In this document: positions 1 through 64,000 of the stretch, piece after piece
Position numbering within the stretch: position 1 is the stretch's first letter
How the letters are laid out: each line of letters starts with the position of its first letter
Assembly (NCBI RefSeq): GCF_003334385.1
Contig: NZ_QOWN01000017.1
Length of the DNA: 64,000 nt
Source of the DNA: Escherichia coli
GTDB taxonomy: Bacteria; Pseudomonadota; Gammaproteobacteria; Enterobacterales; Enterobacteriaceae
Direction: 5' to 3' (one strand)
Translations under genes and position numbers: made by a program
The notes under the pieces: generated by a model
The model's input: the letters and a program-made list of their open reading frames with translations, nothing else
What the model was told of the DNA's origin: nothing
The model's database searches: none

Positions 1-47
1 GTTTTCCCGCTGCCGAGAAAACCGGTGATGAGGTTGGTCCTGGTCAC
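1..47 (-). CDS. yeiR: YeiR 5' end (COG0523/CobW-type zinc-binding GTPase); partial, runs off window start
   Basis: Reverse-complement translation from GTG at 47 gives (M)TRTNLITGFLGSGK, a P-loop; GGAG 5 nt upstream; lies downstream of yeiQ as in K-12. Confidence 0.6.
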   Translation of the reverse strand, partial: MTRTNLITGFLGSGK

Positions 48-164
48 AACGGCTCCGCAATACTCTGGTAAGTTAACTGAGCGTTAATCCTGGCTAAAAA
101 AGGCAGAAAAGAGAAGGGGAGAGCGGACGAAGGTGAGCTTCATCCGCTTTAACCGCAGAAATCG

Positions 165-1631
165 TTAAATTTTGAGGGTGTTTAATAGCGCCTGATGTGC
201 GCCGAATTGTACGATTTGTTGCCAGGCTTGTTCGATGGCCTGCACAAAATGCGGGTTATCTGGCAGATCATCACCGAAAACTTCACGCAGGGAAAGCAGG
301 GCGGTTACGCGTTGTTCACTGCTGCTGCCCGCAACAAGTTCGCGAATTTTATCGCTAAGCGGATCGCGAACATCAATGGCATTTCCGGCATCATCAACGC
401 CGCTGACGTAACGCATCCAGCCTGCAACGCCTAATGCCAGCAACGACCAGTCCGTTTCGCGCCCCTGATGTATGCGAATACCTGCCAGCATGCGTTGCGG
501 TAATTTCTGGCTGCCATCCATCGCGATTTGCCAGGTCTTATGTTTCAGCGCCGGATTAGCAAAACGTGCAATTAACTTATCCGCATATTGTGTTAAATCG
601 ACATCTTTAATTTGCAGTGTCGGCGCTTGCTCATCCAGCATTAATGTTCTGGCGGCATGGCGAAATGCGCGATCCTGCATGCAATCACTGATATGGGCGA
701 ATCCTGAGAGGTAACCCAGATAAGCGAGAAAAGAGTGGCTGCCATTAAGCATCCGCAGTTTCATCTCTTCCCATGGCAGGACATCATTCACCATTTGTAC
801 ACCTGCGACTTCCCAGGCAGGACGCCCAGCGACGAAGTTATCTTCCACCACCCACTGGATAAACGGTTCGCAGCTAATCGCGCAGGGATCATTCACCCCC
901 AGATGCTGGCTGATTTCCACCAGTGATTCGTCGGTTGCAGCCGGAACAATGCGGTCGACCATGGTTCCCGGAAAACTGACGTGCTCTTTTATCCACCCGG
1001 CGAGTTCTGGCGAACGTTTTTCTGCCATTCCCAGCACCGCGTTTTTCACCACATGACCATTGTCGGGAATATTGTCGCAGGAGAGCACGGTAAACGGTGT
1101 AAGGCCGCGCTCACGGCGGCGTTTCAGTGCTTCGACGAGAATACCCGGTGCGGAGTGAGGTTCTTCAGGGGTTTGTAGATCGTGAATAATCCGCGGATTA
1201 CTGGTGTCGAGTGCACCGGTGGCCGGGTCAATACAATAGCCTTTTTCGGTAATCGTCAGGGAAACAATTGCCACCTGTGGCTCGCAAAATTTCTCAATAA
1301 TTGCCGCTAAGGAATCCAGTTTTGCATTAAGGCATTCGTGAACGGCACCGACAATTATCACCTGATTGCCGTCCGCACCTTTCTCCAGCACGGTATATAA
1401 ATGGTTCTGTGCGCGGAGCTGGCTCATCAGTTGATCACCGCTGAACAAGCTGATTTCACAGATCCCCCAGTCGCCGCCCTGGGCATTCAGCACACGATCG
1501 GTCAGTAACGCCTGATGAGCGCGGTGAAAGGCTCCAAAGCCAAAATGAACGATACGTGATTGCAACTGCTGGCGATCATAGCGTGGAGCGTGTACATGAT
1601 GCGGGAGCGTAACGGAGGCGATTGTATTCAT
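165..1631 (-). CDS. yeiQ: YeiQ, mannitol-dehydrogenase-family oxidoreductase (488 aa)
   Basis: Track ORF 165..1640; GFGAFHRAH Rossmann motif; start placed at ATG 1631 (MNTIASV...) instead of upstream GTG. Confidence 0.9.
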   Translation of the reverse strand: MNTIASVTLPHHVHAPRYDRQQLQSRIVHFGFGAFHRAHQALLTDRVLNAQGGDWGICEISLFSGDQLMSQLRAQNHLYTVLEKGADGNQVIIVGAVHECLNAKLDSLAAIIEKFCEPQVAIVSLTITEKGYCIDPATGALDTSNPRIIHDLQTPEEPHSAPGILVEALKRRRERGLTPFTVLSCDNIPDNGHVVKNAVLGMAEKRSPELAGWIKEHVSFPGTMVDRIVPAATDESLVEISQHLGVNDPCAISCEPFIQWVVEDNFVAGRPAWEVAGVQMVNDVLPWEEMKLRMLNGSHSFLAYLGYLSGFAHISDCMQDRAFRHAARTLMLDEQAPTLQIKDVDLTQYADKLIARFANPALKHKTWQIAMDGSQKLPQRMLAGIRIHQGRETDWSLLALGVAGWMRYVSGVDDAGNAIDVRDPLSDKIRELVAGSSSEQRVTALLSLREVFGDDLPDNPHFVQAIEQAWQQIVQFGAHQALLNTLKI

Positions 1632-1853
1632 AGGAGTCACGTCTTAGTAACGATTAATTAACAACGACAGTGTAAAGTTATATGACAGCAATTGAAATTG
1701 GTCTGGATTGTTAATGCGATGAAGTGTGAGGGCGATCAATCAACGAGTGAAAATTGAGGGCGTAAGGTGTTCAGGAAGCGCAAAATAGAAGATTGGTATA
1801 ATAAATTAAAAAAGGGACAGCCTGAGCTATCCCTTTTCTGCATGCGGCTGAAG

Positions 1854-2426
1854 TTAGTCAGCACGCCCCATATAACGGCGTTCTTCGATATGGATACGAA
1901 TTTTTTCGCCCGGGCTTAAGTATTCTGGTACCTGAATCACCAGACCAGTGCTCAATGTCGCCGGTTTGTTACGGGCGCTGGCAGATGCCCCTTTGATGCC
2001 TGGTGCGGTTTCAACGATTTCCAGATCAACGGTCTGCGGCAGCTCAAGCGCCAGCAGTTGACCGTCCCAGGTCAGCACCTGCATGTCCGGCATGCCGCCC
2101 TCTGGCATAAACAGCAACTCTTCTTCAATCTGATCTTTGGTGAAGGTATACGGGGTATAGTCTTCTTTATCCATAAAGACATATTCGTTGCCATCGACAT
2201 AGGAGAAGTCAACGTAACGGCGGGTCAGCGTCACGGTGTCAACGATATCATCACCTTTGAAACGCTCTTCTACTTTCAGCCCGGTACGGACATCAGAAAA
2301 ACGCATTTTGTACAGCGTAGCGGCACCGCGGGCAGTGGGCGACTGAATATCAATATCCTTAACCAGCAGCAGTTTGCCGTTGTAATTCAGTACCATACCT
2401 TTTTTAATTTCGTTCGCTCTTGGCAT
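1854..2426 (-). CDS. yeiP: Elongation factor P-like protein YeiP/EfpL (190 aa)
   Basis: Track ORF 1854..2681 is over-extended; conserved protein begins at internal ATG ([10 protein letters not shown]...). Confidence 0.9.
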
Positions 2427-2580
2427 CGAAAAATTCCTGTAGTCGAAAATGTCAAAAATATCGCGACAAAGTACTCGCGACGGGCCTTTCGGGCAAGTGG
2501 TATTCGCACTTTTGCTGGTGCAAAAAAGGTGGTACTGTGCGCGCTCATCAATCCGGTGGTTAACCTTAAGAGAACAACGT

Positions 2581-2835
2581 ATGGAATGCCGTCCGGGTTG
2601 CGGGGCGTGTTGCACTGCCCCTTCAATTTCCAGCCCTATTCCCGGTATGCCAGATGGCAAGCCCGCCAATACGCCCTGCATTCAGCTTGATGAACAGCAA
2701 CGCTGTAAAATTTTCACCTCGCCACTGCGACCGAAAGTCTGTGCAGGCTTACAAGCCAGCGCTGAAATGTGCGGTAACTCGCGTCAGCAGGCCATGACCT
2801 GGCTTATCGATCTGGAAATGCTGACCGCGCCTTAA
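2581..2835 (+). CDS. yeiW: YeiW, UPF0153 cysteine-cluster protein (84 aa)
   Basis: Internal ATG of track ORF 2449..2835 ([11 protein letters not shown]...); 3' end overlaps setB 3' end by 4 nt (convergent). Confidence 0.85.
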
Positions 2836-4013
2836 ACATCTTTAATCCGCAGTAAGCAAAACAGAGTGGCGATAATCATCACCATCGCAAACCAGAACAC
2901 AGCGTGATAATTCCAGATCTCGGCGACGATGCCCGCCACTGATCCTGCGATGATCCAGCCCACGCGCGAAGTGTTGGTATAGAGCGTGGTGGCTGAACCC
3001 GCCTGACCGGGCATCAGATCCTGAAAATAGAGCATCCCGATGCCGCCCAGAATGCCAATAAAAATAGCATTTAGCAGCTGCAAGCCCAACAGAATGACAG
3101 GTGAATGCGCCATCAGCATTCCTGCGTAAAAACAGACGCCACCCACGGCAGCAACGCGCATTAAGAAACGCTTACCCAGACGTTTGGCGAAATATCCGGC
3201 AATCAACATCGTCGGGATTTCCAGCCCGGCGGCGGTCCCCATCATCACACCGGCCAGTTTCTCGGGAAGATGCAGTTCGTTGATAATAAATAGCGGCATG
3301 TTGATGATGTACAGGCTGTTCGAGCCCCACATCAATGTACAAATGACAAACAGCAGCAGCGTATCGCGACGGTTACGGCGCGGCGCTTCGATCGTGCCGG
3401 TCGCCAGCGGAAGCTCTTTTTGCATCGACGGTAAAAACAGCCACACCATCACACCGCAAACAATAAACGCTACCGCTGCGCTCAGATACATTACCGTAAA
3501 GCTGAAACCCATCGCTAAGGCATAAGCCAGCGGTGGGCCAATGACCCATGCCAGTGAAACCTGAGCGCGTAAAAAAGAGCTGAACATCACCGCCTCACGT
3601 CCGGTTTTGTCGGCATGTTCACGGGCAAGGGCAAACATTTGCGGGTTAGCGGTCGAGCCAAAGCTGCTAAGAAAGACGCCAACGAATAGCAAAACAAAGT
3701 AGTTGCGATTCCAGGCAAAAAGGGTGCAGGCCAGCACGCCTAACAGGCAGCAAAAGACAATCAGCGATTTGCGATCGCCGCGCTTATCAGAGCGCCCGGC
3801 GAGAAACTGACTTACCAGAATCCCAATGACAGCGCTGCCGGTAAAGAAGAATCCCACCATCGCCGGACGGGCATGTACTTCATCGGTAAGAAAAATACTG
3901 AGTGTCGGGGTTTGCAGAGCGCCCGCAATACCGGTGAGAAAGGCAACGATTAAAAACGCCGTCGAGGTCAGGTCAAACGATTTCGCGCTGGAGACTGCGG
4001 GGGAGTTATGCAT
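2832..4013 (-). CDS. setB: Sugar efflux transporter SetB (MFS)
   Basis: 393-aa ORF, multi-TM, matches SetB from start [11 protein letters not shown]. Confidence 0.93.
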
Positions 4014-4278
4014 GCTGGTCGATCACTGGAAGAGGAAGACGCGGAGTTTACGCTGCTTGTCAGAAAATAAACAGACAGCGAAATCAAAAGCGCCACGAAT
4101 AGTCAAAATGCCATTTCACTGTTGCTGATTGGCTGCTGACGCTGCTGAAATGAAATTGCTGATAACGGATTTTCCCATCAGCAATTAGGAAAAATGGCAA
4201 AAAATTGTGCAGCACATCAAACTTTTGCTCATAACTTTACGGCTTTCCTTGCGTGCTGAAACAGAAGTATTATGCTTT

Positions 4279-4294
4279 CTTGAAACGTTTCAGC
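4279..4294 (+). promoter_or_regulatory. Cra (FruR) operator in fruBKA promoter, palindrome TGAAACGTTTCA
   Basis: Perfect 12-bp palindrome cttGAAACGTTTCAgc about 90 bp upstream of fruB; a half-site GCTGAAAC lies at 4255..4262. Confidence 0.75.
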
Positions 4295-4345
4295 GCGATC
4301 TTGTCTTTAACCCTAAGCCAGGTTGGCGCTTTTTTTCTCATAGAG

Positions 4346-4366
4346 GCTGAATCGTTTCAATTCAGC
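4346..4366 (+). promoter_or_regulatory. Second Cra operator (GCTGAATCGTTTCAATTCAGC) in fruB leader
   Basis: Near-consensus Cra site GCTGAATCGTTTCA with extended dyad, 15 bp upstream of the fruB ATG. Confidence 0.75.
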
Positions 4367-4380
4367 AAGAGAGGAGAACT

Positions 4381-5511
4381 ATGTTCCAGTTATCCGTACA
4401 GGACATCCATCCGGGCGAAAAGGCCGGAGACAAAGAAGAGGCGATTCGCCAGGTCGCTGCGGCGCTGGTGCAGGCCGGTAATGTAGCAGAAGGCTACGTC
4501 AATGGCATGCTGGCGCGCGAACAGCAAACCTCAACGTTCCTCGGCAATGGTATTGCTATTCCACACGGCACTACCGACACCCGCGATCAGGTGCTGAAAA
4601 CCGGCGTTCAGGTATTTCAGTTCCCGGAAGGCGTCACCTGGGGTGACGGTCAGGTAGCGTACGTGGCAATCGGTATTGCTGCCAGCTCGGATGAACATCT
4701 GGGCCTGCTACGCCAGCTGACCCACGTACTGAGCGATGATTCCGTTGCTGAACAACTGAAGTCAGCAACAACAGCAGAAGAACTTCGCGCATTACTGATG
4801 GGCGAAAAGCAGAGTGAGCAGCTGAAGCTCGACAACGAAATGCTGACACTGGATATCGTCGCCAGCGATCTGCTGACTCTTCAGGCGCTGAACGCTGCGC
4901 GTCTGAAAGAGGCGGGGGCAGTTGACGCCACTTTCGTCACCAAAGCCATCAATGAACAACCGCTGAATCTCGGACAGGGTATCTGGCTGAGCGATAGCGC
5001 CGAAGGCAATCTGCGTAGCGCGATTGCGGTAAGCCGTGCGGCAAATGCTTTTGATGTGGACGGCGAAACGGCAGCCATGCTGGTGAGTGTGGCGATGAAT
5101 GACGATCAGCCCATCGCGGTTCTTAAGCGTCTCGCTGATTTATTGCTCGACAATAAAGCTGACCGCTTGCTGAAAGCGGATGCGGCAACGTTGCTGGCGC
5201 TGCTGACCAGCGATGATGCGCCGACCGACGACGTGTTAAGCGCGGAGTTTGTGGTGCGCAATGAACACGGCCTGCATGCTCGTCCAGGTACCATGCTGGT
5301 CAATACCATTAAACAATTTAACAGTGATATTACCGTGACAAACCTTGATGGTACCGGCAAACCGGCAAACGGACGTAGTCTGATGAAAGTTGTGGCACTT
5401 GGCGTTAAGAAAGGTCATCGCCTACGCTTTACCGCCCAGGGTGCAGATGCTGAACAGGCGCTGAAAGCAATCGGCGACGCTATCGCTGCTGGTCTTGGGG
5501 AGGGCGCATAA
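4381..5511 (+). CDS. fruB: Fructose PTS multiphosphoryl transfer protein FruB (EIIA-Fru / FPr)
   Basis: 376-aa ORF; strong SD GAGAGGAG; HPr-like C-terminal domain (HARPG); stop overlaps fruK start. Confidence 0.95.
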
Positions 5512-6449
5512 TGAGCAGACGTGTTGCTACTATCACCCTTAATCCGGCTTATGACCTTGTTGGTTTCTGCCCGGAAATTGAACGCGGCGAAGTGAACCTG
5601 GTGAAAACCACCGGTCTGCATGCGGCGGGTAAAGGCATCAACGTGGCCAAAGTATTAAAAGACCTGGGAATTGATGTCACCGTTGGCGGCTTCCTGGGTA
5701 AAGACAATCAGGATGGTTTTCAGCAACTGTTCAGCGAGCTGGGCATTGCCAACCGTTTCCAGGTTGTACAGGGGCGCACCCGAATTAACGTTAAGCTGAC
5801 GGAAAAAGACGGCGAAGTGACCGACTTCAACTTCTCGGGTTTTGAAGTCACCCCCGCCGACTGGGAACGCTTTGTGACTGATTCTCTGAGCTGGCTCGGT
5901 CAGTTCGATATGGTCTGTGTCAGCGGAAGCTTACCGTCAGGCGTCAGCCCGGAAGCGTTCACCGACTGGATGACTCGCCTGCGTAGTCAGTGTCCTTGCA
6001 TTATCTTTGATAGTAGCCGTGAAGCGTTAGTAGCAGGTTTGAAAGCGGCACCGTGGCTGGTGAAACCTAACCGCCGCGAGCTGGAAATCTGGGCAGGCCG
6101 TAAACTGCCTGAAATGAAAGATGTGATTGAAGCTGCACATGCGCTACGTGAACAAGGCATCGCGCATGTTGTTATTTCACTGGGTGCCGAAGGCGCGCTT
6201 TGGGTTAATGCCTCCGGCGAATGGATCGCCAAACCACCGTCAGTCGATGTCGTAAGCACCGTTGGCGCAGGGGATTCTATGGTTGGTGGCCTGATTTATG
6301 GCTTGCTGATGCGTGAATCCAGTGAACACACACTGCGTCTGGCGACAGCTGTTGCAGCCCTGGCGGTAAGTCAAAGCAATGTGGGTATTACCGATCGTCC
6401 GCAGTTGGCCGCAATGATGGCGCGCGTCGACTTACAACCTTTTAACTGA
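5511..6449 (+). CDS. fruK: 1-phosphofructokinase (PfkB family)
   Basis: 312-aa ORF; PfkB motifs GAGDSMVGG; operon position. Confidence 0.95.
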   Translation: MSRRVATITLNPAYDLVGFCPEIERGEVNLVKTTGLHAAGKGINVAKVLKDLGIDVTVGGFLGKDNQDGFQQLFSELGIANRFQVVQGRTRINVKLTEKDGEVTDFNFSGFEVTPADWERFVTDSLSWLGQFDMVCVSGSLPSGVSPEAFTDWMTRLRSQCPCIIFDSSREALVAGLKAAPWLVKPNRRELEIWAGRKLPEMKDVIEAAHALREQGIAHVVISLGAEGALWVNASGEWIAKPPSVDVVSTVGAGDSMVGGLIYGLLMRESSEHTLRLATAVAALAVSQSNVGITDRPQLAAMMARVDLQPFN

Positions 6450-6465
6450 CAGCAGGAGAGGCATA

Positions 6466-8157
6466 ATGAAAACGCTGCTGATTATTGACGCTAATCTCGG
6501 TCAGGCACGCGCCTATATGGCGAAGACCCTGCTGGGCGCGGCGGCGCGAAAAGCAAAACTGGAAATCATCGACAATCCGAACGACGCTGAAATGGCGATT
6601 GTTCTCGGTGATTCCATCCCGAACGACAGCGCGCTGAACGGTAAAAATGTCTGGCTGGGCGATATTTCCCGGGCAGTTGCGCACCCTGAGCTGTTCCTGA
6701 GTGAAGCCAAAGGCCATGCGAAACCTTACACTGCGCCGGTCGCTGCGACAGCACCAGTTGCCGCCAGCGGTCCGAAACGCGTAGTTGCGGTGACTGCTTG
6801 CCCGACTGGCGTAGCACACACCTTTATGGCGGCTGAAGCCATTGAAACCGAAGCGAAAAAACGTGGCTGGTGGGTGAAAGTTGAAACCCGTGGTTCTGTT
6901 GGCGCGGGTAATGCAATCACTCCCGAAGAAGTCGCAGCAGCGGATCTGGTGATTGTGGCGGCAGATATCGAAGTGGATCTGGCGAAATTTGCTGGTAAAC
7001 CGATGTATCGTACCTCTACCGGTCTGGCGCTGAAGAAAACCGCGCAGGAACTGGATAAAGCGGTTGCTGAAGCAACGCCGTATGAACCGGCGGGCAAAGC
7101 TCAAACGGCGACCACTGAAAGTAAGAAAGAGAGTGCAGGCGCATACCGTCACTTGCTGACGGGCGTTTCTTACATGCTGCCGATGGTCGTTGCAGGTGGT
7201 CTGTGTATCGCGCTTTCTTTTGCTTTTGGTATCGAAGCGTTTAAAGAGCCGGGTACGTTGGCTGCGGCGCTGATGCAGATTGGTGGTGGTTCAGCCTTTG
7301 CGCTGATGGTGCCGGTACTGGCAGGTTATATTGCCTTTTCCATTGCCGATCGTCCGGGCCTCACTCCGGGTCTGATTGGCGGTATGCTGGCGGTCAGCAC
7401 CGGTTCTGGCTTCATTGGTGGTATTATTGCGGGCTTCCTGGCTGGTTACATTGCGAAGTTAATCAGTACGCAATTGAAACTGCCACAGAGTATGGAGGCG
7501 CTGAAACCGATCCTGATCATTCCGCTAATTTCCAGTCTGGTGGTCGGTCTGGCGATGATCTACCTGATCGGTAAACCAGTTGCTGGCATTCTCGAAGGGC
7601 TGACTCACTGGCTGCAGACCATGGGGACTGCGAATGCGGTTCTGCTGGGGGCGATCCTCGGTGGCATGATGTGTACTGACATGGGCGGTCCGGTAAACAA
7701 AGCAGCGTACGCATTCGGTGTGGGTCTGCTGAGTACTCAAACCTATGGCCCGATGGCGGCGATTATGGCGGCAGGTATGGTGCCACCGCTGGCAATGGGT
7801 CTGGCAACAATGGTGGCGCGTCGCAAATTCGACAAAGCGCAGCAGGAAGGTGGCAAAGCCGCTCTGGTATTGGGACTGTGCTTCATTTCGGAAGGTGCAA
7901 TTCCGTTTGCTGCTCGTGATCCGATGCGTGTGCTGCCGTGCTGTATCGTGGGTGGGGCGCTGACTGGCGCAATCTCAATGGCGATTGGTGCGAAACTGAT
8001 GGCACCGCACGGTGGTCTGTTTGTTCTGCTGATCCCTGGCGCTATTACGCCGGTATTGGGTTACCTGGTAGCAATTATTGCCGGTACGCTGGTGGCGGGT
8101 TTGGCCTATGCCTTCCTGAAACGTCCGGAAGTGGACGCAGTAGCGAAAGCAGCGTAA
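6466..8157 (+). CDS. fruA: PTS fructose-specific EIIB'BC component
   Basis: 563-aa ORF, duplicated IIB domains plus polytopic IIC. Confidence 0.95.
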   Translation: MKTLLIIDANLGQARAYMAKTLLGAAARKAKLEIIDNPNDAEMAIVLGDSIPNDSALNGKNVWLGDISRAVAHPELFLSEAKGHAKPYTAPVAATAPVAASGPKRVVAVTACPTGVAHTFMAAEAIETEAKKRGWWVKVETRGSVGAGNAITPEEVAAADLVIVAADIEVDLAKFAGKPMYRTSTGLALKKTAQELDKAVAEATPYEPAGKAQTATTESKKESAGAYRHLLTGVSYMLPMVVAGGLCIALSFAFGIEAFKEPGTLAAALMQIGGGSAFALMVPVLAGYIAFSIADRPGLTPGLIGGMLAVSTGSGFIGGIIAGFLAGYIAKLISTQLKLPQSMEALKPILIIPLISSLVVGLAMIYLIGKPVAGILEGLTHWLQTMGTANAVLLGAILGGMMCTDMGGPVNKAAYAFGVGLLSTQTYGPMAAIMAAGMVPPLAMGLATMVARRKFDKAQQEGGKAALVLGLCFISEGAIPFAARDPMRVLPCCIVGGALTGAISMAIGAKLMAPHGGLFVLLIPGAITPVLGYLVAIIAGTLVAGLAYAFLKRPEVDAVAKAA

Positions 8158-8314
8158 TAAAAGGTGTGTTACAGGGCAGAAATTTCCTGTCCTGTAACAT
8201 TTGATGAGCGCAAAGAGAATGACCGGTTTGTGAATGTAATTTTATGAATTTAAATGGTTTTATCTTTCAGTAGAAACTTCAAACGTTCATCAAACACTCA
8301 GGTTATTTCCTCAA

Positions 8315-8341
8315 GGGCAGATTATTTTCTGCCCTTTTTTA
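8315..8341 (+). terminator. Rho-independent terminator downstream of fruA
   Basis: GGGCAGA-loop-TCTGCCC followed by TTTTTT; an imperfect 13-bp inverted repeat at 8167..8199 precedes it. Confidence 0.6.
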
Positions 8342-8579
8342 TTGTTCTGTTCTGTGCATCCCGTCACAAATTCCTCGCTTTTGTAATTCAGGCATTTAAT
8401 CGCATTTTGTGAGCCTGCTCAAATCTGCCCATTTTGCCTCTCTGGCGGTAATTTACTTTACGTAAAACATGCATACTATGAGCACATGTTTAAATATGAA
8501 CACATGTTTAAACCGTCTTTGCAGTATCTATATTCTTGTGGATTGACAGGGTTGGTAATTTTTTACCAGAGGACGTGCT

Positions 8580-9521
8580 ATGCGCGAAAAGGATTATGTC
8601 GTAATTATAGGTTCGGCGAATATTGATGTCGCCGGATATTCACATGAATCATTAAATTATGCGGATTCAAATCCAGGTAAAATAAAATTTACGCCTGGTG
8701 GAGTAGGGCGCAATATTGCACAAAACCTGGCGTTGCTGGGTAACAAAGCCTGGCTACTGAGCGCCGTAGGCAGTGATTTTTATGGTCAATCGCTGCTAAC
8801 GCAAACCAATCAATCTGGCGTTTATGTCGATAAATGCCTGATTGTGCCGGGAGAAAATACGTCGAGTTATTTATCATTACTCGATAATACCGGTGAAATG
8901 CTGGTTGCTATAAATGACATGAATATTAGCAACGCTATTACAGCTGAATATCTCGCACAGCACGGTGAATTTATTCAGAGGGCAAAGGTCATTGTCGCGG
9001 ACTGTAATATCAGTGAAGAGGCACTGGCATGGATTCTGGATAATGCCGCCAACGTACCCGTATTTGTCGATCCGGTTTCGGCATGGAAATGTGTCAAAGT
9101 GCGCGACCGTCTAAATCAGATCCACACTCTCAAGCCAAACCGCCTTGAAGCGGAAACCCTGAGTGGGATTGCGCTGTCAGGGCGTGAAGATGTGGCAAAA
9201 GTTGCTGCCTGGTTCCATCAACATGGCCTGAACCGACTGGTATTGAGCATGGGCGGCGACGGCGTTTATTACAGCGATATCAGCGGTGAAAGTGGCTGGT
9301 CTGCGCCGATCAAAACCAATGTTATTAATGTTACCGGAGCGGGCGATGCCATGATGGCGGGACTTGCTTCGTGTTGGGTAGACGGAATGCCGTTTGCCGA
9401 ATCTGTTCGTTTCGCACAGGGATGTTCGTCAATGGCGCTCTCCTGTGAATACACCAATAACCCCGATTTATCGATTGCCAACGTTATATCGTTAGTGGAG
9501 AACGCAGAATGTCTGAATTAA
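8580..9521 (+). CDS. psuK: Pseudouridine kinase (PfkB family)
   Basis: 313-aa ORF; PfkB motifs (GGVGRN, TGAGDAM). Confidence 0.9.
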   Translation: MREKDYVVIIGSANIDVAGYSHESLNYADSNPGKIKFTPGGVGRNIAQNLALLGNKAWLLSAVGSDFYGQSLLTQTNQSGVYVDKCLIVPGENTSSYLSLLDNTGEMLVAINDMNISNAITAEYLAQHGEFIQRAKVIVADCNISEEALAWILDNAANVPVFVDPVSAWKCVKVRDRLNQIHTLKPNRLEAETLSGIALSGREDVAKVAAWFHQHGLNRLVLSMGGDGVYYSDISGESGWSAPIKTNVINVTGAGDAMMAGLASCWVDGMPFAESVRFAQGCSSMALSCEYTNNPDLSIANVISLVENAECLN

Positions 9522-10453
9522 AAATTTCCCCTGAATTATTACAAATTTCCCCGGAAGTGCAGGACGCTTTAAAAAACAAAAAACCGGTTGTGGCGCTGGA
9601 ATCGACCATTATTTCTCACGGGATGCCGTTCCCACAAAATGCCCAGACCGCAATTGAAGTTGAAGAAACTATTCGTAAACAGGGCGCTGTACCTGCCACG
9701 ATCGCCATTATTGGCGGCGTGATGAAAGTGGGGTTAAGCAAAGAAGAAATTGAATTACTGGGTCGTGAAGGGCATAACGTGACCAAAGTTAGTCGTCGCG
9801 ATTTACCTTTTGTTGTTGCCGCCGGAAAAAATGGCGCAACCACTGTGGCTTCAACGATGATTATTGCGGCGCTTGCCGGAATTAAAGTATTTGCCACCGG
9901 GGGAATTGGTGGTGTGCATCGCGGGGCGGAACATACCTTCGATATTTCTGCCGATTTGCAAGAACTGGCAAATACTAATGTCACCGTTGTTTGTGCCGGG
10001 GCGAAATCTATTCTCGATTTAGGATTAACCACTGAGTATTTAGAAACCTTCGGTGTGCCGTTAATTGGCTATCAGACTAAAGCGCTGCCTGCGTTTTTCT
10101 GCCGCACCAGCCCGTTTGACGTCAGCATTCGTCTCGACAGCGCCAGCGAAATTGCCCGTGCAATGGCGGTGAAATGGCAAAGCGGTCTGAACGGTGGCCT
10201 CGTGGTAGCGAACCCGATCCCGGAACAGTTTGCTATGCCGGAACACACTATCAATGCGGCGATCGATCAGGCGGTAGCTGAAGCTGAAGCTGAAGCTCAG
10301 GGAGTCATTGGTAAAGAAAGTACGCCATTCCTGCTGGCGCGCGTTGCTGAACTGACCGGCGGTGACAGCCTGAAATCCAACATCCAGCTGGTGTTCAACA
10401 ACGCCATTCTGGCGAGCGAAATTGCCAAAGAATATCAGCGTCTCGCGGGTTAA
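9509..10453 (+). CDS. psuG: Pseudouridine-5'-phosphate glycosidase
   Basis: 314-aa ORF; overlaps psuK by 13 nt; contains (GCTGAA)3 repeat encoding AEAEAEAQ. Confidence 0.9.
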   Translation: MSELKISPELLQISPEVQDALKNKKPVVALESTIISHGMPFPQNAQTAIEVEETIRKQGAVPATIAIIGGVMKVGLSKEEIELLGREGHNVTKVSRRDLPFVVAAGKNGATTVASTMIIAALAGIKVFATGGIGGVHRGAEHTFDISADLQELANTNVTVVCAGAKSILDLGLTTEYLETFGVPLIGYQTKALPAFFCRTSPFDVSIRLDSASEIARAMAVKWQSGLNGGLVVANPIPEQFAMPEHTINAAIDQAVAEAEAEAQGVIGKESTPFLLARVAELTGGDSLKSNIQLVFNNAILASEIAKEYQRLAG

Positions 10454-10546
10454 TTTCTGACGGGCAGAAAGCCGTCGCCCGTACTCATCAAGCATACCAA
10501 AACCTGGCGCTGACGCCGGGTTTACCGGCATGAAGGGAAAATCATT

Positions 10547-11797
10547 ATGGATATAATGAGAAGTGTTGTGGGGATGGTGGTGTTACTGGCAATAGCATTT
10601 CTGTTGTCAGTGAATAAAAAGAGCATCAGTTTGCGCACGGTTGGAGCCGCACTGCTGCTGCAAATCGCTATTGGTGGCATCATGCTCTACTTCCCACCGG
10701 GAAAATGGGCAGTAGAACAGGCGGCATTAGGCGTTCATAAAGTGATGTCTTACAGTGATGCCGGTAGCGCCTTCATTTTTGGTTCGCTGGTTGGGCCGAA
10801 AATGGATGTCCTGTTTGACGGTGCGGGTTTTATCTTCGCCTTTCGCGTACTTCCGGCGATTATTTTCGTTACTGCGCTCATCAGTCTGCTGTACTACATT
10901 GGCGTGATGGGGCTGCTGATTCGCATCCTTGGCAGCATTTTCCAGAAAGCCCTCAACATCAGCAAAATCGAATCTTTTGTTGCGGTTACTACTATTTTCC
11001 TCGGGCAAAATGAGATCCCGGCGATCGTTAAACCGTTTATCGATCGCATGAATCGCAACGAGTTGTTTACCGCAATTTGTCGCGGGATGGCGTCCATTGC
11101 TGGTTCGATGATGATTGGTTATGCCGGAATGGGCGTACCAATTGACTACCTGTTAGCGGCATCGCTGATGGCGATCCCTGGCGGGATTTTGTTTGCACGT
11201 ATTTTTAGCCCGGCAACCGAGCCTTCGCAGGTCACATTTGAAAATCTGTCGTTCAGCGAAACGCCGCCAAAAAGCTTTATCGAAGCGGCGGCGAGCGGTG
11301 CGATGACCGGGCTAAAAATCGCCGCTGGTGTGGCGACGGTGGTAATGGCGTTTGTCGCAATTATTGCGCTGATCAACGGCATTATCGGCGGAATTGGCGG
11401 CTGGTTTGGTTTCGCCAATGCCTCTCTGGAAAGTATTTTTGGCTATGTGCTGGCACCGCTGGCGTGGATCATGGGTGTGGACTGGAGTGATGCCAATCTT
11501 GCGGGTAGCCTGATTGGGCAGAAACTGGCGATTAACGAATTCGTCGCTTACCTGAGTTTCTCCCCATACCTGCAAACGGGCGGCACGCTGGAAGTGAAAA
11601 CCATTGCGATTATCTCCTTTGCGCTTTGTGGTTTTGCTAACTTTGGTTCTATCGGTGTTGTCGTTGGCGCATTTTCGGCTATTTCGCCAAAACGCGCGCC
11701 GGAAATCGCCCAGCTTGGTTTACGGGCGCTGGCAGCAGCAACGCTTTCCAACCTGATGAGTGCGACTATTGCCGGGTTCTTTATTGGTCTGGCGTAA
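10547..11797 (+). CDS. psuT: Concentrative nucleoside transporter (CNT family), putative pseudouridine transporter
   Basis: 416-aa polytopic ORF; paralogue of nupX in the same window. Confidence 0.9.
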   Translation: MDIMRSVVGMVVLLAIAFLLSVNKKSISLRTVGAALLLQIAIGGIMLYFPPGKWAVEQAALGVHKVMSYSDAGSAFIFGSLVGPKMDVLFDGAGFIFAFRVLPAIIFVTALISLLYYIGVMGLLIRILGSIFQKALNISKIESFVAVTTIFLGQNEIPAIVKPFIDRMNRNELFTAICRGMASIAGSMMIGYAGMGVPIDYLLAASLMAIPGGILFARIFSPATEPSQVTFENLSFSETPPKSFIEAAASGAMTGLKIAAGVATVVMAFVAIIALINGIIGGIGGWFGFANASLESIFGYVLAPLAWIMGVDWSDANLAGSLIGQKLAINEFVAYLSFSPYLQTGGTLEVKTIAIISFALCGFANFGSIGVVVGAFSAISPKRAPEIAQLGLRALAAATLSNLMSATIAGFFIGLA

Positions 11798-11806
11798 TGC
11801 TCGATT

Positions 11807-11846
11807 TGTAGACCGGATAAAACGTATTAAGCGTTGCATCCGGCAA
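11807..11846. repeat. REP-like palindromic element
   Basis: tgtagaccggataaaacg...gcgttgcatccggca dyad between convergent psuT and yeiL. Confidence 0.6.
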
Positions 11847-11867
11847 TCGCGCTATTGAAAATAATTT

Positions 11868-12527
11868 TTACTGCATCATCCCGGAGAATTTATTCTCCGG
11901 GTCCATCTCCAGCGCCAGTCCTGACAACTGCTTTCTGTTTTTAATGAGATACCCTTTCTTGCTTTTAATTAATAAACCGTCGTGAATGAACTGCGCGAGA
12001 ACATATAAAAGATGTCGATAAGAAACGCCTAAATACTCTGCCGCTTGCGTATGCTTTTCGTGATAAAGATCACCTTCCTGCGAGAGTAATATAAATGCTG
12101 CCAGGCGATTCACTAACGGAAATGATTGATTCTGAGTTAAAGAAACAATATTACGATAATTTTTATGACTTAAGGTGACGCAGAGTTTTCGTAAAAATAG
12201 CGTGTCGTTTAATAACAGCGGACGGTAATGTTTCATAGGGAGCGCAAGGCACCAACACTCTTCAATAGCCTGCACCGCACGCGGTTCATGGTCTTTATCG
12301 ATTAACTCAATCTCGCCAATAAAACAGGGGGCGGCAAAGAAATCGATCAGCGACACGCGACCATTAGCTAGCGTGGCGTAAAGCCTGGCGCGGCCTCGCG
12401 TCAGGTAAAACAGCCAGGACGGCTGTTGCCCTTCCTGCACAATGTAGTCACGCGCTAAAAAATGAAACAGCCGCGTATCGGCTGAAACATCCGTTAAAAA
12501 GCAATCCTTAAACGCGGATTCACTCAT
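11868..12527 (-). CDS. yeiL: CRP/FNR-family regulator YeiL (219 aa)
   Basis: Track ORF 11868..12566; start trimmed to ATG (MSESAFKDC...); cNMP-binding fold plus C-terminal HTH. Confidence 0.85.
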
Positions 12528-12695
12528 CAATTGCTGCTTAAGATCATTATTGTGGATTTCTTTCACGATGTTTATCCGCTATGAGATTTCTCATATTTAG
12601 CATACGTACGCTGTTGTTAAGATTCAATCATCGGCCCGGTCGAATTTTCTTTGCTGTAGAAAAAATAACGCAACTGGAAACAGAGGAAATAAACA

Positions 12696-13637
12696 ATGGA
12701 AAAGAGAAAAATTATTCTGGATTGTGAGCCGGGTCATGATGATGCTATTGCTATAATGATGGCGGCGAAACATCCGGCAATAGATTTATTAGGCATCACT
12801 ATTGTAGCGGGTAATCAGACGCTTGATAAAACATTAATTAATGGCCTGAATGTTTGCCAGAAACTGGAGATTAATGTTCCGGTTTATGCGGGGATGCCGC
12901 AGCCCATTATGCGTCAACAAATCGTTGCCGATAATATTCACGGTGAAACCGGACTGGATGGCCCGGTATTCGAGCCGCTGACCCGCCAGGCAGAAAGCAC
13001 TCATGCGGTGAAATATATCATTGATACCCTGATGGCAAGCGATGGCGATATCACTCTGGTGCCGGTTGGTCCGCTTTCAAATATCGCGGTGGCAATGCGT
13101 ATGCAACCCGCGATCCTGCCCAAAATCCGTGAAATTGTGCTAATGGGCGGCGCTTACGGTACAGGCAACTTCACGCCATCTGCCGAGTTCAACATCTTTG
13201 CCGACCCGGAAGCCGCACGCGTAGTGTTCACCTCCGGCGTTCCATTAGTGATGATGGGCCTCGATCTCACCAACCAGACCGTTTGCACCCCGGACGTGAT
13301 TGCTCGGATGGAAAGGGCAGGCGGCCCCGCCGGAGAGCTGTTCAGCGACATCATGAACTTCACTCTCAAAACGCAGTTCGAAAACTACGGCCTTGCTGGC
13401 GGCCCGGTGCACGACGCCACCTGCATCGGTTATCTGATTAACCCTGATGGCATTAAAACCCAGGAGATGTACGTCGAAGTGGACGTCAACAGTGGCCCTT
13501 GCTATGGGCGTACCGTCTGCGACGAGCTGGGCGTTCTTGGCAAGCCCGCCAATACCAAAGTCGGCATCACTATTGATACAGACTGGTTCTGGGGATTAGT
13601 CGAAGAGTGCGTGCGCGGCTACATCAAAACCCATTAA
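12696..13637 (+). CDS. rihB: Pyrimidine-specific ribonucleoside hydrolase RihB
   Basis: 313-aa ORF; IU-nucleoside hydrolase N-terminal DCEPGHDDA motif. Confidence 0.93.
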
Positions 13638-13736
13638 GTGTTGATAACAAGCCGGGCCGGTATCGCAAGATGCAGGCCTGGCTATTTCTGATGGGCAGAA
13701 AGCCGTCGCCCAATATGACATGAAGAGATAATCACT

Positions 13737-14987
13737 ATGGATGTCATGAGAAGTGTTCTGGGAATGGTGGTATTGCTGACGATTGCGTTTTTACTGTCAG
13801 TAAACAAGAAGAAGATCAGCCTGCGTACCGTTGGCGCGGCGTTAGTGTTACAGGTCGTGATTGGCGGCATTATGCTTTGGTTACCGCTAGGGCGTTGGGT
13901 CGCTGAAAAAGTCGCTTTTGGCGTGCATAAAGTGATGGCGTACAGCGACGCGGGTAGCGCATTTATCTTCGGTTCTCTGGTCGGACCGAAAATGGATACC
14001 TTATTTGATGGTGCAGGATTTATCTTTGGTTTCAGGGTGTTACCGGCAATTATCTTCGTCACCGCGCTGGTGAGTATTCTCTACTACATCGGTGTGATGG
14101 GGATTTTAATTCGAATTCTCGGCGGTATCTTCCAGAAAGCATTAAATATCAGCAAGATCGAGTCATTCGTCGCGGTCACCACCATTTTCCTCGGGCAAAA
14201 CGAAATTCCGGCAATCGTCAAACCCTTTATCGATCGTCTGAATCGCAATGAATTATTTACAGCGATTTGTAGTGGCATGGCCTCGATTGCTGGTTCGACA
14301 ATGATTGGTTACGCCGCACTGGGCGTGCCTGTGGAATATCTGCTGGCGGCATCATTAATGGCGATCCCTGGCGGGATCTTGTTTGCCCGCCTGTTAAGCC
14401 CGGCAACGGAATCTTCGCAGGTTTCCTTTAATAACCTCTCTTTCACCGAAACACCGCCAAAAAGCATTATTGAAGCCGCTGCGACAGGGGCAATGACCGG
14501 GCTGAAAATCGCCGCAGGTGTGGCAACAGTGGTGATGGCATTTGTTGCAATAATTGCGTTGATTAACGGTATTATCGGCGGCGTTGGTGGCTGGTTTGGT
14601 TTTGAACATGCCTCGCTGGAGTCCATTTTAGGTTACCTGCTGGCTCCACTGGCGTGGGTGATGGGTGTGGACTGGAGTGATGCGAATCTTGCCGGGAGTT
14701 TGATTGGACAGAAACTGGCAATAAATGAATTTGTCGCTTATCTCAATTTCTCACCCTATCTGCAAACGGCTGGCACTCTCGATGCTAAAACTGTGGCGAT
14801 TATTTCCTTCGCGTTGTGCGGTTTCGCTAACTTTGGTTCTATCGGGGTGGTGGTGGGGGCGTTTTCTGCGGTTGCGCCACACCGTGCGCCGGAAATCGCC
14901 CAGCTTGGTTTACGGGCGCTGGCGGCGGCGACGCTTTCCAACTTGATGAGTGCGACCATTGCCGGGTTCTTTATTGGTTTAGCTTGA
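13737..14987 (+). CDS. nupX: Nucleoside permease NupX (CNT family)
   Basis: 416-aa ORF, paralogous to psuT over its full length. Confidence 0.93.
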   Translation: MDVMRSVLGMVVLLTIAFLLSVNKKKISLRTVGAALVLQVVIGGIMLWLPLGRWVAEKVAFGVHKVMAYSDAGSAFIFGSLVGPKMDTLFDGAGFIFGFRVLPAIIFVTALVSILYYIGVMGILIRILGGIFQKALNISKIESFVAVTTIFLGQNEIPAIVKPFIDRLNRNELFTAICSGMASIAGSTMIGYAALGVPVEYLLAASLMAIPGGILFARLLSPATESSQVSFNNLSFTETPPKSIIEAAATGAMTGLKIAAGVATVVMAFVAIIALINGIIGGVGGWFGFEHASLESILGYLLAPLAWVMGVDWSDANLAGSLIGQKLAINEFVAYLNFSPYLQTAGTLDAKTVAIISFALCGFANFGSIGVVVGAFSAVAPHRAPEIAQLGLRALAAATLSNLMSATIAGFFIGLA

Positions 14988-14991
14988 GTGT

Positions 14992-15088
14992 CATTGCCTG
15001 ATGCGCAAGCTTATCAGGCCTACATTTACTTGCTGAAATTGCCTGATTTGTAGGCCGGATAAGACGCGTTAAGCGTCGCATCCGGCAA
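14992..15088. repeat. BIME (two REP units)
   Basis: gcctgatgcgcaagcttatcaggcctaca and tgtaggccggataagacgcgttaagcgtcgcatccggca between convergent nupX and yeiI. Confidence 0.8.
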
Positions 15089-15093
15089 CATTG

Positions 15094-16182
15094 TTACACC
15101 ATTGGCACTAATGAAAGCGCGTTATCGGCAGACAGGGTAGGGTTGTTTAAGCTGCCGCTGGCGCGCGAAATTGCCGCGCAGGCTACCGCAAAACGGGCGC
15201 TGTCGCGGAAACTGTATCCTTCAAGAAAGCTATATACCAGGCCCGCCATAAAACCATCGTCAGCACCAAAACTGTCTACTGTCGTATGCGCTGGCGCGGT
15301 CAGCAAAAATTGTTCTCCATCCTTTTCGCTGCAATAAACTGACTCATCGGGCAAATAAACAAACAGTTGCTGAACACCTTGCTGATGCAATGCATTCACT
15401 GCGGTATTACGGTCAGCATCGCTGGTGATCGCCTGTCCCCATAAAATTTCCAGCTCCGGTAAAGTGGGTTTCAGGGTGTGAATATGCGCCAGCCAGTGTT
15501 TGATTTTGCCCGCTTTGAATTCTGAAACGGTATCGACAAACACCGGGATTTCATCAGCGAGGGTAAAGACCCATTCCAGCGCCTCGGCTGTCAGGTTGCA
15601 ATCAGCCAGTACCACGCCCGCATGACGAAGTAAATCGCGCGACCCGTTCAGTAGTTGCGGTGTCAACTGTTCCAGCAGATGGGTATCGTTAATCGCCAGC
15701 ACGGTTTGATCGTCTCGATTGGCAATTGCCAGATACGTCGATGTGCTTTGACCATGCAAACGAACGCAGCCGGAGACATTCACGCCGGCACGGCGCGTTT
15801 CTTCCAGGAGCATTTCGCCATAAAAGTCATCGCCAATCACTGAAAGCAAATGGACGTCACGGCCTAACAGCGCCAGATTGTGGGCGATGTTGCGTCCCAC
15901 GCCGCCCGCTGAGCAATGAATTGTACCGGGATGAGAAGCCGATTGCGGGTAACGGATATCCGCCATCCCGCGAATATCCATATTGATTGTCCCCACCACT
16001 ACGCAGTATTCCTGCTCGGTGAGAATGTAACCTTTGCCTTTAATCCGGCCTTTGCGCATTAAATCCATAATATGCGCCGCAACGCGCGAACGGCTGATTT
16101 GCAGCATGTCCGCAATTTCGTTCTGCTGAATCAGCGGGTTACGCCGTAAAATTGCAAGGATCTCCTTTTCCCGGTTATTCAT
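15094..16182 (-). CDS. yeiI: YeiI, N-terminal HTH fused to PfkB-family kinase
   Basis: 362-aa ORF; kinase domain paralogous to psuK. Confidence 0.9.
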   Translation of the reverse strand: MNNREKEILAILRRNPLIQQNEIADMLQISRSRVAAHIMDLMRKGRIKGKGYILTEQEYCVVVGTINMDIRGMADIRYPQSASHPGTIHCSAGGVGRNIAHNLALLGRDVHLLSVIGDDFYGEMLLEETRRAGVNVSGCVRLHGQSTSTYLAIANRDDQTVLAINDTHLLEQLTPQLLNGSRDLLRHAGVVLADCNLTAEALEWVFTLADEIPVFVDTVSEFKAGKIKHWLAHIHTLKPTLPELEILWGQAITSDADRNTAVNALHQQGVQQLFVYLPDESVYCSEKDGEQFLLTAPAHTTVDSFGADDGFMAGLVYSFLEGYSFRDSARFAVACAAISRASGSLNNPTLSADNALSLVPMV

Positions 16183-16184
16183 CT

Positions 16185-17042
16185 TCAGGCTACCGCTTTT
16201 TCAGTTTGTTGCGCTTTCAGCCAGGCGATCTCTTCTGCCCAGATATCCGGGTTGATGGTTTCGAGGATCAGCGGAATGCCGTCGAAACGGTCGTCCTGCA
16301 TGATCCAGCGGAACGCATCATGACCGATATTGCCTTCACCGAGGCTATGATGGCGGTCAACGCGGCTGCCAAAGGTGCTTTTCGCATCGTTAAGGTGCAT
16401 CCCGCGCAGATACTTAAAGCCGACAGTACGGGCAAAATCCGCGAATGTTTTCTCGCATTCGGCTGGAGTACGCAAATCATACCCGGCAGCGAAAGCATGG
16501 CAGGTATCAATGCAGACGCCGACGCGGGATTTATCTTCCACGCCGTCGATAATCGCCGCGAGATGTTCGAATTTAAACCCTAAGTTACTGCCCTGACCGG
16601 CGGTGTTTTCTATCACCGCTGTCACACCTTGAGTTTTATCCAGCGCAATGTTGATGGATTCGGCAATACGCGCAAGGCAATCCTCTTCTGAAATCTGCAT
16701 CAGATGGCTGCCAGGGTGGAAGTTGAGCAAAGAAAGCCCCAGCTGTTCGCAACGCTGCATTTCATCTATAAAGGCATCGCGCGATTTTTCCAGAGCTTCA
16801 GTGACCGGATGTCCGAGGTTAATCAGATAACTGTCGTGGGGAAGAATTTGCGCCGATGTGTAGTGATATTTTTCACAGGCGGCTTTGAATTCATCGATGG
16901 TTTGCGTCGTGAGCGGTGCGGCACGCCACTGACGTTGGTTTTTGGTGAACAAGGCAAACGCGGTTGCGTCGATTTCGGCGGCGCGAATTGCGGCATTTGC
17001 CAGACCGCCAGCAGCACTAACGTGCGCTCCAATGTATTTCAT
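16185..17042 (-). CDS. nfo: Endonuclease IV (AP endonuclease)
   Basis: 285-aa ORF matching Nfo from start [13 protein letters not shown]. Confidence 0.95.
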
Positions 17043-17115
17043 GCGAGGACTCCTGTTAAACCCGCTGGAGGAAAACGGTAATGATAGCGGGTTAACAGGA
17101 GCAAGATGTAGTGGT

Positions 17116-18165
17116 TTATGCGATGACGCTTTGAATCACATAGTTAATCGCACCACCACCAACAATCAGCCAGGCAAACAGTACCAGTGCCATCAGCAGA
17201 GGTTTCGCCCCAGCTTTTTTCAGCGCGCTGACGTGAGTGGTCAGACCCAGCGCCGCCATCGCCATTGCCAGCAGGAAGGTATCCAGCGTTACCAGCATGT
17301 TCACCACGCTCTGCGGTAACAGGTGGAACGAGTTAAAGATGGCAACTACGATGAACAAGATGGCAAACCACGGAATAGTGATTTTGCTTTTCTCGCCGCT
17401 GTTCGCCCCAGACAGCTGTTTAACACGCGCCGCCAGCAGGATGAGGAACGGAGCCAGCATCATCACGCGCAGCATTTTGGAAATAACTGCTGCGTTTTCC
17501 GCATCCGGGCTGATGGCATGACCTGCCGCCACCACCTGCGCCACTTCGTGCACAGTAGAACCAATGTAGATACCGAAAGTTTCCGGACTAAACCATTGAG
17601 ACATCAGCGGATATATCGCCGGGTAGAGGAAAATCGCGACGGTCCCGAAGATAACAACGGTTGCAACAGCCACGGTTACTTTACTGGCTTCCGCTTTCAC
17701 TACCGGCTCAGTCGCCAGTACCGCGGCAGCACCACAGATACTGCTACCGGCACCGATCAACCAGCTGGTGTGCTTATCCAGACCAAACACTTTCTGCCCC
17801 AGGAAGCAAGCCAGCAGGAAGGTACTGGACAGCGTCAACACGTCAATGATGATCCCACTGATACCGACATCGGCAATTTGCGAGAACGTCAGACGGAAGC
17901 CATAAAGAATGATACCCAGACGTAATAAATATTGCTTGGCAAACAGCACACCACCGTCACAGCTTTTCCAGATGTGCGGATAGATGGTGTTGCCTAAAAC
18001 CATCCCCAACAAGATTGCGAGGGTGAGGGCACTAAACCCGGCACCCGCAACCGCGGGAATGGAACCACCCCACAGGGCGACCCCGGTGATAACTGCACTC
18101 AGGGCTAACCCCGGAATAAAATGCCACAGTGTACGATGTTGTTTCTGTAAGGTGATATTCGTCAT
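17116..18165 (-). CDS. yeiH: UPF0324 inner membrane protein YeiH
   Basis: 349-aa polytopic ORF; divergent from yeiE. Confidence 0.9.
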
Positions 18166-18263
18166 AACCCTCTCCTTTAACCGGGCATAAGGTTACGACT
18201 AACTGGTTTAAAAATAAAATTGATTATATATTTATAATTAATCTTTATAAGTGGTAAGCGACT

Positions 18264-19145
18264 ATGCACATCACCCTCCGGCAGTTGGAAGTTTTTGCAG
18301 AAGTATTGAAAAGTGGATCAACCACCCAGGCGTCGGTGATGCTGGCGTTGTCGCAATCAGCAGTGAGCGCAGCCTTGACCGACCTGGAAGGGCAGCTTGG
18401 CGTGCAACTGTTTGATCGCGTGGGGAAAAGACTGGTTGTTAATGAACACGGGCGGCTGCTCTATCCGCGTGCGTTGGCATTGCTTGAACAGGCGGTTGAA
18501 ATCGAACAACTGTTTCGCGAAGACAACGGCGCGATTCGTATCTATGCCAGTAGTACCATCGGTAACTACATTCTGCCTGCAGTTATCGCCCGTTATCGCC
18601 ATGATTATCCGCAGTTGCCGATTGAACTTAGCGTTGGGAATAGCCAGGACGTGATGCAAGCGGTGCTGGATTTCCGCGTTGATATTGGCTTTATTGAAGG
18701 ACCGTGCCACAGCACTGAAATCATTTCTGAACCGTGGCTGGAAGACGAGCTGGTGGTTTTCGCCGCGCCGACTTCGCCGTTGGCCCGTGGTCCGGTCACC
18801 TTAGAACAGCTGGCCGCTGCGCCGTGGATCCTGCGTGAACGCGGTTCCGGCACGCGGGAGATTGTCGATTATCTGTTGCTGTCACATTTACCGAAGTTTG
18901 AGATGGCGATGGAATTAGGTAACTCCGAGGCAATCAAACATGCGGTGCGTCATGGGTTGGGAATTAGTTGCCTGTCGCGACGTGTGATTGAAGATCAATT
19001 GCAGGCAGGCACATTAAGTGAAGTTGCGGTCCCTCTGCCGCGCCTGATGCGTACGTTGTGGCGTATACATCATCGGCAAAAACACCTTTCCAACGCGCTA
19101 CGGCGCTTTCTGGACTATTGCGATCCCGCAAATGTGCCGCGTTAA
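18264..19145 (+). CDS. yeiE: LysR-family transcriptional regulator YeiE
   Basis: 293-aa ORF; N-terminal LysR HTH ([10 protein letters not shown]). Confidence 0.93.
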
Positions 19146-19349
19146 GTTGCTGTACAAGAACATGCTGGTGCTGTGTCGATTTCGTGACGCAGCGCCTTCA
19201 GCATGCATTCGCCAGAAAAGAGATTGGCTGCTTTACTTATAATCCCTGGGCGATCATGAAGGTGTCTTATAACCGTGTATTTCTGCCGGAAGGATTGCCA
19301 ATCGTCTGCTACAATCGCGCCTCATTTTTAAGATGGATAGCATTTTTGT

Positions 19350-20819
19350 ATGGTTTCCGAAACTAAAACCACAGAAGCGCCGGGCTTACGCCGTGAATTA
19401 AAGGCGCGTCACCTGACGATGATTGCCATTGGCGGTTCCATCGGTACAGGTCTTTTTGTTGCCTCTGGCGCAACGATTTCTCAGGCAGGTCCGGGCGGGG
19501 CATTGCTCTCGTATATGCTGATTGGCCTGATGGTTTACTTCCTGATGACCAGTCTCGGTGAACTGGCTGCATATATGCCGGTTTCCGGTTCGTTTGCCAC
19601 TTACGGTCAGAACTATGTTGAAGAAGGCTTTGGCTTCGCGCTGGGCTGGAACTACTGGTACAACTGGGCGGTGACTATCGCCGTTGACCTGGTTGCAGCT
19701 CAGCTGGTCATGAGCTGGTGGTTCCCGGATACACCGGGCTGGATCTGGAGTGCGTTGTTCCTCGGCGTTATCTTCCTGCTGAACTACATCTCAGTTCGTG
19801 GCTTTGGTGAAGCGGAATACTGGTTCTCACTGATCAAAGTCACGACAGTTATTGTCTTTATCATCGTTGGCGTGCTGATGATTATCGGTATCTTCAAAGG
19901 CGCGCAGCCTGCGGGCTGGAGCAACTGGACAATCGGCGAAGCGCCGTTTGCTGGTGGTTTTGCGGCGATGATCGGCGTAGCTATGATTGTCGGCTTCTCT
20001 TTCCAGGGAACCGAGCTGATCGGTATTGCTGCAGGCGAGTCCGAAGATCCGGCGAAAAACATTCCACGCGCGGTACGTCAGGTGTTCTGGCGAATCCTGT
20101 TGTTCTATGTGTTCGCGATCCTGATTATCAGCCTGATTATTCCGTACACCGATCCGAGCCTGCTGCGTAACGATGTTAAAGACATCAGCGTTAGTCCGTT
20201 CACCCTGGTGTTCCAGCACGCGGGTCTGCTCTCTGCGGCGGCGGTGATGAACGCAGTTATTCTGACGGCGGTGCTGTCAGCGGGTAACTCCGGTATGTAT
20301 GCGTCTACTCGTATGCTGTACACCCTGGCGTGTGACGGTAAAGCGCCGCGCATTTTCGCTAAACTGTCGCGTGGTGGCGTGCCGCGTAATGCGCTGTATG
20401 CGACGACGGTGATTGCCGGTCTGTGCTTCCTGACCTCCATGTTTGGCAACCAGACGGTATACCTGTGGCTGCTGAACACCTCCGGGATGACGGGTTTTAT
20501 CGCCTGGCTGGGGATTGCCATTAGCCACTATCGCTTCCGTCGCGGTTACGTATTGCAGGGACACGACATTAACGATCTGCCGTACCGTTCAGGTTTCTTC
20601 CCACTGGGGCCGATCTTCGCATTCATTCTGTGTCTGATTATCACTTTGGGCCAGAACTACGAAGCGTTCCTGAAAGATACTATTGACTGGGGCGGCGTAG
20701 CGGCAACGTATATTGGTATCCCGCTGTTCCTGATTATTTGGTTCGGCTACAAGCTGATTAAAGGAACTCACTTCGTACGCTACAGCGAAATGAAGTTCCC
20801 GCAGAACGATAAGAAATAA
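19350..20819 (+). CDS. lysP: Lysine-specific permease LysP (APC family)
   Basis: 489-aa ORF, 12-TM amino-acid permease. Confidence 0.95.
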   Translation: MVSETKTTEAPGLRRELKARHLTMIAIGGSIGTGLFVASGATISQAGPGGALLSYMLIGLMVYFLMTSLGELAAYMPVSGSFATYGQNYVEEGFGFALGWNYWYNWAVTIAVDLVAAQLVMSWWFPDTPGWIWSALFLGVIFLLNYISVRGFGEAEYWFSLIKVTTVIVFIIVGVLMIIGIFKGAQPAGWSNWTIGEAPFAGGFAAMIGVAMIVGFSFQGTELIGIAAGESEDPAKNIPRAVRQVFWRILLFYVFAILIISLIIPYTDPSLLRNDVKDISVSPFTLVFQHAGLLSAAAVMNAVILTAVLSAGNSGMYASTRMLYTLACDGKAPRIFAKLSRGGVPRNALYATTVIAGLCFLTSMFGNQTVYLWLLNTSGMTGFIAWLGIAISHYRFRRGYVLQGHDINDLPYRSGFFPLGPIFAFILCLIITLGQNYEAFLKDTIDWGGVAATYIGIPLFLIIWFGYKLIKGTHFVRYSEMKFPQNDKK

Positions 20820-20838
20820 GTTTCCTCCCTTCCTTGCT

Positions 20839-20866
20839 AAGCCCTCTCAACCGAGAGGGCTTTTTC
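20839..20866 (+). terminator. lysP Rho-independent terminator
   Basis: AAGCCCTCTC-AACC-GAGAGGGCTT followed by TTTTT. Confidence 0.85.
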
Positions 20867-20916
20867 AATTCCATTTCCCTGACAAATCATGCGGATATAA
20901 AATTTAACATTTGGAT

Positions 20917-20946
20917 TGATAATTGTTATCGTTTGCATTATCGTTA
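20917..20946 (+). promoter_or_regulatory. Fur box in cirA promoter
   Basis: TGATAATTGTTATCGTTTGCATTATCG contains overlapping GATAAT/ATTATC hexamers typical of Fur operators. Confidence 0.8.
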
Positions 20947-21112
20947 CACCGCAATCAAAAAAGGCTGACAAATCAGAGGCTGTTCCGGCTTTCTGGGATG
21001 ATCACCTGCATAAAAAATAAGTCCACCGCGATGCTGCCGTACGCAAGGGGACGTGAAGAAGATGTGAGCGATAACCCATTTTATTTTCGTAGTTACCTCA
21101 TGGAGATATGGA

Positions 21113-23105
21113 ATGTTTAGGTTGAACCCTTTCGTACGGGTCGGGCTGTGTTTGTCCGCTATTTCTTGTGCATGGCCTGTGTTAGCGGTCGATGATGATG
21201 GCGAAACGATGGTTGTCACTGCATCTTCCGTGGAACAAAATCTTAAAGATGCACCTGCCAGTATCAGCGTCATTACCCAGGAAGACCTGCAGCGAAAACC
21301 GGTACAGAATCTGAAGGATGTCCTCAAAGAAGTGCCTGGCGTACAACTGACGAACGAAGGGGATAACCGTAAGGGCGTTAGTATTCGTGGTCTGGACAGC
21401 AGCTATACCCTGATTCTCGTCGACGGTAAACGCGTGAACTCCCGCAATGCCGTCTTCCGCCACAATGATTTCGATCTGAACTGGATCCCGGTCGATTCCA
21501 TCGAACGTATTGAAGTGGTCCGTGGCCCGATGTCGTCGCTGTACGGTTCCGATGCGCTCGGCGGTGTAGTGAATATCATCACCAAAAAAATCGGTCAGAA
21601 ATGGTCGGGTACCGTTACCGTCGATACCACCATTCAGGAACATCGCGATCGCGGTGACACCTATAACGGTCAGTTCTTTACCAGTGGACCATTAATTGAT
21701 GGTGTGCTGGGAATGAAAGCTTACGGCAGCCTGGCAAAACGTGAAAAGGATGACCCGCAAAACTCAACGACCACCGATACCGGAGAAACGCCGCGTATTG
21801 AAGGATTCTCCAGCCGCGACGGCAATGTCGAATTTGCCTGGACACCGAATCAAAATCACGATTTTACTGCCGGATACGGTTTCGACCGTCAGGATCGTGA
21901 TTCCGACTCGCTGGACAAAAACCGCCTGGAACGCCAGAACTACTCCGTCAGCCATAATGGGCGTTGGGATTACGGCACCAGCGAACTGAAATACTACGGT
22001 GAGAAAGTCGAGAACAAAAACCCTGGCAACAGCAGCCCGATAACTTCCGAAAGCAATACGGTCGACGGCAAATACACGTTGCCGCTGACGGCGATTAATC
22101 AGTTTCTCACGGTTGGCGGTGAATGGCGTCACGACAAACTTAGCGATGCGGTGAACCTGACCGGGGGAACCAGCTCCAAAACGTCTGCCAGCCAGTACGC
22201 GCTGTTTGTGGAAGATGAATGGCGGATCTTCGAGCCGCTGGCGCTGACGACCGGCGTGCGTATGGACGATCACGAAACCTACGGTGAACACTGGAGTCCG
22301 CGTGCCTACCTGGTTTTATAACGCCACCGACACCGTAACGGTGAAAGGGGGCTGGGCGACGGCATTTAAAGCACCTTCTCTGTTGCAACTTAGCCCTGAC
22401 TGGACGAGCAATTCCTGCCGTGGCGCATGTAAGATTGTGGGTAGCCCGGATCTGAAACCAGAAACCAGCGAAAGTTGGGAGCTGGGGCTTTACTACATGG
22501 GTGAAGAAGGCTGGCTGGAAGGGGTTGAATCCAGCGTTACCGTTTTCCGTAACGATGTGAAAGATCGTATCAGCATCAGCCGTACGTCTGACGTCAACGC
22601 TGCACCGGGCTACCAAAACTTTGTTGGTTTTGAGACGGGCGCTAACGGACGGCGCATACCGGTATTTAGCTACTACAACGTTAACAAAGCTCGTATTCAG
22701 GGCGTGGAAACCGAACTGAAAATTCCGTTCAACGATGAATGGAAACTGTCGATCAACTACACCTACAACGATGGTCGTGATGTCAGCAACGGCGAAAACA
22801 AACCGCTATCCGATCTGCCGTTCCATACTGCTAACGGTACGCTGGACTGGAAACCGCTGGCGCTGGAAGACTGGTCATTCTATGTTTCTGGGCACTATAC
22901 CGGGCAGAAACGCGCCGACAGCGCGACGGCTAAAACACCGGGCGGTTATACCATCTGGAATACCGGCGCGGCCTGGCAGGTGACTAAAGACGTCAAACTG
23001 CGCGCAGGCGTGCTGAACCTTGGCGACAAGGATCTCAGTCGTGACGACTACAGCTATAACGAAGACGGACGTCGTTACTTTATGGCAGTGGATTATCGCT
23101 TCTGA
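21113..23105 (+). pseudogene. cirA: cirA (catecholate siderophore / colicin I receptor) interrupted by +1 frameshift in a T-run
   Basis: Two track ORFs (21113..22321 and 22284..23105) in different frames together cover full-length CirA; span is 1993 nt (1992 + 1); ctggTTTTataac at 22311..22321 creates in-frame TAA. Confidence 0.8.
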
Positions 23106-23136
23106 TGAGAAGATGCCCGGCGAACCGGGCGGACTT

Positions 23137-24006
<870 letters not shown>

Positions 24007-24230
24007 TCATCATACCGTTTATTCAATGTGCTGTGAGTAACTTTCACTTCCGTATTTGCATAACGATGTTTTAACATCTGCTGATGAAAGGCAGCGGCAA
24101 TTACAATAATTATCGCTGTGAATACTGGATTATGTGCGCCGCCTCACGCACAATAATCAGGCTGTAAATCAGCTTAATAACTTTGCCCCCACGCAGGGCG
24201 GAGGCGTCACACCTGCAGGAGAAATCATAA

Positions 24231-24899
24231 ATGCCATCACTCAGTAAAGAAGCGGCCCTGGTTCATGAAGCGTTAGTTGCGCGAGGACTGGAAACACCGC
24301 TGCGCCCGCCCGTGCATGAAATGGATAACGAAACGCGCAAAAGCCTTATTGCTGGTCATATGACCGAAATCATGCAGCTGCTGAATCTCGACTTGGCTGA
24401 TGACAGTTTGATGGAAACGCCGCATCGCATCGCTAAAATGTATGTCGATGAAATTTTCTCCGGTCTGGATTACGCCAATTTCCCGAAAATCACCCTCATT
24501 GAAAACAAAATGAAGGTCGATGAAATGGTCACCGTGCGCGATATCACTCTGACCAGCACCTGTGAACACCATTTTGTTACCATCGATGGCAAAGCGACGG
24601 TGGCCTATATCCCGAAAGATTCGGTGATCGGTCTGTCAAAAATTAACCGCATTGTGCAGTTCTTTGCCCAGCGTCCGCAGGTGCAGGAACGTCTGACGCA
24701 GCAAATTCTTATTGCGCTACAAACGCTGCTGGGCACCAATAACGTGGCTGTCTCGATCGACGCGGTGCATTACTGCGTGAAGGCGCGTGGCATCCGCGAT
24801 GCAACCAGTGCCACGACAACGACCTCTCTTGGTGGATTGTTCAAATCCAGTCAGAATACGCGCCACGAGTTTCTGCGCGCTGTGCGTCATCACAACTGA
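24231..24899 (+). CDS. folE: GTP cyclohydrolase I
   Basis: 222-aa ORF matching FolE. Confidence 0.95.
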
Positions 24900-24915
24900 T
24901 TAAAAGGCAGGAACC

Positions 24916-26073
24916 ATGGAGCGCAACGTCACGCTCGATTTTGTTCGCGGCGTCGCCATTCTGGGGATCCTGCTATTAAACATCAGCGCCTTTGGGCTAC
25001 CAAAGGCGGCTTATCTCAATCCCGCCTGGTACGGTGCTATTACGCCGCGGGATGCATGGACTTGGGCATTTCTTGATCTCATCGGCCAGGTGAAATTCCT
25101 CACGCTTTTTGCGCTACTGTTTGGTGCGGGCCTGCAAATGTTGCTGCCCCGTGGCAGACGCTGGATCCAGTCGCGGTTAACGCTGTTAGTCTTGTTGGGC
25201 TTTATTCACGGTTTATTGTTCTGGGACGGCGATATTTTGCTGGCTTACGGGCTGGTGGGCTTAATCTGCTGGCGGCTGGTGCGCGATGCGCCATCGGTAA
25301 AAAGCCTGTTTAATACAGGCGTCATGCTTTATCTGGTGGGGCTTGGCGTTTTGCTGTTATTGGGGCTGATTTCCGACAGCCAGACCAGCCGCGCCTGGAC
25401 GCCGGATGCATCGGCTATTTTGTATGAAAAATACTGGAAGCTTCACGGCGGCGTTGAAGCGATCAGTAATCGTGCCGATGGTGTTGGCAACAGTTTACTG
25501 GCACTGGGCGCACAGTATGGCTGGCAACTGGCAGGGATGATGCTCATTGGTGCGGCGCTGATGCGCAGCGGCTGGCTGAAAGGGCAGTTCAGCTTACGTC
25601 ACTATCGTCGTACTGGTTTTGTGCTGGTGGCGATTGGGGTGACCATTAACCTTCCTGCCATCGCCCTGCAATGGCAGCTGGACTGGGCGTATCGCTGGTG
25701 TGCCTTCTTACTTCAAATGCCGCGGGAACTGAGTGCGCCGTTTCAGGCGATTGGCTATGCGTCGCTGTTTTATGGCTTCTGGCCGCAATTGAGCCGCTTT
25801 AAGCTGGTGCTTGCGATCGCCTGCGTCGGACGGATGGCGCTGACCAACTATCTATTGCAAACGCTGATTTGTACCACGCTTTTTTACCACCTCGGTTTGT
25901 TTATGCATTTTGACCGCCTGGAGCTGCTGGCGTTTGTTATTCCGGTATGGCTGGCGAATATCCTCTTCTCTGTTATCTGGCTGCGTTACTTCCGCCAGGG
26001 GCCGGTGGAATGGCTCTGGCGTCAGTTAACTTTGCGTGCTGCCGGACCGGCAATATCTAAAACATCAAGATAA
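24916..26073 (+). CDS. yeiB: Inner membrane protein YeiB (DUF418)
   Basis: 385-aa polytopic ORF, 16 nt after folE. Confidence 0.9.
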   Translation: MERNVTLDFVRGVAILGILLLNISAFGLPKAAYLNPAWYGAITPRDAWTWAFLDLIGQVKFLTLFALLFGAGLQMLLPRGRRWIQSRLTLLVLLGFIHGLLFWDGDILLAYGLVGLICWRLVRDAPSVKSLFNTGVMLYLVGLGVLLLLGLISDSQTSRAWTPDASAILYEKYWKLHGGVEAISNRADGVGNSLLALGAQYGWQLAGMMLIGAALMRSGWLKGQFSLRHYRRTGFVLVAIGVTINLPAIALQWQLDWAYRWCAFLLQMPRELSAPFQAIGYASLFYGFWPQLSRFKLVLAIACVGRMALTNYLLQTLICTTLFYHLGLFMHFDRLELLAFVIPVWLANILFSVIWLRYFRQGPVEWLWRQLTLRAAGPAISKTSR

Positions 26074-26103
26074 CGATCTGGATCACATTCGTTAACAAAA
26101 CGG

Positions 26104-26139
26104 CTGTAACCGTTTCCATTGCTGTGACTCGATTCACGA
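26104..26139 (+). promoter_or_regulatory. galS promoter: gal operator plus CRP site
   Basis: cTGTAACCGTTTCCAt fits the GalR/GalS operator consensus GTGKAANCGNTTNCAC; TGTGActcgatTCACg is a CRP-type site. Confidence 0.65.
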
Positions 26140-26214
26140 AGTCCAGTATTCAGTGCTGACAAAATAGCCGCCAGCAAGCAGTCATTTACTGCAATCTCAT
26201 AACAGGTAGTGAAT

Positions 26215-27255
26215 ATGATCACCATTCGTGATGTAGCGCGTCAGGCTGGCGTCTCTGTGGCAACGGTTTCCCGGGTGCTCAATAACAGCACGCTGGTCAG
26301 TGCCGACACGCGTGAAGCAGTAATGAAAGCCGTGAGTGAGCTGGATTATCGGCCAAACGCCAATGCCCAGGCGCTGGCAACTCAGGTTAGCGACACCATT
26401 GGCGTGGTGGTGATGGACGTTTCTGATGCGTTTTTCGGCGCGCTGGTAAAAGCGGTGGATCTGGTCGCTCAGCAGCATCAGAAATACGTGCTAATCGGCA
26501 ATAGCTATCATGAAGCGGAAAAAGAGCGTCACGCCATTGAGGTGTTAATTCGCCAGCGTTGTAATGCGTTGATTGTTCACTCAAAAGCATTGAGTGACGA
26601 TGAACTGGCGCAATTTATGGATAACATTCCCGGTATGGTGTTAATCAACCGCGTTGTGCCGGGGTACGCCCATCGTTGCGTTTGCCTGGATAATCTCAGC
26701 GGTGCCCGAATGGCGACGCGCATGTTGCTGAATAACGGTCATCAACGTATTGGTTATCTTTCTTCCAGCCACGGCATTGAAGATGACGCCATGCGTAAAG
26801 CAGGCTGGATGAGTGCGTTGAAAGAGCAGGATATTATTCCGCCGGAAAGCTGGATTGGCGCTGGTACGCCGGACATGCCGGGCGGTGAGGCGGCGATGGT
26901 TGAACTGCTGGGGCGCAATCTACAACTTACCGCTGTATTTGCTTATAACGACAATATGGCCGCTGGCGCACTGACAGCATTAAAAGATAATGGCATTGCG
27001 ATTCCGTTACATCTCTCAATCATCGGTTTCGATGATATTCCCATCGCCCGTTACACCGACCCGCAATTAACGACCGTGCGTTATCCCATTGCTTCAATGG
27101 CGAAATTAGCCACCGAACTGGCCTTGCAGGGGGCAGCAGGCAATATTGATCCTCGTGCCAGCCACTGTTTTATGCCGACGTTAGTGCGTCGCCATTCTGT
27201 CGCAACACGCCAGAATGCGGCGGCGATCACTAACTCAACAAATCAGGCGATGTAA
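26215..27255 (+). CDS. galS: GalS, LacI-family mgl/gal isorepressor (346 aa)
   Basis: Start at ATG 26215 ([24 protein letters not shown]), 6 nt inside the track ORF. Confidence 0.93.
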
Positions 27256-27283
27256 CCGCTTTCAATCTGTGAGTGATTTCACA
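27250..27283 (+). promoter_or_regulatory. mglBAC promoter: gal operator plus CRP site
   Basis: aTGTAACCGCTTTCAa operator-like dyad overlapping the galS stop, then TGTGAGTGATTTCACA (perfect CRP half-sites). Confidence 0.7.
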
Positions 27284-27534
27284 GTATCTTAACAATGTGA
27301 TAGCTATGATTGCACCGTTTTAACGTTGTAACCCGTATGTAACAGTGAATAATCACTTTTGCCGAGGTAACAGCGTCATAACAACAATTAAAGCCGTTTT
27401 CTGGAGCGTTACCGGGCATGGAAGAACGAATTTTAAAAAGTGAGCTTCGGCGTTCAGTAACACTTCATTAACTCTACTGCCCCGCCGAGCATTTATCTCA
27501 AGCACTACCCTGCATAAGAAAAACCGGAGATACC

Positions 27535-28533
27535 ATGAATAAGAAGGTGTTAACCCTGTCTGCTGTGATGGCCAGCATGTTATTCGGTGCCGCTGCACAC
27601 GCTGCTGATACTCGCATTGGTGTAACAATCTATAAGTACGACGATAACTTTATGTCTGTAGTGCGCAAGGCTATTGAGCAAGATGCGAAAGCCGCGCCAG
27701 ATGTTCAGCTGCTGATGAATGATTCTCAGAATGACCAGTCCAAGCAGAACGATCAGATCGACGTATTGCTGGCGAAAGGGGTGAAGGCACTGGCAATCAA
27801 CCTGGTTGACCCGGCAGCTGCGGGTACGGTGATTGAGAAAGCGCGTGGGCAAAACGTGCCGGTGGTTTTCTTCAACAAAGAACCGTCTCGTAAGGCGCTG
27901 GATAGCTACGACAAAGCCTACTACGTTGGCACTGACTCCAAAGAGTCCGGCATTATTCAAGGCGATTTGATTGCTAAACACTGGGCGGCGAATCAGGGTT
28001 GGGATCTGAACAAAGACGGTCAGATTCAGTTCGTACTGCTGAAAGGTGAACCGGGCCATCCGGATGCAGAAGCACGTACCACTTACGTGATTAAAGAATT
28101 GAACGATAAAGGCATCAAAACTGAACAGTTACAGTTAGATACCGCAATGTGGGACACCGCTCAGGCGAAAGATAAGATGGACGCCTGGCTGTCTGGCCCG
28201 AACGCCAACAAAATCGAAGTGGTTATCGCCAACAACGATGCGATGGCAATGGGCGCGGTTGAAGCGCTGAAAGCACACAACAAGTCCAGCATTCCGGTGT
28301 TTGGCGTCGATGCGCTGCCAGAAGCGCTGGCGCTGGTGAAATCCGGTGCACTGGCGGGCACCGTACTGAACGATGCTAACAACCAGGCGAAAGCGACCTT
28401 TGATCTGGCGAAAAACCTGGCCGATGGTAAAGGTGCGGCTGATGGCACCAACTGGAAAATCGACAACAAAGTGGTCCGCGTACCTTATGTTGGCGTAGAT
28501 AAAGACAACCTGGCTGAATTCAGCAAGAAATAA
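27535..28533 (+). CDS. mglB: Galactose/methyl-galactoside ABC transporter periplasmic binding protein
   Basis: 332-aa ORF with signal peptide. Confidence 0.95.
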
Positions 28534-28593
28534 GACTGATTGGGCGCAGTCTATTACTGCGCCCTTATTGTATGGCCAACAAGGTAAAATTAT

Positions 28594-30114
28594 ATGGTCA
28601 GCTCAACGACTCCGTCCTCCGGGGAATACTTGTTGGAAATGAGCGGTATCAACAAGTCCTTTCCTGGTGTTAAGGCACTTGATAACGTTAATTTAAAAGT
28701 CCGGCCACATTCTATCCATGCATTAATGGGGGAAAACGGTGCAGGAAAATCGACATTATTAAAATGCCTGTTTGGTATTTATCAAAAAGACTCCGGCACC
28801 ATTTTATTCCAGGGTAAAGAGATCGATTTCCATTCTGCAAAAGAAGCCCTGGAAAATGGTATTTCGATGGTACACCAGGAGTTAAACCTGGTATTACAAC
28901 GTTCGGTGATGGATAACATGTGGCTGGGGCGATATCCCACCAAAGGCATGTTTGTCGATCAGGACAAAATGTACCGCGAAACCAAAGCGATTTTTGACGA
29001 ACTGGATATTGATATCGATCCGCGTGCGCGCGTCGGCACATTATCCGTTTCGCAAATGCAGATGATCGAAATCGCCAAAGCGTTTTCCTATAACGCGAAA
29101 ATTGTGATTATGGATGAACCGACTTCTTCGTTAACCGAAAAAGAGGTCAATCATCTGTTCACTATTATTCGTAAATTAAAAGAGCGCGGCTGCGGTATTG
29201 TTTATATCTCGCATAAAATGGAAGAAATCTTCCAGTTATGTGATGAAGTTACCGTATTGCGCGACGGTCAGTGGATCGCCACCGAACCGCTGGCAGGACT
29301 GACGATGGACAAGATCATCGCCATGATGGTTGGGCGTTCTCTTAACCAGCGTTTCCCTGACAAAGAAAACAAACCGGGCGAAGTCATCCTCGAGGTACGT
29401 AACCTGACGTCTCTGCGCCAGCCGTCGATTCGCGATGTCTCGTTTGATCTGCATAAAGGGGAGATCCTCGGTATTGCCGGTCTGGTGGGGGCGAAACGTA
29501 CCGATATTGTTGAGACGTTATTTGGTATTCGCGAGAAATCGGCTGGCACCATAACGTTGCACGGCAAACAGATCAATAACCATAATGCCAACGAAGCCAT
29601 AAACCATGGATTTGCACTGGTAACTGAGGAGCGCCGCTCAACGGGAATTTATGCCTATCTGGATATTGGTTTTAACTCGTTAATTTCCAATATTCGCAAC
29701 TACAAAAATAAAGTTGGTTTACTGGATAACTCGCGGATGAAAAGCGATACCCAGTGGGTGATTGATTCGATGCGGGTAAAAACGCCGGGTCATCGGACGC
29801 AAATTGGTTCGCTCTCCGGTGGTAATCAGCAAAAGGTGATTATTGGTCGCTGGCTACTAACGCAACCAGAAATATTAATGCTCGATGAACCGACGCGCGG
29901 TATTGATGTCGGGGCGAAGTTTGAAATTTATCAGTTAATTGCCGAACTGGCGAAGAAAGGCAAGGGGATTATTATTATCTCCTCTGAAATGCCTGAGTTG
30001 TTAGGGATAACAGACCGTATTCTGGTCATGAGCAATGGTCTCGTTTCCGGAATTGTCGATACAAAAACAACAACGCAAAACGAAATTCTGCGTCTTGCGT
30101 CTTTGCACCTTTAA
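28594..30114 (+). CDS. mglA: Galactose ABC transporter ATP-binding protein (duplicated ABC domains)
   Basis: 506-aa ORF; two Walker A sites (GENGAGKST; second degenerate). Confidence 0.95.
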
Positions 30115-30129
30115 GATTAGGGGCTTCCC

Positions 30130-31140
30130 ATGAGTGCGTTAAATAAGAAAAGTTTTCTTACTTACCTGAAAGAGGGCGGTATTTACGTCGTTCTTTTAGT
30201 TTTGCTGGCGATTATTATTTTCCAGGACCCAACATTTTTAAGTCTGTTGAACTTAAGTAATATTCTCACCCAGTCATCGGTGCGTATTATTATCGCGCTC
30301 GGTGTGGCAGGGTTAATTGTCACCCAGGGGACCGATCTTTCTGCTGGTCGTCAGGTAGGGCTGGCGGCAGTGGTGGCTGCGACATTATTGCAGTCCATGG
30401 ATAACGCCAACAAAGTGTTCCCGGAAATGGCGACGATGCCGATTGCGCTGGTTATTCTGATTGTCTGTGCCATTGGTGCGGTGATCGGTTTGATCAACGG
30501 TCTGATTATCGCTTATCTCAACGTGACGCCGTTCATTACCACGCTCGGCACGATGATCATCGTCTATGGCATCAACTCGCTCTATTACGACTTTGTCGGG
30601 GCGTCGCCAATTTCTGGTTTTGACAGTGGCTTCTCTACCTTTGCTCAGGGCTTTGTCGCGCTGGGGAGTTTCCGTCTCTCTTACATCACCTTCTACGCGT
30701 TGATTGCGGTGGCGTTCGTCTGGGTGTTGTGGAACAAAACCCGCTTCGGTAAGAACATTTTTGCCATTGGCGGTAACCCGGAAGCGGCAAAAGTATCTGG
30801 TGTCAACGTCGGCCTGAACCTGCTGATGATCTACGCGTTGTCTGGCGTGTTCTATGCCTTTGGCGGGATGTTAGAAGCCGGACGTATCGGCTCTGCCACC
30901 AACAACCTCGGCTTTATGTATGAGCTGGATGCTATCGCGGCGTGCGTGGTAGGCGGTGTATCGTTCAGCGGCGGTGTGGGGACGGTGATTGGCGTGGTGA
31001 CCGGGGTAATTATTTTTACCGTCATCAACTATGGCCTGACGTATATCGGCGTAAACCCATACTGGCAGTACATCATCAAAGGGGCGATTATTATCTTCGC
31101 CGTAGCGCTGGATTCACTGAAATACGCGCGTAAGAAATGA
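30130..31140 (+). CDS. mglC: Galactose ABC transporter permease
   Basis: 336-aa polytopic ORF. Confidence 0.95.
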   Translation: MSALNKKSFLTYLKEGGIYVVLLVLLAIIIFQDPTFLSLLNLSNILTQSSVRIIIALGVAGLIVTQGTDLSAGRQVGLAAVVAATLLQSMDNANKVFPEMATMPIALVILIVCAIGAVIGLINGLIIAYLNVTPFITTLGTMIIVYGINSLYYDFVGASPISGFDSGFSTFAQGFVALGSFRLSYITFYALIAVAFVWVLWNKTRFGKNIFAIGGNPEAAKVSGVNVGLNLLMIYALSGVFYAFGGMLEAGRIGSATNNLGFMYELDAIAACVVGGVSFSGGVGTVIGVVTGVIIFTVINYGLTYIGVNPYWQYIIKGAIIIFAVALDSLKYARKK

Positions 31141-31189
31141 TGTGAATGTGGTCCGCATTCGGTCATAAACGCACATAACATCATGATCT

Positions 31190-31378
31190 GTGTGGTTTTG
31201 TAGGCCGGATAAGGCGTTCACGCCGCATCCGGCAACAGGAGCCAAATGCCGGATGCAACGCTGGCGCGTTTTATCCGGCCTACAATAAGCTCAACATACT
31301 GATTTGTATGGTTTTGTAGGCCGGATAAGGCGTTCAAGCCGCATCCGGCGACAGGAACCAAATGCCGGATGCGTCTCT
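31190..31378. repeat. BIME cluster (multiple REP units)
   Basis: Two near-identical ~90-bp units each containing tgtaggccggataaggcgttca(c/a)gccgcatccggc, between convergent mglC and preA. Confidence 0.9.
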
Positions 31379-31382
31379 GGTT

Positions 31383-32618
31383 TTACAACGTTACCGGGTG
31401 TTCTTTCTCGCCTTTCTTAAACTTCACTTCCCCGAGCTCAATACAACCCACCGGGCAGACGTGACCACAAAGCAGACAACCCACACATTTCTCGGTATTA
31501 CAATGCGGTGTGCGGGTTTTCTCGCTCCATTCCATCGCCTGGTGACCGCCGTCGTAACAGGAAATATAACAGCGTCCACAGCCAACACATTTATCAAGAT
31601 TGATACGGGGATAGACAATATAACTGCGGTCTAAATCTTCCGCCGGGACAATATTGTTATTCGCCAGACCTACCATCTCCTGCAGCGAATCAAATCCCTG
31701 ATCGGCGAGATAATGCGACAACCCGCTTGCCATATCTTCCACTATCCGATACCCGTACTGCATGATGCCGGTGGTCACCTGTAACGTTGCTGCGCCGAGC
31801 AATAAAAACTCAGCCGCATCCTCCCAGGTTTCAATGCCGCCGATACCGCTGATTGGGAAATCGCGCAGTTCTGGATGGGTGCGCATTTGCTGAATGAAGC
31901 GCAGGGCGATCGGTTTTACCGCTTTACCGGAATATCCGGAAATACTCGATTTTCCGTTAACGATCGGCATACCGATTTTCTGATTAAGATCGATATTGGT
32001 GATGGATTTAACGGTGTTAATCGCCGCAATGCCATCTGCGCCGCCGCGCTTCGCCGCCAGCGCCACTTCGCACATATCACCGATATTCGGCGTCATCTTC
32101 GCCAGCATTGGCAGCGTGGAACCCCGTTTCACTGCCCGACAATATTTTTCTACCAGCTCCGGGCTTTGCCCGACATCGCTACCCATCGCATGAGAAGTCA
32201 TTTGCGGACAGGAGAAGTTACACTCGATCATATCCGCGCCAGCTTCTTGCACCAGGCGCGCCAGCTCCTCCCATTGCTGCTCATTTTCCCCCATGATCGA
32301 AGCGATCAATACTTTGTCCGGGTAATCTTCCTTCAGCCGACGCAGGGCGGCCAGATTCTCTTCCAACGGATGTTCAGCAATCTGCTCCATATTTTTGAAG
32401 CCGATAAAACCGGTATCTTCTTTCACCAGATGATCAAAACGCGGCGAGACTTCGTTGGCGATAAAAAAGCCGATCGTTTTAAACACCACACCGCCCCAAC
32501 CTGTGTCGTAGGCTTTGGCACACATCTCATAGCAGTTGCCTACCGGCGAAGAAGAGAGGCAGAACGGGTTGGGAAACTTCACGCCGCAAAAAGTAATCGA
32601 AAGATCTTTCGTTAACAT
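31383..32618 (-). CDS. preA: NAD-dependent dihydropyrimidine dehydrogenase subunit PreA (411 aa)
   Basis: Start trimmed to ATG ([10 protein letters not shown]...); C-terminal 4Fe-4S ferredoxin Cys clusters; overlaps preT stop. Confidence 0.93.
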
Positions 32619-33850
32619 GAGCAAGCTCCCTCTAAATAGTGATGAATCGCCTCGGCGGCTTCTTTCCCGGTTTTCACGGCATAGACCACGGTTTTGTCAC
32701 CCTCAACAATATCGCCAGCAGCAAAGACTTGCGGGTCGCGGGTCTGGTAATTTTGTGTTTTGATGGTGTTACGCTGCGGCTCTAACTCCGCAAAGGCATC
32801 TAGTCTGGCATGCTGACCGACGGCGAGAATAATTTTATCTGCCGCCATCGTCAGTTCGCCCGATAACCGTACATGCTTAAACGTGACTTTATTGCCTTCC
32901 ACGGCTACTGGCGTGAATCCATCGATGATCGAAACGCCCAGCTCCCGGGCGCTGGTAAACTCTTTTTCGCTTGCCGGAAACTCATCTAACTCTTCACGCG
33001 CTACGCAAGTTACCGCCTGACAGCCGAGAACTTTCAGCGTGCTGGCTACGTCCATCGCGACATCACCGCCGCCGATAATTAATGCGCTTTGTGGAATGCT
33101 GATATCGCCTTGCGCCTGTCGTGCACGTTGCAAGAAGTCGACGGCAATCTCAACGTCACTATGCTCAAACAGCGGTAGCCCGGAACCGCTTGATAACCCC
33201 ACGGTGACCAGTACCGCGCGGTTTTCTGCTTTCAGCTGCTCAAGGGTGAGTGTGTTACCGACTTCGTTGTTGCACTTAATGGTCACGCCCATTTTTTCAA
33301 TACGGGCGATCTCTGCATCCAGCACTGATTGCGGTAACCGGAATTGCGGAATACCGTTACGCAACCAGCCACCGGGGTGCGCTTCTTTCTCATAAATCGT
33401 GACGTCATAACCCTGGTTTGTCAGTGTCACACTGGCCTGCAATCCGGCAGGACCTGCGCCAATAATCGCGACTTTGCCGAGCGTTTTAGTACCGGGCTGA
33501 TAAATTTCCATTCCGGTTTGTTGTTCAAAATCAGTAACAAAACGCTGTAAGCGGCCGATATCAATGGGAGCATCAACACCGGCACGGGTACAACCGCTTT
33601 GGCATAATTTCTCCGTCGGGCACACTCTGGCACAAACGGCACCGAGGGCATTATTTTCGCGAATTGTCTCGGCAGCGCCTTTAAAATTACGAAAGTAGAT
33701 TGAGCGAATAAATTTCCCCGGATCGGTCTGTGCCGGGCAAGCCTGACTACAGGGAGCGTCGTGACATAATAAACAGCGAGAGGCTTCTTTAATCGCCAGT
33801 AAAGACGTAAAAGCCGGAGTGAGTTCATCCAGATAATTTTGTTGCGGCAT
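32612..33850 (-). CDS. preT: NAD-dependent dihydropyrimidine dehydrogenase subunit PreT
   Basis: 412-aa ORF; FAD/NAD Rossmann GAGPAG. Confidence 0.93.
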
Positions 33851-34043
33851 GTGATCTTCCTTAATGCTATAGGTAATTAAGGCGAGCGTTTAGTAAATAA
33901 TAATGTACTGATATTAAGGCTAAGCGTGCGGGGGAATTTAAACTGTGAAAAGATTCACAAATAGCTGCGGTTAGGAATGTGATATCCGCAGCTTATCAGG
34001 TGAAGTAATAATTATTCTCAATAATTAACTGGAGAGGGGAATA

Positions 34044-36039
<1,996 letters not shown>

Positions 36040-36168
36040 GGCGTTGCCTCATAATCATGTAATGGGATAACAGTTTACGAACCCGTTGTGGCTTTATATG
36101 TGATCTGAATCTCATTAATTATGCAACGCGTGAAACATACATCAAAAATGCGCGACGCATCGCAAATT

Positions 36169-37295
<1,127 letters not shown>

Positions 37296-37497
37296 TTAAT
37301 TCGTAAAACGTGCTACCGATCACATTAAGAAATCAGCGCTTATTTTTTCGCTCCCCGGCATTACGCAATGCGCAGCGAACTCAGGCATACATCAAGCATA
37401 GAGAGGGATTGCAGTTTGCAGCAATCCCTCTTTGCAGACCTTTAATCCGCTGACCATAGGCGCTAACATAGCGCCTCATTTTTTTGCGGGTGATGAT

Positions 37498-38445
37498 ATG
37501 CGTGTGTTACTGGCACCGATGGAGGGAGTGCTTGACTCTCTGGTGCGTGAATTGCTGACCGAAGTTAACGACTACGATCTGTGCATCACCGAGTTTGTCC
37601 GCGTGGTGGATCAACTGCTGCCGGTAAAAGTCTTTCATCGCATTTGCCCTGAGCTACAAAACGCCAGCCGGACACCATCTGGTACGCTGGTGCGCGTGCA
37701 GTTGTTAGGTCAGTTCCCACAATGGCTGGCAGAGAACGCCGCCCGTGCGGTGGAGTTAGGTTCCTGGGGCGTGGATCTCAATTGCGGCTGCCCGTCGAAA
37801 ACGGTTAACGGTAGCGGCGGCGGGGCGACGTTACTCAAAGATCCTGAACTCATCTACCAGGGTGCAAAAGCGATGCGTGAAGCTGTACCGGCGCATTTGC
37901 CCGTCAGCGTGAAAGTGCGTCTGGGCTGGGACAGCGGTGAGAAGAAATTTGAAATCGCCGATGCGGTTCAACAGGCTGGCGCTACGGAGCTGGTGGTGCA
38001 TGGGCGGACGAAAGAGCAGGGTTACCGCGCGGAGCATATTGACTGGCAGGCGATTGGCGATATTCGCCAGCGGCTGAATATTCCGGTGATTGCCAACGGT
38101 GAAATCTGGGACTGGCAGAGCGCGCAACAATGCATGGCGATCAGCGGTTGCGACGCAGTGATGATTGGTCGCGGGGCGCTCAATATTCCCAACCTGAGCC
38201 GGGTGGTAAAATATAACGAACCGCGAATGCCGTGGCCGGAGGTGGTTGCTTTGCTGCAAAAATATACCCGTCTGGAAAAGCAGGGCGATACCGGGTTATA
38301 TCACGTTGCGCGGATTAAACAGTGGTTGAGTTATTTGCGTAAAGAATACGATGAAGCAACGGAATTATTTCAGCATGTTCGGGTGTTGAATAATTCCCCT
38401 GATATTGCAAGGGCTATTCAGGCAATTGATATCGAGAAACTCTAA
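37498..38445 (+). CDS. dusC: tRNA-dihydrouridine(16) synthase DusC (315 aa)
   Basis: Start trimmed to ATG ([10 protein letters not shown]...); Dus TIM-barrel motifs. Confidence 0.93.
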
Positions 38446-38817
38446 AAAACCATAGTGATGTTTTTTGACAATGTGTTAGCTCTTTATCAATAGGCCGCAC
38501 GGTTGTTTGGTGGCGTCAAAATTGCCGAGGCGTTCCCTGAAGGCCGGGGCAGCCCACATGGATGTGGGCTGAGGGCGCGTTTTACAGGGATGTTACCTCG
38601 CGCCCGACCCGGTAGCCGTAAGGGATAAGTCGAGGGCACCGCGCAGCGGCGATTTTGTTCGCCAGAGCCCGGGGGTGCAGGGGGCGGCGGCGATTGGCCG
38701 CCCCCTGCGCGCTCCTTGCGCCAGTGATTATATGAAGCAATGCACATGACAGGAGCGCAACAGGATGAGAGACTGAAATATTCTCGTTATTTTCGGACCT
38801 GATGACATTAATTAATT

Positions 38818-38901
38818 TTAAAATATCATCTTAAATACGCCAGTCACCACCAGTAGCCCAATCAGGAAAATAATCAATACAGCCCAGAGTATAATTTTCA
38901 T
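38818..38901 (-). CDS. yohP: Small membrane protein YohP (27 aa)
   Basis: Not in ORF track; direct translation gives MKIILWAVLIIFLIGLLVVTGVFKMIF, matching YohP from memory. Confidence 0.8.
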   Translation of the reverse strand: MKIILWAVLIIFLIGLLVVTGVFKMIF

Positions 38902-39124
38902 TGGCGTTCCTTTATTTGTGAGTGCTGAATAAGTATAGGAAAAAACGAAGCCCTTTGCCGTTATCCATAAACGATTAAGATAAATCGGAAGATATCATTC
39001 ACTTAGTGTATATTTTTCTGGATATGTCGTTTTATTGCCACTGATGTATTGCCACGCGAAACTAAAAAATATATCGCAACACACGGTAATCTCCGCGCAC
39101 CTTTTCTTACCTGATTATTCCCCC

Positions 39125-40561
39125 ATGAATCGTGATTCCTTTTATCCAGCCATCGCCTGTTTTCCGCTGTTACTGATGCTGGCCGGGTGTGCGCCTATGC
39201 ATGAAACCCGCCAGGCGTTAAGCCAGCAAACGCCCGCTGCACAAGTTGACACCGCATTACCCACGGCGCTGAAAAATGGTTGGCCAGACAGCCAATGGTG
39301 GCTGGAGTATCACGATAATCAACTCACTTCCTTAATTAACAATGCACTACAGAACGCACCGGATATGCAGGTGGCTGAACAGCGCATTCAGCTAGCTGAA
39401 GCCCAGGCGAAGGCAGTTGCCACTCAGGATGGTCCGCAGATCGACTTTTCGGCGGATATGGAGCGGCAAAAAATGTCGGCAGAAGGCTTAATGGGGCCGT
39501 TTGCTCTGAACGATCCGGCCGCAGGTACGACCGGCCCGTGGTACACCAACGGTACTTTTGGCTTAACGGCGGGCTGGCATCTCGATATCTGGGGAAAGAA
39601 TCGGGCGGAGGTTACTGCCCGCCTGGGTACGGTTAAAGCACGGGCGGCGGAACGCGAGCAAACCCGCCAATTGCTGGCTGGCAGCGTAGCCCGCCTGTAC
39701 TGGGAGTGGCAAACCCAGGCGGCGTTAAACACGGTCTTGCAGCAAATAGAAAAAGAGCAGAACACCATTATCGCGACCGATCGCCAGCTATATCAGAACG
39801 GGATTACTTCTTCAGTTGAAGGTGTGGAAACCGATATTAATGCCAGCAAAACCCGGCAGCAGCTCAACGATGTCGCGGGGAAAATGAAAATTATTGAGGC
39901 ACGGTTAAGCGCACTTACAAATAACCAGACAAAGTCATTGAAGCTTAAACCGGTCGCGTTGCCGAAAGTGGCAAGCCAGCTTCCTGATGAACTGGGGTAC
40001 TCCTTACTGGCCCGGCGGGCAGATTTGCAGGCGGCGCACTGGTACGTTGAGTCATCGCTAAGCACCATTGATGCGGCAAAAGCGGCATTTTATCCTGACA
40101 TCAACCTGATGGCCTTCCTGCAACAGGATGCGTTGCACTTAAGCGATCTGTTCCGTCATTCCGCGCAGCAAATGGGCGTTACGGCAGGCCTGACGCTACC
40201 CATTTTCGATAGTGGTCGTCTTAACGCCAATCTCGATATCGCAAAAGCCGAAAGCAACTTGTCTATCGCCAGCTACAACAAAGCGGTGGTTGAAGCGGTG
40301 AATGACGTGGCGCGGGCAGCCAGTCAGGTTCAGACACTGGCGGAGAAAAACCAGCATCAGGCGCAAATTGAGCGCGATGCCTTGCGTGTGGTAGGTCTTG
40401 CGCAGGCGCGCTTTAACGCGGGCATCATTGCTGGTTCCCGCGTCAGCGAAGCCAGAATCCCCGCGCTGCGTGAGCGGGCCAATGGCCTGTTATTGCAAGG
40501 GCAGTGGCTGGATGCCTCCATTCAACTCACTGGTGCGTTGGGCGGGGGTTACAAACGCTGA
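39125..40561 (+). CDS. mdtQ: Outer-membrane efflux lipoprotein MdtQ (OMF family), intact 478-aa reading frame
   Basis: Start at ATG (MNRDSFYPAIACFPLLLMLAGC, lipobox LAGC); single uninterrupted ORF. Confidence 0.85.
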   Translation: MNRDSFYPAIACFPLLLMLAGCAPMHETRQALSQQTPAAQVDTALPTALKNGWPDSQWWLEYHDNQLTSLINNALQNAPDMQVAEQRIQLAEAQAKAVATQDGPQIDFSADMERQKMSAEGLMGPFALNDPAAGTTGPWYTNGTFGLTAGWHLDIWGKNRAEVTARLGTVKARAAEREQTRQLLAGSVARLYWEWQTQAALNTVLQQIEKEQNTIIATDRQLYQNGITSSVEGVETDINASKTRQQLNDVAGKMKIIEARLSALTNNQTKSLKLKPVALPKVASQLPDELGYSLLARRADLQAAHWYVESSLSTIDAAKAAFYPDINLMAFLQQDALHLSDLFRHSAQQMGVTAGLTLPIFDSGRLNANLDIAKAESNLSIASYNKAVVEAVNDVARAASQVQTLAEKNQHQAQIERDALRVVGLAQARFNAGIIAGSRVSEARIPALRERANGLLLQGQWLDASIQLTGALGGGYKR

Positions 40562-40613
40562 TGATATGCGCCTTCTATACTTAACGTTTATTCAGCGTTA
40601 AGTGGAGAACTCG

Positions 40614-41375
40614 ATGGCACAGGTTGCGATTATTACCGCCTCCGATTCGGGGATCGGCAAAGAGTGCGCGTTATTACTGGCGCAGCAGGGGTTTGATATT
40701 GGTATTACCTGGCACTCAGATGAAGAAGGGGCAAAAGATACCGCGCGTGAGGTAGTTAGCCACGGCGTACGTGCGGAGATCGTGCAGCTGGATCTCGGCA
40801 ATCTACCAGAAGGGGCACTGGCTCTGGAGAAACTCATTCAACGGCTGGGGCGCATTGATGTGCTGGTGAATAATGCGGGTGCAATGACCAAAGCGCCGTT
40901 TCTTGATATGGCTTTTGATGAGTGGCGCAAGATTTTTACCGTTGATGTCGATGGTGCATTCTTATGCTCGCAAATTGCGGCTCGTCAGATGGTGAAACAA
41001 GGGCAGGGCGGTCGCATCATCAACATTACGTCGGTACATGAACATACGCCGCTGCCGGATGCCAGCGCCTACACAGCCGCTAAACATGCGCTCGGTGGGT
41101 TAACCAAAGCGATGGCGCTGGAGCTGGTCAGGCATAAGATTTTGGTGAACGCAGTCGCGCCTGGGGCGATCGCCACGCCAATGAATGGCATGGATGACAG
41201 CGACGTGAAGCCCGACGCGGAGCCTTCGATTCCCTTGCGGCGTTTTGGCGCAACGCATGAGATTGCCAGCCTGGTGGTGTGGCTTTGTTCGGAGGGCGCA
41301 AATTACACCACCGGGCAGTCGTTGATAGTGGATGGCGGCTTTATGTTGGCGAATCCACAGTTCAACCCAGAATAG
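40614..41375 (+). CDS. yohF: Short-chain dehydrogenase/reductase YohF (253 aa)
   Basis: Start at ATG (MAQVAIITASDSGIGK, Rossmann TGxxxGIG). Confidence 0.9.
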   Translation: MAQVAIITASDSGIGKECALLLAQQGFDIGITWHSDEEGAKDTAREVVSHGVRAEIVQLDLGNLPEGALALEKLIQRLGRIDVLVNNAGAMTKAPFLDMAFDEWRKIFTVDVDGAFLCSQIAARQMVKQGQGGRIINITSVHEHTPLPDASAYTAAKHALGGLTKAMALELVRHKILVNAVAPGAIATPMNGMDDSDVKPDAEPSIPLRRFGATHEIASLVVWLCSEGANYTTGQSLIVDGGFMLANPQFNPE

Positions 41376-41427
41376 CGCAGTGAGGTGCGTGGATATTTCA
41401 TTGGGTAATATTTTGGTCGGCATGAAA

Positions 41428-41497
41428 AGACGCACAAGCGTCGTATCAGGCATGGTACTCCGGATGTCGGATGCGGCGCGAACGCCTTATCCAGGGC
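41428..41497. repeat. REP-like element
   Basis: cggatgtcggatgcggcgcgaacgccttatcc between yohF and yohD. Confidence 0.6.
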
Positions 41498-41504
41498 AAT
41501 GGTT

Positions 41505-42083
41505 TTACGCCTGATGATCCGGCTTTTTCTTCCCGCGTCGTTTCAGCCACCAGCGCACGCCCACCACCAGAACCACGACCAGAATCAACCAGACCCAGTG
41601 CTTCAAATGCTGGTCGAGATTGTGCAACCACGGCGCAATCACCTGACCACCAGCGTAACCAATAGTGGTAAAAATCAACGCCCAGGCAAATGCGCCGAGA
41701 ATATTCAGCGGCAGAAAGATTTTCGGCGGCAGCTGGCTGGCACCAATCAGCGTCGGGCCAATCACCCGAAAGCCATACATAAAGCGCGTACCAATGACAA
41801 ACAGATACGGATGGCGTTGGATAAGTTTCTGCGCCCGCTCAATTTTATCCTGATGTTTCGAGAAACGGCGTAACAGCTTGCCGCCAAACCGCCGCCCGCA
41901 CAGATAGAGCACCTGGTCGCCAATCATGCCGCCAAGCGCCACAGAAAGTACCACCAGCGGGAACTTTAATAGCCCCTGATGCGCCGCAACGCCTCCCAGC
42001 AAAGTCACGGTTTCACCTTCCGCCAGGCTACCGATCACCAGCGCGGCATAACCATATTGTGAGATAAGTGTATTGAGATCCAT
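41505..42083 (-). CDS. yohD: DedA-family inner membrane protein YohD (192 aa)
   Basis: Start trimmed to ATG (MDLNTLISQYGYAALV...). Confidence 0.9.
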   Translation of the reverse strand: MDLNTLISQYGYAALVIGSLAEGETVTLLGGVAAHQGLLKFPLVVLSVALGGMIGDQVLYLCGRRFGGKLLRRFSKHQDKIERAQKLIQRHPYLFVIGTRFMYGFRVIGPTLIGASQLPPKIFLPLNILGAFAWALIFTTIGYAGGQVIAPWLHNLDQHLKHWVWLILVVVLVVGVRWWLKRRGKKKPDHQA

Positions 42084-42252
42084 AGGCCAGTCTGTCTCCC
42101 TTTGGTTGCCAGTAAGCATACACCCTGTGAATCATTCACGCTGAAAAAGGACGTTCATCAGACAGTGAAAATTACATGGGCGAACAAAAAATAATCACAA
42201 GCTGACTTATACTTGAACTGTCAGGTTCATGAACTCACAACAAGGGGGCGGT

Positions 42253-42840
42253 ATGAGCCATGTCTGGGGACTGTTTTCCCATCCCGATCGTGAAATGCAG
42301 GTGATTAATCGCGAAAACGAAACGATTTCTCACCATTACACCCACCACGTTTTGCTGATGGCGGCGATTCCGGTGATTTGCGCCTTCATTGGCACTACAC
42401 AGATTGGCTGGAATTTTGGCGATGGCACTATCCTGAAGTTATCCTGGTTTACCGGACTGGCGCTGGCTGTCTTGTTTTACGGCGTTATGCTGGCTGGGGT
42501 CGCGGTGATGGGGCGGGTCATCTGGTGGATGGCGCGTAATTATCCGCAGCGTCCGTCACTTGCGCACTGCATGGTCTTCGCGGGCTACGTTGCAACTCCG
42601 CTGTTTTTAAGCGGTCTGGTGGCGCTTTATCCACTGGTCTGGTTGTGTGCGCTGGTCGGCACGGTGGCGCTGTTTTACACCGGCTACCTGCTTTACCTTG
42701 GTATTCCGAGCTTCCTGAATATCAACAAAGAGGAAGGCCTTAGCTTCTCTAGTTCGACGCTGGCGATTGGCGTGCTGGTACTGGAAGTGCTGCTCGCCCT
42801 AACCGTTATACTATGGGGCTACGGTTATCGTTTGTTCTAG
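42253..42840 (+). CDS. yohC: Yip1-family inner membrane protein YohC (195 aa)
   Basis: Start trimmed to ATG (MSHVWGLFSHP...). Confidence 0.9.
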   Translation: MSHVWGLFSHPDREMQVINRENETISHHYTHHVLLMAAIPVICAFIGTTQIGWNFGDGTILKLSWFTGLALAVLFYGVMLAGVAVMGRVIWWMARNYPQRPSLAHCMVFAGYVATPLFLSGLVALYPLVWLCALVGTVALFYTGYLLYLGIPSFLNINKEEGLSFSSSTLAIGVLVLEVLLALTVILWGYGYRLF

Positions 42841-43013
42841 AAAGTTCTTTGACGTTGCATTGCTGGCGTAAATGTCAGCAATGCAGCATTTCCTCACGAT
42901 TCTCCTTTGACGATCGCACTTTTTGCTCGTTATGATGGCGTCGCTAGCCTCAGTAAATCCTTACTCCGGCGGTGCGCAACCCGTGCGCGTGAACCACTAT
43001 CTGAATGCTCATC

Positions 43014-43946
43014 ATGCCGAAATTTCGAGTTTCTTTATTTAGCCTGGCCCTGATGCTGGCTGTGCCTTTTGCACCGCAGGCCGTTGCGAAAACGGCAGCC
43101 GCTACCACCGCTTCACAACCGGAAATTGCCTCCGGTAGCGCGATGATTGTTGATCTGAATACCAACAAAGTGATCTATTCGAACCACCCGGATCTGGTGC
43201 GTCCGATTGCGTCTATCAGCAAATTAATGACCGCGATGGTTGTGCTGGATGCACGACTGCCGCTGGATGAAAAACTAAAAGTGGATATCAGCCAGACGCC
43301 GGAGATGAAAGGGGTCTATTCGCGCGTACGACTGAATAGCGAAATCAGCCGTAAAGATATGCTGTTGCTGGCGCTGATGTCTTCAGAAAACCGCGCGGCG
43401 GCAAGCCTTGCGCACCATTATCCCGGTGGTTACAAAGCCTTTATTAAGGCAATGAATGCGAAAGCGAAATCGCTCGGAATGAACAACACGCGCTTTGTTG
43501 AACCTACCGGATTGTCGGTGCATAACGTTTCAACTGCCCGTGACTTAACCAAACTGCTCATTGCCAGCAAACAATATCCGTTGATCGGGCAGTTAAGTAC
43601 TACCCGGGAAGATATGGCAACCTTCTCTAATCCGACGTATACGCTGCCGTTCCGCAATACTAATCATCTGGTGTATCGCGATAACTGGAATATTCAGTTA
43701 ACCAAAACCGGCTTTACCAATGCGGCGGGCCATTGTCTGGTGATGCGTACGGTTATCAATAATAAACCGGTGGCGCTGGTAGTGATGGACGCGTTTGGCA
43801 AATATACCCATTTTGCCGATGCCAGCCGCCTGCGTACCTGGATTGAAACCGGTAAAGTGATGCCTGTGCCGGCAGCAGCGTTGAGCTATAAAAAACAAAA
43901 AGCCGCCCAAATGGCGGCGGCGGGGCAGACGGCACAGAACGATTAA
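43014..43946 (+). CDS. pbpG: D-alanyl-D-alanine endopeptidase PBP7
   Basis: Start at ATG ([10 protein letters not shown]...), signal peptide, SxxK motif (SISK). Confidence 0.93.
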
Positions 43947-43953
43947 GTGAATT

Positions 43954-43986
43954 CGGATGGCGATACTCTGCCATCCGTAATTTTTA
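43954..43986. terminator. Hairpin terminator shared by convergent pbpG and dld
   Basis: CGGATGG-10 nt loop-CCATCCG followed by TAATTTTT; the dld stop lies within the T-run. Confidence 0.65.
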
Positions 43987-45699
43987 CTCCACTTCCTGCC
44001 AGTTTTTCCGTTTACTGGTTTTACCGATCCCCGGATTCATGCTGTTGGTCGGATCGTTCTCGCGATAGAACTTCTGCAACGTCTCCGGTGCTTTATACAA
44101 ATGACCGACGTTATGCTCGGCAGGGTACTGCGCGCCGCGCTGCTGTAGCAGTTCCAGCATCTGTTCTTTTAACGCATGCACATCCACGCCTTTTTTCACT
44201 ATGTAATCCTGATGGAAGACATAGCACATAAAATGGCCGTAATAGAGCTTGTGCACCAGCTGGCTGTCGATCTCCGGCGGTAAATGCTCATACCACTCGG
44301 TGTCGTTACGCCGCAGAGCGATATCCAACGCCAGAATGTCTTCGACTTCATCGGAATGCACCGCCTGATAACGAATTGCTGCGCCCGCAGCGGCGAAACG
44401 GTGTAAAAACGCTTTGCTGCCTTCCTCCGGCGTACAGACAAAGAAATCGCCTTCGGCCTGTTTGAAATAATCCACCAGCCACGATTTGGCTTCGCCCACG
44501 CCATCGCCCGCCATTTTTAACAGCAGATGATGCTCGTATTTATCGCGCCAGTTTTTCATGCGCGGCGGTAAATGGCTGGGGAACAGGTGACCGAATTTTT
44601 GCATCGCACGGTCAGTAAAATGCGGACGGAAGAATTTCACTTTCTCCAGCATCGCATCGGTGCGTCCCTTGAGATTAAAGAAGAACGGCATCTTGTCGGT
44701 GCCTAACTTATCAATCATCAGGAAGGTGTCTTTGCCGTATTTTTCCGCAATATCGTAGATATTCCGGTGCATATATTCCCCGGCAACCGGCAGATTTTCG
44801 AAGTTAGCCAGAATATGACGGCGGATTTCGGTCAGCACTTCCGGCTGGTTGGTGCCGATATAAAACACCTGCTGATTTTTTTCCGCTTCGAAGGTATCAA
44901 GACGTACTGCAAAGACCGCCAGCTTCCCGGCGCAACCAGAAGATTCAAATAACCGATCAGGATCGGCGTTATAACGTGCGGGCGTGTCGGCTTCAATATC
45001 ACGAACGCGGTGGACATAGTCATAATCGTGGGCGTGACGACCATCGTGACGCACATCGTCATCTTTGATGCGATCATCATCCAGCTTGCTAAGGATCTGC
45101 TCCGGCGTTTCGCCCAGATCAATCCCCAGATGGTTCACCAGCGTCAGTTTGCCGTCTTCATTTATACGCGCGAATAACGACATTTCGGTATACGCCGGGC
45201 CACGTTGCACCAGCGAGCCGCCGGAGTTGTTACAAATACCGCCGATGACCGATGCGCCTATACACGATGATCCAATCACTGAGTGCGGTTCGCGTCCCAG
45301 CGGTTTGAGGGCTTTTTCCAGCGAATAGAGCGTGGTGCCCGGATAGGCCAGCACCTGTTCGCCCTTGCCAAGAACGTGCAGCTTGTCGAGACGCAGGGTG
45401 CTGATGATAACGACATCGCGATCATAATCGTTACCGTTTGGCGTCGATCCTTCGGTCAGGCCTGTATTGGCGGCCTGCATCAGAATAATTTTGTCGGCGG
45501 TGACGCAGGCTTTCAGCACCCGCCACAATTCTAGTAGTGAGCCAGGGAAAACGACAGCCAGCGCGTCGCCCTGACCAGAACGGAAGCCCTTGCGATAGCG
45601 GGCCGTTTTTGCGGGATCGGTGAGCAGGTGTGAAGAACCCACCAGACGAGCAAGTTCATTCAAAAAGGCTTTATTATCAGTTGTTGTCATGGAAGACAT
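43984..45699 (-). CDS. dld: FAD-dependent D-lactate dehydrogenase (571 aa)
   Basis: Start trimmed to ATG (MSSMTTTDNKAFLNEL...). Confidence 0.93.
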   Translation of the reverse strand: MSSMTTTDNKAFLNELARLVGSSHLLTDPAKTARYRKGFRSGQGDALAVVFPGSLLELWRVLKACVTADKIILMQAANTGLTEGSTPNGNDYDRDVVIISTLRLDKLHVLGKGEQVLAYPGTTLYSLEKALKPLGREPHSVIGSSCIGASVIGGICNNSGGSLVQRGPAYTEMSLFARINEDGKLTLVNHLGIDLGETPEQILSKLDDDRIKDDDVRHDGRHAHDYDYVHRVRDIEADTPARYNADPDRLFESSGCAGKLAVFAVRLDTFEAEKNQQVFYIGTNQPEVLTEIRRHILANFENLPVAGEYMHRNIYDIAEKYGKDTFLMIDKLGTDKMPFFFNLKGRTDAMLEKVKFFRPHFTDRAMQKFGHLFPSHLPPRMKNWRDKYEHHLLLKMAGDGVGEAKSWLVDYFKQAEGDFFVCTPEEGSKAFLHRFAAAGAAIRYQAVHSDEVEDILALDIALRRNDTEWYEHLPPEIDSQLVHKLYYGHFMCYVFHQDYIVKKGVDVHALKEQMLELLQQRGAQYPAEHNVGHLYKAPETLQKFYRENDPTNSMNPGIGKTSKRKNWQEVE

Positions 45700-45894
45700 T
45701 TTCCACTCCTTGTGGTGGCGAAAAAATATCACAAACTAGAATAGCGCCTTGTATAACAATTCAGCGAGTGAATATTTTGAAAATTCAGACAATAAACTGA
45801 GCATTCTTTTTCTCTCTCCATCATGCTTATGGCAAACTACGGTTTTTGCACCATTTTCGCTGCCACGTCGGGCAACAAAGGAAGAAAAATCCAT

Positions 45895-48192
45895 ATGAAA
45901 TGGCTATGTTCAGTAGGAATCGCGGTGAGTCTGGCCCTGCAGCCAGCACTGGCGGATGATTTATTCGGCAACCATCCATTAACGCCCGAAGCGCGGGATG
46001 CGTTCGTCACCGAACTGCTTAAGAAAATGACAGTTGATGAGAAAATTGGTCAGCTGCGCTTAATCAGCGTCGGCCCGGATAACCCGAAAGAGGCGATCCG
46101 CGAGATGATCAAAGACGGTCAGGTTGGGGCGATTTTCAACACCGTAACCCGTCAGGATATCCGCGCCATGCAGGATCAGGTGATGGAATTAAGCCGCCTG
46201 AAAATTCCTCTTTTCTTTGCTTACGACGTGCTGCACGGTCAGCGCACGGTGTTCCCGATTAGCCTCGGTCTGGCCTCGTCTTTTAACCTCGATGCAGTGA
46301 AAACGGTCGGACGTGTCTCTGCTTATGAAGCGGCAGATGATGGCCTGAATATGACCTGGGCACCGATGGTCGATGTCTCGCGCGATCCGCGCTGGGGACG
46401 TGCTTCCGAAGGTTTTGGCGAAGATACGTATCTCACCTCAACAATGGGTAAAACCATGGTGGAAGCGATGCAGGGTAAAAGCCCGGCAGATCGCTACTCG
46501 GTGATGACCAGCGTCAAACACTTTGCCGCATACGGCGCGGTAGAAGGCGGTAAAGAGTACAACACCGTCGATATGAGTCCGCAGCGCCTGTTTAATGATT
46601 ATATGCCGCCGTACAAAGCGGGGCTGGACGCAGGCAGCGGCGCGGTGATGGTGGCGCTGAACTCGCTGAACGGCACGCCAGCCACCTCCGATTCCTGGCT
46701 GCTGAAAGATGTTCTGCGCGACCAGTGGGGCTTTAAAGGCATCACCGTTTCCGATCACGGTGCAATCAAAGAGCTGATTAAACATGGCACGGCGGCAGAC
46801 CCGGAAGATGCGGTGCGCGTGGCGCTGAAATCCGGAATCAACATGAGCATGAGCGACGAGTACTACTCGAAGTATCTGCCTGGGTTGATTAAATCCGGCA
46901 AAGTGACGATGGCAGAGCTGGACGATGCTGCCCGCCATGTACTGAACGTTAAATATGATATGGGGTTGTTTAACGACCCATACAGCCATTTGGGGCCGAA
47001 AGAGTCTGACCCGGTGGATACCAATGCCGAAAGCCGCCTGCACCGTAAAGAAGCGCGTGAAGTGGCGCGCGAAAGCTTGGTGTTGCTGAAAAACCGTCTC
47101 GAAACGTTACCGCTGAAAAAATCGGCCACCATTGCGGTGGTTGGGCCACTGGCGGACAGTAAACGTGACGTGATGGGCAGCTGGTCCGCAGCCGGTGTTG
47201 CCGATCAATCCGTGACCGTACTGACCGGGATTAAAAATGCCGTCGGTGAAAACGGTAAAGTGCTGTATGCCAAAGGGGCGAACGTTACCAGTGACAAAGG
47301 CATTATCGATTTCCTGAATCAGTATGAAGAAGCGGTCAAAGTCGATCCGCGTTCGCCGCAAGAGATGATTGATGAAGCGGTGCAGACGGCGAAACAATCT
47401 GATGTGGTGGTGGCTGTAGTCGGTGAAGCACAGGGGATGGCGCACGAAGCCTCCAGCCGGACCGATATCACTATTCCGCAAAGCCAACGTGACTTGATTG
47501 CGGCGCTGAAAGCCACCGGTAAACCGCTGGTGCTGGTGCTGATGAACGGGCGTCCGCTGGCGCTGGTGAAAGAAGATCAGCAGGCTGATGCGATTCTGGA
47601 AACCTGGTTTGCGGGGACTGAAGGCGGTAATGCAATTGCCGATGTATTGTTTGGCGATTACAACCCGTCCGGCAAGCTGCCAATGTCCTTCCCGCGTTCT
47701 GTCGGGCAGATCCCGGTGTACTACAGCCATCTGAATACCGGTCGCCCGTATAATGCCGACAAGCCGAACAAATACACTTCGCGTTATTTTGATGAAGCTA
47801 ACGGGGCGTTGTATCCGTTCGGCTATGGGCTGAGCTACACCACTTTCACCGTCTCTGATGTGAAACTTTCTGCGCCGACCATGAAGCGTGACGGCAAAGT
47901 GACTGCCAGCGTGCAGGTGACGAACACCGGTAAGCGCGAGGGTGCCACGGTAGTGCAGATGTACTTGCAGGATGTGACGGCTTCCATGAGTCGCCCTGTG
48001 AAACAGCTGAAAGGCTTTGAGAAAATCACCCTGAAACCGGGCGAAACTCAGACTGTCAGCTTCCCGATCGATATTGAGGCGCTGAAGTTCTGGAATCAAC
48101 AGATGAAATATGACGCCGAGCCTGGCAAGTTCAATGTCTTTATCGGCACTGATTCCGCACGCGTTAAGAAAGGCGAGTTTGAGTTGCTGTAA
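45895..48192 (+). CDS. bglX: Periplasmic beta-glucosidase BglX (GH3; 765 aa)
   Basis: Start at ATG (MKWLCSVGIAVSLALQPALA signal peptide). Confidence 0.93.
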   Translation: MKWLCSVGIAVSLALQPALADDLFGNHPLTPEARDAFVTELLKKMTVDEKIGQLRLISVGPDNPKEAIREMIKDGQVGAIFNTVTRQDIRAMQDQVMELSRLKIPLFFAYDVLHGQRTVFPISLGLASSFNLDAVKTVGRVSAYEAADDGLNMTWAPMVDVSRDPRWGRASEGFGEDTYLTSTMGKTMVEAMQGKSPADRYSVMTSVKHFAAYGAVEGGKEYNTVDMSPQRLFNDYMPPYKAGLDAGSGAVMVALNSLNGTPATSDSWLLKDVLRDQWGFKGITVSDHGAIKELIKHGTAADPEDAVRVALKSGINMSMSDEYYSKYLPGLIKSGKVTMAELDDAARHVLNVKYDMGLFNDPYSHLGPKESDPVDTNAESRLHRKEAREVARESLVLLKNRLETLPLKKSATIAVVGPLADSKRDVMGSWSAAGVADQSVTVLTGIKNAVGENGKVLYAKGANVTSDKGIIDFLNQYEEAVKVDPRSPQEMIDEAVQTAKQSDVVVAVVGEAQGMAHEASSRTDITIPQSQRDLIAALKATGKPLVLVLMNGRPLALVKEDQQADAILETWFAGTEGGNAIADVLFGDYNPSGKLPMSFPRSVGQIPVYYSHLNTGRPYNADKPNKYTSRYFDEANGALYPFGYGLSYTTFTVSDVKLSAPTMKRDGKVTASVQVTNTGKREGATVVQMYLQDVTASMSRPVKQLKGFEKITLKPGETQTVSFPIDIEALKFWNQQMKYDAEPGKFNVFIGTDSARVKKGEFELL

Positions 48193-48224
48193 TGCTTTAG
48201 TAAGGGCGCGACGTTTGCGCCCTT

Positions 48225-48260
48225 TGTAGGCCGGATAAGGCGCTCGCGCCGCATCCGGCA
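48225..48260. repeat. REP element
   Basis: tgtaggccggataaggcgctcgcgccgcatccggca, preceded by GGGCGC/GCGCCC hairpin at 48204..48222. Confidence 0.8.
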
Positions 48261-48402
48261 GGAAACGCCGGACCGAATATGCCTCTTAAGTATTTATCTG
48301 ATTCTGCAACTGAATCCTTCCGCTCAAGCTAACCCCGCCATTATCAACTATGCTTTTCTCTTAATTCGCTGAAAACAACAGTAAAAGAATGAGGAAAGCA
48401 TC

Positions 48403-49320
48403 ATGCCACTCTTAAAGCTCTGGGCAGGTTCACTGGTTATGTTGGCAGCCGTGAGCCTGCCGCTACAGGCGGCTTCCCCCGTTAAAGTCGGTTCAAAAAT
48501 CGATACCGAAGGTGCGCTACTCGGCAATATCATTTTGCAGGTGCTGGAAAGCCACGGCGTACCGACGGTGAATAAAGTGCAACTCGGAACGACTCCTGTG
48601 GTGCGCGGGGCGATTACTTCCGGTGAACTGGATATCTATCCGGAATATACCGGCAATGGCGCTTTCTTCTTTAAAGATGAAAACGATGCAGCGTGGAAAA
48701 ACGCGCAGCAAGGTTACGAGAAAGTCAAAAAGCTCGATTCGGAGCACAACAAGTTAATCTGGCTGACGCCCGCGCCTGCAAATAACACCTGGACTATCGC
48801 CGTGCGTCAGGATGTGGCAGAGAAAAATAAACTCACTTCGCTTGCCGACCTGAGTCGTTATCTGCAAGAGGGCGGCACCTTCAAACTGGCAGCCTCGGCA
48901 GAGTTTATCGAACGCGCCGATGCGTTACCCGCGTTTGAAAAAGCCTATGGCTTTAAGCTCGGTCAGGATCAGTTGCTGTCACTGGCTGGTGGCGACACGG
49001 CGGTGACGATCAAAGCCGCTGCCCAGCAAACCTCTGGCGTTAATGCTGCAATGGCTTACGGCACTGACGGCCCGGTAGCGGCGCTGGGGCTGCAAACCTT
49101 AAGCGATCCGCAAGGTGTGCAACCTATCTACGCGCCTGCACCAGTGGTGCGTGAGTCGGTGTTGAGGGAGTATCCGCAAATGGCACAGTGGCTACAGCCA
49201 GTCTTCGCCAGCCTCGATGCAAAAACATTGCAGCAACTGAATGCCAGCATTGCTGTGGAAGGACTGGATGCCAAAAAAGTGGCTGCCGACTACCTGAAAC
49301 AAAAAGGGTGGACGAAGTAA
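48403..49320 (+). CDS. osmF: Glycine betaine ABC transporter periplasmic binding protein OsmF (YehZ)
   Basis: 305-aa ORF with signal peptide; first gene of a 4-gene ABC operon. Confidence 0.93.
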   Translation: MPLLKLWAGSLVMLAAVSLPLQAASPVKVGSKIDTEGALLGNIILQVLESHGVPTVNKVQLGTTPVVRGAITSGELDIYPEYTGNGAFFFKDENDAAWKNAQQGYEKVKKLDSEHNKLIWLTPAPANNTWTIAVRQDVAEKNKLTSLADLSRYLQEGGTFKLAASAEFIERADALPAFEKAYGFKLGQDQLLSLAGGDTAVTIKAAAQQTSGVNAAMAYGTDGPVAALGLQTLSDPQGVQPIYAPAPVVRESVLREYPQMAQWLQPVFASLDAKTLQQLNASIAVEGLDAKKVAADYLKQKGWTK

Positions 49321-49326
49321 TTTCCC

Positions 49327-50484
49327 GTGACTTATTTCCGTATTAATCCTGTTCTGGCGCTGCTGCTGTTGCTGACGGCAATCGCAGCGGCGCTGCCGTT
49401 TATCAGTTACGCGCCTAATCGTTTAGTTTCGGGTGAGGGGCGTCATCTCTGGCAGCTGTGGCCGCAAACGATCTGGATGCTGGTGGGCGTTGGTTGCGCC
49501 TGGCTGACGGCCTGTTTTATTCCCGGTAAAAAAGGCAGCATTTGTGCACTCATTCTGGCGCAATTCGTCTTCGTATTGCTGGTGTGGGGAGCTGGAAAGG
49601 CGGCGACCCAACTGGCGCAAAATGGCAGTGCGCTGGCGCGTACCAGCCTCGGCAGTGGTTTCTGGCTGGCTGCGGCGCTGGCATTGCTGGCCTGTAGCGA
49701 TGCCATCCGCCGAATCTCCACGCATCCGCTGTGGCGCTGGTTGTTGCATATGCAGATTGCCATTATTCCGCTGTGGTTGCTGTACTCCGGCACGCTTAAC
49801 GATCTCTCACTAATGAAAGAATACGCCAACCGTCAGGATGTGTTTGACGACGCGCTGGCACAACATCTGACGTTGCTGTTTGGTGCGGTGCTGCCTGCGT
49901 TAGTGATTGGTGTGCCGTTGGGCATCTGGTGCTACTTTTCCACTGCTCGGCAGGGGGCAATTTTTTCTCTGCTCAATGTGATTCAGACCGTGCCTTCGGT
50001 GGCGCTCTTTGGCCTGTTGATTGCGCCGCTTGCCGCGCTGGTTACGGCCTTTCCGTGGCTGGGGACGCTCGGCATAGCAGGAACCGGAATGACACCCGCA
50101 CTGATTGCGCTGGTGCTCTATGCCTTGCTGCCGCTGGTGCGCGGCGTGGTAGTCGGTTTGAACCAGATCCCGCGCGATGTGCTGGAAAGCGCCAGAGCGA
50201 TGGGGATGAGCGGGGCGCAGCGTTTCCTGCATGTTCAGTTACCGCTGGCGTTACCGGTATTTCTGCGCAGCCTGCGGGTGGTGATGGTGCAAACTGTAGG
50301 TATGGCGGTGATTGCGGCGTTAATCGGTGCAGGCGGTTTTGGTGCGCTGGTTTTCCAGGGGCTGCTAAGCAGCGCCATTGATTTAGTGTTGCTGGGGGTG
50401 ATCCCGGTAATTGTTCTGGCGGTGCTTACCGACGCGCTGTTCGATTTGCTTATCGCACTGCTGAAGGTGAAACGTAATGATTGA
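49327..50484 (+). CDS. yehY: Glycine betaine ABC transporter permease YehY
   Basis: 385-aa polytopic ORF. Confidence 0.9.
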
Positions 50485-51403
50485 ATTTAGCCATGTCAGC
50501 AAACTGTTCGGCGCACAAAAAGCCGTTAACGATCTCAATCTCAATTTTCAGGAAGGGAGTTTTTCGGTGCTGATTGGCACATCTGGCTCCGGCAAATCCA
50601 CCACCCTGAAAATGATTAACCGCCTGGTGGAGCATGACAGCGGAGAGATCCGCTTTGCCGGAGAAGAAATTCGCTCGCTGCCAGTACTGGAGTTGCGCCG
50701 CCGGATGGGCTATGCCATTCAATCTATTGGCCTGTTCCCCCACTGGAGCGTGGCGCAAAACATCGCTACCGTGCCGCAATTACAAAAATGGTCGCGGGCG
50801 CGGATTGACGATCGTATCGACGAATTAATGGCGCTACTGGGGCTGGAGTCAAATTTGCGTGAGCGTTATCCGCATCAGCTTTCCGGTGGTCAGCAGCAAC
50901 GTGTGGGAGTGGCGCGTGCACTGGCTGCCGATCCGCAAGTCTTACTAATGGATGAACCTTTTGGCGCACTGGACCCGGTAACGCGCGGCGCGTTGCAACA
51001 AGAGATGACGCGCATTCACCGTTTGCTGGGGCGTACCATTGTGCTGGTCACTCATGATATTGATGAGGCGCTACGGCTGGCAGAACATCTGGTATTGATG
51101 GATCACGGTGAAGTAGTGCAGCAGGGCAATCCGCTGACGATGCTGACTCGTCCGGCGAATGATTTTGTCCGCCAGTTTTTTGGACGTAGTGAACTGGGTG
51201 TGCGCCTGCTTTCGTTACGTAGTGTGGCGGATTACGTGCGTCGCGAAGAACGAGCAGATGGTGAGGCACTGGCAGAAGAGATGACGCTACGCGATGCGCT
51301 CTCTCTGTTTGTTGCGCGGGGATGCGAGGTGCTGCCGGTGGTGAACATGCAGGGCCAGCCTTGCGGCACGCTGCATTTTCAGGATCTGCTGGTGGAGGCG
51401 TAA
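50477..51403 (+). CDS. yehX: Glycine betaine ABC transporter ATPase YehX
   Basis: 308-aa ORF; Walker [10 protein letters not shown], signature LSGGQQQR. Confidence 0.93.
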
Positions 51404-51407
51404 GCGT

Positions 51408-52139
51408 ATGAAGATGTTGCGCGATCCGCTGTTCTGGCTCATTGCTCTGTTTGTGGCGCTGATTTTCTGGCTGCCTTACAGCCAGCCGCTGTTTGCTGCC
51501 TTGTTCCCACAACTGCCACGACCCGTTTATCAGCAAGAAAGTTTTGCAGCTCTGGCACTGGCTCATTTCTGGCTGGTGGGAATTTCGAGTTTGTTTGCGG
51601 TGATCATTGGCACTGGTGCCGGAATTGCTGTCACTCGCCCGTGGGGCGCGGAATTTCGCCCACTGGTGGAAACTATTGCCGCCGTTGGACAGACTTTTCC
51701 GCCCGTCGCAGTGCTGGCGATCGCCGTTCCGGTGATCGGCTTTGGTCTGCAACCAGCGATTATCGCCTTGATCCTTTACGGTGTGCTGCCCGTCCTGCAG
51801 GCGACACTTGCCGGGCTGGGAGCGATTGATGCCAGCGTGACAGAAGTTGCGAAAGGTATGGGAATGAGTCGTGGTCAGCGACTGCGTAAGGTCGAGCTAC
51901 CGCTGGCGGCTCCGGTGATTCTGGCGGGCGTGCGAACTTCGGTGATTATCAACATTGGTACGGCGACGATCGCCTCAACGGTAGGGGCCAGCACGCTGGG
52001 TACGCCCATCATCATCGGGCTTAGCGGATTTAATACCGCGTATGTGATCCAGGGGGCGTTACTGGTGGCACTGGCGGCGATCATCGCAGACCGCCTGTTT
52101 GAAAGGCTGGTGCAGGCGCTTAGCCAGCACGCAAAATAA
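51408..52139 (+). CDS. yehW: Glycine betaine ABC transporter permease YehW
   Basis: 243-aa polytopic ORF. Confidence 0.9.
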
Positions 52140-52227
52140 AGGTATAACCTGCGAGCATGACGCCACCAATTCCGCCTAACGCCATAAACAGGAACAGGGC
52201 GATGACCCCAATTTTAGCTATGCGCAT
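52120..52227 (-). CDS. yohO: Small membrane protein YohO (35 aa)
   Basis: Not in ORF track; translation gives [35 protein letters not shown]; 3' end overlaps yehW by 20 nt (convergent). Confidence 0.75.
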
Positions 52228-52286
52228 AATGCACTCCTTATGTTAACGAAAGGATTGTACAGTAAAGCGCATTTGTTAACGAATCA

Positions 52287-52979
52287 TTAAATGCCGAGTG
52301 GGAAAATATCATGGCCTTGTTCTTGCCAACTGGTGAGTTGCTGCTGTTGGGCGGAGGTTCGATTTTCACCGCACCACACCAGCAATGTACGGCCTTCGAA
52401 TAGTTCAGGGCGTAGTTGATTGAGCGAGTGGGCGAGGACATCAATGCGCCATCCTTGTTGACTGGCAATCCAGCCCTCCAGCCACAGACGGGTGGTATCC
52501 TGAATATTCCAGCCAACCACCAGCGCATCTTTACCCTGTTTTTTACGTGCCGAAGCCAGACAAATGGCGATGTAGTTGATCAGTACGCCGTCGAGGATCG
52601 CCAGCAGCGCCTGGAGAGTCGGTTGTTGGCACTGAAGCCGTCGGCGCAGAGGAATAAACAGATGTGTGGTGAGTGTCTGGGCGGGGTAATCCTGACCGCG
52701 CTCTTTGATCCACGTTCGCAGGCTATGTAGATTGCCGCTTTGCAGGTAAGTCAGTAATGTTTCTTGCTGATCGCGCCAGCCGTTCTGCACATCAACATTT
52801 TCATTACTGAGCAGCATTTTAACTTTGCTGACCTGCACGCCGTTGTCGATCCAGCGTTTGATCTCGCGGATCCGGTCAATATCGGCATCGTTGAACAGCC
52901 GATGACCGCCGTCTGTCCGTTGCGGTTTCAGCAATCCGTAACGCCTCTGCCACGCGCGTAACGTGACAGGGATTAAGGG
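52287..52979 (-). pseudogene. mlrA: mlrA (yehV) MerR-family curli regulator, 5'-truncated by prophage insertion
   Basis: Translation matches MlrA from ...PVTLRAWQRRYGLLKPQRTDGG to the C-terminus; the first ~17 codons are replaced by unrelated sequence with an in-frame stop at 53004..53006 and no start codon. Confidence 0.8.
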
Positions 52980-53008
52980 TAAACTAATTGATTTTGCAAG
53001 TTTTTATT

Positions 53009-54295
53009 TTACCCAGCTTTCTTATGGGGCATACATGGGACACTTTCAGATAGTCTTTTGTTAAGGAGTTCTATCTGTTCGTGATTGTTGTCTTTCATCC
53101 ATGCTCCGTAAACATTGAATACCATTTGTGCGTTTGTGTGGCCCATCTGGCTTGCGATAAAACTAGGATTAGCTCCAGCGGCAAGTGACCAGCATGCATA
53201 AGTATGCCTGGATTGGTACGATTTTCTGTGTCTCAGACCTGCGCGTTTTAAGATACTTGTCCATGACTCCCTGATGGAGTCAACCTTATAGTGCGGTCCG
53301 GAAAACTGCCGCTGTTTTATTACCTGAGGACTAAAAACAAAAGTGCATTTATGCACAGTACTTCTCCCATATTCCCTCTGCTTTACCTCTACAGAATGTT
53401 GCTTTCCAAGCATGGTCATTTCCGCCTGACTTTTAAGAGCATCAATAGCTGGTTGAACCAGATGAATTGTCCTTCCGGTGCCAGCATCGGTTTTTGGTGG
53501 AGTGAATTCGCCAAGTTTTGTATAATTCCTACGGATGGTTATAGTCCTTGCTTTAAGATCTATATCTTCCCATGCCAGCGATACCAGCTCCCCGTGACGA
53601 ATACCCGTGTATACAGCGAGAATCCACAGGTTTTTTGTTTGTTGATGACGGCAAGCCTCAATAAAACGAATAAATTCGTCACGGGTGAGAGGATCTGGTT
53701 TTACCTTGGACTTTTTTAAGGGGGCCAGACCGTTAAATGGGTTTCCTGAGGTATAACCATTATCTGTTGCAAATTGAAACATTCCAGCTATGGTTGTCAT
53801 ATAGTAGTTTACTGTGACCACTGAGCGCCCTTTTATGGAAGAAATCTTTCCATTAGAAAGCTTTTGGTAACCGGTCAACAAATCTCTCCTTGCGAAAAGT
53901 AAATCCTCTTTTGTTATGGATGAAACCAGTTTTTTCTCACCCAACATAGGCAACATGTTTTTAATTACTGACTGGTAACGATTAAGTGCATTCGCACAAA
54001 TCTCAATTTTCTTAAGGTCCAACCATTTTTCCGAAAGTGCCTTAACGGTTATCTCTCTTTTTCCCAGACCAAAGTGTTTCAGGTTAGGGGAATTAGGGAA
54101 CTGTGTAGCGTAGTCGAAACTCCCCATTCTGATTGCAAAACAAACGGAAGTGCGAAGTTCACCTGCGATCTTCCGGTTTTTGGCGGTGTCAGGAACACCG
54201 AGGTTTTCTCTGACACGTTTGCCATTATAGTGAAACCATATACGGAGTGATCCTCCATGGTTTTCAACGCCTGTCGGGTATGATACGTTACTCAT
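53009..54295 (-). CDS. int: Phage integrase (tyrosine recombinase)
   Basis: 428-aa ORF; GGGAGG SD; C-terminal catalytic region with conserved R...HxxR...Y pattern (RHTYACW, final Y in NVYGAWM). Confidence 0.85.
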   Translation of the reverse strand: MSNVSYPTGVENHGGSLRIWFHYNGKRVRENLGVPDTAKNRKIAGELRTSVCFAIRMGSFDYATQFPNSPNLKHFGLGKREITVKALSEKWLDLKKIEICANALNRYQSVIKNMLPMLGEKKLVSSITKEDLLFARRDLLTGYQKLSNGKISSIKGRSVVTVNYYMTTIAGMFQFATDNGYTSGNPFNGLAPLKKSKVKPDPLTRDEFIRFIEACRHQQTKNLWILAVYTGIRHGELVSLAWEDIDLKARTITIRRNYTKLGEFTPPKTDAGTGRTIHLVQPAIDALKSQAEMTMLGKQHSVEVKQREYGRSTVHKCTFVFSPQVIKQRQFSGPHYKVDSIRESWTSILKRAGLRHRKSYQSRHTYACWSLAAGANPSFIASQMGHTNAQMVFNVYGAWMKDNNHEQIELLNKRLSESVPCMPHKKAG

Positions 54296-54328
54296 TAAAC
54301 CTCCCAGACGTCCAGGAGCATTAACAGG

Positions 54329-54583
54329 TTAACCGGAACTTGCATTTTTGGCACCTGGTTGTTTCTGGTTTTCGATCCATCGCATAATTTCTTCGATGTT
54401 GTACAGGCATTCACTGTAATGCCCAGGATCACCTTCTACAGCGTAATGGCGGTATTCTTTTCCCTGCATCCATGACTTTCTTCTGGCCCGCTCGATGGTG
54501 CCGGGCTTTAGCCCTGTTGATGCAATAAGGACTCTCTCCGTACACCATTTGCTGGGGGTTATCTGATAGATGATTGTCTGCAT
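54329..54583 (-). CDS. Putative excisionase / small DNA-binding protein
   Basis: 84-aa basic ORF immediately upstream of int, same strand; resembles excisionase-like phage proteins (from memory). Confidence 0.5.
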   Translation of the reverse strand: MQTIIYQITPSKWCTERVLIASTGLKPGTIERARRKSWMQGKEYRHYAVEGDPGHYSECLYNIEEIMRWIENQKQPGAKNASSG

Positions 54584-54739
54584 GCCAGCCTCATAAAACT
54601 TTCATCCACGGCAGTGGCACCACATTTCAAACATTCGCTTCACAACTTCACGACAGTAGAAGCCATCAACATCTCGCGTCAGGTCATAGTGATTGCCGTA
54701 ACGCTGGTGGACCCATCGTTCAAATGCTTTATTCATTCT

Positions 54740-54982
54740 TTACTTCCTTTTTATGGCTCGTAATTTTTTCAGGTGCTTTTCCTGCTCAGTGTCCGCGAGA
54801 ATTTTGCGGTACTCCTGGTGGTCAATATGTTCGAACAGGCAGTTTAACTCACCAATGCGTACCCGCCCGGATCGTCCGTCCACCCGTCGAAAGAACACTG
54901 AGTGCTCAGTGATGCGAGTAATCACCACGGGGTATCCGGCTCTGTCCGTGTATATCTGACCGCGTTGAATCAAAGCGAACAT
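54740..54982 (-). CDS. Hypothetical phage protein (80 aa)
   Basis: Track ORF 54740..55018; ATG at 54982 preceded by GGGGA. Confidence 0.45.
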   Translation of the reverse strand: MFALIQRGQIYTDRAGYPVVITRITEHSVFFRRVDGRSGRVRIGELNCLFEHIDHQEYRKILADTEQEKHLKKLRAIKRK

Positions 54983-55066
54983 GTGGTTATCCCCATCGAC
55001 AAATCGAGAACACAACAAACGCTGCTGCGAATACCACCCCCAGAGTTACGATTGCATCAGGCCAGC

Positions 55067-56011
55067 TCATTGATTCACCTCCTGCCTGTCGTCCGGCATT
55101 CGCTCACTACAGCTTATCCAACCATCCGGAGTTACCGGAACTTGTGGAATGGCTGTCTGCTCTCGAACGTCATTAGGCGCTATAGGTTCTGCTGCCAACT
55201 GACTGGCATATTTGTTAATGGTAACGATAAGCTCTTGCTCAGCCTCATCCAGACAATCACCGATACCTCGCCTGTCACCGTCAAAATCATCGAAATCGGC
55301 ACGAATCCTGGCAACCTTCAGGATTGCGGACAACACCTCACTAGGAATTGCCGGATAGTTGGTTGACGTTTCCGCGATTTCCCGAAAATTATTGGTTGAC
55401 GAATTCTTGTTTTCCCGAAAGTTTCCGGACTGAAGCATGGCGGCGCGGCAGGCGTTCCATATTTCGGCAGCAATATCGCGCTCGCTATCGGTTAATTTGT
55501 ACGTTGAAACATAGCCAGAGAGCATTTCTACGTTTTCCGGAGTTGCTTCTTCAGGCACTACCGGTGCTGGCTCACGTATTACAGGCTCGCCCATGCGTGA
55601 TTCTCCCTGCGCCTCTTTCACCATGTGGTCATTGATTTGCTCCAGTCGCCGAACGTGCTCATCAGCTTCAAGCGCTCGCCGTTTCCAGATGGACAGGTCT
55701 TCACGAGCGCCCTGATATGCGTCACCGTATTCGCCGTTAAATACTGGCGCTGGCGGGGCGATGCGTCCAAGCAACTTATTTACCTCTTTCGCCATCGCGT
55801 CATATTTATCTAAATAGCGATTAGCTTCTAAGCAGACTCGGTGCATCTGATCTGAGTTAACTCGTTTAACTGGATCTGCTTCCAATGATGCCAGTGCAAT
55901 TCGTGCCAGTTCTTCCGCTTCTTCTGCTGGCAGTACAACGTTGCTACCCGGTCCGTATGTTTCGCGCCACTGCTTGATTGTCAGCAGTCGCCCTTTGGTA
56001 ATAGTGATCAT
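55067..56011 (-). CDS. Hypothetical phage protein (314 aa), shares RIALASLEA(D/E)PV motif with the 56428..56877 product
   Basis: Strong SD AAGAGGA; paralogous N-terminal motif; C-terminal GWISCSERMPDD resembles DUF551-type phage proteins (from memory). Confidence 0.6.
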   Translation of the reverse strand: MITITKGRLLTIKQWRETYGPGSNVVLPAEEAEELARIALASLEADPVKRVNSDQMHRVCLEANRYLDKYDAMAKEVNKLLGRIAPPAPVFNGEYGDAYQGAREDLSIWKRRALEADEHVRRLEQINDHMVKEAQGESRMGEPVIREPAPVVPEEATPENVEMLSGYVSTYKLTDSERDIAAEIWNACRAAMLQSGNFRENKNSSTNNFREIAETSTNYPAIPSEVLSAILKVARIRADFDDFDGDRRGIGDCLDEAEQELIVTINKYASQLAAEPIAPNDVREQTAIPQVPVTPDGWISCSERMPDDRQEVNQ

Positions 56012-56014
56012 GGG

Positions 56015-56203
56015 TTATCCTCTTAGCGCCACAACGCGCACTTCTGGGTCAAAGGATGATGAATTTTCATCTGTAATATCAGCAACATGACCTACAAAGT
56101 CGTTATACTCACACTCTGATTGTTCATAGCCCTGCCAGACCACGACAGCCTCAGGAGGCATTTTTCTGAGCTTGCTGATTAATTGCCTCACCGTCAGTGA
56201 CAT
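56015..56203 (-). CDS. Hypothetical small phage protein (62 aa)
   Basis: Perfect SD AAGGAG in an AAGGAGAGTGATATG junction; acidic C-terminus. Confidence 0.55.
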   Translation of the reverse strand: MSLTVRQLISKLRKMPPEAVVVWQGYEQSECEYNDFVGHVADITDENSSSFDPEVRVVALRG

Positions 56204-56204
56204 A

Positions 56205-56351
56205 TCACTCTCCTTTACCCGCTGCTTTCGCCTGCTCTTTAGCGAGTCGCTCCGCTTCTCTGAAATCCCAATCTACTCGATGTGCTATATCAATTGCAGA
56301 ACGCACGGTCCGTTCAATTAGCGTATCCAGGTTATCAATTGTCATTGCCAT
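56205..56351 (-). CDS. Possible small phage protein (48 aa)
   Basis: ORF below track threshold; helical charged sequence; stop TGA lies in the coupling junction to the next gene; no clear SD. Confidence 0.3.
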   Translation of the reverse strand: MAMTIDNLDTLIERTVRSAIDIAHRVDWDFREAERLAKEQAKAAGKGE

Positions 56352-56427
56352 ATCTGGATTGCGAGATAAAATCTCCGCCCTCTGAATCTGCTAGTTGTTG
56401 CAGGTTTCAAGTAATGAGTTAGCCATA

Positions 56428-56877
56428 TCACTCTCCTTTGATGCCAATGTTTACAGCCTGGCAAGCCTCTTTGAGTACCCAGTCAACAGCGTCTTTCCAT
56501 GCTCCGGTTTCGACTGGCGGATTTTCACGCTTAACCTGTTCATAGAAACGCACTGCTTTAATCAATCCTTCTGATGTCAGTGGCACAGGCGGGGCAGTGA
56601 ATAACGCCTGAATTTCATAGTTCGGTCTGTCGTTGCAATCCTCTTTTGTCGGTACATATTTCCAGTCACCAACCCACGAATCCCCCTGAGAGTCCGTAAC
56701 ACCTTTTTTCACGTAGCGATATCGCCACGCGACTGGCTCTGCTTCCAACGATGCCAGTGCGATACGAAACACATTGGCAAGCAGGCTGCTTGAAGATTGG
56801 TTATCGTGCGCCGGGTCGCTCAGGAAACCAGTGATGAATGATTTAATTTCCGCGTTTTCTCTGGTAATAGTGGTCAT
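56428..56877 (-). CDS. Hypothetical phage protein (149 aa), paralogous motif with 55067..56011
   Basis: SD GAGGA; start overlaps upstream stop (ATGA). Confidence 0.6.
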   Translation of the reverse strand: MTTITRENAEIKSFITGFLSDPAHDNQSSSSLLANVFRIALASLEAEPVAWRYRYVKKGVTDSQGDSWVGDWKYVPTKEDCNDRPNYEIQALFTAPPVPLTSEGLIKAVRFYEQVKRENPPVETGAWKDAVDWVLKEACQAVNIGIKGE

Positions 56878-57083
56878 TTATTAATCCTCAAAACTTTATG
56901 CCCGGGCGCAAAAGCACGTGTTTTGTCTTTGCTTATTCGCCAGCCATCCTTGCGCGCCTCTTTTGCACAGCCAGCCCATGACGTACCGATATACTCACCG
57001 AAGTCTGGCGTTTGATATTTACCATTTGTACACTGGCAACAATCACAGTAGAGATGCATGGTGTAACTTGCGGAAATAGCCAT
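56874..57083 (-). CDS. Small Cys-rich phage protein (69 aa; CDCCQC...C, possible zinc ribbon)
   Basis: Start at internal ATG of track ORF 56874..57191 with perfect SD (AAGGAGCCTGATATG); upstream gene stop sits in the SD spacer. Confidence 0.55.
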   Translation of the reverse strand: MAISASYTMHLYCDCCQCTNGKYQTPDFGEYIGTSWAGCAKEARKDGWRISKDKTRAFAPGHKVLRINK

Positions 57084-57084
57084 A

Positions 57085-57276
57085 TCAGGCTCCTTTAGTG
57101 CGTAAGTGGTTTTTCCAGCGGTTTTGCGCCGCGCTGCGCTTATCTTTGATTCCCTCTCTGGCAATTCCAGAATATAAGTACAACACCACACGGCGATTGC
57201 TAACTCTCAACCACTGGCTGGGATAGCAACGTCTGTATACACGGGAGATAAGCATCTTTGCTTTACGGTTTTTCAT
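57085..57276 (-). CDS. Small basic phage protein (63 aa), tandem paralogue A
   Basis: N-terminus MKNRKAKMLISR...WLRVSNRRV conserved with the adjacent upstream ORF at protein level; ATGA-coupled. Confidence 0.5.
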   Translation of the reverse strand: MKNRKAKMLISRVYRRCYPSQWLRVSNRRVVLYLYSGIAREGIKDKRSAAQNRWKNHLRTKGA

Positions 57277-57455
57277 CTTACTGCGTACCCTTTCTTCCGC
57301 CTGTTCTGTGACGCGCTAGGCTTTTTGCAACAACTGTGCCCCATCACCCCGCAACACCCCGTCAACCTCACTCGTCTGTTACTAATCCTCAACCATCGCC
57401 AGACCCCAACACCGTTTCTGCGAGCTAACAGAATTTTTGCCTTACGGTTTTTCAT
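57273..57455 (-). CDS. Small basic phage protein (60 aa), tandem paralogue B
   Basis: MKNRKAKILLAR...WLRISNRRV; SD AGGAGA; start overlaps upstream stop (ATGA). Confidence 0.5.
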   Translation of the reverse strand: MKNRKAKILLARRNGVGVWRWLRISNRRVRLTGCCGVMGHSCCKKPSASQNRRKKGYAVR

Positions 57456-57628
57456 CGTTTTGTTCTCCTGCGTTTCTTTGCTGCTCGTCGTGCCGCTGCA
57501 ATACCGGTATGGCGGCGCTTTGGTGCCGGGATGATGTTGTCAGCCATCAGGACATGTGGCTTTGCAATTAGCGCAGAAGCCCAAAAACGAGTCGGGTACG
57601 GTAACAAGCCGATACATGCCACACGCAT
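57452..57628 (-). CDS. Small basic phage protein (58 aa)
   Basis: Below track threshold; SD AGGAGG 6 nt before ATG; start overlaps the Ea22-like stop (TAATG) and stop overlaps next start (ATGA). Confidence 0.5.
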   Translation of the reverse strand: MRVACIGLLPYPTRFWASALIAKPHVLMADNIIPAPKRRHTGIAAARRAAKKRRRTKR

Positions 57629-58443
57629 TACTCACCTCCTTTGATGCGAATGCCTGCGGCGCGGATTGCAGCGATGACTTCAGAAACTTTGTATGCCATT
57701 ACCGTTTGGTAATCATCGTGAAAATCTGTTCGATGAAGCATGCTGCTACGTTCCGGGAGCGATATTTCCCGAGCATCCAGTTCCTTAACGCGTTCCTCCA
57801 GTTCGTAGACCCTGCATTGTTCTCTATCATCAATCAGATATAACCCAAGACATTCGCTTTCTACCCAACCGCCAAAATCATGATCGTAACGCTCACATGA
57901 AAACTCACCGTCACCGTCCTTTGTTGGAATGGTGTAACTATCTAATGTGCCACCATATGTCGGCACATTTCCCAATGTTGGATGCTCAATCCACATGAAA
58001 AATGCACGTCCGGTTATTGGGCAAATATCTGGCCGCCATTGGTTACGAACAGCCTTGGTTTCGGATAATTCTTCAGCGTGTTGTTTTACTTCCTCAAGCT
58101 CAACTCTCAGCTTCCCTACCGTTAGCGCAATATCCTCGTTCTCCTGATCGCGGCTTTTGATGTATTGCAGGTTTCTTTCCCGTTCATCCAGCAGTGCCAG
58201 CACGGTAGCCGGGTTAGCCTCTGCTATGAATTCAGCGTTTGCATAAGCCTGAGCATCTGTTTCAACCAGGCAGTTAACGTGACATTCTGCAATTACGCCA
58301 CCGGGTTCTCCTTTCCATTTTTGACAAACAAAAACTCCTGTTAAATTGCCGTGTTGGTTAACAGATGTATGCCCTACGATGTAGCTTCCTTTAGTTGCTT
58401 TCTCTGCCTTTTCACGCAGTGCCTGATAGTCAATCTTGCTCAC
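57628..58443 (-). CDS. Ea22-like phage protein (271 aa)
   Basis: GTG start with SD AAGGAGG; contains LLDERERNLQYIKSRDQENEDIALTVGKLRVELEE and C-terminal GIRIKGGE, which I recall as characteristic of lambda Ea22. Confidence 0.65.
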   Translation of the reverse strand: MSKIDYQALREKAEKATKGSYIVGHTSVNQHGNLTGVFVCQKWKGEPGGVIAECHVNCLVETDAQAYANAEFIAEANPATVLALLDERERNLQYIKSRDQENEDIALTVGKLRVELEEVKQHAEELSETKAVRNQWRPDICPITGRAFFMWIEHPTLGNVPTYGGTLDSYTIPTKDGDGEFSCERYDHDFGGWVESECLGLYLIDDREQCRVYELEERVKELDAREISLPERSSMLHRTDFHDDYQTVMAYKVSEVIAAIRAAGIRIKGGE

Positions 58444-58744
58444 TGGCAGCCTCCTTTGCCGGGATTTCTAACTTTTGAGTGGTTGTATCAAATTCAAACA
58501 ACTTAACCACGTCATCAAACAGGACATAATCACCATCAGGATTTTCAGTCATATCTGCGCCACAATCCTGACCGCACGAGTCGCAACCATCCATATCAAG
58601 CTCGTATCGCTTCAGGTTTGCGATATTTGATAAATTCAGCGCCAGTACAGCCAGGTCATAAACCTCTTCGGCAGTGACATCGCTGTTCAGTCCCATTTCA
58701 TGGCGATATATGATTTTTTCTACTCGTTGTTTTGTGATCGTCAT
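58430..58744 (-). CDS. Hypothetical phage protein (about 104 aa)
   Basis: Track ORF 58430..58768; ATG at 58744 (MTITKQR...); alternative start at 58696 possible; acidic, Cys-containing. Confidence 0.45.
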   Translation of the reverse strand: MTITKQRVEKIIYRHEMGLNSDVTAEEVYDLAVLALNLSNIANLKRYELDMDGCDSCGQDCGADMTENPDGDYVLFDDVVKLFEFDTTTQKLEIPAKEAASEQD

Positions 58745-59015
58745 TTTTCTCTTCACTCCGATATACAAGGATTACTACACCCCCTCTGCTGATTGCGCGA
58801 GCTGGATCCCCTGGTTCCATGCCGTCAATTCCGAAGGCTTCGGAAAACGCATTCATTGCCTTCTGGCGTTCATCCTGCTTACGGCGTTTATTCCATTTTT
58901 TCAGGAACAACAGCGACAGCCACCGTCCGCTGCAGAACACGATGTAAAAATAACCAAGGAGCGCCAGGCCGACATTCAGGGCCGTTTCTATGGTTAGTTG
59001 TGAGTCAGTTGCCAT
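58698..59015 (-). CDS. Small membrane protein (105 aa; one N-terminal TM helix, then basic stretch)
   Basis: Hydrophobic segment LNVGLALLGYFYIVFCSGRWLSLLFL followed by KKWNKRRKQDERQK; 3' end overlaps next gene so true stop/start uncertain. Confidence 0.4.
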   Translation of the reverse strand: MATDSQLTIETALNVGLALLGYFYIVFCSGRWLSLLFLKKWNKRRKQDERQKAMNAFSEAFGIDGMEPGDPARAISRGGVVILVYRSEEKNDDHKTTSRKNHISP

Positions 59016-59253
59016 TTCTTACCTGTTTAAGTAACTGGTTGAACATAACACTTAGGGGATTGCTGTATCCAAACGGCAGATTGTTTACGCAGTACAGAAT
59101 CATTTTGTTTTTTTCTCCAGTTCGTACTATTAACCCATTCCACAATAACCGTGATAATTCATTACTGATAGAAGTTGCGCTTCTTCCAAGTGCGAGGGAT
59201 ATATCTTCTCTACTGCAATCTGGATTTTCCTGGATATACTCGATAACGGTCAT
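59005..59253 (-). CDS. Putative winged-helix DNA-binding protein (82 aa)
   Basis: Track ORF 59005..59295; ATG at 59253 (MTVIEYIQENPDCSREDISLALGRSATSISNELSRLLWNGLIVRTG...) resembles a wHTH. Confidence 0.45.
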   Translation of the reverse strand: MTVIEYIQENPDCSREDISLALGRSATSISNELSRLLWNGLIVRTGEKNKMILYCVNNLPFGYSNPLSVMFNQLLKQVRNGN

Positions 59254-59263
59254 GTGGTCCCTT

Positions 59264-59845
59264 TTACTTAATATCTGTTTCGGATTGCATGCCATGAGTA
59301 TTCATTTCGTTAATAATTTCATCCAGAAGGATTTCAAGCCCTTCTCGACCCATATCTGAAAGAATGAAACCTTTATCAGGGGAAGTAGTGAGCATTTTCT
59401 GATAAAGAAACAGCGCTCTTCCCATTCCTTCAGTTTCGCCGTATTTTTGAATTAAATTCCATTCAATATACTGTTGTAAGGCAAATCGAATGGGGCCGGG
59501 ATATATCGTCATAAACCCATACATCCCGTTATATACCACGGCGTGTTCAGTTGTTCCGTGTTCATTCAGGATATCAATTGTGCCGTTCTTGTCTTCTTCT
59601 TCGTTGATGAATGTCGTCACATACAACCATCGCCACTGAGCAACCTTCATCTCAACCGGAAGTTTACCCAGTAATCCTGCTTCGTCGGCTTGCGCCAGAC
59701 ACTGAAGGATACGTAAACCTCGCACATTAGGAGTATCGAATTCTCCGGCATCCAGACGACGTATGGCGTCGTGATAATCAATCGTCATACTGCCAGTTCG
59801 TATACCATTGGCTGTTGCTTCAGCCTGGAATTCATCGTATTGCAT
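59264..59845 (-). CDS. Hypothetical phage protein (193 aa)
   Basis: SD GAGGA; no recognisable motifs. Confidence 0.55.
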   Translation of the reverse strand: MQYDEFQAEATANGIRTGSMTIDYHDAIRRLDAGEFDTPNVRGLRILQCLAQADEAGLLGKLPVEMKVAQWRWLYVTTFINEEEDKNGTIDILNEHGTTEHAVVYNGMYGFMTIYPGPIRFALQQYIEWNLIQKYGETEGMGRALFLYQKMLTTSPDKGFILSDMGREGLEILLDEIINEMNTHGMQSETDIK

Positions 59846-59850
59846 GATAT

Positions 59851-60039
59851 TTATTCCTCATCTTCATCTTCATCTGCTGGTGCAATAACGTCATATCCTG
59901 CCTTTTCTGCAATAAACAGGAATGTTGAAAGAGTTCCTACAAGTTCATCGTCATGAACATGGCGAATGAATATTACTTTCCCGTTTTTGATGGTCAGCAA
60001 TATTCTGGTTTGTTCGTGTTCTGCTGTTTTCTGATGCAT
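59851..60039 (-). CDS. Small phage protein with acidic tail (62 aa; ...APADEDEDEE)
   Basis: SD GGGAGA; stop 6 nt before next start. Confidence 0.5.
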   Translation of the reverse strand: MHQKTAEHEQTRILLTIKNGKVIFIRHVHDDELVGTLSTFLFIAEKAGYDVIAPADEDEDEE

Positions 60040-60233
60040 TATTATCTCCCGTATGCTTTACGCAGAAATAAGCAGGCAATATGCATGTAATTTTCACCGT
60101 ATTGTGCAATAAGGCAGGCGGTCTTGTGTGATGCCATATTCTTTATAAAAGTCACAATAAAGCCTCCTGTGGATTAAGGTTGTAACAATCCCCGGCGATA
60201 AAACCGCAATAAACGTTCAGGGCATATTTGTTG

Positions 60234-60599
60234 TTATTGCGCTAATTCTTTTTCGGCAGCAGCTTTTGTATACTCACATGCAAAACTCAGAATTTCGCTG
60301 CCGAGTGTTTTCGTTTCGTGATTACTGGACATATGTAATACCTGTGTTGCATGCAATAAATGATAAACATTTACCGCAAATGAATCAGGCTCCAGACAAA
60401 TGCCTTCGTAATTATCTTGCTGTGAGGTTGTTTCTGTCATTGCTCCTGAAGTGCATGCGAGCCTGTTTTTGACAATTCTCTTTTCTCTAATCACTATATC
60501 GGCAACATCTATTGCCTTTACAACCTCCGGGAGAAGTTCCGGGTTTGTATAATCAAAGTCATCAACATGGAGAACAGTTATGTTTTCGAACTTTTTCAT
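60234..60599 (-). CDS. Hypothetical phage protein (121 aa); C-terminal half paralogous to the N-terminal domain of the 60728..61276 product
   Basis: SD GAGGAAG; alignment LEPDSFAVNVYHLL...KTLGSEILSFACEYTKAAA versus LELDSFALNIANLL...KELGIEVMEFIHEYALSAA. Confidence 0.55.
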   Translation of the reverse strand: MKKFENITVLHVDDFDYTNPELLPEVVKAIDVADIVIREKRIVKNRLACTSGAMTETTSQQDNYEGICLEPDSFAVNVYHLLHATQVLHMSSNHETKTLGSEILSFACEYTKAAAEKELAQ

Positions 60600-60727
60600 G
60601 GCTTCCTCAGCTGACTTATATGTTCTGCTATATAGCGAGTCTCAGAAGTGTTTTCATATTGAGACTGTTTCCACAATGATTGATAAAAATGTTCGCATGT
60701 ACCTTGAAGGGCGAAGCGGCGATTATG

Positions 60728-61276
60728 TCACCATTGGTATTGGTTCTTCCGCAGAAGAGCTTCGCGAGATAAGGGGCAAACTTGTTGAGATGCGTCATGG
60801 TGTTGCTGCTCCTCACTTTTTGGTTGCTCCGGAGGAGTAACCTCACCAGTTAACAGGCACATCGGATCGCAGCCAAGAATATTTGCCAGTGGGATAAGCA
60901 TACTGATAGTTGGTTCATACTCTCCGCTCTCCCACTGGATGATAATTTCTTCATCGAGATCGAGCAGCCTGGCGAGTTCGGCGGTTGTTAAGCCGCAGGC
61001 TTCGCGTTGGGTGCGAAGGTTAACCAGCCAGCTTTCAGGGAAGGATTGTTTTTGCTGTGCAGGAGAAGCAGCAGATAGAGCATATTCATGGATAAATTCC
61101 ATTACCTCAATGCCCAGTTCCTTTGAGCGAGCACAATCCAGAAGATGGAATGTGCGTACAGCACTTAGCAAATTTGCAATATTTAATGCAAAGGAATCAA
61201 GTTCTAAGCCCTTAAGCGTAACACAGCCGCAGTTGATAAAATTAGTTGTTTCTGGAGTTGCTTTTAGTGTCTTCAT
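60728..61276 (-). CDS. Two-domain protein: N-terminal unknown domain plus C-terminal XRE-type HTH (182 aa)
   Basis: ATG at 61276 (track ORF extends to 61306); HTH segment GLTTAELARLLDLDEEIIIQWESGEYEPT; first gene downstream of a sigma70-like promoter next to cI. Confidence 0.55.
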   Translation of the reverse strand: MKTLKATPETTNFINCGCVTLKGLELDSFALNIANLLSAVRTFHLLDCARSKELGIEVMEFIHEYALSAASPAQQKQSFPESWLVNLRTQREACGLTTAELARLLDLDEEIIIQWESGEYEPTISMLIPLANILGCDPMCLLTGEVTPPEQPKSEEQQHHDASQQVCPLSREALLRKNQYQW

Positions 61277-61329
61277 ATATCCGCCAACAATTTTAAATTG
61301 AATCAAATCAAGTTATAATTGATGGTGCG

Positions 61330-61358
61330 ATATTATGTTTTGGGAAACAGGCTGTCAA
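61330..61358 (-). promoter_or_regulatory. Sigma70-type promoter (pL-like) reading leftward, away from cI
   Basis: On minus strand: TTGACA (61358..61353), 17-bp spacer, TAATAT (61335..61330); about 45 nt upstream of the 61276 start. Confidence 0.6.
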
Positions 61359-61388
61359 GAAAAAATTGATATCGTATATTTCAGGCAG

Positions 61389-61410
61389 AAAAAAAACGGG
61401 CAAAGCCCGT
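61389..61410 (-). terminator. Rho-independent terminator just downstream of cI
   Basis: Minus strand: ACGGGC-TTT-GCCCGT followed by T8 (plus-strand A8 at 61389..61396). Confidence 0.75.
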
Positions 61411-61422
61411 TAAAATCAAAGA

Positions 61423-62112
61423 CTAACCAAATCTGTTTATGTTGAATGGTACTGATGAGATCACTTTAGACTGGATATAAAGCAGAGCTAACCCCTCTTT
61501 TTCGATGCTCCATGGTTGATAATTGGGGTTATCAGATAACACCATGATTTTGCTTCCAATTTTTTGAAGCCTTTTCACGTAGCATTCTCCATCAAAACAA
61601 AATGCATAAATACCATCGCCATCAAAATAAGTTACTGTCTTATCAAGAAAAAGAAGGTCGCCAGGTGAGATTGTGGGAGCCATACTGTCTCCTCTGGCGT
61701 TACCTATTTCTATATTTTTGAATGCCCGATTTCCAACAAGACGTCGGGCATATTCAGGATCAAGTTCTATTGAGCGCACTACATCTATCAAGTCACCACG
61801 GACATGAGTTCCATCACCGCAACTAAACTCAACATCAAGGACATTAAATACGACGCTATCTGTTCTTGTCTGGTGTTTCTCTTGCGAGGAAAAGGTTGGT
61901 GAGGAGTCTTCACCTAAGAACCAGGATTGTGGATAACCGCTAATCTCTGATAAATGCGCGAGCTTATCACTCCGTGGAAATGTTTTTCCTGTTGTCCAGT
62001 ACTGCACTGATTGCGCACTCACACCTAACTTGCGGGCCAGTTGAGCCTGAGTCCATCCTTTTGCTTTCAGCATCGCGGCTATTCGATTTTCCGTGTTTTT
62101 GACGTTCTTCAT
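61423..62112 (-). CDS. cI: CI-type prophage repressor (N-terminal HTH plus C-terminal S24 LexA-like autopeptidase), 229 aa
   Basis: ATG at 62112 (MKNVKNTENRIAAMLKAKGWTQAQLARKLGVSAQSVQYW); S24 motifs GDSMAPT (Ser) and YVKRL (Lys); divergent from Cro-like gene. Confidence 0.85.
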   Translation of the reverse strand: MKNVKNTENRIAAMLKAKGWTQAQLARKLGVSAQSVQYWTTGKTFPRSDKLAHLSEISGYPQSWFLGEDSSPTFSSQEKHQTRTDSVVFNVLDVEFSCGDGTHVRGDLIDVVRSIELDPEYARRLVGNRAFKNIEIGNARGDSMAPTISPGDLLFLDKTVTYFDGDGIYAFCFDGECYVKRLQKIGSKIMVLSDNPNYQPWSIEKEGLALLYIQSKVISSVPFNINRFG

Positions 62113-62245
62113 GACCAAATCCTGTGGGTTTCTTTACAAGGATAAATCTTTACTTGATTTTAGTGTATTCGATCCTTTTGTAACTTGCATGTTAATTTAA
62201 ACTTGATGTATTCTTGATTTATAAAGTTAATATTGGTGTTTTGTT

Positions 62246-62536
62246 ATGGAAGGAAATGATTACGACAAACTTCGTGCATTAATTGCGCAAAATGCCATAG
62301 CGCGAAATCTTGGTGTGACGCCGCAAGCGGTGAATCAGTGGTTTTCAAAAAGCACAATTCCTGCTCGTTTCGTTTTACGAGTATGTGAAGTAGTTGCATG
62401 GAAGGTTACGCCTCATGGCTTAAGGCCAGATCTTTATCCTCACCCTGAAGATGGAATTCCTAACTTGTTACGCAAAAGCCTAAATCCAAGTTCACCACAC
62501 AGAGCGGATGGAATACACGCAGGAGATAAACAATGA
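62246..62536 (+). CDS. cro: Cro-like HTH regulator (YdaS/DUF1019-like), 96 aa
   Basis: HTH NLGVTPQAVNQW; HGLRPDLYP motif; divergent to cI across a 133-bp AT-rich intergenic region. Confidence 0.7.
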   Translation: MEGNDYDKLRALIAQNAIARNLGVTPQAVNQWFSKSTIPARFVLRVCEVVAWKVTPHGLRPDLYPHPEDGIPNLLRKSLNPSSPHRADGIHAGDKQ

Positions 62537-63240
62537 ACACCGCAATTTTTAACGGCAAAGCATCCATGACCAGCGTTGAGATCGCAGAGCTGGTGGGAAG
62601 CCGACCAGATAGTGTTAAGAGAACTATTGAAACACTGGCTAAAAAGGGAATCATCCAATTTCCACAGACTGTGGAAATTGAGAATAAACAATCACTTGGG
62701 CCTCGCCGATTTTCTAGCGCGTATGTATTCGAAGGTGAACGAGGTAAGCGCGACAGCATCATTGTCGTCGCACAGCTCTGTCCTGAATTCACAGCTCGCC
62801 TGGTAGATCGCTGGCGCGAACTGGAAGAACAGATCCGTAAGCCAATGAGCGAAATCGAAATGGTTGCCGCGATGGCTCTTGAAGCCGTTCGCCAACAGAA
62901 ACGGATCACTCAGGTGGAAGAAAAAGTCAGCCACGTTGCTGAAACAGTCGAGCAAATTAAAAAGGGCACTATTCGTGAGGGCTATGCCGGATATCGCCAA
63001 CTGAAAGCAAAAACCGGTTTGTCAGATGATAAATGCCGCAATCTGGTGAACGCCTATCAAATTCCTACAGACACACATGAGTTCATGACGCCGGACGGAT
63101 TGTTGTCACGTCGCGCAATTGTTGCTGTGGAACCGTTTATGGCTGCTTTTTATCGGGTTATGGAGGAAGCAGAACCGCGAGGGACTCGCTGGTATCACCC
63201 GAAAATGGGGTTATTTCAGGTTATTGGTTGGCAGCGATGA
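62533..63240 (+). CDS. Putative phage regulatory / antirepressor-like protein (235 aa)
   Basis: Start overlaps cro stop (ATGA); N-terminus MTSVEIAELVGSRPDSVKRTIETLAKKG resembles Rha/Bro-N-type DNA-binding N-domains. Confidence 0.5.
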   Translation: MNTAIFNGKASMTSVEIAELVGSRPDSVKRTIETLAKKGIIQFPQTVEIENKQSLGPRRFSSAYVFEGERGKRDSIIVVAQLCPEFTARLVDRWRELEEQIRKPMSEIEMVAAMALEAVRQQKRITQVEEKVSHVAETVEQIKKGTIREGYAGYRQLKAKTGLSDDKCRNLVNAYQIPTDTHEFMTPDGLLSRRAIVAVEPFMAAFYRVMEEAEPRGTRWYHPKMGLFQVIGWQR

Positions 63241-63648
63241 AAAAAAGCCGGGAGTAACCCGGCTCACTCAACATCAATAACGGGGAGCTGTTTCGCATAA
63301 AACGGCTCCGAAACATCCAAGAACAGTTCTAAAGATATCAGCAGCTATATGATCATTTCAAGACCAAATATTGATTCTGCAATTCCGGGACGTTACACTG
63401 CTCAGGCACCTTATAAAGCGGGTGCCGGGGGTCGCAGCCCGGAATTGTCAACGGCGATATATGACGCGCCAGCGTCTTTTTTATCGTCCGCGCTCACGCA
63501 CGCCAGAATTATGGTGGGCTGGGCAGGGGAGCCGAAAGGCTCGCCGGTCTCCGTTGACGCCGGTACTGCGAACCCTGTTCAGTCTGCCACCAGTGAGTTT
63601 CGCAGCTCCGGTGGTGGAAGTTTTCCACAGTCAACGGAGGCTGCCATC

Positions 63649-64000
63649 ATGGCTACGATCCCAACCCTCACTCAACCTGAAATTGCCATCGTTGATGGTC
63701 AGGCTGTTACTTCATCCCTGGCTGTTGCCAACTTCTTCTCCAAACGTCATGACGATGTACTGAAAAAGATCCGCACGCTTGAATGCTCTGCATCATTCAC
63801 TTCCCGCAATTTTTCGGTGAGTGATTACACCGATTGCACAGGCCGCAAACTACCTTGCTATCAAATAACCCGCGACGGCTTTGCGTTTCTTGCTATGGGT
63901 TTCACGGGTAAACGTGCTGCCCAGTTCAAAGAGGCATACATCAATGCCTTTAACCAGATGGAGAAACAGCTTTCAAATCCCTCTGTACTGAGCGACGTTG
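63649..64000 (+). CDS. Rha-family phage regulatory protein, 5' portion (partial, runs off window)
   Basis: SD AACGGAGG; MATIPTLTQPEIAIVDGQAVTSSLAVANFFSKRHDDVLKKIRTL...RDGFAFLAMGFTGKRAAQFKEAYI matches the Rha-family pattern. Confidence 0.7.
   Translation, partial: MATIPTLTQPEIAIVDGQAVTSSLAVANFFSKRHDDVLKKIRTLECSASFTSRNFSVSDYTDCTGRKLPCYQITRDGFAFLAMGFTGKRAAQFKEAYINAFNQMEKQLSNPSVLSDV

What the first reader, a model, noticed from the sequence alone, without database searches (positions are those of the whole stretch)
8477..8512. Tandem 18-bp direct repeat upstream of the psuK operon
TATGAGCACATGTTTAAA and TATGAACACATGTTTAAA are directly adjacent about 70 bp upstream of the psuK start. Each contains the palindrome AACATGTT. 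Such a tandem pair looks like a binding site for a dimeric regulator; candidates are the neighbouring CRP/FNR-type YeiL or kinase-HTH YeiI, both of unresolved function.
Basis: seen in the sequence. Interest (0 to 1): 0.4.

Follow-up and report, generated by a model that had tools for sequence, protein, structure and literature searches.

The report
Paired repressor sites at psuK promoter
The two adjacent 18-bp repeats are real and form a conserved pair of palindromic protein-binding sites on the start of the pseudouridine-utilisation operon; they are most likely the operator of the uncharacterised neighbouring regulator YeiI, not YeiL.

Summary
The quoted palindrome AACATGTT is absent; the real symmetry is AACA-NN-TGTT. 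The repeat is not a recent accident. Two such palindromes 18 bp apart sit at the same place in psuK promoters of Escherichia, Citrobacter, Buttiauxella, Raoultella, Pluralibacter and Enterobacter. A recurrent adaptive SNP from published mouse-gut and stationary-phase evolution maps to window 8454 and turns TTTACT into TTGACT. That fixes the promoter as -35 at 8452-8457 and -10 at 8474-8479, so the two sites cover about -6 to +24, a repressor position. The motif persists in genomes without yeiL in the locus. It recurs upstream of (wHTH-PfkB)-psuG operons in seven distant proteobacterial genera and in three Firmicute-like metagenome contigs found by a motif-first scan. YeiI is the E. coli wHTH-PfkB protein. 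It keeps the pseudouridine-binding residues but has a degenerate catalytic motif (GADD instead of GAGD), whereas PsuK kept the enzyme function. Best reading: a twin operator for YeiI, a pseudouridine-sensing repressor, beside CRP-dependent activation. All of this is inferred; none was tested by binding. I found no publication on it.

The parts
8477..8494 (+). Repeat unit 1, TATGAGCACATGTTTAAA. It begins inside the -10 hexamer.
8495..8512 (+). Repeat unit 2, TATGAACACATGTTTAAA.
8480..8491 (.). Operator O1, spaced palindrome GAGCA-CA-TGTTT (7 of 8 to AACANNTGTT). It covers about -6 to +6 of the inferred promoter.
   Evidence: Conserved at this place in all enteric orthologues.
8498..8509 (.). 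Operator O2, spaced palindrome GAACA-CA-TGTTT (8 of 8). It covers about +13 to +24 and lies 18 bp centre-to-centre from O1.
   Evidence: A rare natural variant GAATA exists.
8452..8457 (+). Inferred -35 hexamer TTTACT. Base 8454 is the site of the recurrent adaptive T>G change (published as A>C at NC_000913.2 2257444), which gives TTGACT.
   Evidence: SNP tables. Coordinate offset 1978 calibrated on four srlR mutations and mapped to the window. The block ATTTAC is invariant in 12 species.
8474..8479 (+). Inferred -10 hexamer TACTAT, 16 bp after the -35. The predicted start is near 8486; this is inferred, with no TSS data.
   Evidence: Conserved block in alignment A1. The spacing follows from the SNP-defined -35.
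8408..8423 (.). Proximal CRP-like site TGTGAGCCTGCTCAAA (9 of 10), centred about -70.5.
   Evidence: TTGTGA...TCA.ATCT is invariant in alignment A1.
8353..8368 (.). Distal CRP-like site TGTGCATCCCGTCACA (9 of 10), 55 bp upstream of the proximal one.
   Evidence: A counterpart scoring 8-9 of 10 lies 52-53 bp upstream of the proximal site in eight of the nine other enteric promoters scanned, all but Buttiauxella.
8552..8569 (+). Hairpin TTGGTAA-TTTT-TTACCAG abutting the Shine-Dalgarno GAGGA in the psuK leader.
   Evidence: Folds. One pair changes on both sides (T:A in E. coli, C:G in other genera).
8580..9521 (+). psuK, pseudouridine kinase without an HTH; first gene of psuK-psuG-psuT (through 11797).
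15094..16182 (-). yeiI, wHTH (residues 1-48) plus a PfkB domain with GADD in place of GAGD; the proposed cognate regulator.

Best explanation
The tandem repeat is a pair of 12-bp palindromic operators (consensus RAACA-NN-TGTTY, centres 18 bp apart). They lie on the -10 and the initially transcribed region of the psuKGT promoter. Each palindrome is proposed to bind a dimer of YeiI, a winged-helix DNA-binding domain fused to a pseudouridine-kinase-like PfkB domain and encoded in the same gene cluster, about 3.3 kb beyond psuT in E. coli and directly after psuT in genomes without the yeiL block. Bound YeiI would block RNA polymerase. Pseudouridine, or its 5'-phosphate, binding the kinase-like domain would release it. 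The promoter itself is weak (TTTACT-16-TACTAT) and probably needs CRP at about -70.5. In many other bacteria one wHTH-PfkB protein is both the kinase and the autoregulator and heads the operon. In the Escherichia/Citrobacter/Enterobacter lineage the gene was duplicated: PsuK kept catalysis and lost the HTH, YeiI kept the HTH and the ligand pocket but lost the catalytic motif. Shown here: the sequence features, their conservation and the genomic associations. Inferred: the promoter and TSS, YeiI as the binder, repression, and the inducer.
For: (1) Conservation. O1 and O2 keep their arms and 18-bp spacing in 11 enteric promoters of six genera while the central NN and the flanks vary. The stretch is invariant in six diverse E. 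coli strains whose flanks carry SNPs. It is 100% identical in at least 3825 genome records. (2) Position. The recurrent A>C SNP maps to 8454 and improves a conserved -35, which puts the sites at about -6 to +24. In metagenome locus L078 a clear TTGACA-17-TATACT promoter is followed directly by the two sites and then AGGAGG-GTG. (3) Link to the wHTH-PfkB protein. yeiI flanks psuKGT in all enteric loci examined, with or without yeiL. In Yersinia, Serratia, Pasteurella, Shewanella, Aliivibrio, Xenorhabdus and a Burkholderiaceae genome the wHTH-PfkB gene is the first gene of a psuG operon. Six of those seven upstream regions hold a perfect AACANNTGTT. The chance of that is 0.003-0.016 per region. 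The three genera fetched after the pattern was fixed all hit. Four of the seven have a second site 18-19 bp away, though the Burkholderiaceae partner scores only 5 of 8. (4) Reverse test. Of 120 metagenome stretches carrying a perfect dual motif, 3 have it 0-130 bp upstream of a wHTH-PfkB gene next to psuG. No psu gene occurs elsewhere in those 774 kb. (5) Protein. The HTH is 57-72% identical between YeiI and the distant homologues, more than their kinase domains (38-48%). Pseudouridine-contact residues S30, N143 and K170 (PMC9061257) are invariant. GAGD is GADD only in the split-type YeiI proteins. The Yersinia kinase domain is nearer to PsuK (60%) than to YeiI (48%). In L141 an independent split shows the same pattern: the PsuK-like protein keeps GAGD and the HTH paralogue has REQD.
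Against: There is no binding, footprint, TSS or yeiI-mutant expression data. The searchable literature has none, and YeiI is listed as uncharacterised. In the gut-evolution tables I read, selection hit only the single -35 base and never yeiI, whereas frlR, srlR, dgoR and kdgR were repeatedly inactivated there. So loss of YeiI may not de-repress usefully, or YeiI may not be the limiting repressor. Yersinia, Serratia and Xenorhabdus show only one site, 240-280 bp upstream. The dual motif is not exclusive. In metagenomes it also sits next to TetR-family regulators and Y-family polymerase genes, where it looks like a LexA Cheo box. No second site was found in the E. coli cluster, so yeiI, which lies 2 bp after nfo, shows no sign of autoregulation. 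The strong RecA-dependence of PsuG/PsuK levels under ciprofloxacin is not explained.
Confidence: 0.65

Rival explanations
1. The sites bind a transcription factor encoded elsewhere that recognises AACA-NN-TGTT-like palindromes, for example a TetR-type or other local regulator. YeiI would have a different role.
For: Similar dual motifs sit next to TetR-family regulator genes in 7 metagenome loci. yeiI was never hit in the gut-evolution tables read. The half-site resembles the KdgR half-site AAACA (from memory).
Against: The motif travels with wHTH-PfkB/psuG across Gamma- and Betaproteobacteria and Firmicute-like contigs, where the only regulator gene shared by these loci is the wHTH-PfkB itself. 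KdgR sites have a 1-bp centre, ARG boxes are 21 bp apart, and RutR and CytR consensus sequences do not fit (from memory, not tested).
Confidence: 0.13
2. The repeats are the binding site of YeiL, the CRP/FNR-family regulator encoded after psuT.
For: yeiL lies in the same cluster in E. coli. CRP/FNR-family proteins bind spaced palindromes as dimers, and the PrfA box TTAACA-NN-TGTTAA has the same layout (from memory).
Against: Buttiauxella gaviniae, two Citrobacter genomes, Pluralibacter and Enterobacter sichuanensis have psuKGT followed directly by yeiI, with no yeiL-rihB-nupX, yet both sites are conserved. A Citrobacter with an identical PsuK carries the block as an insertion (L017), so yeiL travels with rihB-nupX. 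No cNMP-binding protein gene lies within 5-7 kb of the distant operons that carry the motif. I could not check whether yeiL sits elsewhere in those genomes.
Confidence: 0.07
3. The repeat acts as RNA. In the K-12-type allele the 3' half of unit 1 pairs with the 5' half of unit 2, giving an 11-bp stem at the 5' end of the psuK mRNA that affects stability or translation.
For: The predicted fold has GUUUAAAUAUG pairing with CAUGUUUAAAC. The whole leader scores -29.7 kcal/mol, z = -2.46.
Against: Two adjacent similar palindromes can always pair, so the stem follows automatically. The outer half-sites, which the hairpin does not need, are just as conserved: A102/C104/A105 and T126/G127/T129 are invariant. 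The left half of O1 lies at or before the inferred start. In distant taxa each palindrome is complete on its own with unrelated spacers. No Rfam family matches.
Confidence: 0.05
4. The repeat is a neutral slipped-strand duplication, or merely supplies promoter hexamers (the second TTTAAA as a -35 for TATATT at 8529-8534), with no regulator involved.
For: The consensus scan reports TTTAAA-16-TATATT at 8507-8534 with 9 of 12 matches. The near-identity of the units (17 of 18) exists only in the K-12-type haplotype. Outgroups and the other E. coli haplotype show 12-14 of 18.
Against: The two-site layout predates the genus split. The scanned promoter is not conserved outside the E. coli K-12-type haplotype, and the region yielded no more promoter-like hits than shuffles (2 against 2.2). 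The adaptive SNP defines a different, conserved promoter.
Confidence: 0.04

Closest known systems
ROK-family repressors (NagC, Mlc, XylR) and their operators
   Same: A DNA-binding HTH is fused to a sugar-kinase fold that serves as the ligand sensor. Family members range from true kinases to pure repressors. The operators are palindromes overlapping catabolic promoters that also use CRP. (Established knowledge; the comparison is by analogy.)
   Different: The sensor here is a PfkB (ribokinase-like) fold, not the ROK/ASKHA fold. The HTH is a short winged helix (Pfam HTH_24). The motif and the 18-bp twin arrangement differ. No YeiI-family member has been tested.
Bifunctional enzyme-repressors BirA and NadR
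   Same: An N-terminal HTH is fused to an enzyme of the pathway it regulates. The one-gene forms (Yersinia, Pasteurella, Shewanella and others) keep an intact GAGD, so they could be both kinase and autoregulator.
   Different: BirA uses its reaction product as a corepressor of a biosynthetic operon. Here the operon is catabolic, so the ligand should act as an inducer. In E. coli the two roles appear split between PsuK and YeiI.
E. coli nucleoside-catabolism promoters controlled by CytR/DeoR with tandem CRP sites (deoP2, cdd, udp)
   Same: It is a nucleoside-utilisation operon with a weak promoter. Two CRP-like sites lie 52-55 bp apart, the spacing typical of CytR-regulated promoters (from memory).
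   Different: I saw no conserved CytR octamer between the CRP-like sites in alignment A1. The conserved operators lie downstream of the -10, not between the CRP sites. The CRP sites sit at about -70 and -125, not -40 and -93.
LexA 'Cheo box' of Gram-positive bacteria (CGAACNNNNGTTCG)
   Same: The core reads the same: GAAC-N4-GTTY. Some metagenome hits of the dual motif lie next to Y-family polymerase genes. PsuG/PsuK protein levels are RecA-dependent under ciprofloxacin (PMC11039860).
   Different: E. coli LexA recognises CTGT-N8-ACAG. No such box scoring above 6 of 8 is in the promoter region, and the one 6-of-8 match at 8352 overlaps the distal CRP-like site. The resemblance is most likely coincidental in E. 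coli.

Membership tests
Operator of a YeiI-family (wHTH-PfkB) regulator (proposed here, not an established family) | A spaced palindrome AACA-NN-TGTT, usually as a pair 18-19 bp apart, in the promoter or leader of a psuK/psuG operon | tested here: met
   E. coli O1 scores 7 of 8 and O2 8 of 8, 18 bp apart. The layout recurs in 15 of 18 promoters from 16 genera, with the Burkholderiaceae partner site weak at 5 of 8, and in 3 metagenome loci.
Operator of a YeiI-family (wHTH-PfkB) regulator (proposed here, not an established family) | A wHTH-PfkB gene is genomically linked to the operon carrying the motif | tested here: met
   yeiI is at 15094-16182 in the window. Linkage holds in every locus fetched.
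Operator of a YeiI-family (wHTH-PfkB) regulator (proposed here, not an established family) | The protein physically binds the site, and binding is relieved by pseudouridine or its phosphate | not testable with these tools
   Needs EMSA, footprinting or ChIP. Nothing was found in the literature.
CRP/FNR-family (YeiL) binding site | The site co-occurs with the regulator gene across genomes | tested here: not met
   The sites are conserved in loci lacking yeiL and in distant operons with no cNMP-binding neighbour. Whole genomes were not searched for yeiL elsewhere.
CRP binding site (TGTGA-N6-TCACA) | A match to the consensus within the repeat itself | tested here: not met
   The best match overlapping the repeat is 7 of 10 (8489). 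The 9-of-10 matches lie upstream at 8353 and 8408.
Sigma-70 promoter with a class I CRP site | -35 and -10 hexamers at 16-18 bp spacing and a CRP site near -61.5 or -71.5 | tested here: inconclusive
   TTTACT-16-TACTAT scores 8 of 12, below the scan threshold. It is conserved and is improved to 9 of 12 by the adaptive SNP. The CRP-like centre falls at about -70.5 only if the TSS is 8486, for which there is no TSS data.
E. coli LexA SOS box | CTGT-N8-ACAG | tested here: not met
   No match to the 20-mer consensus with up to 3 mismatches in the window. Nothing scores above 6 of 8 in 8300-8600.
Known RNA family (riboswitch or leader) | A match to an Rfam covariance model | tested here: not met
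   The only hit is a chance lncRNA match at E = 0.51 on the other strand.

The most novel reading that the evidence does not exclude
wHTH-PfkB proteins of the YeiI family are an old, cross-phylum class of pseudouridine-responsive one-component regulators. In their single-gene form they are at once the pseudouridine kinase and the autorepressor of the psuG operon, binding twin AACA-NN-TGTT operators. The fusion has been split at least twice independently (Escherichia/Citrobacter/Enterobacter, and a Firmicute-like lineage) into a pure enzyme and a catalytically dead sensor-repressor. On this reading E. coli YeiI is the missing regulator of pseudouridine catabolism, a pathway under repeated positive selection in the mammalian gut.
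Probability: 0.55. Interest if true: 0.65.

Novelty: new variant of a known kind. Interest (0 to 1): 0.55.

Why it matters
YeiI is one of the remaining uncharacterised predicted transcription factors of E. coli K-12, and I found no described regulator for the pseudouridine operon. This analysis gives a specific, cheap test. YeiI should footprint 8480-8509, and pseudouridine or its phosphate should release it. It also explains in molecular terms a mutation reported repeatedly in independent evolution experiments without a mechanism: psuK/fruA A>C is a -35 up-mutation of a conserved weak promoter. Finally, it offers a clean natural example of a bifunctional enzyme-repressor splitting into an enzyme and a sensor. 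Engineers who delete or overexpress psuK and psuG for pseudouridine production would gain a handle on native regulation and possibly a pseudouridine biosensor.

Tried and rejected
- **Other copies.** I looked for the 18-mer or its 12-bp core in the window and found none beyond chance. A scan of the psu-yei cluster for AACANNTGTT found only intragenic 7-of-8 hits plus one intergenic 7-of-8 hit at 8196 downstream of fruA. There was no site before yeiI/nfo, yeiL, rihB or nupX.
- **Scanned promoter.** TTTAAA-16-TATATT was rejected as the main promoter because it is not conserved outside the K-12-type haplotype.
- **Rfam.** Nothing matched.
- **LexA and CRP.** Neither has a site inside the repeat.
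- **ArgR, KdgR, RutR, PurR, CytR.** Rejected from remembered consensus sequences because spacing or half-sites do not fit. These were not formal tests.
- **Literature.** Searches for psuK promoter, YeiL/YeiC, YeiI, RutR+psuK, pseudouridine kinase + regulator + operator, psuG + repressor and PsuR found no regulator study. Preumont 2008 and Breitman 1970 are not in the held library.
- **PDB.** No solved structure covers the YeiI HTH.
- **ABC-transporter genes.** The ones next to some metagenome motif hits are only about 31% identical to the transporter of the Burkholderiaceae psu locus, so I did not pursue them.
- **Supplementary Data 16.** The psuK qPCR in the SNP mutant (PMC9509342) is truncated in the held copy, so I could not read the direction or size of the expression change.

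Full report
**What is in the sequence.** The window is E. coli K-12-like DNA. It reads fruB-fruK-fruA (ending at 8157), a 422-bp spacer, psuK (8580-9521), psuG, psuT, yeiL (minus strand), rihB, nupX, then yeiI and nfo (minus strand). The spacer is 100% identical to K-12 strains. The two 18-mers lie at 8477-8494 and 8495-8512 and differ only at position 6, G against A. The motif occurs nowhere else in the window and once per E. coli genome. The sequence is CACATGTT. The real symmetry is a spaced palindrome, GAGCA-CA-TGTTT and GAACA-CA-TGTTT.

**Where the promoter is.** Literature searches showed that the psuK/fruA spacer is a recurrent target of selection. The same A>C change at position 2257444 arose in most mice in several gut-colonisation experiments (PMC7518454, PMC9509342, PMC6731689, PMC10340439). 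A psuKp A>C allele arose in three long-term stationary-phase populations (PMC7858067).

Those tables use NC_000913.2 coordinates. I calibrated the offset to NC_000913.3 as 1978 using four published srlR mutations; all four reproduce the stated base and amino-acid change. This assumes no indel between the two versions from 2.26 to 2.83 Mb. The SNP then maps to window base 8454, T>G on the psuK strand. It turns AATTTACTTT into AATTGACTTT, so the hexamer TTTACT becomes TTGACT.

Sixteen bp downstream lies TACTAT (8474-8479). Both hexamers sit in blocks that are invariant or nearly so in 12 species. The wild-type pair scores 8 of 12, which is why the consensus scan (threshold 9) missed it. The mutant scores 9 of 12. 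The start site is therefore inferred near 8486. No TSS data were available.

A CRP-like site (TGTGAGCCTGCTCAAA, 9 of 10) is centred about 70.5 bp upstream of that point and is conserved. A second one lies 55 bp further upstream.

**What the repeat is.** Upstream regions of psuK orthologues came from Escherichia species, E. albertii, Citrobacter, Buttiauxella, Raoultella, Pluralibacter and Enterobacter. All have two palindromes of the form RAACA-NN-TGTTY at the same place with centres 18 bp apart. The arms are conserved. The central dinucleotide (CA, TG, TA, CG, GA) and the spacers are not.

So the tandem arrangement is ancient. In outgroups the two 18-bp units match at only 12 of 18 positions. 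About 1200 complete E. coli genomes carry a second spacer haplotype resembling E. albertii, with 14 of 18. The 17-of-18 identity is specific to the K-12-type haplotype, found in about 4200 E. coli genomes and in Escherichia sp. E1V33 and E. whittamii. That suggests local homogenisation, though a few point changes under binding constraint would also produce it.

Within the K-12-type haplotype the 42-bp stretch is 100% identical in at least 3825 records. It is invariant in strains whose flanks carry SNPs. Rare variants exist in the spacer, in the left arm of O2 and in the -10. Relative to the inferred start, O1 covers about -6 to +6 and O2 about +13 to +24. That is a repressor position.

**Who binds.** In Buttiauxella gaviniae, two Citrobacter genomes, Pluralibacter and Enterobacter sichuanensis, psuT is followed directly by yeiI. 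The yeiL-rihB-nupX block is absent, yet both operators are conserved. Another Citrobacter with an identical PsuK has the block inserted (L017). So yeiL travels with rihB-nupX, not with psuKGT.

YeiI has a winged-helix domain (HTH_24, E = 2e-10, residues 1-48) and a PfkB domain. Its homologues are widespread. In Yersinia, Serratia, Pasteurella, Shewanella, Aliivibrio, Xenorhabdus and a Burkholderiaceae genome, the wHTH-PfkB gene is the first gene of an operon with psuG, usually followed by a nucleoside transporter. There is no separate psuK and no CRP/FNR-type neighbour.

I derived the palindrome from the enteric alignment and then looked upstream of these operons. Six of the seven regions contain a perfect AACANNTGTT, and Serratia has 7 of 8 at the position matching Yersinia. 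Pasteurella, Shewanella, Aliivibrio and Burkholderiaceae have a second site 18-19 bp away, though the Burkholderiaceae partner is weak at 5 of 8. A perfect match has probability 0.003-0.016 per 350-bp region by shuffling. The three loci fetched after the core pattern was fixed all hit, a joint chance of about 2e-7.

**Reverse test.** I scanned metagenome contigs for a perfect dual motif (AACANNTGTTY-N6-7-RAACANNTGTT) with no reference to genes. In all three the motif lies 0-130 bp upstream of a wHTH-PfkB gene adjacent to psuG. These are low-GC, Firmicute-like sequences only 27-45% identical to the E. coli proteins.

L078 shows TTGACA-17-TATACT, then the two sites, then AGGAGG and the start codon. 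This is the same logic as in E. coli. The motif is not exclusive, however. Other hits cluster next to TetR-family regulators and Y-family polymerase genes, where it resembles the Gram-positive LexA box. Most of the rest are probably chance.

**The protein story.** The one-gene proteins keep the PfkB catalytic motif GAGD. E. coli, Enterobacter and Pluralibacter YeiI have GADD and have lost the preceding glycine-rich segment. The three residues shown crystallographically to contact pseudouridine in PsuK (S30, N143, K170; PMC9061257) are invariant in all.

The Yersinia kinase domain is closer to E. coli PsuK (60%) than to YeiI (48%). It scores higher on the PsuK model than on the YeiI model. Its HTH is 70% identical to that of YeiI. 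Across the family the HTH is better conserved than YeiI's own kinase-like domain, which fits a conserved DNA target.

Metagenome locus L141 shows an independent split. A PsuK-like protein with GAGD, together with psuG, is transcribed divergently from a wHTH-PfkB paralogue in which the motif reads REQD. The operators lie between the two. The simplest reading is duplication and subfunctionalisation: PsuK is the enzyme and YeiI the sensor-repressor.

**Caveats.** Nothing here shows binding. The start site is inferred. The gut experiments never hit yeiI in the tables I could read, although repressor knock-outs are the usual adaptive route for other sugar operons in the same studies. This fits if pseudouridine is present in the gut, the repressor is already off and the weak -35 is limiting. 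It could equally mean YeiI is not a simple repressor.

In the K-12-type allele the two units can pair as RNA into an 11-bp stem. Conservation of the outer half-sites argues against RNA as the primary function. PsuG and PsuK proteins are strongly RecA-dependent under ciprofloxacin in several clinical strains (PMC11039860). I found no E. coli-type LexA box and cannot explain this result.

**Verdict.** The regulator-site interpretation is well supported. YeiI is the strongly favoured partner and YeiL is unlikely. The element is an ordinary kind of thing, a twin operator on a catabolic promoter, attached to an uncharacterised and rather elegant kind of regulator. I found no published description, but curated regulon databases could not be consulted.

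Noticed in passing
window 8454: The psuK/fruA A>C mutation reported as recurrently selected in mouse-gut and long-term stationary-phase evolution maps here. It converts the conserved -35 TTTACT to TTGACT. The papers I read give no mechanism beyond calling it the promoter region.
   Followed up: yes
window 8353-8368 and 8408-8423: Two CRP-like sites (9 of 10 each) lie 55 bp apart upstream of the psuK promoter. A similar pair 52-53 bp apart occurs in E. albertii, Citrobacter, Raoultella, Pluralibacter and Enterobacter. The spacing recalls CytR-regulated nucleoside promoters, but I saw no conserved CytR motif between them.
   Followed up: partly
window 8552-8569: A hairpin TTGGTAA-TTTT-TTACCAG ends at the first base of the psuK Shine-Dalgarno. 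It is conserved across genera, with one pair changed on both sides (T:A to C:G) and a variable loop length, which suggests an RNA structure in the leader.
   Followed up: partly
window 8158-8579; L033 1075-1528: E. coli has two deeply diverged haplotypes of the fruA-psuK spacer. The K-12 type is in about 4200 complete genomes. An E. albertii-like type with REP-like sequence is in about 1200. Only the K-12 type has the near-perfect 18-bp repeat. psuK is annotated as a pseudogene (frameshift, internal stop or truncation) in three of the six sampled strains (L029, L032, L033).
   Followed up: partly
window 8171-8199 and 8313-8345: Two hairpins follow fruA: a stem right after the stop codon and a terminator-like stem with a T-run about 150 bp later. 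About 110 bp lies between them and is conserved among K-12-type strains. This could be a long fruA 3' UTR or a 3'-derived small RNA. There was no Rfam match.
   Followed up: no
window 9517-9556: A 21-bp tandem repeat (TRF score 66) spans the psuK stop / psuG start overlap. It encodes a duplicated heptapeptide at the PsuG N-terminus (ELKISPE / LLQISPE).
   Followed up: partly
window 11868-14987; L015 vs L017: yeiL-rihB-nupX behaves as an insertable block between psuT and yeiI. It is present in E. coli and one Citrobacter, and absent in other Citrobacter, Buttiauxella, Pluralibacter and Enterobacter. YeiL is therefore more likely the regulator of the divergent rihB-nupX genes.
   Followed up: partly
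psuK/psuG (window 8580-10453); PMC11039860: PsuG and PsuK are among the proteins most reduced (log2 fold change down to -6) in recA deletion mutants under ciprofloxacin in several E. coli strains, alongside classic SOS proteins. No E. coli LexA box was found in the promoter, though the operators resemble the Gram-positive LexA box GAAC-N4-GTTC.
   Followed up: partly
L021 6750-6767, L022 about 6746-6763, L026 4713-4730: In Yersinia, Serratia and Xenorhabdus the wHTH-PfkB-psuG operon has a single extended palindrome (ACCAAACA-NN-TGTTTGGT type) 240-280 bp upstream of the start codon rather than a twin site near it. This implies a long leader or a different promoter layout.
   Followed up: no
metagenome loci L041, L047, L056, L090, L097, L131, L134; L073, L109, L151: The same dual AACANNTGTT motif lies just upstream of TetR-family regulator genes (7 loci) and Y-family DNA polymerase genes (3 loci) in unrelated metagenome contigs. 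Other regulator families therefore use near-identical twin palindromes.
   Followed up: partly
window 16182-16185: yeiI starts 2 bp after the nfo stop codon on the minus strand, so it is probably co-transcribed with the endonuclease IV gene. The same nfo-yeiI adjacency holds in Citrobacter, Buttiauxella, Pluralibacter and Enterobacter.
   Followed up: no

What the first reader, a model, noticed from the sequence alone, without database searches (positions are those of the whole stretch)
10277..10300. Hexanucleotide repeat (GCTGAA)3 inside psuG encoding an Ala-Glu repeat
gctgaagctgaagctgaagct encodes AEAEAEA. The ORF here is 314 aa, whereas I recall K-12 PsuG as 312 aa, which would fit one extra 6-nt unit. 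This is a slipped-strand in-frame length polymorphism in a probable surface loop.
Basis: partly seen in the sequence, partly recalled or inferred. Interest (0 to 1): 0.3.

Follow-up and report, generated by a model that had tools for sequence, protein, structure and literature searches.

The report
Variable Ala-Glu repeat in psuG
A six-base repeat inside the E. coli pseudouridine-recycling gene psuG gains and loses whole units between strains, changing an exposed helix tip by two amino acids at a time; it is a real but ordinary copying-slippage polymorphism.

Summary
Window 10277..10297 is (GCTGAA)3GCT and encodes AEAEAEA, residues 257-263 of a 314-aa PsuG (CDS 9509..10453). K-12 and the crystallised E. 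coli enzyme (4GIJ) have AEAEA and 312 aa.

The refutation condition is not met, because repeat number varies. Among 5,404 complete E. coli genomes with psuG, 5 assemblies carry 3 units, 25 carry 1 unit, none carries 4, and the rest carry 2. In a 15-billion-protein collection, exact 0-, 1-, 2-, 3- and 4-unit versions of this protein all exist.

The changes are recurrent. The 3-unit state sits on at least 3 psuG nucleotide haplotypes, and 1 unit sits on at least 3. All 30 length variants in complete genomes lie on backgrounds with a perfect 15-16-nt tract. None lies on the about 3,100 genomes with shorter or imperfect tracts. This fits replication slippage.

"Surface loop" needs refining. The repeat forms the C-terminal end of helix α11 and the α11-α12 turn. 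By homology to the Arabidopsis enzyme, that is the tip of the mobile active-site lid, nine residues before the conserved Thr272. Across 37 diverse homologues this spot is length-conserved and none has the +2 state.

No functional effect is shown. Interest is low.

The parts
9509..10453 (+). psuG (yeiN) coding sequence for pseudouridine-5'-phosphate glycosidase, 314 aa including the 3-unit repeat allele
   Evidence: ORF list. Matches PDB 4GIJ E. coli PsuG at E = 6e-197 over the full length. Identical CDS annotated psuG, WP_087894452.1, in RefSeq genomes.
10276..10297 (+). Perfect period-6 tract A(GCTGAA)3GCT. Codons 10277..10297 encode AEAEAEA, residues 257-263. This is the slippage-prone element.
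   Evidence: Alleles differing only by whole 6-nt units.
10241..10291 (+). Coding segment for helix 245-261, equivalent to α11 of AtPUMY, the first arm of the lid hairpin. The repeat forms its C-terminal end.
   Evidence: AlphaFold2/DSSP. Alignment to 8K05. Description of the lid in PMC10761123.
10292..10309 (+). Coding segment for the α11-α12 turn, residues 262-267 (EAQGVI). It is 6 residues here and 4 in the 2-unit allele, and has the lowest model confidence in the protein core.
   Evidence: pLDDT of block 261-270 is 71 in the 3-unit model and 86 in the 2-unit model.
10310..10354 (+). Coding segment for helix 268-282, equivalent to α12, the second arm of the lid. It contains Thr272 (codon 10322..10324), the equivalent of AtPUMY Thr289.
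   Evidence: T272 and P273 nearly invariant. The T289A mutant is reported inactive in PMC10761123.
8580..9521 (+). psuK (pseudouridine kinase). It overlaps the psuG start by 13 nt and is operon context only.
10547..11797 (+). psuT (NupC/NupG-family nucleoside transporter), operon context only.

Best explanation
The tract is a short coding microsatellite in psuG. Replication slippage between adjacent GCTGAA units occasionally adds or removes one 6-nt unit. Because the unit is two codons (Ala-Glu), every change keeps the reading frame and only alters the protein by two residues. The window carries the rare expanded 3-unit state of a locus whose common state is 2 units. The extra Ala-Glu lies at the end of helix α11 and in the α11-α12 turn, at the solvent-exposed tip of the active-site lid. 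There it is most likely tolerated as a neutral or slightly deleterious variant.

Shown: the repeat, the allelic series, its recurrence on independent haplotypes, its restriction to perfect-tract backgrounds, and the structural location. Inferred: slippage as the molecular mechanism, and near-neutrality.
For: Allelic series in complete genomes:
- Among 5,404 complete E. coli genomes with psuG, 5 assemblies (4 strains) have 3 units.
- 25 genomes have 1 unit and none has 4.

Wider data:
- Exact-sequence look-up finds the same protein with 0 units (308 aa, 3 contigs), 1 unit (at least 1000 contigs), 2 units (at least 1000), 3 units (63 contigs) and 4 units (316 aa, 1 contig). A 5-unit version is absent.
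- The index lists the 3-unit protein in 138 blocks of the collection.
- DNA of the 4-unit and 0-unit alleles confirms gain or loss of whole GCTGAA units.

Recurrence:
- 3 units occur on three different psuG nucleotide haplotypes: the window type, the L029 type and the L033 type.
- The L029 type is identical in its SNP pattern to the 4-unit allele.
- 1 unit occurs on the window type, the O55:H7 type and the OkiPb01695 type. 0 units occurs on a further haplotype.
- 1-unit and 3-unit alleles with no SNPs between them in psuG exist.
- Over 20 kb, the 3-unit allele sits on at least four flanking haplotype groups that differ by 60-360 SNPs.

Dependence on the tract:
- All 30 variant genomes are on backgrounds with a perfect 15-16-nt tract (GCTGAAGCTGAAGC[T/G]), about 2,254 genomes.
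- No variants occur among about 1,809 genomes with GCCGAAGCCGAAGAG, a 13-nt tract.
- No variants occur among about 1,292 genomes with the imperfect GCTGAAGCCGAAGAA.

Structure:
- Two AlphaFold2 models place the extra residues in the turn after helix 245-261.
Against: No mutation rate was measured, so slippage is inferred from pattern alone. Part of the spread of identical 3-unit alleles over different flanks could be recombination rather than new mutation.

Near-neutrality is not shown. The length at this spot is the same in 34 of 37 diverse homologues and none has +2, which hints at constraint. The 3-unit allele is rare, about 0.1% of complete genomes. Two variant-length alleles sit in IS-disrupted psuG genes.

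Genome counts are not phylogenetically independent, so the contrast of 30 against 0 overstates the statistical support. AlphaFold2 is poorly sensitive to small indels.
Confidence: 0.85

Rival explanations
1. The length variants are functional tuning of the active-site lid. Changing the α11-α12 tip by two residues alters opening and closing, and so kcat or Km for pseudouridine-5'-phosphate. Selection then maintains different lengths in different lineages.
For: The repeat lies in the hairpin that PMC10761123 describes as a lid whose closure is needed for catalysis. It ends nine residues before the conserved Thr272, and the equivalent T289A mutant is reported inactive. The 1-unit allele is fairly common, at least 1000 contigs.
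Against: Variants are rare in complete genomes, 0.1% for 3 units and 0.5% for 1 unit, and are scattered over unrelated backgrounds without any visible ecological pattern. Family-wide length conservation points to purifying rather than diversifying selection. The models place the change in the turn and leave the helices unchanged. No kinetic data exist.
Confidence: 0.07
2. The extra unit is a sequencing or assembly artefact of the window's source genome.
For: Short repeats can be miscalled by some long-read assemblers. The window's exact source was not found among RefSeq complete genomes.
Against: The identical 314-aa protein is on record from 63 contigs and 138 index blocks, from NCBI, ENA and Logan assemblies made by different groups. 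It also occurs in complete genomes from Viet Nam and from swine. A clean ±6-nt change that preserves the frame is not a typical error mode.
Confidence: 0.01
3. The variant was imported by recombination from a divergent psuG allele or another species, not generated in place.
For: psuG is visibly mosaic in E. coli. Over 112 nt around the repeat, B-like and B2-like alleles are only 81-83% identical to K-12. The 3-unit allele sits on several flanking haplotypes.
Against: The window allele has no SNPs against the common 2-unit and 1-unit alleles of its own haplotype across the whole gene, apart from the 6-nt unit. No enterobacterial or distant homologue examined has a longer segment here that could serve as a donor. 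Three distinct nucleotide haplotypes each carry their own 3-unit derivative.
Confidence: 0.05
4. It is a phase-variable contingency locus that switches psuG on and off.
For: It is a simple-sequence repeat inside a coding region whose copy number changes recurrently.
Against: The unit is 6 nt, so every observed allele from 0 to 4 units keeps the frame and a full-length protein. The unit number is very low. No frameshifted repeat alleles were seen.
Confidence: 0.01

Closest known systems
Coding microsatellites / in-frame VNTRs generated by slipped-strand mispairing, such as the hexanucleotide loci used in E. coli MLVA typing
   Same: It is a perfect tandem hexanucleotide tract. Alleles differ by whole units with identical flanks. 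The changes recur (homoplasy), are restricted to perfect-tract backgrounds, and preserve the frame.
   Different: The unit number is very low (modal 2, range 0-4), so variability is low: about 0.6% of complete genomes are non-modal. It is not, as far as the searchable literature shows, a described typing locus.
E. coli K-12 PsuG/YeiN, PDB 4GIJ
   Same: It is the same enzyme, identical apart from V220A and the extra Ala-Glu. All catalytic residues are present.
   Different: The α11-α12 tip is two residues longer (AEAEAEA against AEAEA).
Arabidopsis PUMY lid (α11/α12), PDB 8K05-8K07
   Same: It has the homologous helical hairpin. The conserved Thr (At T289, here T272) and Asn (At N308, here N291) are present.
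   Different: AtPUMY has the standard tip length (TEAREQ), as in the 2-unit allele. Lid motion has not been examined for any E. coli length variant.
Phase-variable contingency loci, such as tetranucleotide repeats in Haemophilus or Neisseria genes
   Same: Both involve repeat-mediated, recurrent length change within a coding sequence.
   Different: There is no frameshift and therefore no on/off switching. The tract is far shorter and the apparent rate far lower.

Membership tests
PsuG / pseudouridine-5'-phosphate glycosidase (Pfam PF04227, Indigoidine_A) | Full-length sequence homology to characterised PsuG enzymes | tested here: met
   E = 6e-197 to E. coli PsuG 4GIJ, 1e-83 to AtPUMY 8K05 and 2e-55 to TM1464 1VKM. 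Homologues carry PF04227.
PsuG / pseudouridine-5'-phosphate glycosidase (Pfam PF04227, Indigoidine_A) | Catalytic and ligand residues named for EcPUMY and AtPUMY: Glu31, Thr130, Lys166, the Mn2+ ligand Asp149, Asn289 (K-12 numbering) and the lid Thr | tested here: met
   E31, K93 and D149 are invariant. T130, H137, K166, T272 and N291 (window numbering) are nearly invariant and present in the window protein. Their roles are taken from PMC10761123.
PsuG / pseudouridine-5'-phosphate glycosidase (Pfam PF04227, Indigoidine_A) | Operon context psuK-psuG-psuT | tested here: met
   ORFs at 8580..9521, 9509..10453 and 10547..11797. The same order is annotated in RefSeq genomes.
PsuG / pseudouridine-5'-phosphate glycosidase (Pfam PF04227, Indigoidine_A) | Enzymatic cleavage of the pseudouridine-5'-phosphate C-C glycosidic bond by the 314-aa variant | not testable with these tools
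   This needs an enzyme assay. Only the 312-aa K-12 protein has been characterised.
Slipped-strand coding microsatellite (in-frame VNTR) | Perfect head-to-tail repeat beyond chance | tested here: met
   A 22-nt perfect period-6 tract. None was seen in 100 shuffles or in 200 simulations.
Slipped-strand coding microsatellite (in-frame VNTR) | Alleles differ by integer numbers of units with otherwise identical flanks | tested here: met
   0-, 1-, 2-, 3- and 4-unit alleles exist. There are no SNPs across psuG between 1-unit and 3-unit alleles.
Slipped-strand coding microsatellite (in-frame VNTR) | Independent recurrence of the same length change | tested here: met
   3 units on 3 psuG nucleotide haplotypes and 1 unit on 3.
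Slipped-strand coding microsatellite (in-frame VNTR) | Variation depends on tract length and perfection | tested here: met
   30 variants among about 2,254 genomes with 15-16-nt perfect tracts, against 0 of about 1,809 (13-nt tract) and 0 of about 1,292 (imperfect tract). The counts are not corrected for phylogeny.
Slipped-strand coding microsatellite (in-frame VNTR) | Raised ±1-unit mutation rate measured directly, RecA-independent and sensitive to mismatch repair | not testable with these tools
   This requires mutation-accumulation or amplicon sequencing experiments.
Phase-variable contingency locus | Repeat changes shift the reading frame or promoter spacing and so switch expression | tested here: not met
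   The unit is 6 nt. All observed alleles encode full-length proteins of 308-316 aa.

The most novel reading that the evidence does not exclude
The natural 0- to 4-unit series is a ladder of active-site lid lengths that measurably changes PsuG/YeiN catalysis, for example substrate release or the synthesis direction used to make pseudouridine-5'-phosphate. The repeat would then act as a simple evolvable tuning knob on a metabolic enzyme rather than as neutral noise.
Probability: 0.06. Interest if true: 0.4.

Novelty: new member of a known kind. Interest (0 to 1): 0.15.

Why it matters
It matters little for genome biology. It is a textbook case of slippage at a short coding repeat, and it is useful mainly as a clean, well-documented example: a full 0-4 allelic series, independent recurrences, and absence on imperfect-tract backgrounds.

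There are two modest practical points. First, psuG length differences of 308, 310, 312, 314 and 316 aa in annotations are real alleles, not errors. Second, PsuG/YeiN is used as a biocatalyst for making pseudouridine nucleotides (PMC7722734 and PMC10116470, listed). The variants form a ready-made natural series of lid-tip lengths that could be assayed.

Tried and rejected
- Megablast with the 118-nt query matched only 2,275 of 5,426 genomes, because divergent alleles lack a 28-nt exact word. I replaced it with blastn at word size 11, which matched 5,403-5,404 genomes.
- Identity bands cannot separate a 6-nt gap from SNPs when the background is divergent. I therefore built separate synthetic 1-unit and 3-unit queries for the B-like and B2-like backgrounds. 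All four returned no variants.
- I first took the window to be one of the five complete-genome 3-unit assemblies. The 20-kb comparison rejects this. The window is 6 SNPs from MG1655 and 118-138 from those strains. The closest 3-unit draft contigs differ by 8-13 SNPs.
- The 90%-clustered homologue search could not resolve alleles. The exact-sequence look-up did.
- Literature searches for psuG with "tandem repeat", and for yeiN with VNTR or MLVA, listed no paper linking the gene to a repeat polymorphism. One search attempt failed for lack of a slot. Subscription-journal papers are not covered.
- I considered and rejected phase variation, an assembly artefact and horizontal import (see the rival explanations).
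- I did not use fold search or the metagenome and genome collection scans, because the exact-protein look-up already answered the distribution question.

Full report
**Observation.** The window reads GCT GAA GCT GAA GCT GAA GCT at 10277..10297, followed by CAG at 10298..10300. Tandem Repeats Finder reports a period-6 array at 10276..10297, 3.7 copies, 100% matches. A 21-nt exact pattern search finds only this site, with none expected in 100 dinucleotide-preserving shuffles. My own scan shows it is the only perfect period-6 tract of 21 nt or more in the 64-kb window. None appeared in 200 first-order Markov simulations. The tract is in frame in ORF 9509..10453 (+), 314 aa, and encodes AEAEAEA at residues 257-263.

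**Gene identity.** The protein matches the crystallised E. coli pseudouridine-5'-phosphate glycosidase (4GIJ, 4GIK, 4GIL, 4GIM) at E = 6e-197 over its whole length. The only differences are one substitution (A220 here, V220 in K-12) and one 2-residue gap at the repeat, AEAEAEA against AEAEA. MG1655 psuG is annotated as 939 nt, 312 aa. The neighbours are psuK (8580..9521, overlapping the psuG start) and psuT (10547..11797), as in annotated genomes.

**Census in complete genomes.** I ran short queries spanning the repeat against 5,426 complete RefSeq E. coli genomes with blastn.
- The 3-unit query is matched without a gap in only 5 assemblies. These are four strains: three human isolates from Thai Binh, Viet Nam, one of them deposited twice, and one swine isolate.
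- A synthetic 4-unit query has no gap-free match.
- A 1-unit query is matched gap-free in 25 genomes, including O55:H7 strains.
- All other genomes have the 2-unit length.

The stated refutation condition, that all alleles carry the same repeat number, is not met.

**Wider data.** An exact-sequence look-up in a collection of about 15 billion proteins was run on the window's amino-acid background.
- The 0-unit version (308 aa) is on 3 contigs.
- The 1-unit version (310 aa) is on at least 1000 contigs.
- The 2-unit version is on at least 1000 contigs.
- The 3-unit version, which is the window protein, is on 63 contigs.
- The 4-unit version (316 aa; EFJ2950141.1) is on 1 contig.
- The 5-unit version is not on record.

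The index lists the 3-unit protein in 138 blocks of the collection. The DNA of the 4-unit allele reads (GCTGAA)4GCG, and the 0-unit alleles read GTA GCG CAG. These are clean gains and losses of whole units.

**Recurrence.** An alignment of psuG DNA from 25 alleles has 80 SNP columns.
- The 3-unit state occurs on three distinct nucleotide haplotypes: the window (K-12-like) type, the L029 type and the L033 type.
- The L029 haplotype is identical in its SNP pattern to that of the 4-unit allele. This suggests stepwise growth on that background.
- The 1-unit state occurs on the window type, the O55:H7 type (2 SNPs from the O157:H7 2-unit allele) and the OkiPb01695 type.
- The 0-unit state is on yet another haplotype.
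- Within the window haplotype, 1-unit and 3-unit alleles differ by no SNPs across the gene.

Over 20 kb of flanking sequence, the 3-unit allele lies on at least four haplotype groups separated by 60-360 SNPs. The window itself is 6 SNPs from MG1655 and 118-138 SNPs from the complete-genome 3-unit strains. Its source is therefore not among those genomes.

**Dependence on the tract.** E. coli has several allele classes at this spot.
- GCTGAAGCTGAAGC[T/G] gives a 15-16-nt perfect tract. This is the K-12-like and O157-like class, about 2,254 genomes by the identity bands.
- GCCGAAGCCGAAGAG gives a 13-nt tract. This is the B-like class, about 1,809 genomes.
- GCTGAAGCCGAAGAA is imperfect. This is the B2-like class, about 1,292 genomes.

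All 30 length-variant genomes belong to the first class. Synthetic 1-unit and 3-unit queries on the B-like background and on the B2-like background found none. This is the pattern expected if tract length and perfection set the slippage rate. The caveat is that genomes are not independent samples.

**Structural location.** AlphaFold2 with a 38-sequence alignment (mean pLDDT 94.3) gives helix 245-261, turn 262-267 and helix 268-282 for the 3-unit protein. The 2-unit protein gives helix 245-261, turn 262-265 and helix 266-280. In the models the repeat therefore supplies the last turns of the first helix, and the extra Ala-Glu lengthens the turn from four to six residues. Local confidence drops from 86 to 71.

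Alignment to Arabidopsis PUMY (8K05) places AEAEAEA-Q opposite T276-E-A-(gap)-R-E-Q281. It places window T272 opposite At T289 and window N291 opposite At N308. The paper on that structure describes α11 and α12 as two antiparallel protruding helices that act as a lid closing on ligand binding. It reports the T289A mutant as inactive (PMC10761123). "Surface loop" is therefore roughly right about exposure, but it understates the context. The site is the tip of a functional mobile hairpin, and the repeat ends nine residues before a conserved lid threonine.

**Conservation.** In an alignment with 37 homologues of 45-98% identity, 34 have exactly the 2-unit length at this spot. Three are shorter by 2-3 residues, and none has the +2 length. 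Close enterobacterial relatives read KEAEE or AEAEQ. The 3-unit state is thus an unusual, derived length for the family. Together with its rarity, this fits a neutral-to-slightly-deleterious, transient variant better than an adaptive one. No functional data bear on this.

**Mechanism and rivals.** The best explanation is replication slippage at a short coding microsatellite, producing in-frame ±Ala-Glu changes that are tolerated at a helix tip (confidence about 0.85).
- Adaptive lid tuning cannot be excluded, but nothing supports it beyond the location.
- An assembly artefact is excluded by the many independent records.
- Import by recombination is unlikely, because each haplotype carries its own derivative and no donor with a longer segment was seen.
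- Phase variation is excluded, because the unit is two codons.

**Novelty.** Searches of the open literature found no paper linking psuG or yeiN to a repeat polymorphism. The phenomenon itself is a well-known kind. I rate it a new member of a known kind, with low interest.

Noticed in passing
window 10220-10226 and 10238-10244: CCGGAAC direct repeats lie 18 nt apart, about 35 nt upstream of the AE repeat. E. coli PsuG alleles of 306 aa (P0010, P0013, P0017, P0020) lack exactly QFAMPE, that is one repeat copy plus the spacer. They do so on two different amino-acid backgrounds (PIPEHTIN and PIPEESIN). This suggests a second recurrent in-frame deletion site in the same gene.
   Followed up: partly
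protein P0002 (E. coli PsuG, 326 aa), corresponding to window about 10187-10228: This allele carries a 14-residue tandem duplication in the segment GLNGGLVVANPIP, just upstream of the lid. It is another in-frame length variant.
   Followed up: no
window 9517-9556: An imperfect 21-nt tandem duplication (1.9 copies, 89% matches) encodes ELKISPE/LLQISPE at the psuG N-terminus. It begins inside the 13-nt psuK-psuG overlap, where the psuK stop is at 9521 and the psuG start at 9509.
   Followed up: no
window about 10230-10347 (psuG 3' third) compared with L002, L003, L004: psuG is strongly mosaic within E. coli. B-like and B2-like alleles are only 81-83% identical to K-12 over 112 nt around the repeat, and one strain (CUPS04) is 74% identical. 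B-like alleles are nearly identical to K-12 in the 5' part of the gene. This suggests old recombination tracts.
   Followed up: partly
L005 (2017.01.04CC) and L001 (FDAARGOS_943): Two of the length-variant alleles sit in psuG genes truncated at the 5' side by insertion sequences. The 3-unit allele is truncated by IS1A and a 1-unit allele by an IS5-family element. Sister strains carry the same 3-unit allele intact.
   Followed up: partly
plasmid records H199-H204, for example NZ_CP033094.1 at 150119-151057: A psuK-psuG pair about 90% identical to the window gene is carried on large E. coli plasmids of 185-303 kb, some predicted conjugative. Several other 'plasmid' hits are records of 1.4-4.9 Mb and are probably mislabelled chromosomes.
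   Followed up: no
window 11081, 11204, 12728, 13888: The window differs from MG1655 by only 6 SNPs in 20 kb. Four of these were private to the window among the seven sequences first compared. The source appears to be a K-12-like phylogroup A strain that is absent from RefSeq complete genomes. The closest 3-unit draft contigs differ by 8-13 SNPs.
   Followed up: partly
window 59858-59875: This is the only other perfect period-6 tract of 18 nt or more in the window, (TCATCT)3. It was not examined.
   Followed up: no

What the first reader, a model, noticed from the sequence alone, without database searches (positions are those of the whole stretch)
10454..10480. Near-identical 27-nt hairpin motif in the leaders of both paralogous nucleoside transporter genes (second copy 13685..13711)
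tttctgaCgggcagaaagccgtcgccc precedes psuT and tttctgaTgggcagaaagccgtcgccc precedes nupX: 26 of 27 identical, whereas the adjacent coding sequences are only about 75% identical. The motif can fold as GA(C/U)GG-8 nt loop-CCGUC, with the single difference keeping pairing as a G-U wobble. Conservation above the coding background suggests a functional cis-element in the two transporter leaders.
Basis: seen in the sequence. Interest (0 to 1): 0.45.

Follow-up and report, generated by a model that had tools for sequence, protein, structure and literature searches.

The report
Conserved hairpin before nucleoside transporter genes

Summary
The two 27-mers (10454-10480 and 13685-13711) differ at one base, and E. 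coli genomes carry a median of two copies. The window is the E. coli psuK-psuG-psuT / yeiL / rihB-nupX region, and each copy lies inside an operon, just upstream of the transporter cistron.

In 24 leader sequences from at least nine genera of Enterobacteriaceae (plus metagenome contigs), the conserved unit is shorter and shifted: NNGGGC-[A G W N W G C N G U C]-GCCCNN (psuT 10460-10482; nupX 13692-13712). It has a 5-6 bp stem and an 11-nt loop conserved in sequence.

The TTTCTGA flank is not conserved.

The near-identity in E. coli has two causes: selection on about 15 bases, and apparent short-tract gene conversion from psuT to nupX at the free positions (11/12 identical, against 3/12 in Kluyvera).

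No Rfam family matches. The function is inferred only: most likely an mRNA recognition hairpin that tunes the transporter cistron. It is a modest new cis-element candidate.

The parts
10460..10482 (+). Hairpin 1, psuT copy: 5' arm ACGGGC (10460-10465), 11-nt loop AGAAAGCCGUC (10466-10476), 3' arm GCCCGU (10477-10482). It starts 7 nt after the psuG stop codon (10451-10453).
   Evidence: RNAalifold consensus; pair counts; covariance model hit of 45.2 bits; -10.1 kcal/mol for the 6-bp stem.
13692..13712 (+). Hairpin 1, nupX copy: 5' arm UGGGC (13692-13696), identical loop AGAAAGCCGUC (13697-13707), 3' arm GCCCA (13708-13712). The U-A closing pair replaces the C-G pair of psuT.
   Evidence: 39.9 bits; -7.3 kcal/mol.
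13684..13711 (+). Probable short gene-conversion tract, psuT-type sequence copied into the nupX leader: ATTTCTGAUGGGCAGAAAGCCGUCGCCC, matching 10453-10480.
   Evidence: At the 12 columns that are free across genera, E. coli nupX matches Escherichia psuT at 10-11/12 but other nupX leaders at only 3-7/12. The two Kluyvera copies match at 3/12. The nupX Shine-Dalgarno region remains nupX-type.
10500..10523 (+). Hairpin 2, psuT leader only: AAACCUGGC-gcugac-GCCGGGUUU. It is terminator-like, with an A-tract and a short U-tract, and belongs to the ancestral leader architecture.
   Evidence: RNAalifold on 10 full leaders: a 9-bp stem, nearly invariant, with no covariation. Absent from E. coli nupX (41-nt indel). 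Not called by the simple terminator scan because it has only 3 U.
10533..10549 (+). psuT Shine-Dalgarno AAGGGA (10533-10538) and start codon (10547-10549), 64 nt downstream of hairpin 1.
   Evidence: Sequence; conserved CATTATGGA box.
13723..13739 (+). nupX Shine-Dalgarno AAGAGA (13723-13728) and start codon (13737-13739), 24 nt downstream of hairpin 1.
   Evidence: Sequence.
9509..10453 (+). psuG (pseudouridine-5'-phosphate glycosidase), the cistron upstream of the psuT copy.
   Evidence: ORF list; RefSeq annotation of identical E. coli loci.
10547..11797 (+). psuT, a NupC/CNT-family nucleoside transporter.
12696..13637 (+). rihB (pyrimidine ribonucleoside hydrolase), the cistron upstream of the nupX copy.
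13737..14987 (+). nupX, a paralogous NupC/CNT-family transporter (87.5% amino-acid and 78.7% nucleotide identity to psuT).

Best explanation
The element is a small RNA stem-loop at the 5' edge of the leader of PsuT/NupX-type nucleoside-transporter cistrons. It has a 5-6 bp G+C-rich stem (NNGGGC/GCCCNN) closing an 11-nt loop whose sequence is conserved: A G W N W G C N G U C, possibly with an extra G-C pair and a bulged A. Shown: it is under purifying selection, it folds on the sense (mRNA) strand, and it travels with the transporter gene whatever the upstream cistron is. Inferred: because the loop letters are conserved and asymmetric, and its distance to the start codon varies from about 24 to about 67 nt, it probably does not mask the ribosome-binding site. 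More likely it is a recognition site for a trans-acting factor, a protein or a ribonuclease more probably than an sRNA. That factor would set how much transporter mRNA is made or survives relative to the upstream enzyme cistrons. In the ancestral leader it would act together with the terminator-like hairpin 2 some 17-20 nt downstream, as an intra-operon attenuation or read-through control. It also keeps a function where hairpin 2 has been deleted. The 26/27 identity in E. coli has two causes: selection on about 15 of the 27 bases, and a short psuT-to-nupX gene conversion that homogenised the unconstrained bases.
For: Conservation: 10 invariant and 3 nearly invariant columns within 19 nt, flanked by columns of 0.2-0.6 bits, while fourfold sites of the adjacent paralogous CDS are 47.6% identical. 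Structure: RNAalifold predicts the stem without guidance. With 24 sequences, 94% of cells pair and 0 of 500 shuffles reach the observed pairing, double-change cells or covariation score. Slid controls give 31-53% paired. Pair 13/31 is G-C in 21 and A-U in 3 sequences, with none unpaired. Pair 12/32 is C-G 15, U-A 4, U-G 4, other 1. Pair 11/33 is A-U 10, G-C 3, G-U 3. The variant states fall in separate clades of the transporter tree, implying several independent events. Strand: 7 G-U against 2 A-C in the stem. Energy: -5.6 to -12.1 kcal/mol in every sequence. Linkage: the covariance model hits one copy upstream of each close PsuT/NupX-type gene at 32 bits or more and nothing else above 19 bits in 684 kb. 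In the metagenome scan, 13 of 20 pattern hits sit directly upstream of such a transporter. The element is retained in five or more lineages that lost hairpin 2. Gene conversion.
Against: No experiment or dataset shows any effect on expression. No trans factor is identified. The stem is short and its four central pairs never vary, so covariation rests on three outer pairs and on related sequences; the tool warns that shuffle counts are not probabilities. In Entomohabitans psuT the element is replaced by an unrelated 13-bp hairpin. That hints that any hairpin might do, or that the element is dispensable when a paralog exists. Hfq-CLASH hybrids for psuT and nupX lie in the coding sequences, not at the hairpin. 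Hairpin 2 shows no covariation and has a weak U-tract, so its terminator role is an assumption. The element is confined to a narrow group (transporters at least about 83% identical) and is absent in Serratia/Hafnia.
Confidence: 0.5

Rival explanations
1. Generic structural hairpin. The stem-loop only provides a physical barrier or end-protecting structure, stabilising the 3' end of the upstream psuKG/rihB message or the 5' end of a processed transporter message. No sequence-specific partner is involved.
For: It lies between cistrons. In Entomohabitans psuT an unrelated, longer hairpin occupies the same position. Homology between the two E. coli loci starts at about the hairpin's 5' edge.
Against: Seven of the 11 loop positions carry at least 1.5 bits and two more are restricted to A/U; loops of purely structural hairpins drift freely. 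A stem of 5-6 bp is weak for an exonuclease block.
Confidence: 0.18
2. DNA operator. The inverted repeat GGGC-N11-GCCC is the binding site of a transcription factor, for example the neighbouring CRP/FNR-type YeiL or the HTH-PfkB protein YeiI. It would control an internal promoter or act as a roadblock.
For: Inverted repeat with conserved sequence. Regulator genes lie next to many of the loci. An RpoS-holoenzyme SELEX peak is reported inside psuG, so an internal promoter is conceivable.
Against: The conserved loop letters are not dyad-symmetric. Arm positions change in a complementarity-preserving way, with G-U intermediates on the sense strand, 7 against 2. No promoter-like site is predicted in either leader. 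The element is present in genomes whose locus lacks yeiL (E. albertii, Citrobacter, Enterobacter, K. michiganensis) or lacks yeiI (Buttiauxella, K. spallanzanii).
Confidence: 0.12
3. Minimal ligand-sensing riboswitch or attenuator. Hairpin 1 plus its A-rich tail would bind a nucleoside, such as pseudouridine or uridine, and control termination at hairpin 2.
For: The ancestral layout is a conserved hairpin, then an A-rich spacer (AUAUCA..CAUACCAAAA), then a terminator-like hairpin, then the SD. Both operons deal with pyrimidine nucleosides. A 5-bp stem with an 11-nt loop superficially resembles preQ1-I aptamers (my own knowledge).
Against: No consistent loop-to-tail or loop-to-flank pairing across species. 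Hairpin 1 persists where hairpin 2 and the tail are deleted, including E. coli nupX. It sits before the last cistron rather than at the operon's 5' end. No Rfam match. It is very small for an aptamer.
Confidence: 0.08
4. One reading: GA(C/U)GG, an 8-nt loop, then CCGUC, with the C/U difference tolerated as a G-U wobble.
For: It is the MFE of the isolated 27-mers (-8.6 and -6.8 kcal/mol). Within-E. coli variants (GAC, GGC, GGU) keep it through wobbles.
Against: 67% of cells paired, no compensatory change, below all 500 shuffles. Pairs 10/27 and 13/24 are broken in 13 and 14 of 20 sequences. Its energy is about zero or positive in most genera. The z-scores of the 27-mers are unremarkable at -1.35 and -0.85.
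Confidence: 0.04
5. No function: the identity is only the footprint of a recent gene conversion or duplication between the two E. coli leaders.
For: The E. coli copies are identical at 11 of 12 positions that are free across genera, unlike Kluyvera at 3/12. Some CDS windows also reach at least 26/27.
Against: The 19-nt core is conserved in at least nine genera, including genomes with only one of the two operons, where conversion is impossible. Compensatory changes are present.
Confidence: 0.05

Closest known systems
Intercistronic mRNA stem-loops that set differential expression within operons (for example the malE-malF REP hairpins, the pap and puf operon hairpins, and internal partial terminators). 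This comparison is from general knowledge.
   Same: It lies between cistrons of one operon, upstream of a membrane-protein gene that is usually needed at a lower level than the enzymes. In the ancestral leader it is accompanied by a terminator-like hairpin.
   Different: Its loop sequence is conserved. There are only two copies per genome, so it is not a REP/BIME repeat. The stem is short.
Protein-recognised antitermination hairpins (lambda nut boxB, BglG/LicT RAT, ANTAR targets). This comparison is from general knowledge.
   Same: A short stem with a sequence-specific loop placed upstream of a terminator-like hairpin. The variable distance to the gene start is compatible with action on transcription rather than on the ribosome-binding site.
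   Different: The loop is 11 nt, not a GNRA-like pentaloop or a hexaloop pair. There is no boxA-like partner and no overlap with the terminator arm. No cognate protein is known in the locus.
Small pseudoknot riboswitches such as preQ1-I (Rfam RF00522).
   Same: About a 5-bp stem, an 11-nt loop and an A-rich 3' tail, located before a transporter gene.
   Different: No conserved loop-tail pairing, no Rfam hit, the tail is dispensable in several lineages, and the element is not at the 5' end of the operon.
Short-tract gene conversion between paralogs (concerted evolution).
   Same: The paralogous leaders within E. coli are more alike at unconstrained sites than either is to its orthologs.
   Different: The tract is only about 28-30 nt, bounded by non-homology on the 5' side and an indel on the 3' side. 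It does not extend into the CDS, where third positions of the first 90 nt are 53% identical.

Membership tests
Any curated Rfam 15 family | Covariance-model match at or near the gathering score | tested here: not met
   Window 8000-16000 at E<=10 gave nothing on the hairpins except a chance-level isrJ hit of 18.9 bits against a gathering score of 37. Seven orthologous or related loci at E<=1 gave nothing in the leaders.
REP/BIME or other dispersed intergenic repeat | Many copies per genome in unrelated intergenic regions | tested here: not met
   Median of 2 places per E. coli genome, both at psuT/nupX. Only 2 copies in the 64-kb window.
Intrinsic terminator | G+C-rich stem followed directly by a U-tract | tested here: not met
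   Hairpin 1 is followed by GUACUC in psuT and AAUAUG in nupX. It is not called by the scan. Hairpin 2 has only 3-4 U.
Conserved structured RNA element | Base pairs maintained by compensatory changes across species, better than slid or shuffled controls | tested here: met
   94% paired against 31-53% for slid controls. 0 of 500 shuffles reach the observed pairing or covariation. Three pairs have double changes. Independent RNAalifold prediction.
Conserved structured RNA element | Strand specificity (G-U tolerated on the transcribed sense strand) | tested here: met
   7 G-U against 2 A-C cells in the stem.
Palindromic transcription-factor operator | Dyad symmetry of the conserved bases | tested here: not met
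   Only the GGGC/GCCC arms are symmetric. The conserved loop letters A17 G18 G22 C23 G25 T26 C27 have no mirror partners.
Palindromic transcription-factor operator | Position at or near a promoter | tested here: inconclusive
   No sigma-70-like site is predicted in either leader. A SELEX RpoS-holoenzyme peak inside psuG is reported, but at low resolution and in an unclear coordinate system.
Riboswitch | Conserved aptamer with tertiary or pseudoknot pairing, plus an expression platform that alternates with it | tested here: not met
   No consistent partner for the loop in the leader, the upstream 78 nt or the first 90 nt of the CDS. Hairpin 2 has been lost repeatedly while hairpin 1 stays.
Riboswitch | Direct ligand binding | not testable with these tools
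   Needs in-line probing or ITC.
Hfq-dependent sRNA target site | sRNA-mRNA hybrids mapping to the element | tested here: inconclusive
   Hfq-CLASH supplements list CpxQ-psuT, CpxQ-nupX and CyaR-nupX hybrids, all inside the CDS and none at the hairpin. A nitrogen-starvation RIL-seq set has no entry. These operons are poorly expressed in laboratory conditions, so absence is weak evidence.
Gene-conversion tract between paralogs | Within-genome paralog identity exceeds ortholog identity at unconstrained sites, and is not seen in other genomes carrying both copies | tested here: met
   E. coli 11/12. E. coli nupX against Escherichia psuT 10-11/12, and against other nupX 3-7/12. Kluyvera paralogs 3/12. 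P about 1e-4.

The most novel reading that the evidence does not exclude
The hairpin is the docking site of a dedicated, still unidentified sensor that couples nucleoside availability to transporter synthesis. The sensor could be a nucleoside-responsive RNA-binding protein acting as an antiterminator, or the RNA itself acting as an unusually small nucleoside aptamer. This would define a new riboregulatory class specific to CNT-type transporters of Enterobacteriaceae.
Probability: 0.1. Interest if true: 0.7.

Novelty: new member of a known kind. Interest (0 to 1): 0.36.

Why it matters
Regulation of psuKGT (pseudouridine catabolism) and rihB-nupX is essentially uncharacterised, and the substrates of PsuT are still unproven (PMC11241209). 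A conserved leader hairpin specific to the transporter cistron gives a concrete handle: a 21-23 nt element for mutagenesis, pull-downs and ligand tests. That could show how these poorly expressed operons are switched on. The case also shows why paralog identity alone can mislead. Part of the signal is gene conversion, and the fold that looks best in one genome is not the conserved one.

Tried and rejected
2. Alternative palindrome TTTCTG-N5-CAGAAA, seen in both E. coli copies: 51% paired and no better than slid controls, and its arm is not conserved.
3. Pseudoknot or long-range pairing of the loop with the tail, the SD/start region, the first 90 nt of the CDS or the upstream 78 nt: best duplexes fall at inconsistent positions.
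4. Coding potential: the frame GGG CAG NNN GCN GTC GCC looked codon-like, but NNN is TAA or TGA in several genera (sequences), so it is not coding.
5. Sigma-54 and sigma-70 promoter readings: the spacing does not fit, and the scan finds nothing in the leaders.
6. Known operators or RNA motifs recalled from memory (PurR box, PyrR loop, ops/JUMPstart, boxB, SECIS): each resembles only one or two species' versions and not the consensus. These are not tests.
7. Co-evolution of both copies with a shared partner as the cause of the E. coli identity: rejected, because the two Kluyvera copies differ at 4 of 11 loop positions.
8. Wider distribution: the covariance model found nothing in Serratia/Hafnia or in about 70 distant NupC-family loci.
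9. Literature: searches on psuT/nupX/yei names and two interactome supplements gave nothing on this element. One search failed on syntax.
10. Whole-genome search for further copies (a regulon) could not be done. Only BLAST on E. coli genomes was possible, and that would miss diverged copies.

Full report
**What is in the window.** The region is E. coli. The genes are psuK (8580-9521), psuG (9509-10453), psuT (10547-11797), yeiL (11868-12566, minus strand), rihB (12696-13637), nupX (13737-14987), then yeiI and nfo on the minus strand. Each lies inside an operon. One is 0 nt after the psuG stop codon and 66 nt before the psuT start. The other is 47 nt after the rihB stop and 25 nt before the nupX start.

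**Is it more than chance?**
- The motif occurs twice in the window, against 0 expected, and at a median of two places per genome in 5,425 E. coli genomes.
The CDSs are 78.7% identical, and 36 windows of 27 nt inside them also reach at least 26/27.
- The right yardstick is unconstrained sites. Fourfold-degenerate positions are 47.6% identical, which gives P about 6e-8 for 26/27.
- Homology between the loci starts at about the motif's 5' edge, one base upstream of the 27-mer. It is interrupted by a 41-nt indel after the motif and resumes at the Shine-Dalgarno region.

**Comparative data.** I collected leaders by four routes that did not presuppose the fold:
- A protein-based scan of one genome per species gave Leclercia, three Citrobacter, E. 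albertii, Enterobacter and Superficieibacter.
- Exact-protein look-ups gave Buttiauxella, K. michiganensis, Kluyvera, K. spallanzanii, Entomohabitans and another Enterobacter.
- A degenerate metagenome pattern that left the stem flanks free gave 20 hits. Thirteen lie directly upstream of a PsuT/NupX-type gene and seven are chance matches.
- Three E. coli strain variants were fetched.

Gene order differs among genomes. Many have only psuK-psuG-psuT-yeiI-nfo, including E. albertii. Some have only yeiL-rihB-nupX. E. coli, Kluyvera and Entomohabitans have both. The element accompanies the transporter in either context.

**What is conserved.** Only E. albertii and one Citrobacter match the full 27-mer within six substitutions.
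- The conserved unit is GGGCAG-NNN-GC-N-GTCGCC(C/T). Ten columns are invariant and three nearly invariant.
- Information content is 1.5-2 bits at A17, G18, G22, C23, G25, U26, C27 and the stem (alignment columns; column n corresponds to window position 10449+n).

**Which fold?** I counted three candidate structures on 20 distinct sequences.

| Structure | Cells paired | Compensatory changes | Controls |
|---|---|---|---|
| TTTCTG/CAGAAA | 51% | three pairs change on both sides | same as slid controls |
| Shifted stem, cols 12-16 with 28-32 | 99 of 100 | yes | better than slid controls |

- RNAalifold finds the shifted stem unaided, both on the 43-nt segments and on full leaders.
- With 24 sequences and the 6-bp stem plus an inner G18-C27 pair, 94% of cells pair and 0 of 500 shuffles reach the observed pairing, double-change count or covariation score. 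Slid controls give 31-53%.
- Pair 13/31 is G-C in 21 sequences and A-U in 3. Pair 12/32 is C-G 15, U-A 4, U-G 4, with one mismatch. Pair 11/33 is A-U 10, G-C 3, G-U 3.
- On a tree of the transporter proteins these variant states lie in separate clades, so several independent events are implied.
- G-U outnumbers A-C by 7 to 2, which favours the sense-strand RNA.
- The stem is favourable in every sequence, at -5.6 to -12.1 kcal/mol.

**Distribution.** A covariance model of the hairpin recovers one copy upstream of each close PsuT/NupX-type gene at 32 bits or more. Nothing else exceeds 19 bits in 684 kb, which includes the Serratia/Hafnia loci (73% identity) and about 70 distant NupC-family loci. 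No Rfam family matches.

**Why are the E. coli copies so alike?** Selection explains only about 15 of the 27 bases. At the 12 columns that are free across genera:
- the E. coli copies agree at 11;
- the two Kluyvera copies agree at 3;
- all other psuT-by-nupX comparisons average 4.3, giving P about 1e-4 for 11 or more of 12;
- E. coli nupX matches Escherichia psuT at 10-11 but other nupX leaders at only 3-7.

The nupX Shine-Dalgarno region is still nupX-type, and the start of the CDS shows no excess identity. The best reading is a conversion tract of roughly 28-30 nt from psuT into nupX in the Escherichia lineage. This also excludes the idea that both copies track a shared partner at the variable positions.

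**Leader architecture.** The ancestral leader is: hairpin 1, then an A-rich spacer (AUAUCA..CAUACCAAAA), then hairpin 2 (AAACCUGGC-loop-GCCGGGUUU; window 10500-10523), then CUGGCAUGAAGGGA (the SD), then CAUUAUGGA (the start).
- Hairpin 2 is nearly invariant and so uninformative for covariation. It has only 3-4 U and is not called by the simple terminator scan.
- Hairpin 2 has been deleted, apparently between CCTGGC direct repeats, in E. coli nupX, Buttiauxella, Kluyvera nupX, Superficieibacter and Entomohabitans nupX. Hairpin 1 is kept in all of these.
- In Entomohabitans psuT, hairpin 1 itself is replaced by an unrelated 13-bp hairpin.

**Mechanism.**
- *Shown:* a selected, sense-strand RNA hairpin with a sequence-specific, asymmetric loop, linked to the transporter cistron.
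- *Inferred:* the distance to the start codon varies about threefold, and no consistent cis partner for the loop exists. Direct occlusion of the ribosome-binding site and a pseudoknot switch are therefore unlikely.
- *DNA operator disfavoured:* the loop asymmetry and the complementarity-preserving arm changes argue against one. No promoter is predicted. Neither yeiL nor yeiI is always adjacent.
- *Remaining reading:* recognition by a trans factor that sets read-through, processing or stability of the transporter message. Ancestrally it would act with hairpin 2 as an intra-operon attenuator. I put about 0.75 on 'selected RNA hairpin' and about 0.3-0.35 on this specific mode of action.
- *Published data:* Hfq-CLASH hybrids for psuT and nupX (with CpxQ and CyaR) map to the coding sequences, not to the hairpin. 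A SELEX RpoS-holoenzyme peak inside psuG leaves open an internal promoter, which would place the hairpin near a 5' end. I could not resolve that paper's coordinate system.

**Verdict.** The proposed fold and motif boundaries are wrong, and part of the striking identity is gene conversion. The element is an undescribed, narrowly distributed leader hairpin of unknown function: a new member of a familiar kind and of moderate interest.

Noticed in passing
window 10500-10523: A second, nearly invariant hairpin in the psuT leader: AAACCUGGC-gcugac-GCCGGGUUU. It is terminator-like, with an A-tract and a short U-tract, and sits between hairpin 1 and the SD. It is conserved in Escherichia, Citrobacter, Enterobacter, Kluyvera, Leclercia and Klebsiella but was deleted from several nupX leaders, apparently between CCTGGC direct repeats.
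   Followed up: partly
L111 about 7150-7260 (Entomohabitans psuT leader, minus strand of the locus): Hairpin 1 is replaced by an unrelated 13-bp hairpin, GCGCTGTTCCCGG-ACGGATTA-CCGGGAAACAGCGC. The downstream AATATCAGGCATAC tail is kept.
   Followed up: partly
L006, L007, L009, L010 about 2850-2960: Serratia/Hafnia-type homologues (73% identity) lack the element. Instead they carry another conserved long hairpin, CCTGAAAGG...CCTTTCAGG, upstream of the transporter. It has no Rfam match.
   Followed up: partly
L114 6885-6950 and L115 2000-2850 (E. coli strains FDAARGOS_1293 and 13C1065T): Natural gene loss. In FDAARGOS_1293, nupX is reduced to a 66-nt remnant, and its leader hairpin carries extra substitutions. 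In 13C1065T, an IS1 replaces psuG, psuT, yeiL and the 5' part of rihB.
   Followed up: partly
window 10541-10558: The psuT start codon lies inside the palindrome TCATTAT-GGAT-ATAATGA. The CATTATGGA box is almost universal among the orthologues, so a weak start-codon hairpin may be conserved.
   Followed up: no
window 10566-10616 (psuT CDS) and within the nupX CDS: Published Hfq-CLASH hybrids link CpxQ (from the cpxP 3' UTR) to psuT and nupX, and CyaR to nupX, at G-rich coding segments (PMC7213987 supplements).
   Followed up: no
within psuG, window 9509-10453 (exact position uncertain): Genomic SELEX lists an RpoS-holoenzyme binding peak inside psuG (PMC5493296, position 2255672 in that paper's coordinates). 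It is a possible internal promoter for psuT.
   Followed up: partly
window 11811-11898 and 15053-15100: Sub-threshold Rfam naRNA4 matches on both strands just downstream of psuT and of nupX. They are probably REP-type palindromic repeats at the 3' ends of both transporter genes.
   Followed up: no
window 13650-13684: An extra imperfect hairpin, AGCCGGGCC...GGCCTGGCT, lies between the rihB stop codon and the nupX hairpin. The psuT leader has no counterpart.
   Followed up: no
window 15094-16182 (minus strand): yeiI encodes a PfkB-type kinase paralogous to PsuK (about 39% identity) with an N-terminal HTH domain. It is convergent with the transporter in most loci and is a candidate regulator of the region.
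   Followed up: no

Follow-up and report, generated by a model that had tools for sequence, protein, structure and literature searches.

A frameshifted cirA allele shared by a small clade of human-gut Escherichia coli

Results

A single inserted T breaks the cirA reading frame

We found that the cirA gene in a 64,000-nucleotide stretch of Escherichia coli DNA (NZ_QOWN01000017.1, hereafter the window) is disrupted by one additional T, and we conclude with high confidence that the break is a genuine, heritable one-base insertion producing a null allele. Judging from the sequences compared, this 4-T allele is fixed in a small phylogroup A clade of human-gut E. coli comprising the window's clone, strain SCU-104 (ST8125) and strains represented in metagenomes. 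The exact allele had already been flagged in a RefSeq record; what is new here is that it marks a small commensal clade and not a single genome. The features on which the analysis rests are the following (positions in the window, strand).

19350..20819, + strand: lysP, the upstream synteny anchor
20904..20950, + strand: cirA promoter and Fur-operator region, with two overlapping promoter-like sites and a GATAAT...CATTATC iron-box-like sequence (promoter scan)
21113..23105, + strand: cirA pseudogene, whole locus, 1993 nt, 100% identical to the cirA of SCU-104
21113..22321, + strand: N-terminal frame, encoding signal peptide, plug and the initial portion of the barrel; ATG start, 402 codons and TAA (list of open reading frames)
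21242..21568, + strand: plug domain, retained (residues 44-152, Pfam PF07715)
21773..23021, + strand: TonB-dependent receptor beta-barrel domain (wild-type residues 221-636, Pfam PF00593), cut after residue 401/402
22314..22317, + strand: TTTT run with the inserted T (c.1204dupT); TTT in the other genomes inspected
22317..23105, + strand: out-of-frame remainder, equivalent to residues 402-663 of the wild type (C-terminal portion of the barrel, up to ...DYRF)
22319..22321, + strand: premature TAA created by the shift (p.Tyr402Leufs*2)
23137..23973, - strand: yeiG, the convergent downstream neighbour, with S257C in the window's clone

The frame that opens at 21113 encodes a 402-aa product ending ...SPRAYLVL*, while the 3' part of the gene is read in the +1 frame up to a TGA at 23103..23105. 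This remainder amounts to 262 codons, out of frame and devoid of a signal peptide of its own. When one T is removed, the locus encodes a 663-aa protein that is identical to MG1655 CirA at every residue by direct comparison, and apart from the T added to the TTT run the gene shows no lesion relative to MG1655. The presence of four rather than three T is a deterministic sequence difference in which no statistical signal is involved. A preliminary description of this DNA had placed a +1 frameshift in the TTTT run at 22314..22317, a TAA at 22319..22321 and a locus length of 1993 nt, and all of these coordinates were reproduced here; the wild-type sequence that it had given, ...AYLVYNATDT, is likewise that of MG1655 CirA, to which the locus returns after removal of one T.

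To assign the gene to a family, we compared its products with NF007478, the NCBIfam equivalog for the catecholate siderophore and colicin I receptor CirA, which has a curated cutoff of 745 bits. The restored 663-aa protein scores 1460 bits and aligns with profile positions 1-663 of 663; the solved structures of the colicin I receptor (2HDF, 2HDI and 9NN6) match it over residues 26-663. Together with the conserved lysP-cirA-yeiG synteny, the NF007478 score bears out the earlier naming of the gene as cirA. The full-length match of the restored protein establishes the ancestry of the gene, not its present function. As it stands, the locus does not encode one polypeptide with a signal peptide, a plug and a complete barrel, given that the frame stops at residue 402. 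The N-terminal 402-aa fragment covers profile positions 1-401 of 663, and the C-terminal fragment reaches 554.8 bits, which is under the cutoff. Since the plug occupies residues 44-152 and the barrel residues 221-636, a stop after residue 402 falls in the middle of the barrel and removes more than half of it along with the C-terminus. The position of this stop within the barrel and the sub-threshold score of the C-terminal fragment lead us to classify the locus as a cirA pseudogene and not as a functional member of the family.

The surroundings of cirA are conserved

The gene order lysP, cirA, yeiG is common to the window, SCU-104, P13-6 and MG1655. Since yeiG is convergent to cirA, no polar effect of the frameshift on it is expected.

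In MG1655, cirA is repressed by Fur and induced in the inflamed gut (PMC3879352). The 293-nt spacer between lysP and cirA in the window equals that of MG1655 save for one SNP, 20948 G>A, so that by this comparison the gene retains, this position excepted, the Fur-controlled promoter of K-12. The substitution is private to the window's clone (it is also found in L009 and L011) and sits 4 nt downstream of the second predicted -10 hexamer. A scan of the region for a Fur box with at most three mismatches to the strict consensus returned no site, the best 19-mer having five mismatches, which we attribute to the degeneracy of the operator. The view that the Fur box is intact is essentially right, as the spacer matches MG1655 at all positions but 20948.

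The allele is rare among complete genomes and is shared with SCU-104

We searched 5,426 complete E. coli genomes, all of which contain cirA, with an 81-nt query centred on the run. An exact match to the 4-T sequence was found in a single genome, that of SCU-104 (NZ_CP053284.1). Besides SCU-104, the full-length cirA matches that we inspected are 1992 nt long, one nucleotide shorter. In SCU-104 the gene (HHJ22_RS16495) carries the PGAP annotation of a "frameshifted" pseudogene. This strain was isolated from the rectal swab of a healthy student and belongs to phylogroup A, ST8125 (PMC11251922).

We considered whether the window might simply be SCU-104 and rejected this identity, as 19 SNPs and a 6-bp repeat indel separate them within 47.7 kb. 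The 5,426 complete genomes contain no exact copy of the window. Because the window is not SCU-104, two different strains carry the same cirA lesion. Their cirA sequences are identical over all 1993 nt, with the same 4-T run, and the two share clade-marker SNPs; they differ in the 6-bp indel, which lies in psuG, and in a rihB nonsense mutation of SCU-104 that is absent from the window.

Independent assemblies place the lesion on a common haplotype

The exact 402-aa product was found in 181 blocks of a public assembly index and on 99 contigs from NCBI (CAM7033819.1), JGI, Logan and ENA, and the 267-aa C-terminal product that gene callers predict from the cirA remainder on 103 contigs. Scanning JGI metagenome contigs with a 36-mer containing the 4-T run gave no matches; the allele was recovered instead through the exact-protein index. 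Among the 24 longest contigs examined for the 402-aa product, 23 belong to one or other of two haplotype groups that are closely related.

A probe built on YeiG S257C picked out two assemblies, NCBI GCA_003334385.1 (contig QOWN01000017.1) and one that Logan produced from run ERR1948963 and lists for 7 samples. Over 20.8 kb and 16.3 kb, respectively, they match the window at 100% identity and carry the four T and every window-private SNP. The probe change also occurs in L010 (GCA_046249065.1), which has C257 in YeiG and an intact cirA. We rejected L010 as a sister or revertant of the window's clone, as it is without the markers 24393 and 29412 (described below) and without the other window-private SNPs.

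Two gut-metagenome contigs from ENA, L006 and L007, carry the 4-T cirA on the haplotype of the window and SCU-104. Comparison with sister strains, proposed in the preliminary description, thus returned the same 4-T allele in SCU-104, L006 and L007. The derived SNPs 24393 and 29412 are present in all four carriers (window, SCU-104, L006 and L007), and the derived SNPs 11204 and 40823 are common to the window and SCU-104, at sites which L006 and L007 do not reach. None of these four SNPs occurs in MG1655 or P13-6. L007 additionally shares the rihB nonsense mutation with SCU-104. The co-segregation of the 4-T allele with four linked SNPs makes it a clade marker. Found in independent data and linked to neighbouring variants, the lesion qualifies as a heritable frameshift pseudogene and not as an assembly error.

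Technical, recoding and laboratory explanations

The preliminary description had cautioned that a homopolymer indel may be an artefact of sequencing or assembly, in which case the extra T would be a miscall and the real cirA intact. A 1-nt homopolymer indel present in just one of 5,426 complete genomes invites that suspicion, but data of at least three kinds, each generated independently, contain the same allele (complete and draft genomes, Logan assemblies of reads and ENA metagenome assemblies), and its four T are linked to the four clade-marker SNPs. A run of three to four bases is, moreover, not an error-prone homopolymer. Over 48 kb compared with P13-6, the window shows no single-base indel other than the cirA T, so its assembly has no tendency towards homopolymer errors. 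Given the independent assemblies and the linked SNPs, we consider an artefact very unlikely. An origin of the mutation in laboratory culture of one isolate would fit the ease with which receptor-loss mutants are selected in vitro; the allele nevertheless turns up in assemblies of stool metagenomes, and its carriers include strains separated by about 4 SNPs per 10 kb, so that we judge such an origin extremely improbable.

CirA might also stay functional in spite of a real insertion if ribosomes shifted by +1 at GUU UUA UAA, whether through leakiness or as a programmed event, or if transcription slipped there. The exact wild-type sequence would be regained if the P-site tRNA moved by +1 from GUU to UUU; a stop follows two codons later, and the two frames share an overlap of about 25 codons. 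The shift site is, however, present in only one of 5,426 genomes and so is no conserved recoding signal, and by inspection CUG GUU UUA UAA C contains neither a prfB-like CUU-UGA-C motif nor an upstream Shine-Dalgarno-like stimulator. Four T are also far too few for appreciable slippage by RNA polymerase. Rescue by either route is accordingly highly improbable. With an unconserved site and no CUU-UGA-C or Shine-Dalgarno-like element, the locus does not qualify as a programmed +1 frameshift of the prfB type. We likewise rejected a phase-variable contingency locus: the tract has only three or four T, four T are found in one of 5,426 genomes and the allele is stable across the clade.

A divergent carrier and the question of a second origin

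One further contig, L008 (ENA ERZ27246550), has four T amid flanking sequence of another haplotype, which shows 109 differences over 17 kb. If the 4-T allele were a hot-spot mutation, arising more than once and in separate backgrounds, and not the marker of a single clade, divergent flanks of this kind and the absence of markers 24393 and 29412, both seen in L008, would be expected. Yet the cirA allele of L008 (L008 10001-11993) has no counterpart among the 5,426 complete genomes, and within it ST540-like and K-12-like variants alternate within tens of bases, once only 27 bp apart, the pattern expected of a strain-mixture consensus or a recombinant. L008 also carries 23533C, which is otherwise private to L006. 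Finally, the confinement of 23 of the 24 longest contigs examined to two closely related haplotype groups speaks against a hot spot. We therefore regard independent recurrence as unlikely, and a mosaic, either a strain-mixture consensus or a recombinant, as the more likely account of L008.

Other sequence variation in the window

Several variants elsewhere in the window were recorded alongside cirA. At 10276-10293 in psuG, the unit AGCTGA is present three times in the window and twice in SCU-104, P13-6 and MG1655; the extra hexanucleotide adds an in-frame Ala-Glu to pseudouridine-5'-phosphate glycosidase. Two distinct rihB changes occur in this one cirA-null clade: D11E at 12728 in the window's clone, within the N-terminal DxDxxxDD motif of RihB, and the nonsense mutation at 13461 in the sister subclade (SCU-104 and L007). 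Five of the six window-private coding SNPs (11081, 12728, 13888, 23205, 38148 and 44763) are non-synonymous, the changes being psuT S179R, rihB D11E, nupX P51L, yeiG S257C and dld D313N, and SCU-104 has several private protein variants of its own. Such private variants look like recent mutation not yet purged by selection.

A lambdoid prophage occupies 52287-64000, integrated at the 5' end of mlrA (yehV), with its integrase at 53009-54295 on the - strand; the N-terminus of mlrA is altered. The prophage is common to SCU-104 up to 58444 and divergent beyond. In O157:H7, prophage insertion at the mlrA site affects curli regulation. The mdtQ gene (39272) is intact in the window, whereas in MG1655 it is a pseudogene through a 1-nt deletion at that place. 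Between mglC and preA, two 80-nt copies at 31177-31372 are 91% alike and are probably intergenic repeats of the REP type.

Discussion

Predicted consequences of the truncation

Translation of the 4-T allele would end after residue 402, leaving an exported product in which signal peptide and plug are followed by less than half of the barrel domain. Assembly of outer-membrane barrels requires the C-terminal strands and a terminal Phe motif. Having neither, the N-terminal product would be expected to fail to insert into the outer membrane, and the downstream fragment, which has no signal peptide, would remain cytoplasmic if it is made at all. From this reasoning we infer that carriers should have no functional CirA receptor at the outer membrane.

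By analogy with characterized strains, carriers are predicted to resist colicins Ia/Ib and other CirA-dependent bacteriocins. Deletion of cirA makes MG1655 resistant to ColIb and can be complemented (PMC3879352), and Mcc1229 requires CirA (PMC8853679). On the same grounds, dihydroxybenzoylserine, catechols and cefiderocol are all predicted to be taken up less well; in NDM-producing E. coli ST167, truncation of CirA accompanies high cefiderocol MICs (PMC12457464). The genes for Fiu and FepA lie outside the window.

Comparison with known cirA losses

Loss of cirA at the level of a lineage is already well documented, and the 4-T case, while real, is an ordinary one. The closest parallel is the emergent turkey lineage of Salmonella Reading, in which a cirA frameshift is clade-defining (PMC7160679). 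As in the E. coli clade, one inserted base in cirA has gone to fixation in a natural clade, in that case an expanding one, and the authors propose that it protects against colicin Ib producers in the gut (PMC7160679). The two differ in species, in site (the Salmonella lesion is a C insertion at position 680) and in setting, an outbreak lineage there and human commensals here. Frameshift loss of CirA has also been described in clinical Enterobacterales, namely E. coli ST167 (PMC12457464) and K. pneumoniae (PMC12054181), with the same predicted effect on the uptake of siderophore-cephalosporins. The ST167 lesion is another allele, an S90Y frameshift (PMC12457464), and these ST167 and K. pneumoniae strains are carbapenemase producers, whereas the window gives no sign of drug resistance. 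In K. pneumoniae, 1.27% of genomes have an incomplete CirA (PMC12054181).

Public E. coli data contain further cirA fragments, a 276-aa C-terminal one on 624 contigs and a 424-aa N-terminal one on 47 contigs. Both probably derive from different lesions, on cirA alleles other than the 4-T allele. Their numbers suggest that disruption of cirA is frequent and recurrent in E. coli.

Persistence of the allele and its significance

Why the allele persists can be answered only tentatively. Selection by CirA-targeting bacteriocins in the gut is a real possibility, though one that we rate at somewhat below even, and by analogy with Salmonella Reading such bacteriocin pressure would be the most plausible selective cause. 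The alternative is a near-neutral loss, tolerated thanks to other catecholate receptors. A joint reading, in which CirA-targeting bacteriocins (colicins Ia/Ib and CirA-dependent microcins) fixed the loss in a long-lived commensal lineage of the human gut and the lesion also recurred independently in L008, seems to us quite unlikely. Were it true, the TTT run would be a small convergent hot spot and the commensals a reservoir pre-adapted to lower cefiderocol uptake.

Taken together, the analysis supports the annotation of this cirA as a pseudogene, a correct call that should not be "repaired". A CirA-null allele circulates in E. coli of healthy carriage with no link to cefiderocol exposure, and such a background would be ready for a carbapenemase to give raised cefiderocol MICs.

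What the first reader, a model, noticed from the sequence alone, without database searches (positions are those of the whole stretch)
38446..38817. GC-rich cluster of strong hairpins between dusC and yohP
About 250 bp of atypically GC-rich sequence with three strong perfect dyads: CAGCCCACAT-GG-ATGTGGGCTG (38550..38571), GGGCGCG-19 nt-CGCGCCC (38573..38605) and GGGGGCGGC-8 nt-GCCGCCCCC (38680..38705). The only ORF here (38487..38747, minus) translates to low-complexity Pro/Gly/Arg-rich peptide and looks non-coding. It does not match the REP consensus seen elsewhere in the window. It could be a different repetitive extragenic family (BoxC-like), a structured ncRNA, or a small insertion.
Basis: seen in the sequence. 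Interest (0 to 1): 0.5.

Follow-up and report, generated by a model that had tools for sequence, protein, structure and literature searches.

The report
Known TRIP1c repeat, function unknown
The GC-rich hairpin cluster after dusC is TRIP1c, a 273-bp E. coli intergenic repeat described in 1999; its function is unknown, but relatives across many enteric bacteria keep the same fold and two hairpin loops that match the binding site of the regulator protein CsrA.

Summary
All three dyads, the GC peak and the 86-codon antisense ORF sit at the stated coordinates.

The element (about 38490-38762, + strand) is not new. It is TRIP1c, one of the TRIP1 intergenic repeats of E. coli K-12 (Rudd 1999; Li et al. 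2024, PMC10888264). It lies 44 bp after the dusC (yohI) stop and is 93-94% identical to TRIP1a. The ORF is not coding: it is intact in 1 of 72 relatives.

I did not find the following in the one TRIP1 paper the library holds:
- The family extends to Klebsiella, Enterobacter, Citrobacter, Leclercia, Silvania, Atlantibacter and others.
- Its fold is kept by compensatory changes (27 of 48 pairs; 99.2% of cells paired against 86.3% in shuffles).
- 114 of 117 copies carry two CA(N)GGANG hairpin loops on one strand, 27-29 nt apart in 112 of them. These match the ANGGAN hexaloop that CsrA/RsmE binds.
- Copies often sit in head-to-head pairs, including at the orthologous dusC-yohP spacer of Citrobacter youngae.

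Rfam gives only a sub-threshold TwoAYGGAY match. Published CsrA CLIP-seq lists no peak for dusC. My best mechanism, a transcribed CsrA-docking RNA module, is inferred and not shown.

The parts
38490..38762 (+). TRIP1c repeat, whole element (273 bp according to Rudd 1999 and Li 2024). The strand is the one that carries the GGA loops and the G.U wobbles.
   Evidence: Starts 44 bp after the dusC stop (38445), as published for TRIP1c. The BLAST core is query 50-332 of 38446-38817. The nhmmer hit is 38505-38761. The family alignment covers 38491-38763.
38511..38531 (+). 5' strands of the closing helices of the 5' domain: outer TGGCG 38511-38515, P1 38517-38524, P2 38525-38531.
   Evidence: In P1, 5 of 8 pairs show changes on both sides; in P2, 4 of 5 do. 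The outer helix changes from GGCG/CGCC to GGCC/GGCC in Klebsiella and to CCGGC/GCCGG in Enterobacter.
38550..38571 (+). Hairpin 1. The stem closes a hexaloop AUGGAU (38558-38563) shut by C57-G64; the GGA core is 38560-38562.
   Evidence: Perfect 10-nt arms. Four of 6 counted stem pairs have compensatory changes. The site CAUGGAUG or CAGGGAUG is present in the family, including copies not selected by my search pattern.
38573..38605 (+). Hairpin 2. The basal stem is GGGCGCG/CGCGCCC. The apical hexaloop AGGGAU (38586-38591) is shut by C85-G92; the GGA core is 38588-38590, 28 nt after the first.
   Evidence: Second-site variants are CAGGGACG, CAGGGAUG, CAUGGAUG, CAGGAUG and CAAGGACG; all keep GGA. 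The spacing is 27-29 nt in 112 of 114 copies.
38620..38629 (+). Junction motif AAGGGAUAAG, a third conserved GGA. It is unpaired in the consensus structure.
   Evidence: Nearly invariant columns (A135-G139 of the first sequence) in the 72-sequence alignment.
38629..38664 (+). 3' strands of P2 (38629-38635), a small hairpin (38639-38649), P1 (38650-38657) and the outer helix (38660-38664).
   Evidence: In the small hairpin (helix 9), 3 of 4 pairs have changes on both sides. The P1 and P2 partners are as.
38677..38708 (+). Hairpin 3 of the 3' domain: GCAGGGGGCGGC / GCCGCCCCCUGC.
   Evidence: 12-nt perfect arms. Helices 10 and 11: all 5 counted pairs have compensatory changes. Examples are GGGGGAGGA/UCCUCCCCC in strain CU568-3 and AAGGGCG/CGCCCUU in Citrobacter.
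38709..38758 (+). Terminal stem of the 3' domain, GCGCUCCU (38709-38716) with AGGAGCGC (38751-38758), enclosing a variable 34-nt loop. The element ends with the conserved GGAGCGCAAC.
   Evidence: Inverted repeat I15. In helix 12, 3 of 7 pairs have changes on both sides: GCGCUCC/GGAGCGC against ACGUUCAC/GUGAACGG.
38487..38747 (-). 86-codon ORF. It is rejected as a gene.
   Evidence: Starting from the aligned start position, only 1 of 72 family members has both a start codon and 80 or more open codons; the median open length is 11 codons. There is no NCBIfam match.
38466..38471 (+). Perfect -35 hexamer TTGACA, 20 nt upstream of the element. It has no acceptable -10, so its status is unknown.
   Evidence: Read. 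The promoter scan of 38300-39000 does not call a promoter here. A related box TTTTGCTGTT lies in the 5' flank of Citrobacter, Kluyvera and Pseudocitrobacter copies.

Best explanation
Identity (near certain): this is TRIP1c, one copy of the TRIP1 intergenic repeat family of E. coli. It is non-coding.

Mechanism (inferred): TRIP1 acts as a single-stranded, most likely RNA, structural module read from the window's + strand. In this allele no intrinsic terminator is detected between the dusC stop and the element, so it would be transcribed as the 3' end of the dusC message. In the other common E. coli allele it is inverted and would be the 3' end of the yohP message.

A long closing helix presents two hairpins whose six-base loops (AUGGAU and AGGGAU, each closed by a C-G pair) lie 28 nt apart. 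These are textbook binding sites for the dimeric regulator CsrA. One CsrA dimer would clamp both loops. The consequence would be protection or processing of the upstream transcript's 3' end, or low-capacity titration of CsrA.

Shown here: repeat identity, the conserved fold, strand asymmetry, and loop conservation and spacing. Inferred: transcription, CsrA binding, and the downstream effect.
For: **Identity**
- The position 44 bp after the dusC/yohI stop, the length, and the 93-94% identity to the aqpZ-lysO copy match the published TRIP1c.
- K-12-type genomes have 3 places.
- A partial copy lacking model positions 64-187 lies next to putP, which matches TRIP1b.

**Fold**
- In a 72-sequence alignment from about 10 genera, 48 consensus pairs were found, 27 with changes on both sides.
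- 99.2% of cells are paired against 86.3% in shuffles, and the covariation score is 0.387 against 0.150 (0 of 500 shuffles reach it).
- Controls with the 3' partner slid by 1-3 columns pair at 33-43%.

**Strand**
- In pairs that vary, there are about 50 G.U cells against about 10 A.C cells.
- GGA occurs 7.6 times per copy on the + strand and 2.7 times on the - strand.

**Loops**
- 114 of 117 distinct full-length copies have at least 2 CA(N)GGANG sites in the 5' domain. This includes 21 of 23 copies that my search pattern did not select.
- The spacing is 27-29 nt in 112 copies. The reverse strand has such a site in 1 of 117 copies.
- These fit the CsrA SELEX consensus RUACARGGAUGU, the ANGGAN hexaloop seen in RsmE complexes, and the 10-63 nt range for dual-site bridging (PMC7652899).

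**Other**
- Rfam's closest family is TwoAYGGAY (28-33 bits; E = 0.06 in the 2.5-kb search). That motif was independently proposed to bind CsrA (PMC4333381).
- No terminator-like site is found in 38300-39000.
- The dusC mRNA half-life is 3.25 min in wild type and 1.74 min in the csrA mutant. The authors flag this as not significant.
Against: - No transcript evidence was available to me.
- Potts et al. 2017 list no CsrA CLIP-seq peak, co-purification or prediction for dusC. Reads from 94%-identical repeats may have been discarded as multi-mapping; I did not check their pipeline.
- SELEX hairpins that bind CsrA mostly have 4 or fewer contiguous base pairs, and very stable stems may disfavour binding. 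Hairpin 1 has a GC-rich stem of 9-10 bp.
- In spacers between co-directional genes, the element is sense 17 times and antisense 16 times. Read-through from the upstream gene therefore cannot be the general way it is expressed.
- No consensus sigma-70 promoter was found next to it in the window or in three head-to-head spacers.
- G.T wobbles would be tolerated in single-stranded DNA too, so RNA is not separated from ssDNA.
- The large 3' domain and the closing helices are not explained by CsrA binding.
Confidence: 0.35

Rival explanations
1. A selfish, non-autonomous repeat (MITE-like or foldback element) with no cellular role. Its hairpins would be recognised as single-stranded or cruciform DNA by a recombinase or transposase encoded elsewhere. 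The fold would be conserved because it is needed for mobility.
For: - Copy number varies: 1-8 places per E. coli genome and 13 in a K. pneumoniae chromosome.
- Presence varies between strains at alx-sstT.
- Both orientations occur at dusC-yohP and at aqpZ-lysO.
- There are 31 head-to-head pairs and no tail-to-tail pairs, which gives composite units with inverted outer ends GTTCCGTTCAC...GTGAACGGAAC.
- The element is rare in divergent (promoter) spacers: 4 cases.
- It is adjacent to REP and BoxC repeats.
- There is no orientation bias in co-directional spacers: 17 against 16.
Against: - Single copies have no terminal inverted repeats, and no target duplication is seen at filled against alternative alleles.
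- No protein family recurs next to the copies.
- In E. coli, 99% of copies sit in five fixed loci, each with its own type.
- Citrobacter youngae has TRIP1-like elements in the orthologous dusC-yohP spacer. This indicates long residence or repeated targeting of that spacer, not recent hopping.
- The element has no match in the phage collection.
- Loop bases that do not pair are the most conserved part.
Confidence: 0.25
2. A REP/BIME-like 3'-end element that works without CsrA. The very stable GC hairpins would stop 3'-to-5' exonucleases or terminate or insulate convergent transcription from dusC and yohP, in either orientation.
For: - The element lies between convergent genes with no canonical terminator on either strand.
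- Convergent spacers are the commonest context (29 loci), and an upstream gene on the same strand is more frequent than one on the opposite strand (58 against 25).
- Both strands fold far better than shuffles.
- Both orientations are common in E. coli.
Against: - A simple exonuclease block does not need a multi-helix architecture of about 270 nt kept by covariation, nor invariant unpaired GGA loops at a fixed 27-29 nt spacing on one strand only.
- The G.U against A.C asymmetry argues for one functional strand.
Confidence: 0.2
3. An independent small-RNA gene with its own promoter in the AT-rich 5' flank. In head-to-head pairs, a bidirectional promoter would drive two different structured RNAs.
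For: - The head-to-head arrangement has a conserved AT-rich spacer of 42-145 bp.
- A perfect TTGACA lies 20 nt upstream of TRIP1c.
- A box TTTTGCTGTT is conserved in the 5' flanks of several genera.
- Orientation is independent of neighbouring genes.
Against: - The consensus scan finds no sigma-70 promoter at the 5' flank in the window or in three pair spacers.
- No intrinsic terminator follows the element.
- No sRNA is annotated here in MG1655 RefSeq, and no Rfam family reaches threshold.
Confidence: 0.12
4. A true, divergent member of the TwoAYGGAY RNA family (RF01731). It would share whatever function that family has.
For: - TwoAYGGAY is the best Rfam match in every E. coli copy tested, covering the full model 1-168 with the same layout: a long closing helix around two hairpins with GGA-containing loops.
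- 13 of 114 family members have AUGGAU in both loops.
Against: - All scores are 28-33 bits against a gathering score of 43.
- Copies with two AUGGAU loops still give no match at gathering threshold.
- The gamma-proteobacterial sequence visible at the head of the original alignment is NC_008709.1, which I recall to be Psychromonas ingrahamii and not an enterobacterium.
- TRIP1 has an extra 3' domain of about 100 nt.
- The resemblance could be convergence on CsrA-type loops.
Confidence: 0.1
5. The 86-codon antisense ORF encodes a small Pro/Gly/Arg-rich protein.
For: An ATG-initiated ORF of 86 codons is present at 38487..38747 on the minus strand.
Against: - It is intact in 1 of 72 homologues.
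- One-base indels occur among close E. coli copies.
- There is no NCBIfam match.
- Substitutions follow base-pairing.
- Open frames are expected on GC-rich DNA.
Confidence: 0.01

Closest known systems
TRIP1 intergenic repeats of E. coli K-12 (TRIP1a/b/c, Rudd 1999; TRIP1d/e, Li et al. 2024, PMC10888264)
   Same: This is TRIP1c itself. It has the same locus (44 bp after yohI/dusC), the same length (273 bp), the same GC content (62-65%), 93-94% identity to TRIP1a, a predicted 'double-Y' fold, and both orientations in the population.
   Different: Nothing differs for this copy. The one TRIP1 paper the library holds studies E. coli only and treats function as unknown. The cross-genus family, the covariation, the CsrA-type loops and the head-to-head pairs reported here are not in it.
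TwoAYGGAY RNA motif (Rfam RF01731; Weinberg et al. 2010)
   Same: A long closing helix encloses two adjacent hairpins whose terminal loops carry (A)YGGAY-like sequences. Function is unknown, and CsrA binding has been proposed (PMC4333381).
   Different: Scores are below the Rfam threshold (28-33 bits against 43). The second loop in this copy is AGGGAU, not AYGGAY. TRIP1 has an extra 3' domain. TwoAYGGAY is reported from human gut metagenomes, Clostridia and some gamma-proteobacteria.
CsrA-sequestering sRNAs CsrB and CsrC (and McaS)
   Same: They present GGA motifs in hairpin loops with CA..GGA..G context. CsrB repeats are CAGGA(U/A/C)G.
   Different: CsrB binds about 18 CsrA subunits and carries about as many repeats. 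TRIP1c has two loop sites and five GGA in all. There is no Rfam CsrB or CsrC match. No CLIP-seq evidence or known promoter exists. TRIP1c also has much longer and more stable stems.
REP/BIME and Box C extragenic repeats
   Same: All are GC-rich, multi-copy and extragenic. They are mostly found at 3' ends of genes and in convergent spacers, and are often clustered with each other.
   Different: REP is about 35 bp and Box C about 56 bp, and both are simple dyads (sizes recalled from my own knowledge). TRIP1 is about 270 nt with at least 12 helices and conserved unpaired loops. It has no REP or Box C consensus. The REP-derived Rfam model naRNA4 does not hit it.

Membership tests
TRIP1 repeat (copy TRIP1c) | Located 43-44 bp downstream of the yohI (dusC) stop codon, upstream of yohG (mdtQ), about 273 bp long. 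| tested here: met
   dusC ends at 38445. The conserved core starts at about 38490 and ends at about 38762. yohP and mdtQ follow.
TRIP1 repeat (copy TRIP1c) | About 94% identical to TRIP1a in the aqpZ-ybjE(lysO) spacer, in opposite orientation in K-12. | tested here: met
   94.5% over 272 nt to MG1655 915015-915289. 93.4% in a global alignment. The window copy is on the minus strand of MG1655, and TRIP1a is on the plus strand.
TRIP1 repeat (copy TRIP1c) | Three copies in K-12, one of them (TRIP1b, after putP) with a 125-bp internal deletion. | tested here: met
   K-12-derived genomes show 3 places. The copy next to putP lacks model positions 64-187. This was seen on a plasmid-borne copy of that chromosomal segment; I did not read it in MG1655 itself.
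TwoAYGGAY RNA (RF01731) | Covariance-model score at or above Rfam's gathering score (43 bits). | tested here: not met
   29.7 bits in the window. 28.4-33.1 bits in four other E. coli copies. No match at gathering threshold in the 10 loci scanned, 7 of which carry TRIP1-like copies, several with two AUGGAU loops.
TwoAYGGAY RNA (RF01731) | Two terminal loops that each contain AYGGAY, enclosed by a P1 helix. | tested here: inconclusive
   Loop 1 is AUGGAU, which fits. Loop 2 is AGGGAU in the window, which does not fit. It is AUGGAU in 13 of 114 family members. The closing helix is present.
CsrB/CsrC-type CsrA sponge | Many (roughly 9-22) GGA motifs, mostly in hairpin loops. | tested here: not met
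   There are 5 GGA in the window element, 2 of them in hairpin loops. There is no Rfam CsrB or CsrC match.
CsrB/CsrC-type CsrA sponge | Physical binding to CsrA in vivo or in vitro. | not testable with these tools
   The only indirect data are from Potts 2017, which lists no CLIP-seq peak for dusC. I could not examine how repeats were mapped.
High-affinity CsrA binding site (works like; not a family) | A GGA in an ANGGAN hexaloop closed by C-G/A-U pairs, in the context (R)UACARGGAUGU, with two sites 10-63 nt apart. | tested here: met
   The two sites are ACAUGGAUGU (38556-38565) and ACAGGGAUGU (38584-38593), with GGA cores 28 nt apart. This is kept in 114 of 117 copies. The consensus and spacing come from PMC7652899.
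Box C repeat | A GC-rich unit with ..TCACCCTAACCCTCTCCCC..GGGGAGAGGG.. dyad. | tested here: not met
   No such motif occurs in 38446-38817. It is present after TRIP1-like elements in other genera and in the K-12 alx-sstT spacer.
REP/BIME | The REP consensus, or a match to the REP-derived Rfam model naRNA4. | tested here: not met
   There is no naRNA4 match in 37400-39900 at E <= 10. The same model scores 59.3 bits on a REP in locus L003.
MITE | Terminal inverted repeats and a target-site duplication. | tested here: not met
   No inverted repeat joins the two ends of the element. No duplication is seen at allele junctions. Head-to-head pairs in other genera do create inverted outer ends, so the composite form remains open.
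Protein-coding gene | A reading frame conserved among homologues. | tested here: not met
   The frame is intact in 1 of 72. There is no NCBIfam match.

The most novel reading that the evidence does not exclude
TRIP1 is not only an E. coli repeat. It would be an old, Enterobacteriaceae-wide class of structured RNA of about 270 nt, absent from Rfam. Its conserved core would be a clamp for one CsrA dimer: two ANGGAN hairpins 27-29 nt apart on a long helix. It is often encoded as divergent head-to-head pairs of two subfamilies. If true, this is a new class of CsrA-binding RNA, and possibly the enterobacterial counterpart of the orphan TwoAYGGAY motif, still present in E. coli K-12.
Probability: 0.25. 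Interest if true: 0.7.

Novelty: already known. Interest (0 to 1): 0.4.

Why it matters
As a finding it is ordinary, because the feature has been catalogued as TRIP1c since 1999.

It still matters a little because TRIP1 has no known function 25 years later, in the best-studied bacterium. The comparative evidence here turns a repeat of unknown role into a specific hypothesis that can be tested cheaply.
- The fold is kept by compensatory changes across about ten genera.
- The signal is strand-specific.
- The most conserved unpaired bases form two optimal CsrA sites at a fixed spacing.

If CsrA binds, TRIP1 would add a new kind of RNA partner to the Csr network. It would also give a lead on the orphan TwoAYGGAY motif. 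If CsrA does not bind, the family remains a well-defined orphan structured element worth an Rfam entry.

The head-to-head pair at the orthologous Citrobacter locus also suggests why E. coli strains carry TRIP1c in either orientation.

Tried and rejected
- **Rfam.** No family reaches threshold in the window region or in related loci. The AgvB, mir-1304 and snoRNA matches are chance-level.
- **Phage origin.** No match in 50,697 phage records.
- **True plasmid carriage.** Most or all 'plasmid' hits are mislabelled chromosomes or chromosomal segments. All 34 records are typed non-mobilizable, several are megabases long, and the ones I opened carry housekeeping genes.
- **An associated transposase, reverse transcriptase or other gene.** Clustering all ORFs within 3 kb of about 100 copies gave only syntenic neighbours and spurious ORFs inside the element.
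- **Simple site-specific inversion as the cause of the two orientations.**
  - The two alleles differ through the whole spacer, including the last dusC codons.
  - The elements are only 87-89% identical, while the flanking genes are 98-99% identical.
  - The one flanking inverted repeat (38358-38373 with 38773-38788) would also invert the dusC 3' end, which is not seen.
- **Consensus promoters or terminators.** None is called beside or inside the element, in the window or in three head-to-head spacers.
- **MFE difference as a strand indicator.** Rejected, because the shuffled means differ by the same amount.
- **CsrA CLIP-seq support.** None for dusC.
- **Literature on Box C and RSA repeats and on dusC/yohP.** The searches gave nothing relevant.
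- **A covariance model.** I did not build one. A 270-position model would probably exceed the calibration limit, and the MAFFT alignment already gave clear counts. It misaligns by one column between subfamilies in the outer helix and in hairpin 3, so those helices are under-counted.
Full report

Yes. The window is the reverse complement of E. coli K-12 around MG1655 2229066-2229437. This is the spacer between the convergent genes dusC (ends 38445, + strand) and yohP (38818-38901, - strand).

The third extends to 12-nt perfect arms.
- GC content rises to 0.60-0.72, against 0.32-0.38 in the flanks.
- The 86-codon antisense ORF is present.
- The 282-nt core folds much better than dinucleotide shuffles on both strands (z -4.47 and -4.84).

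**2. What is it?**

The core (about 38495-38777 of the query) is repeated in every one of 5426 complete E. coli genomes. The median is 3 places and the maximum 8. Other copies lie in the aqpZ-lysO, alx-sstT and putP-efeU spacers.

A literature search identified it. It is TRIP1c, one of the TRIP1 repeats found by Rudd in 1999 and surveyed in 6725 E. coli genomes by Li et al. 2024 (PMC10888264).
- The published description is 273 bp, 43-44 bp after the yohI (= dusC) stop, 94% identical to TRIP1a, 62-65% GC, with a predicted 'double-Y' RNA fold.
- My coordinates and identities fit this description.
- That paper states that the only earlier report is Rudd's, and that the role of TRIP1 is unclear.
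- No other paper in the searchable library mentions TRIP1a, b or c.

**3. It is not coding.**

Starting from the position aligned to the window's ATG, only 1 of 72 homologues has a start codon and 80 or more open codons. The median open length is 11 codons. NCBIfam finds nothing.

**4. The family is much wider than E. coli.**

BLAST against mislabelled chromosomes in the plasmid collection showed 13 places in a Klebsiella pneumoniae chromosome. It also showed copies in K. aerogenes and Citrobacter.

About 95 of them were confirmed by BLAST as homologues. They come from Escherichia species, Klebsiella, Raoultella, Enterobacter, Leclercia, Silvania, Citrobacter, Pseudocitrobacter, Kluyvera and Atlantibacter. 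No Salmonella locus was among them. The scan needed an exact motif, so this does not prove absence.

An nhmmer profile then found 149 copies in 108 loci, 40 of which lack the search motif. No phage carries the element. No protein family recurs beside it.

**5. The fold is under selection.**

In a 72-sequence alignment with pairwise identity under 95%, RNAalifold predicts 48 pairs, and 27 have changes on both sides.

The control counts are:

| Measure | Observed | Control |
|---|---|---|
| Cells that form a standard pair | 99.2% | 86.3% in shuffles (0 of 500 reach it) |
| Covariation score | 0.387 | 0.150 in shuffles (0 of 500 reach it) |
| Cells paired when the 3' partner is slid 1-3 columns | - | 33-43% |

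The architecture has two domains.
- The 5' domain (38511-38664) is closed by stacked helices. It carries hairpin 1, hairpin 2 and a small hairpin.
- The 3' domain (38677-38758) holds hairpin 3 and a terminal stem.

The MAFFT alignment is off by one column between subfamilies in the outermost helix and inside hairpin 3. Those helices are therefore under-counted, not over-counted.

**6. One strand carries the signal.**

In pairs that vary, G.U cells outnumber A.C cells by about 50 to 10. GGA occurs 7.6 times per copy on the window's + strand and 2.7 times on the other.

The MFE difference between strands is not informative, because the shuffled means differ equally.

This asymmetry argues for a single-stranded molecule read from the + strand, and against a double-strand cruciform. 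It cannot separate RNA from single-stranded DNA.

**7. The most conserved feature.**

Both hairpins of the 5' domain end in a six-base loop closed by C-G. In the window these are ACAUGGAUGU (38556-38565) and ACAGGGAUGU (38584-38593), with GGA cores 28 nt apart.
- Across 117 distinct full-length copies, 114 have at least two CA(N)GGANG sites in this domain.
- This holds in 21 of 23 copies that my search motif did not select.
- The spacing is 27-29 nt in 112 copies.
- The opposite strand has such a site in 1 of 117 copies.

These features match the CsrA binding site as summarised in PMC7652899:
- the SELEX consensus RUACARGGAUGU, with ACA and GGA invariant;
- mostly six-base loops with AC/GU pairing;
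- the ANGGAN hexaloop seen in RsmE-RNA structures;
- one dimer bridging two sites 10-63 nt apart.

Rfam's best match in all E. coli copies is TwoAYGGAY, over the whole model but at 28-33 bits against a gathering score of 43. None of the scanned loci that carry TRIP1-like copies reaches threshold. Gardner and Eldai proposed on the same grounds that TwoAYGGAY binds CsrA. The Rfam match is a resemblance, not membership.

**8. Evidence against the CsrA reading.**

- Potts et al. 2017 list dusC as negative for CLIP-seq, co-purification and prediction.
- The same table gives a dusC mRNA half-life of 3.25 min in wild type and 1.74 min in the csrA mutant. The authors flag this as not significant, so it is only a hint.
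- SELEX ligands mostly had short stems, while TRIP1 hairpins are long and GC-rich.
- I have no expression data.
- No consensus promoter or terminator accompanies the element.
- In co-directional spacers it is sense 17 times and antisense 16 times, so read-through from the upstream gene cannot be its general mode of expression.

**9. Genomic behaviour.**

The element prefers 3' ends and convergent spacers. There are 29 convergent cases, only 4 divergent spacers, and an upstream gene on the same strand in 58 cases against 25 (these are crude ORF-based calls).

At dusC-yohP, 3309-3314 of 5426 E. coli genomes have the window's arrangement. The other genomes match only 63-64% of the 1051-bp query over a span of similar length. 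In the three such spacers I opened (L003, L006, L093), a copy only 87-89% identical sits in the opposite orientation. It has different flanks, and even the last dusC codons differ. Li et al. report 2952 forward and 2789 reverse. This is not a simple inversion.

In other genera, copies commonly form head-to-head pairs of two subfamilies about 65% identical, separated by an AT-rich spacer of 42-145 bp. There are 31 such pairs and no tail-to-tail pairs.

Citrobacter youngae has such a pair in the orthologous dusC-yohP-mdtQ spacer. This suggests long residence at this locus. One possible origin of the two E. coli orientations is differential loss from a pair. Against the simple form of this idea, both E. 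coli alleles are closer to the same Citrobacter arm (62-65% against 57-58%).

**10. Verdict.**

- The feature is real, non-coding and already catalogued as TRIP1c.
- Its function is unknown.
- The mechanism I consider most likely is a transcribed structural module that docks a CsrA dimer on two conserved loops. In this allele it would be the 3' end of the dusC message. I give this about 0.35.
- The main rivals are a selfish foldback-type repeat (0.25) and a REP-like 3'-end stabiliser or insulator that works without CsrA (0.2).
- Identity as TRIP1c is above 0.95.

Noticed in passing
L021-L024, L038, L040, L042, L054-L056, L065, L067, L070-L076, L095, L106, L111-L113 (3' flanks of the element); K-12 alx-sstT spacer L008 3547-3944: In Enterobacter, Leclercia and Silvania, the TRIP1-like element is followed about 20 nt later by one or more Box C-like units (CCGCATGTTCCCCCTCACCC..CCCTCTCCC..GGGAGAGGG). 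A regex found such a motif within 70 nt in 21 of 116 copies. In K-12 the alx-sstT spacer holds Box C units where other strains hold TRIP1d. The two repeat families may be linked.
   Followed up: partly
L084, L124, L125 (Atlantibacter) and L079, L120 (Raoultella terrigena; Enterobacter sp. 10-1), directly 3' of the element: The conserved 3' end of the element is reiterated in tandem. Atlantibacter has GAACGGAACAA(N)CCAC units up to five times. L079 and L120 have units of about 75 nt that begin GCAACATCCTGCG. The origin is unexplained. Possibilities include attachment-site scars, slippage, or added GGA sites.
   Followed up: no
window 38432-38445 vs L003/L006: The two dusC-yohP spacer alleles change the DusC C-terminus...IEKL* in the window and ...IDKLR* in the inverted allele. 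In the inverted allele the stop codon lies inside a hairpin, GATAAGCTGCGAT/ATCGCAGCTTATC.
   Followed up: no
window 39125-40561 vs L001 5324-6759: The mdtQ reading frame is uninterrupted in the window (478 aa from the ATG). In MG1655 it is annotated as a pseudogene and aligns in two frames that break near residue 50. The window is therefore not MG1655 itself, although the 372-bp spacer is 100% identical to strain J53.
   Followed up: partly
window 38466-38471: A perfect -35 hexamer TTGACA lies just after the dusC stop and 20 nt before TRIP1c, with no usable -10. A similar TTTTGCTGTT box lies in the 5' flank of copies in Citrobacter, Kluyvera and Pseudocitrobacter.
   Followed up: partly
window 38300-39000: No intrinsic-terminator-like site was found on either strand for the convergent genes dusC and yohP. 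A promoter-like site (ATGACA-16-TATCAT, 10 of 12 matches) at 38802-38829 on the + strand overlaps the yohP stop.
   Followed up: no
NZ_CP010160.1 (strain H1), hit H40: One E. coli strain has an IS1A insertion within the region matched by the 1051-bp dusC-yohP-mdtQ query.
   Followed up: no
Potts et al. 2017, Supplementary Data 2: The dusC mRNA half-life is 3.25 min in wild type and 1.74 min in the csrA mutant (log2 -0.90). This is near the top of the table's most destabilised transcripts, but the authors flag it as not significant.
   Followed up: no
L003 251-328; L052 10736-10794: Two unrelated Rfam matches turned up in flanking DNA. One is a REP-derived naRNA4 match at 59.3 bits against a gathering score of 59.5. 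The other is a SECIS_3 selenocysteine insertion element at 84.3 bits.
   Followed up: no
L035, L087, L096, L030: TRIP1 copies 84-94% identical to the E. coli element occur on contigs labelled Desulfacinum MAG, Sporobacter termitidis MAG, Bacillus sp. and 'Proteobacteria bacterium'. These are probably enterobacterial contamination or mis-binning in those assemblies.
   Followed up: no
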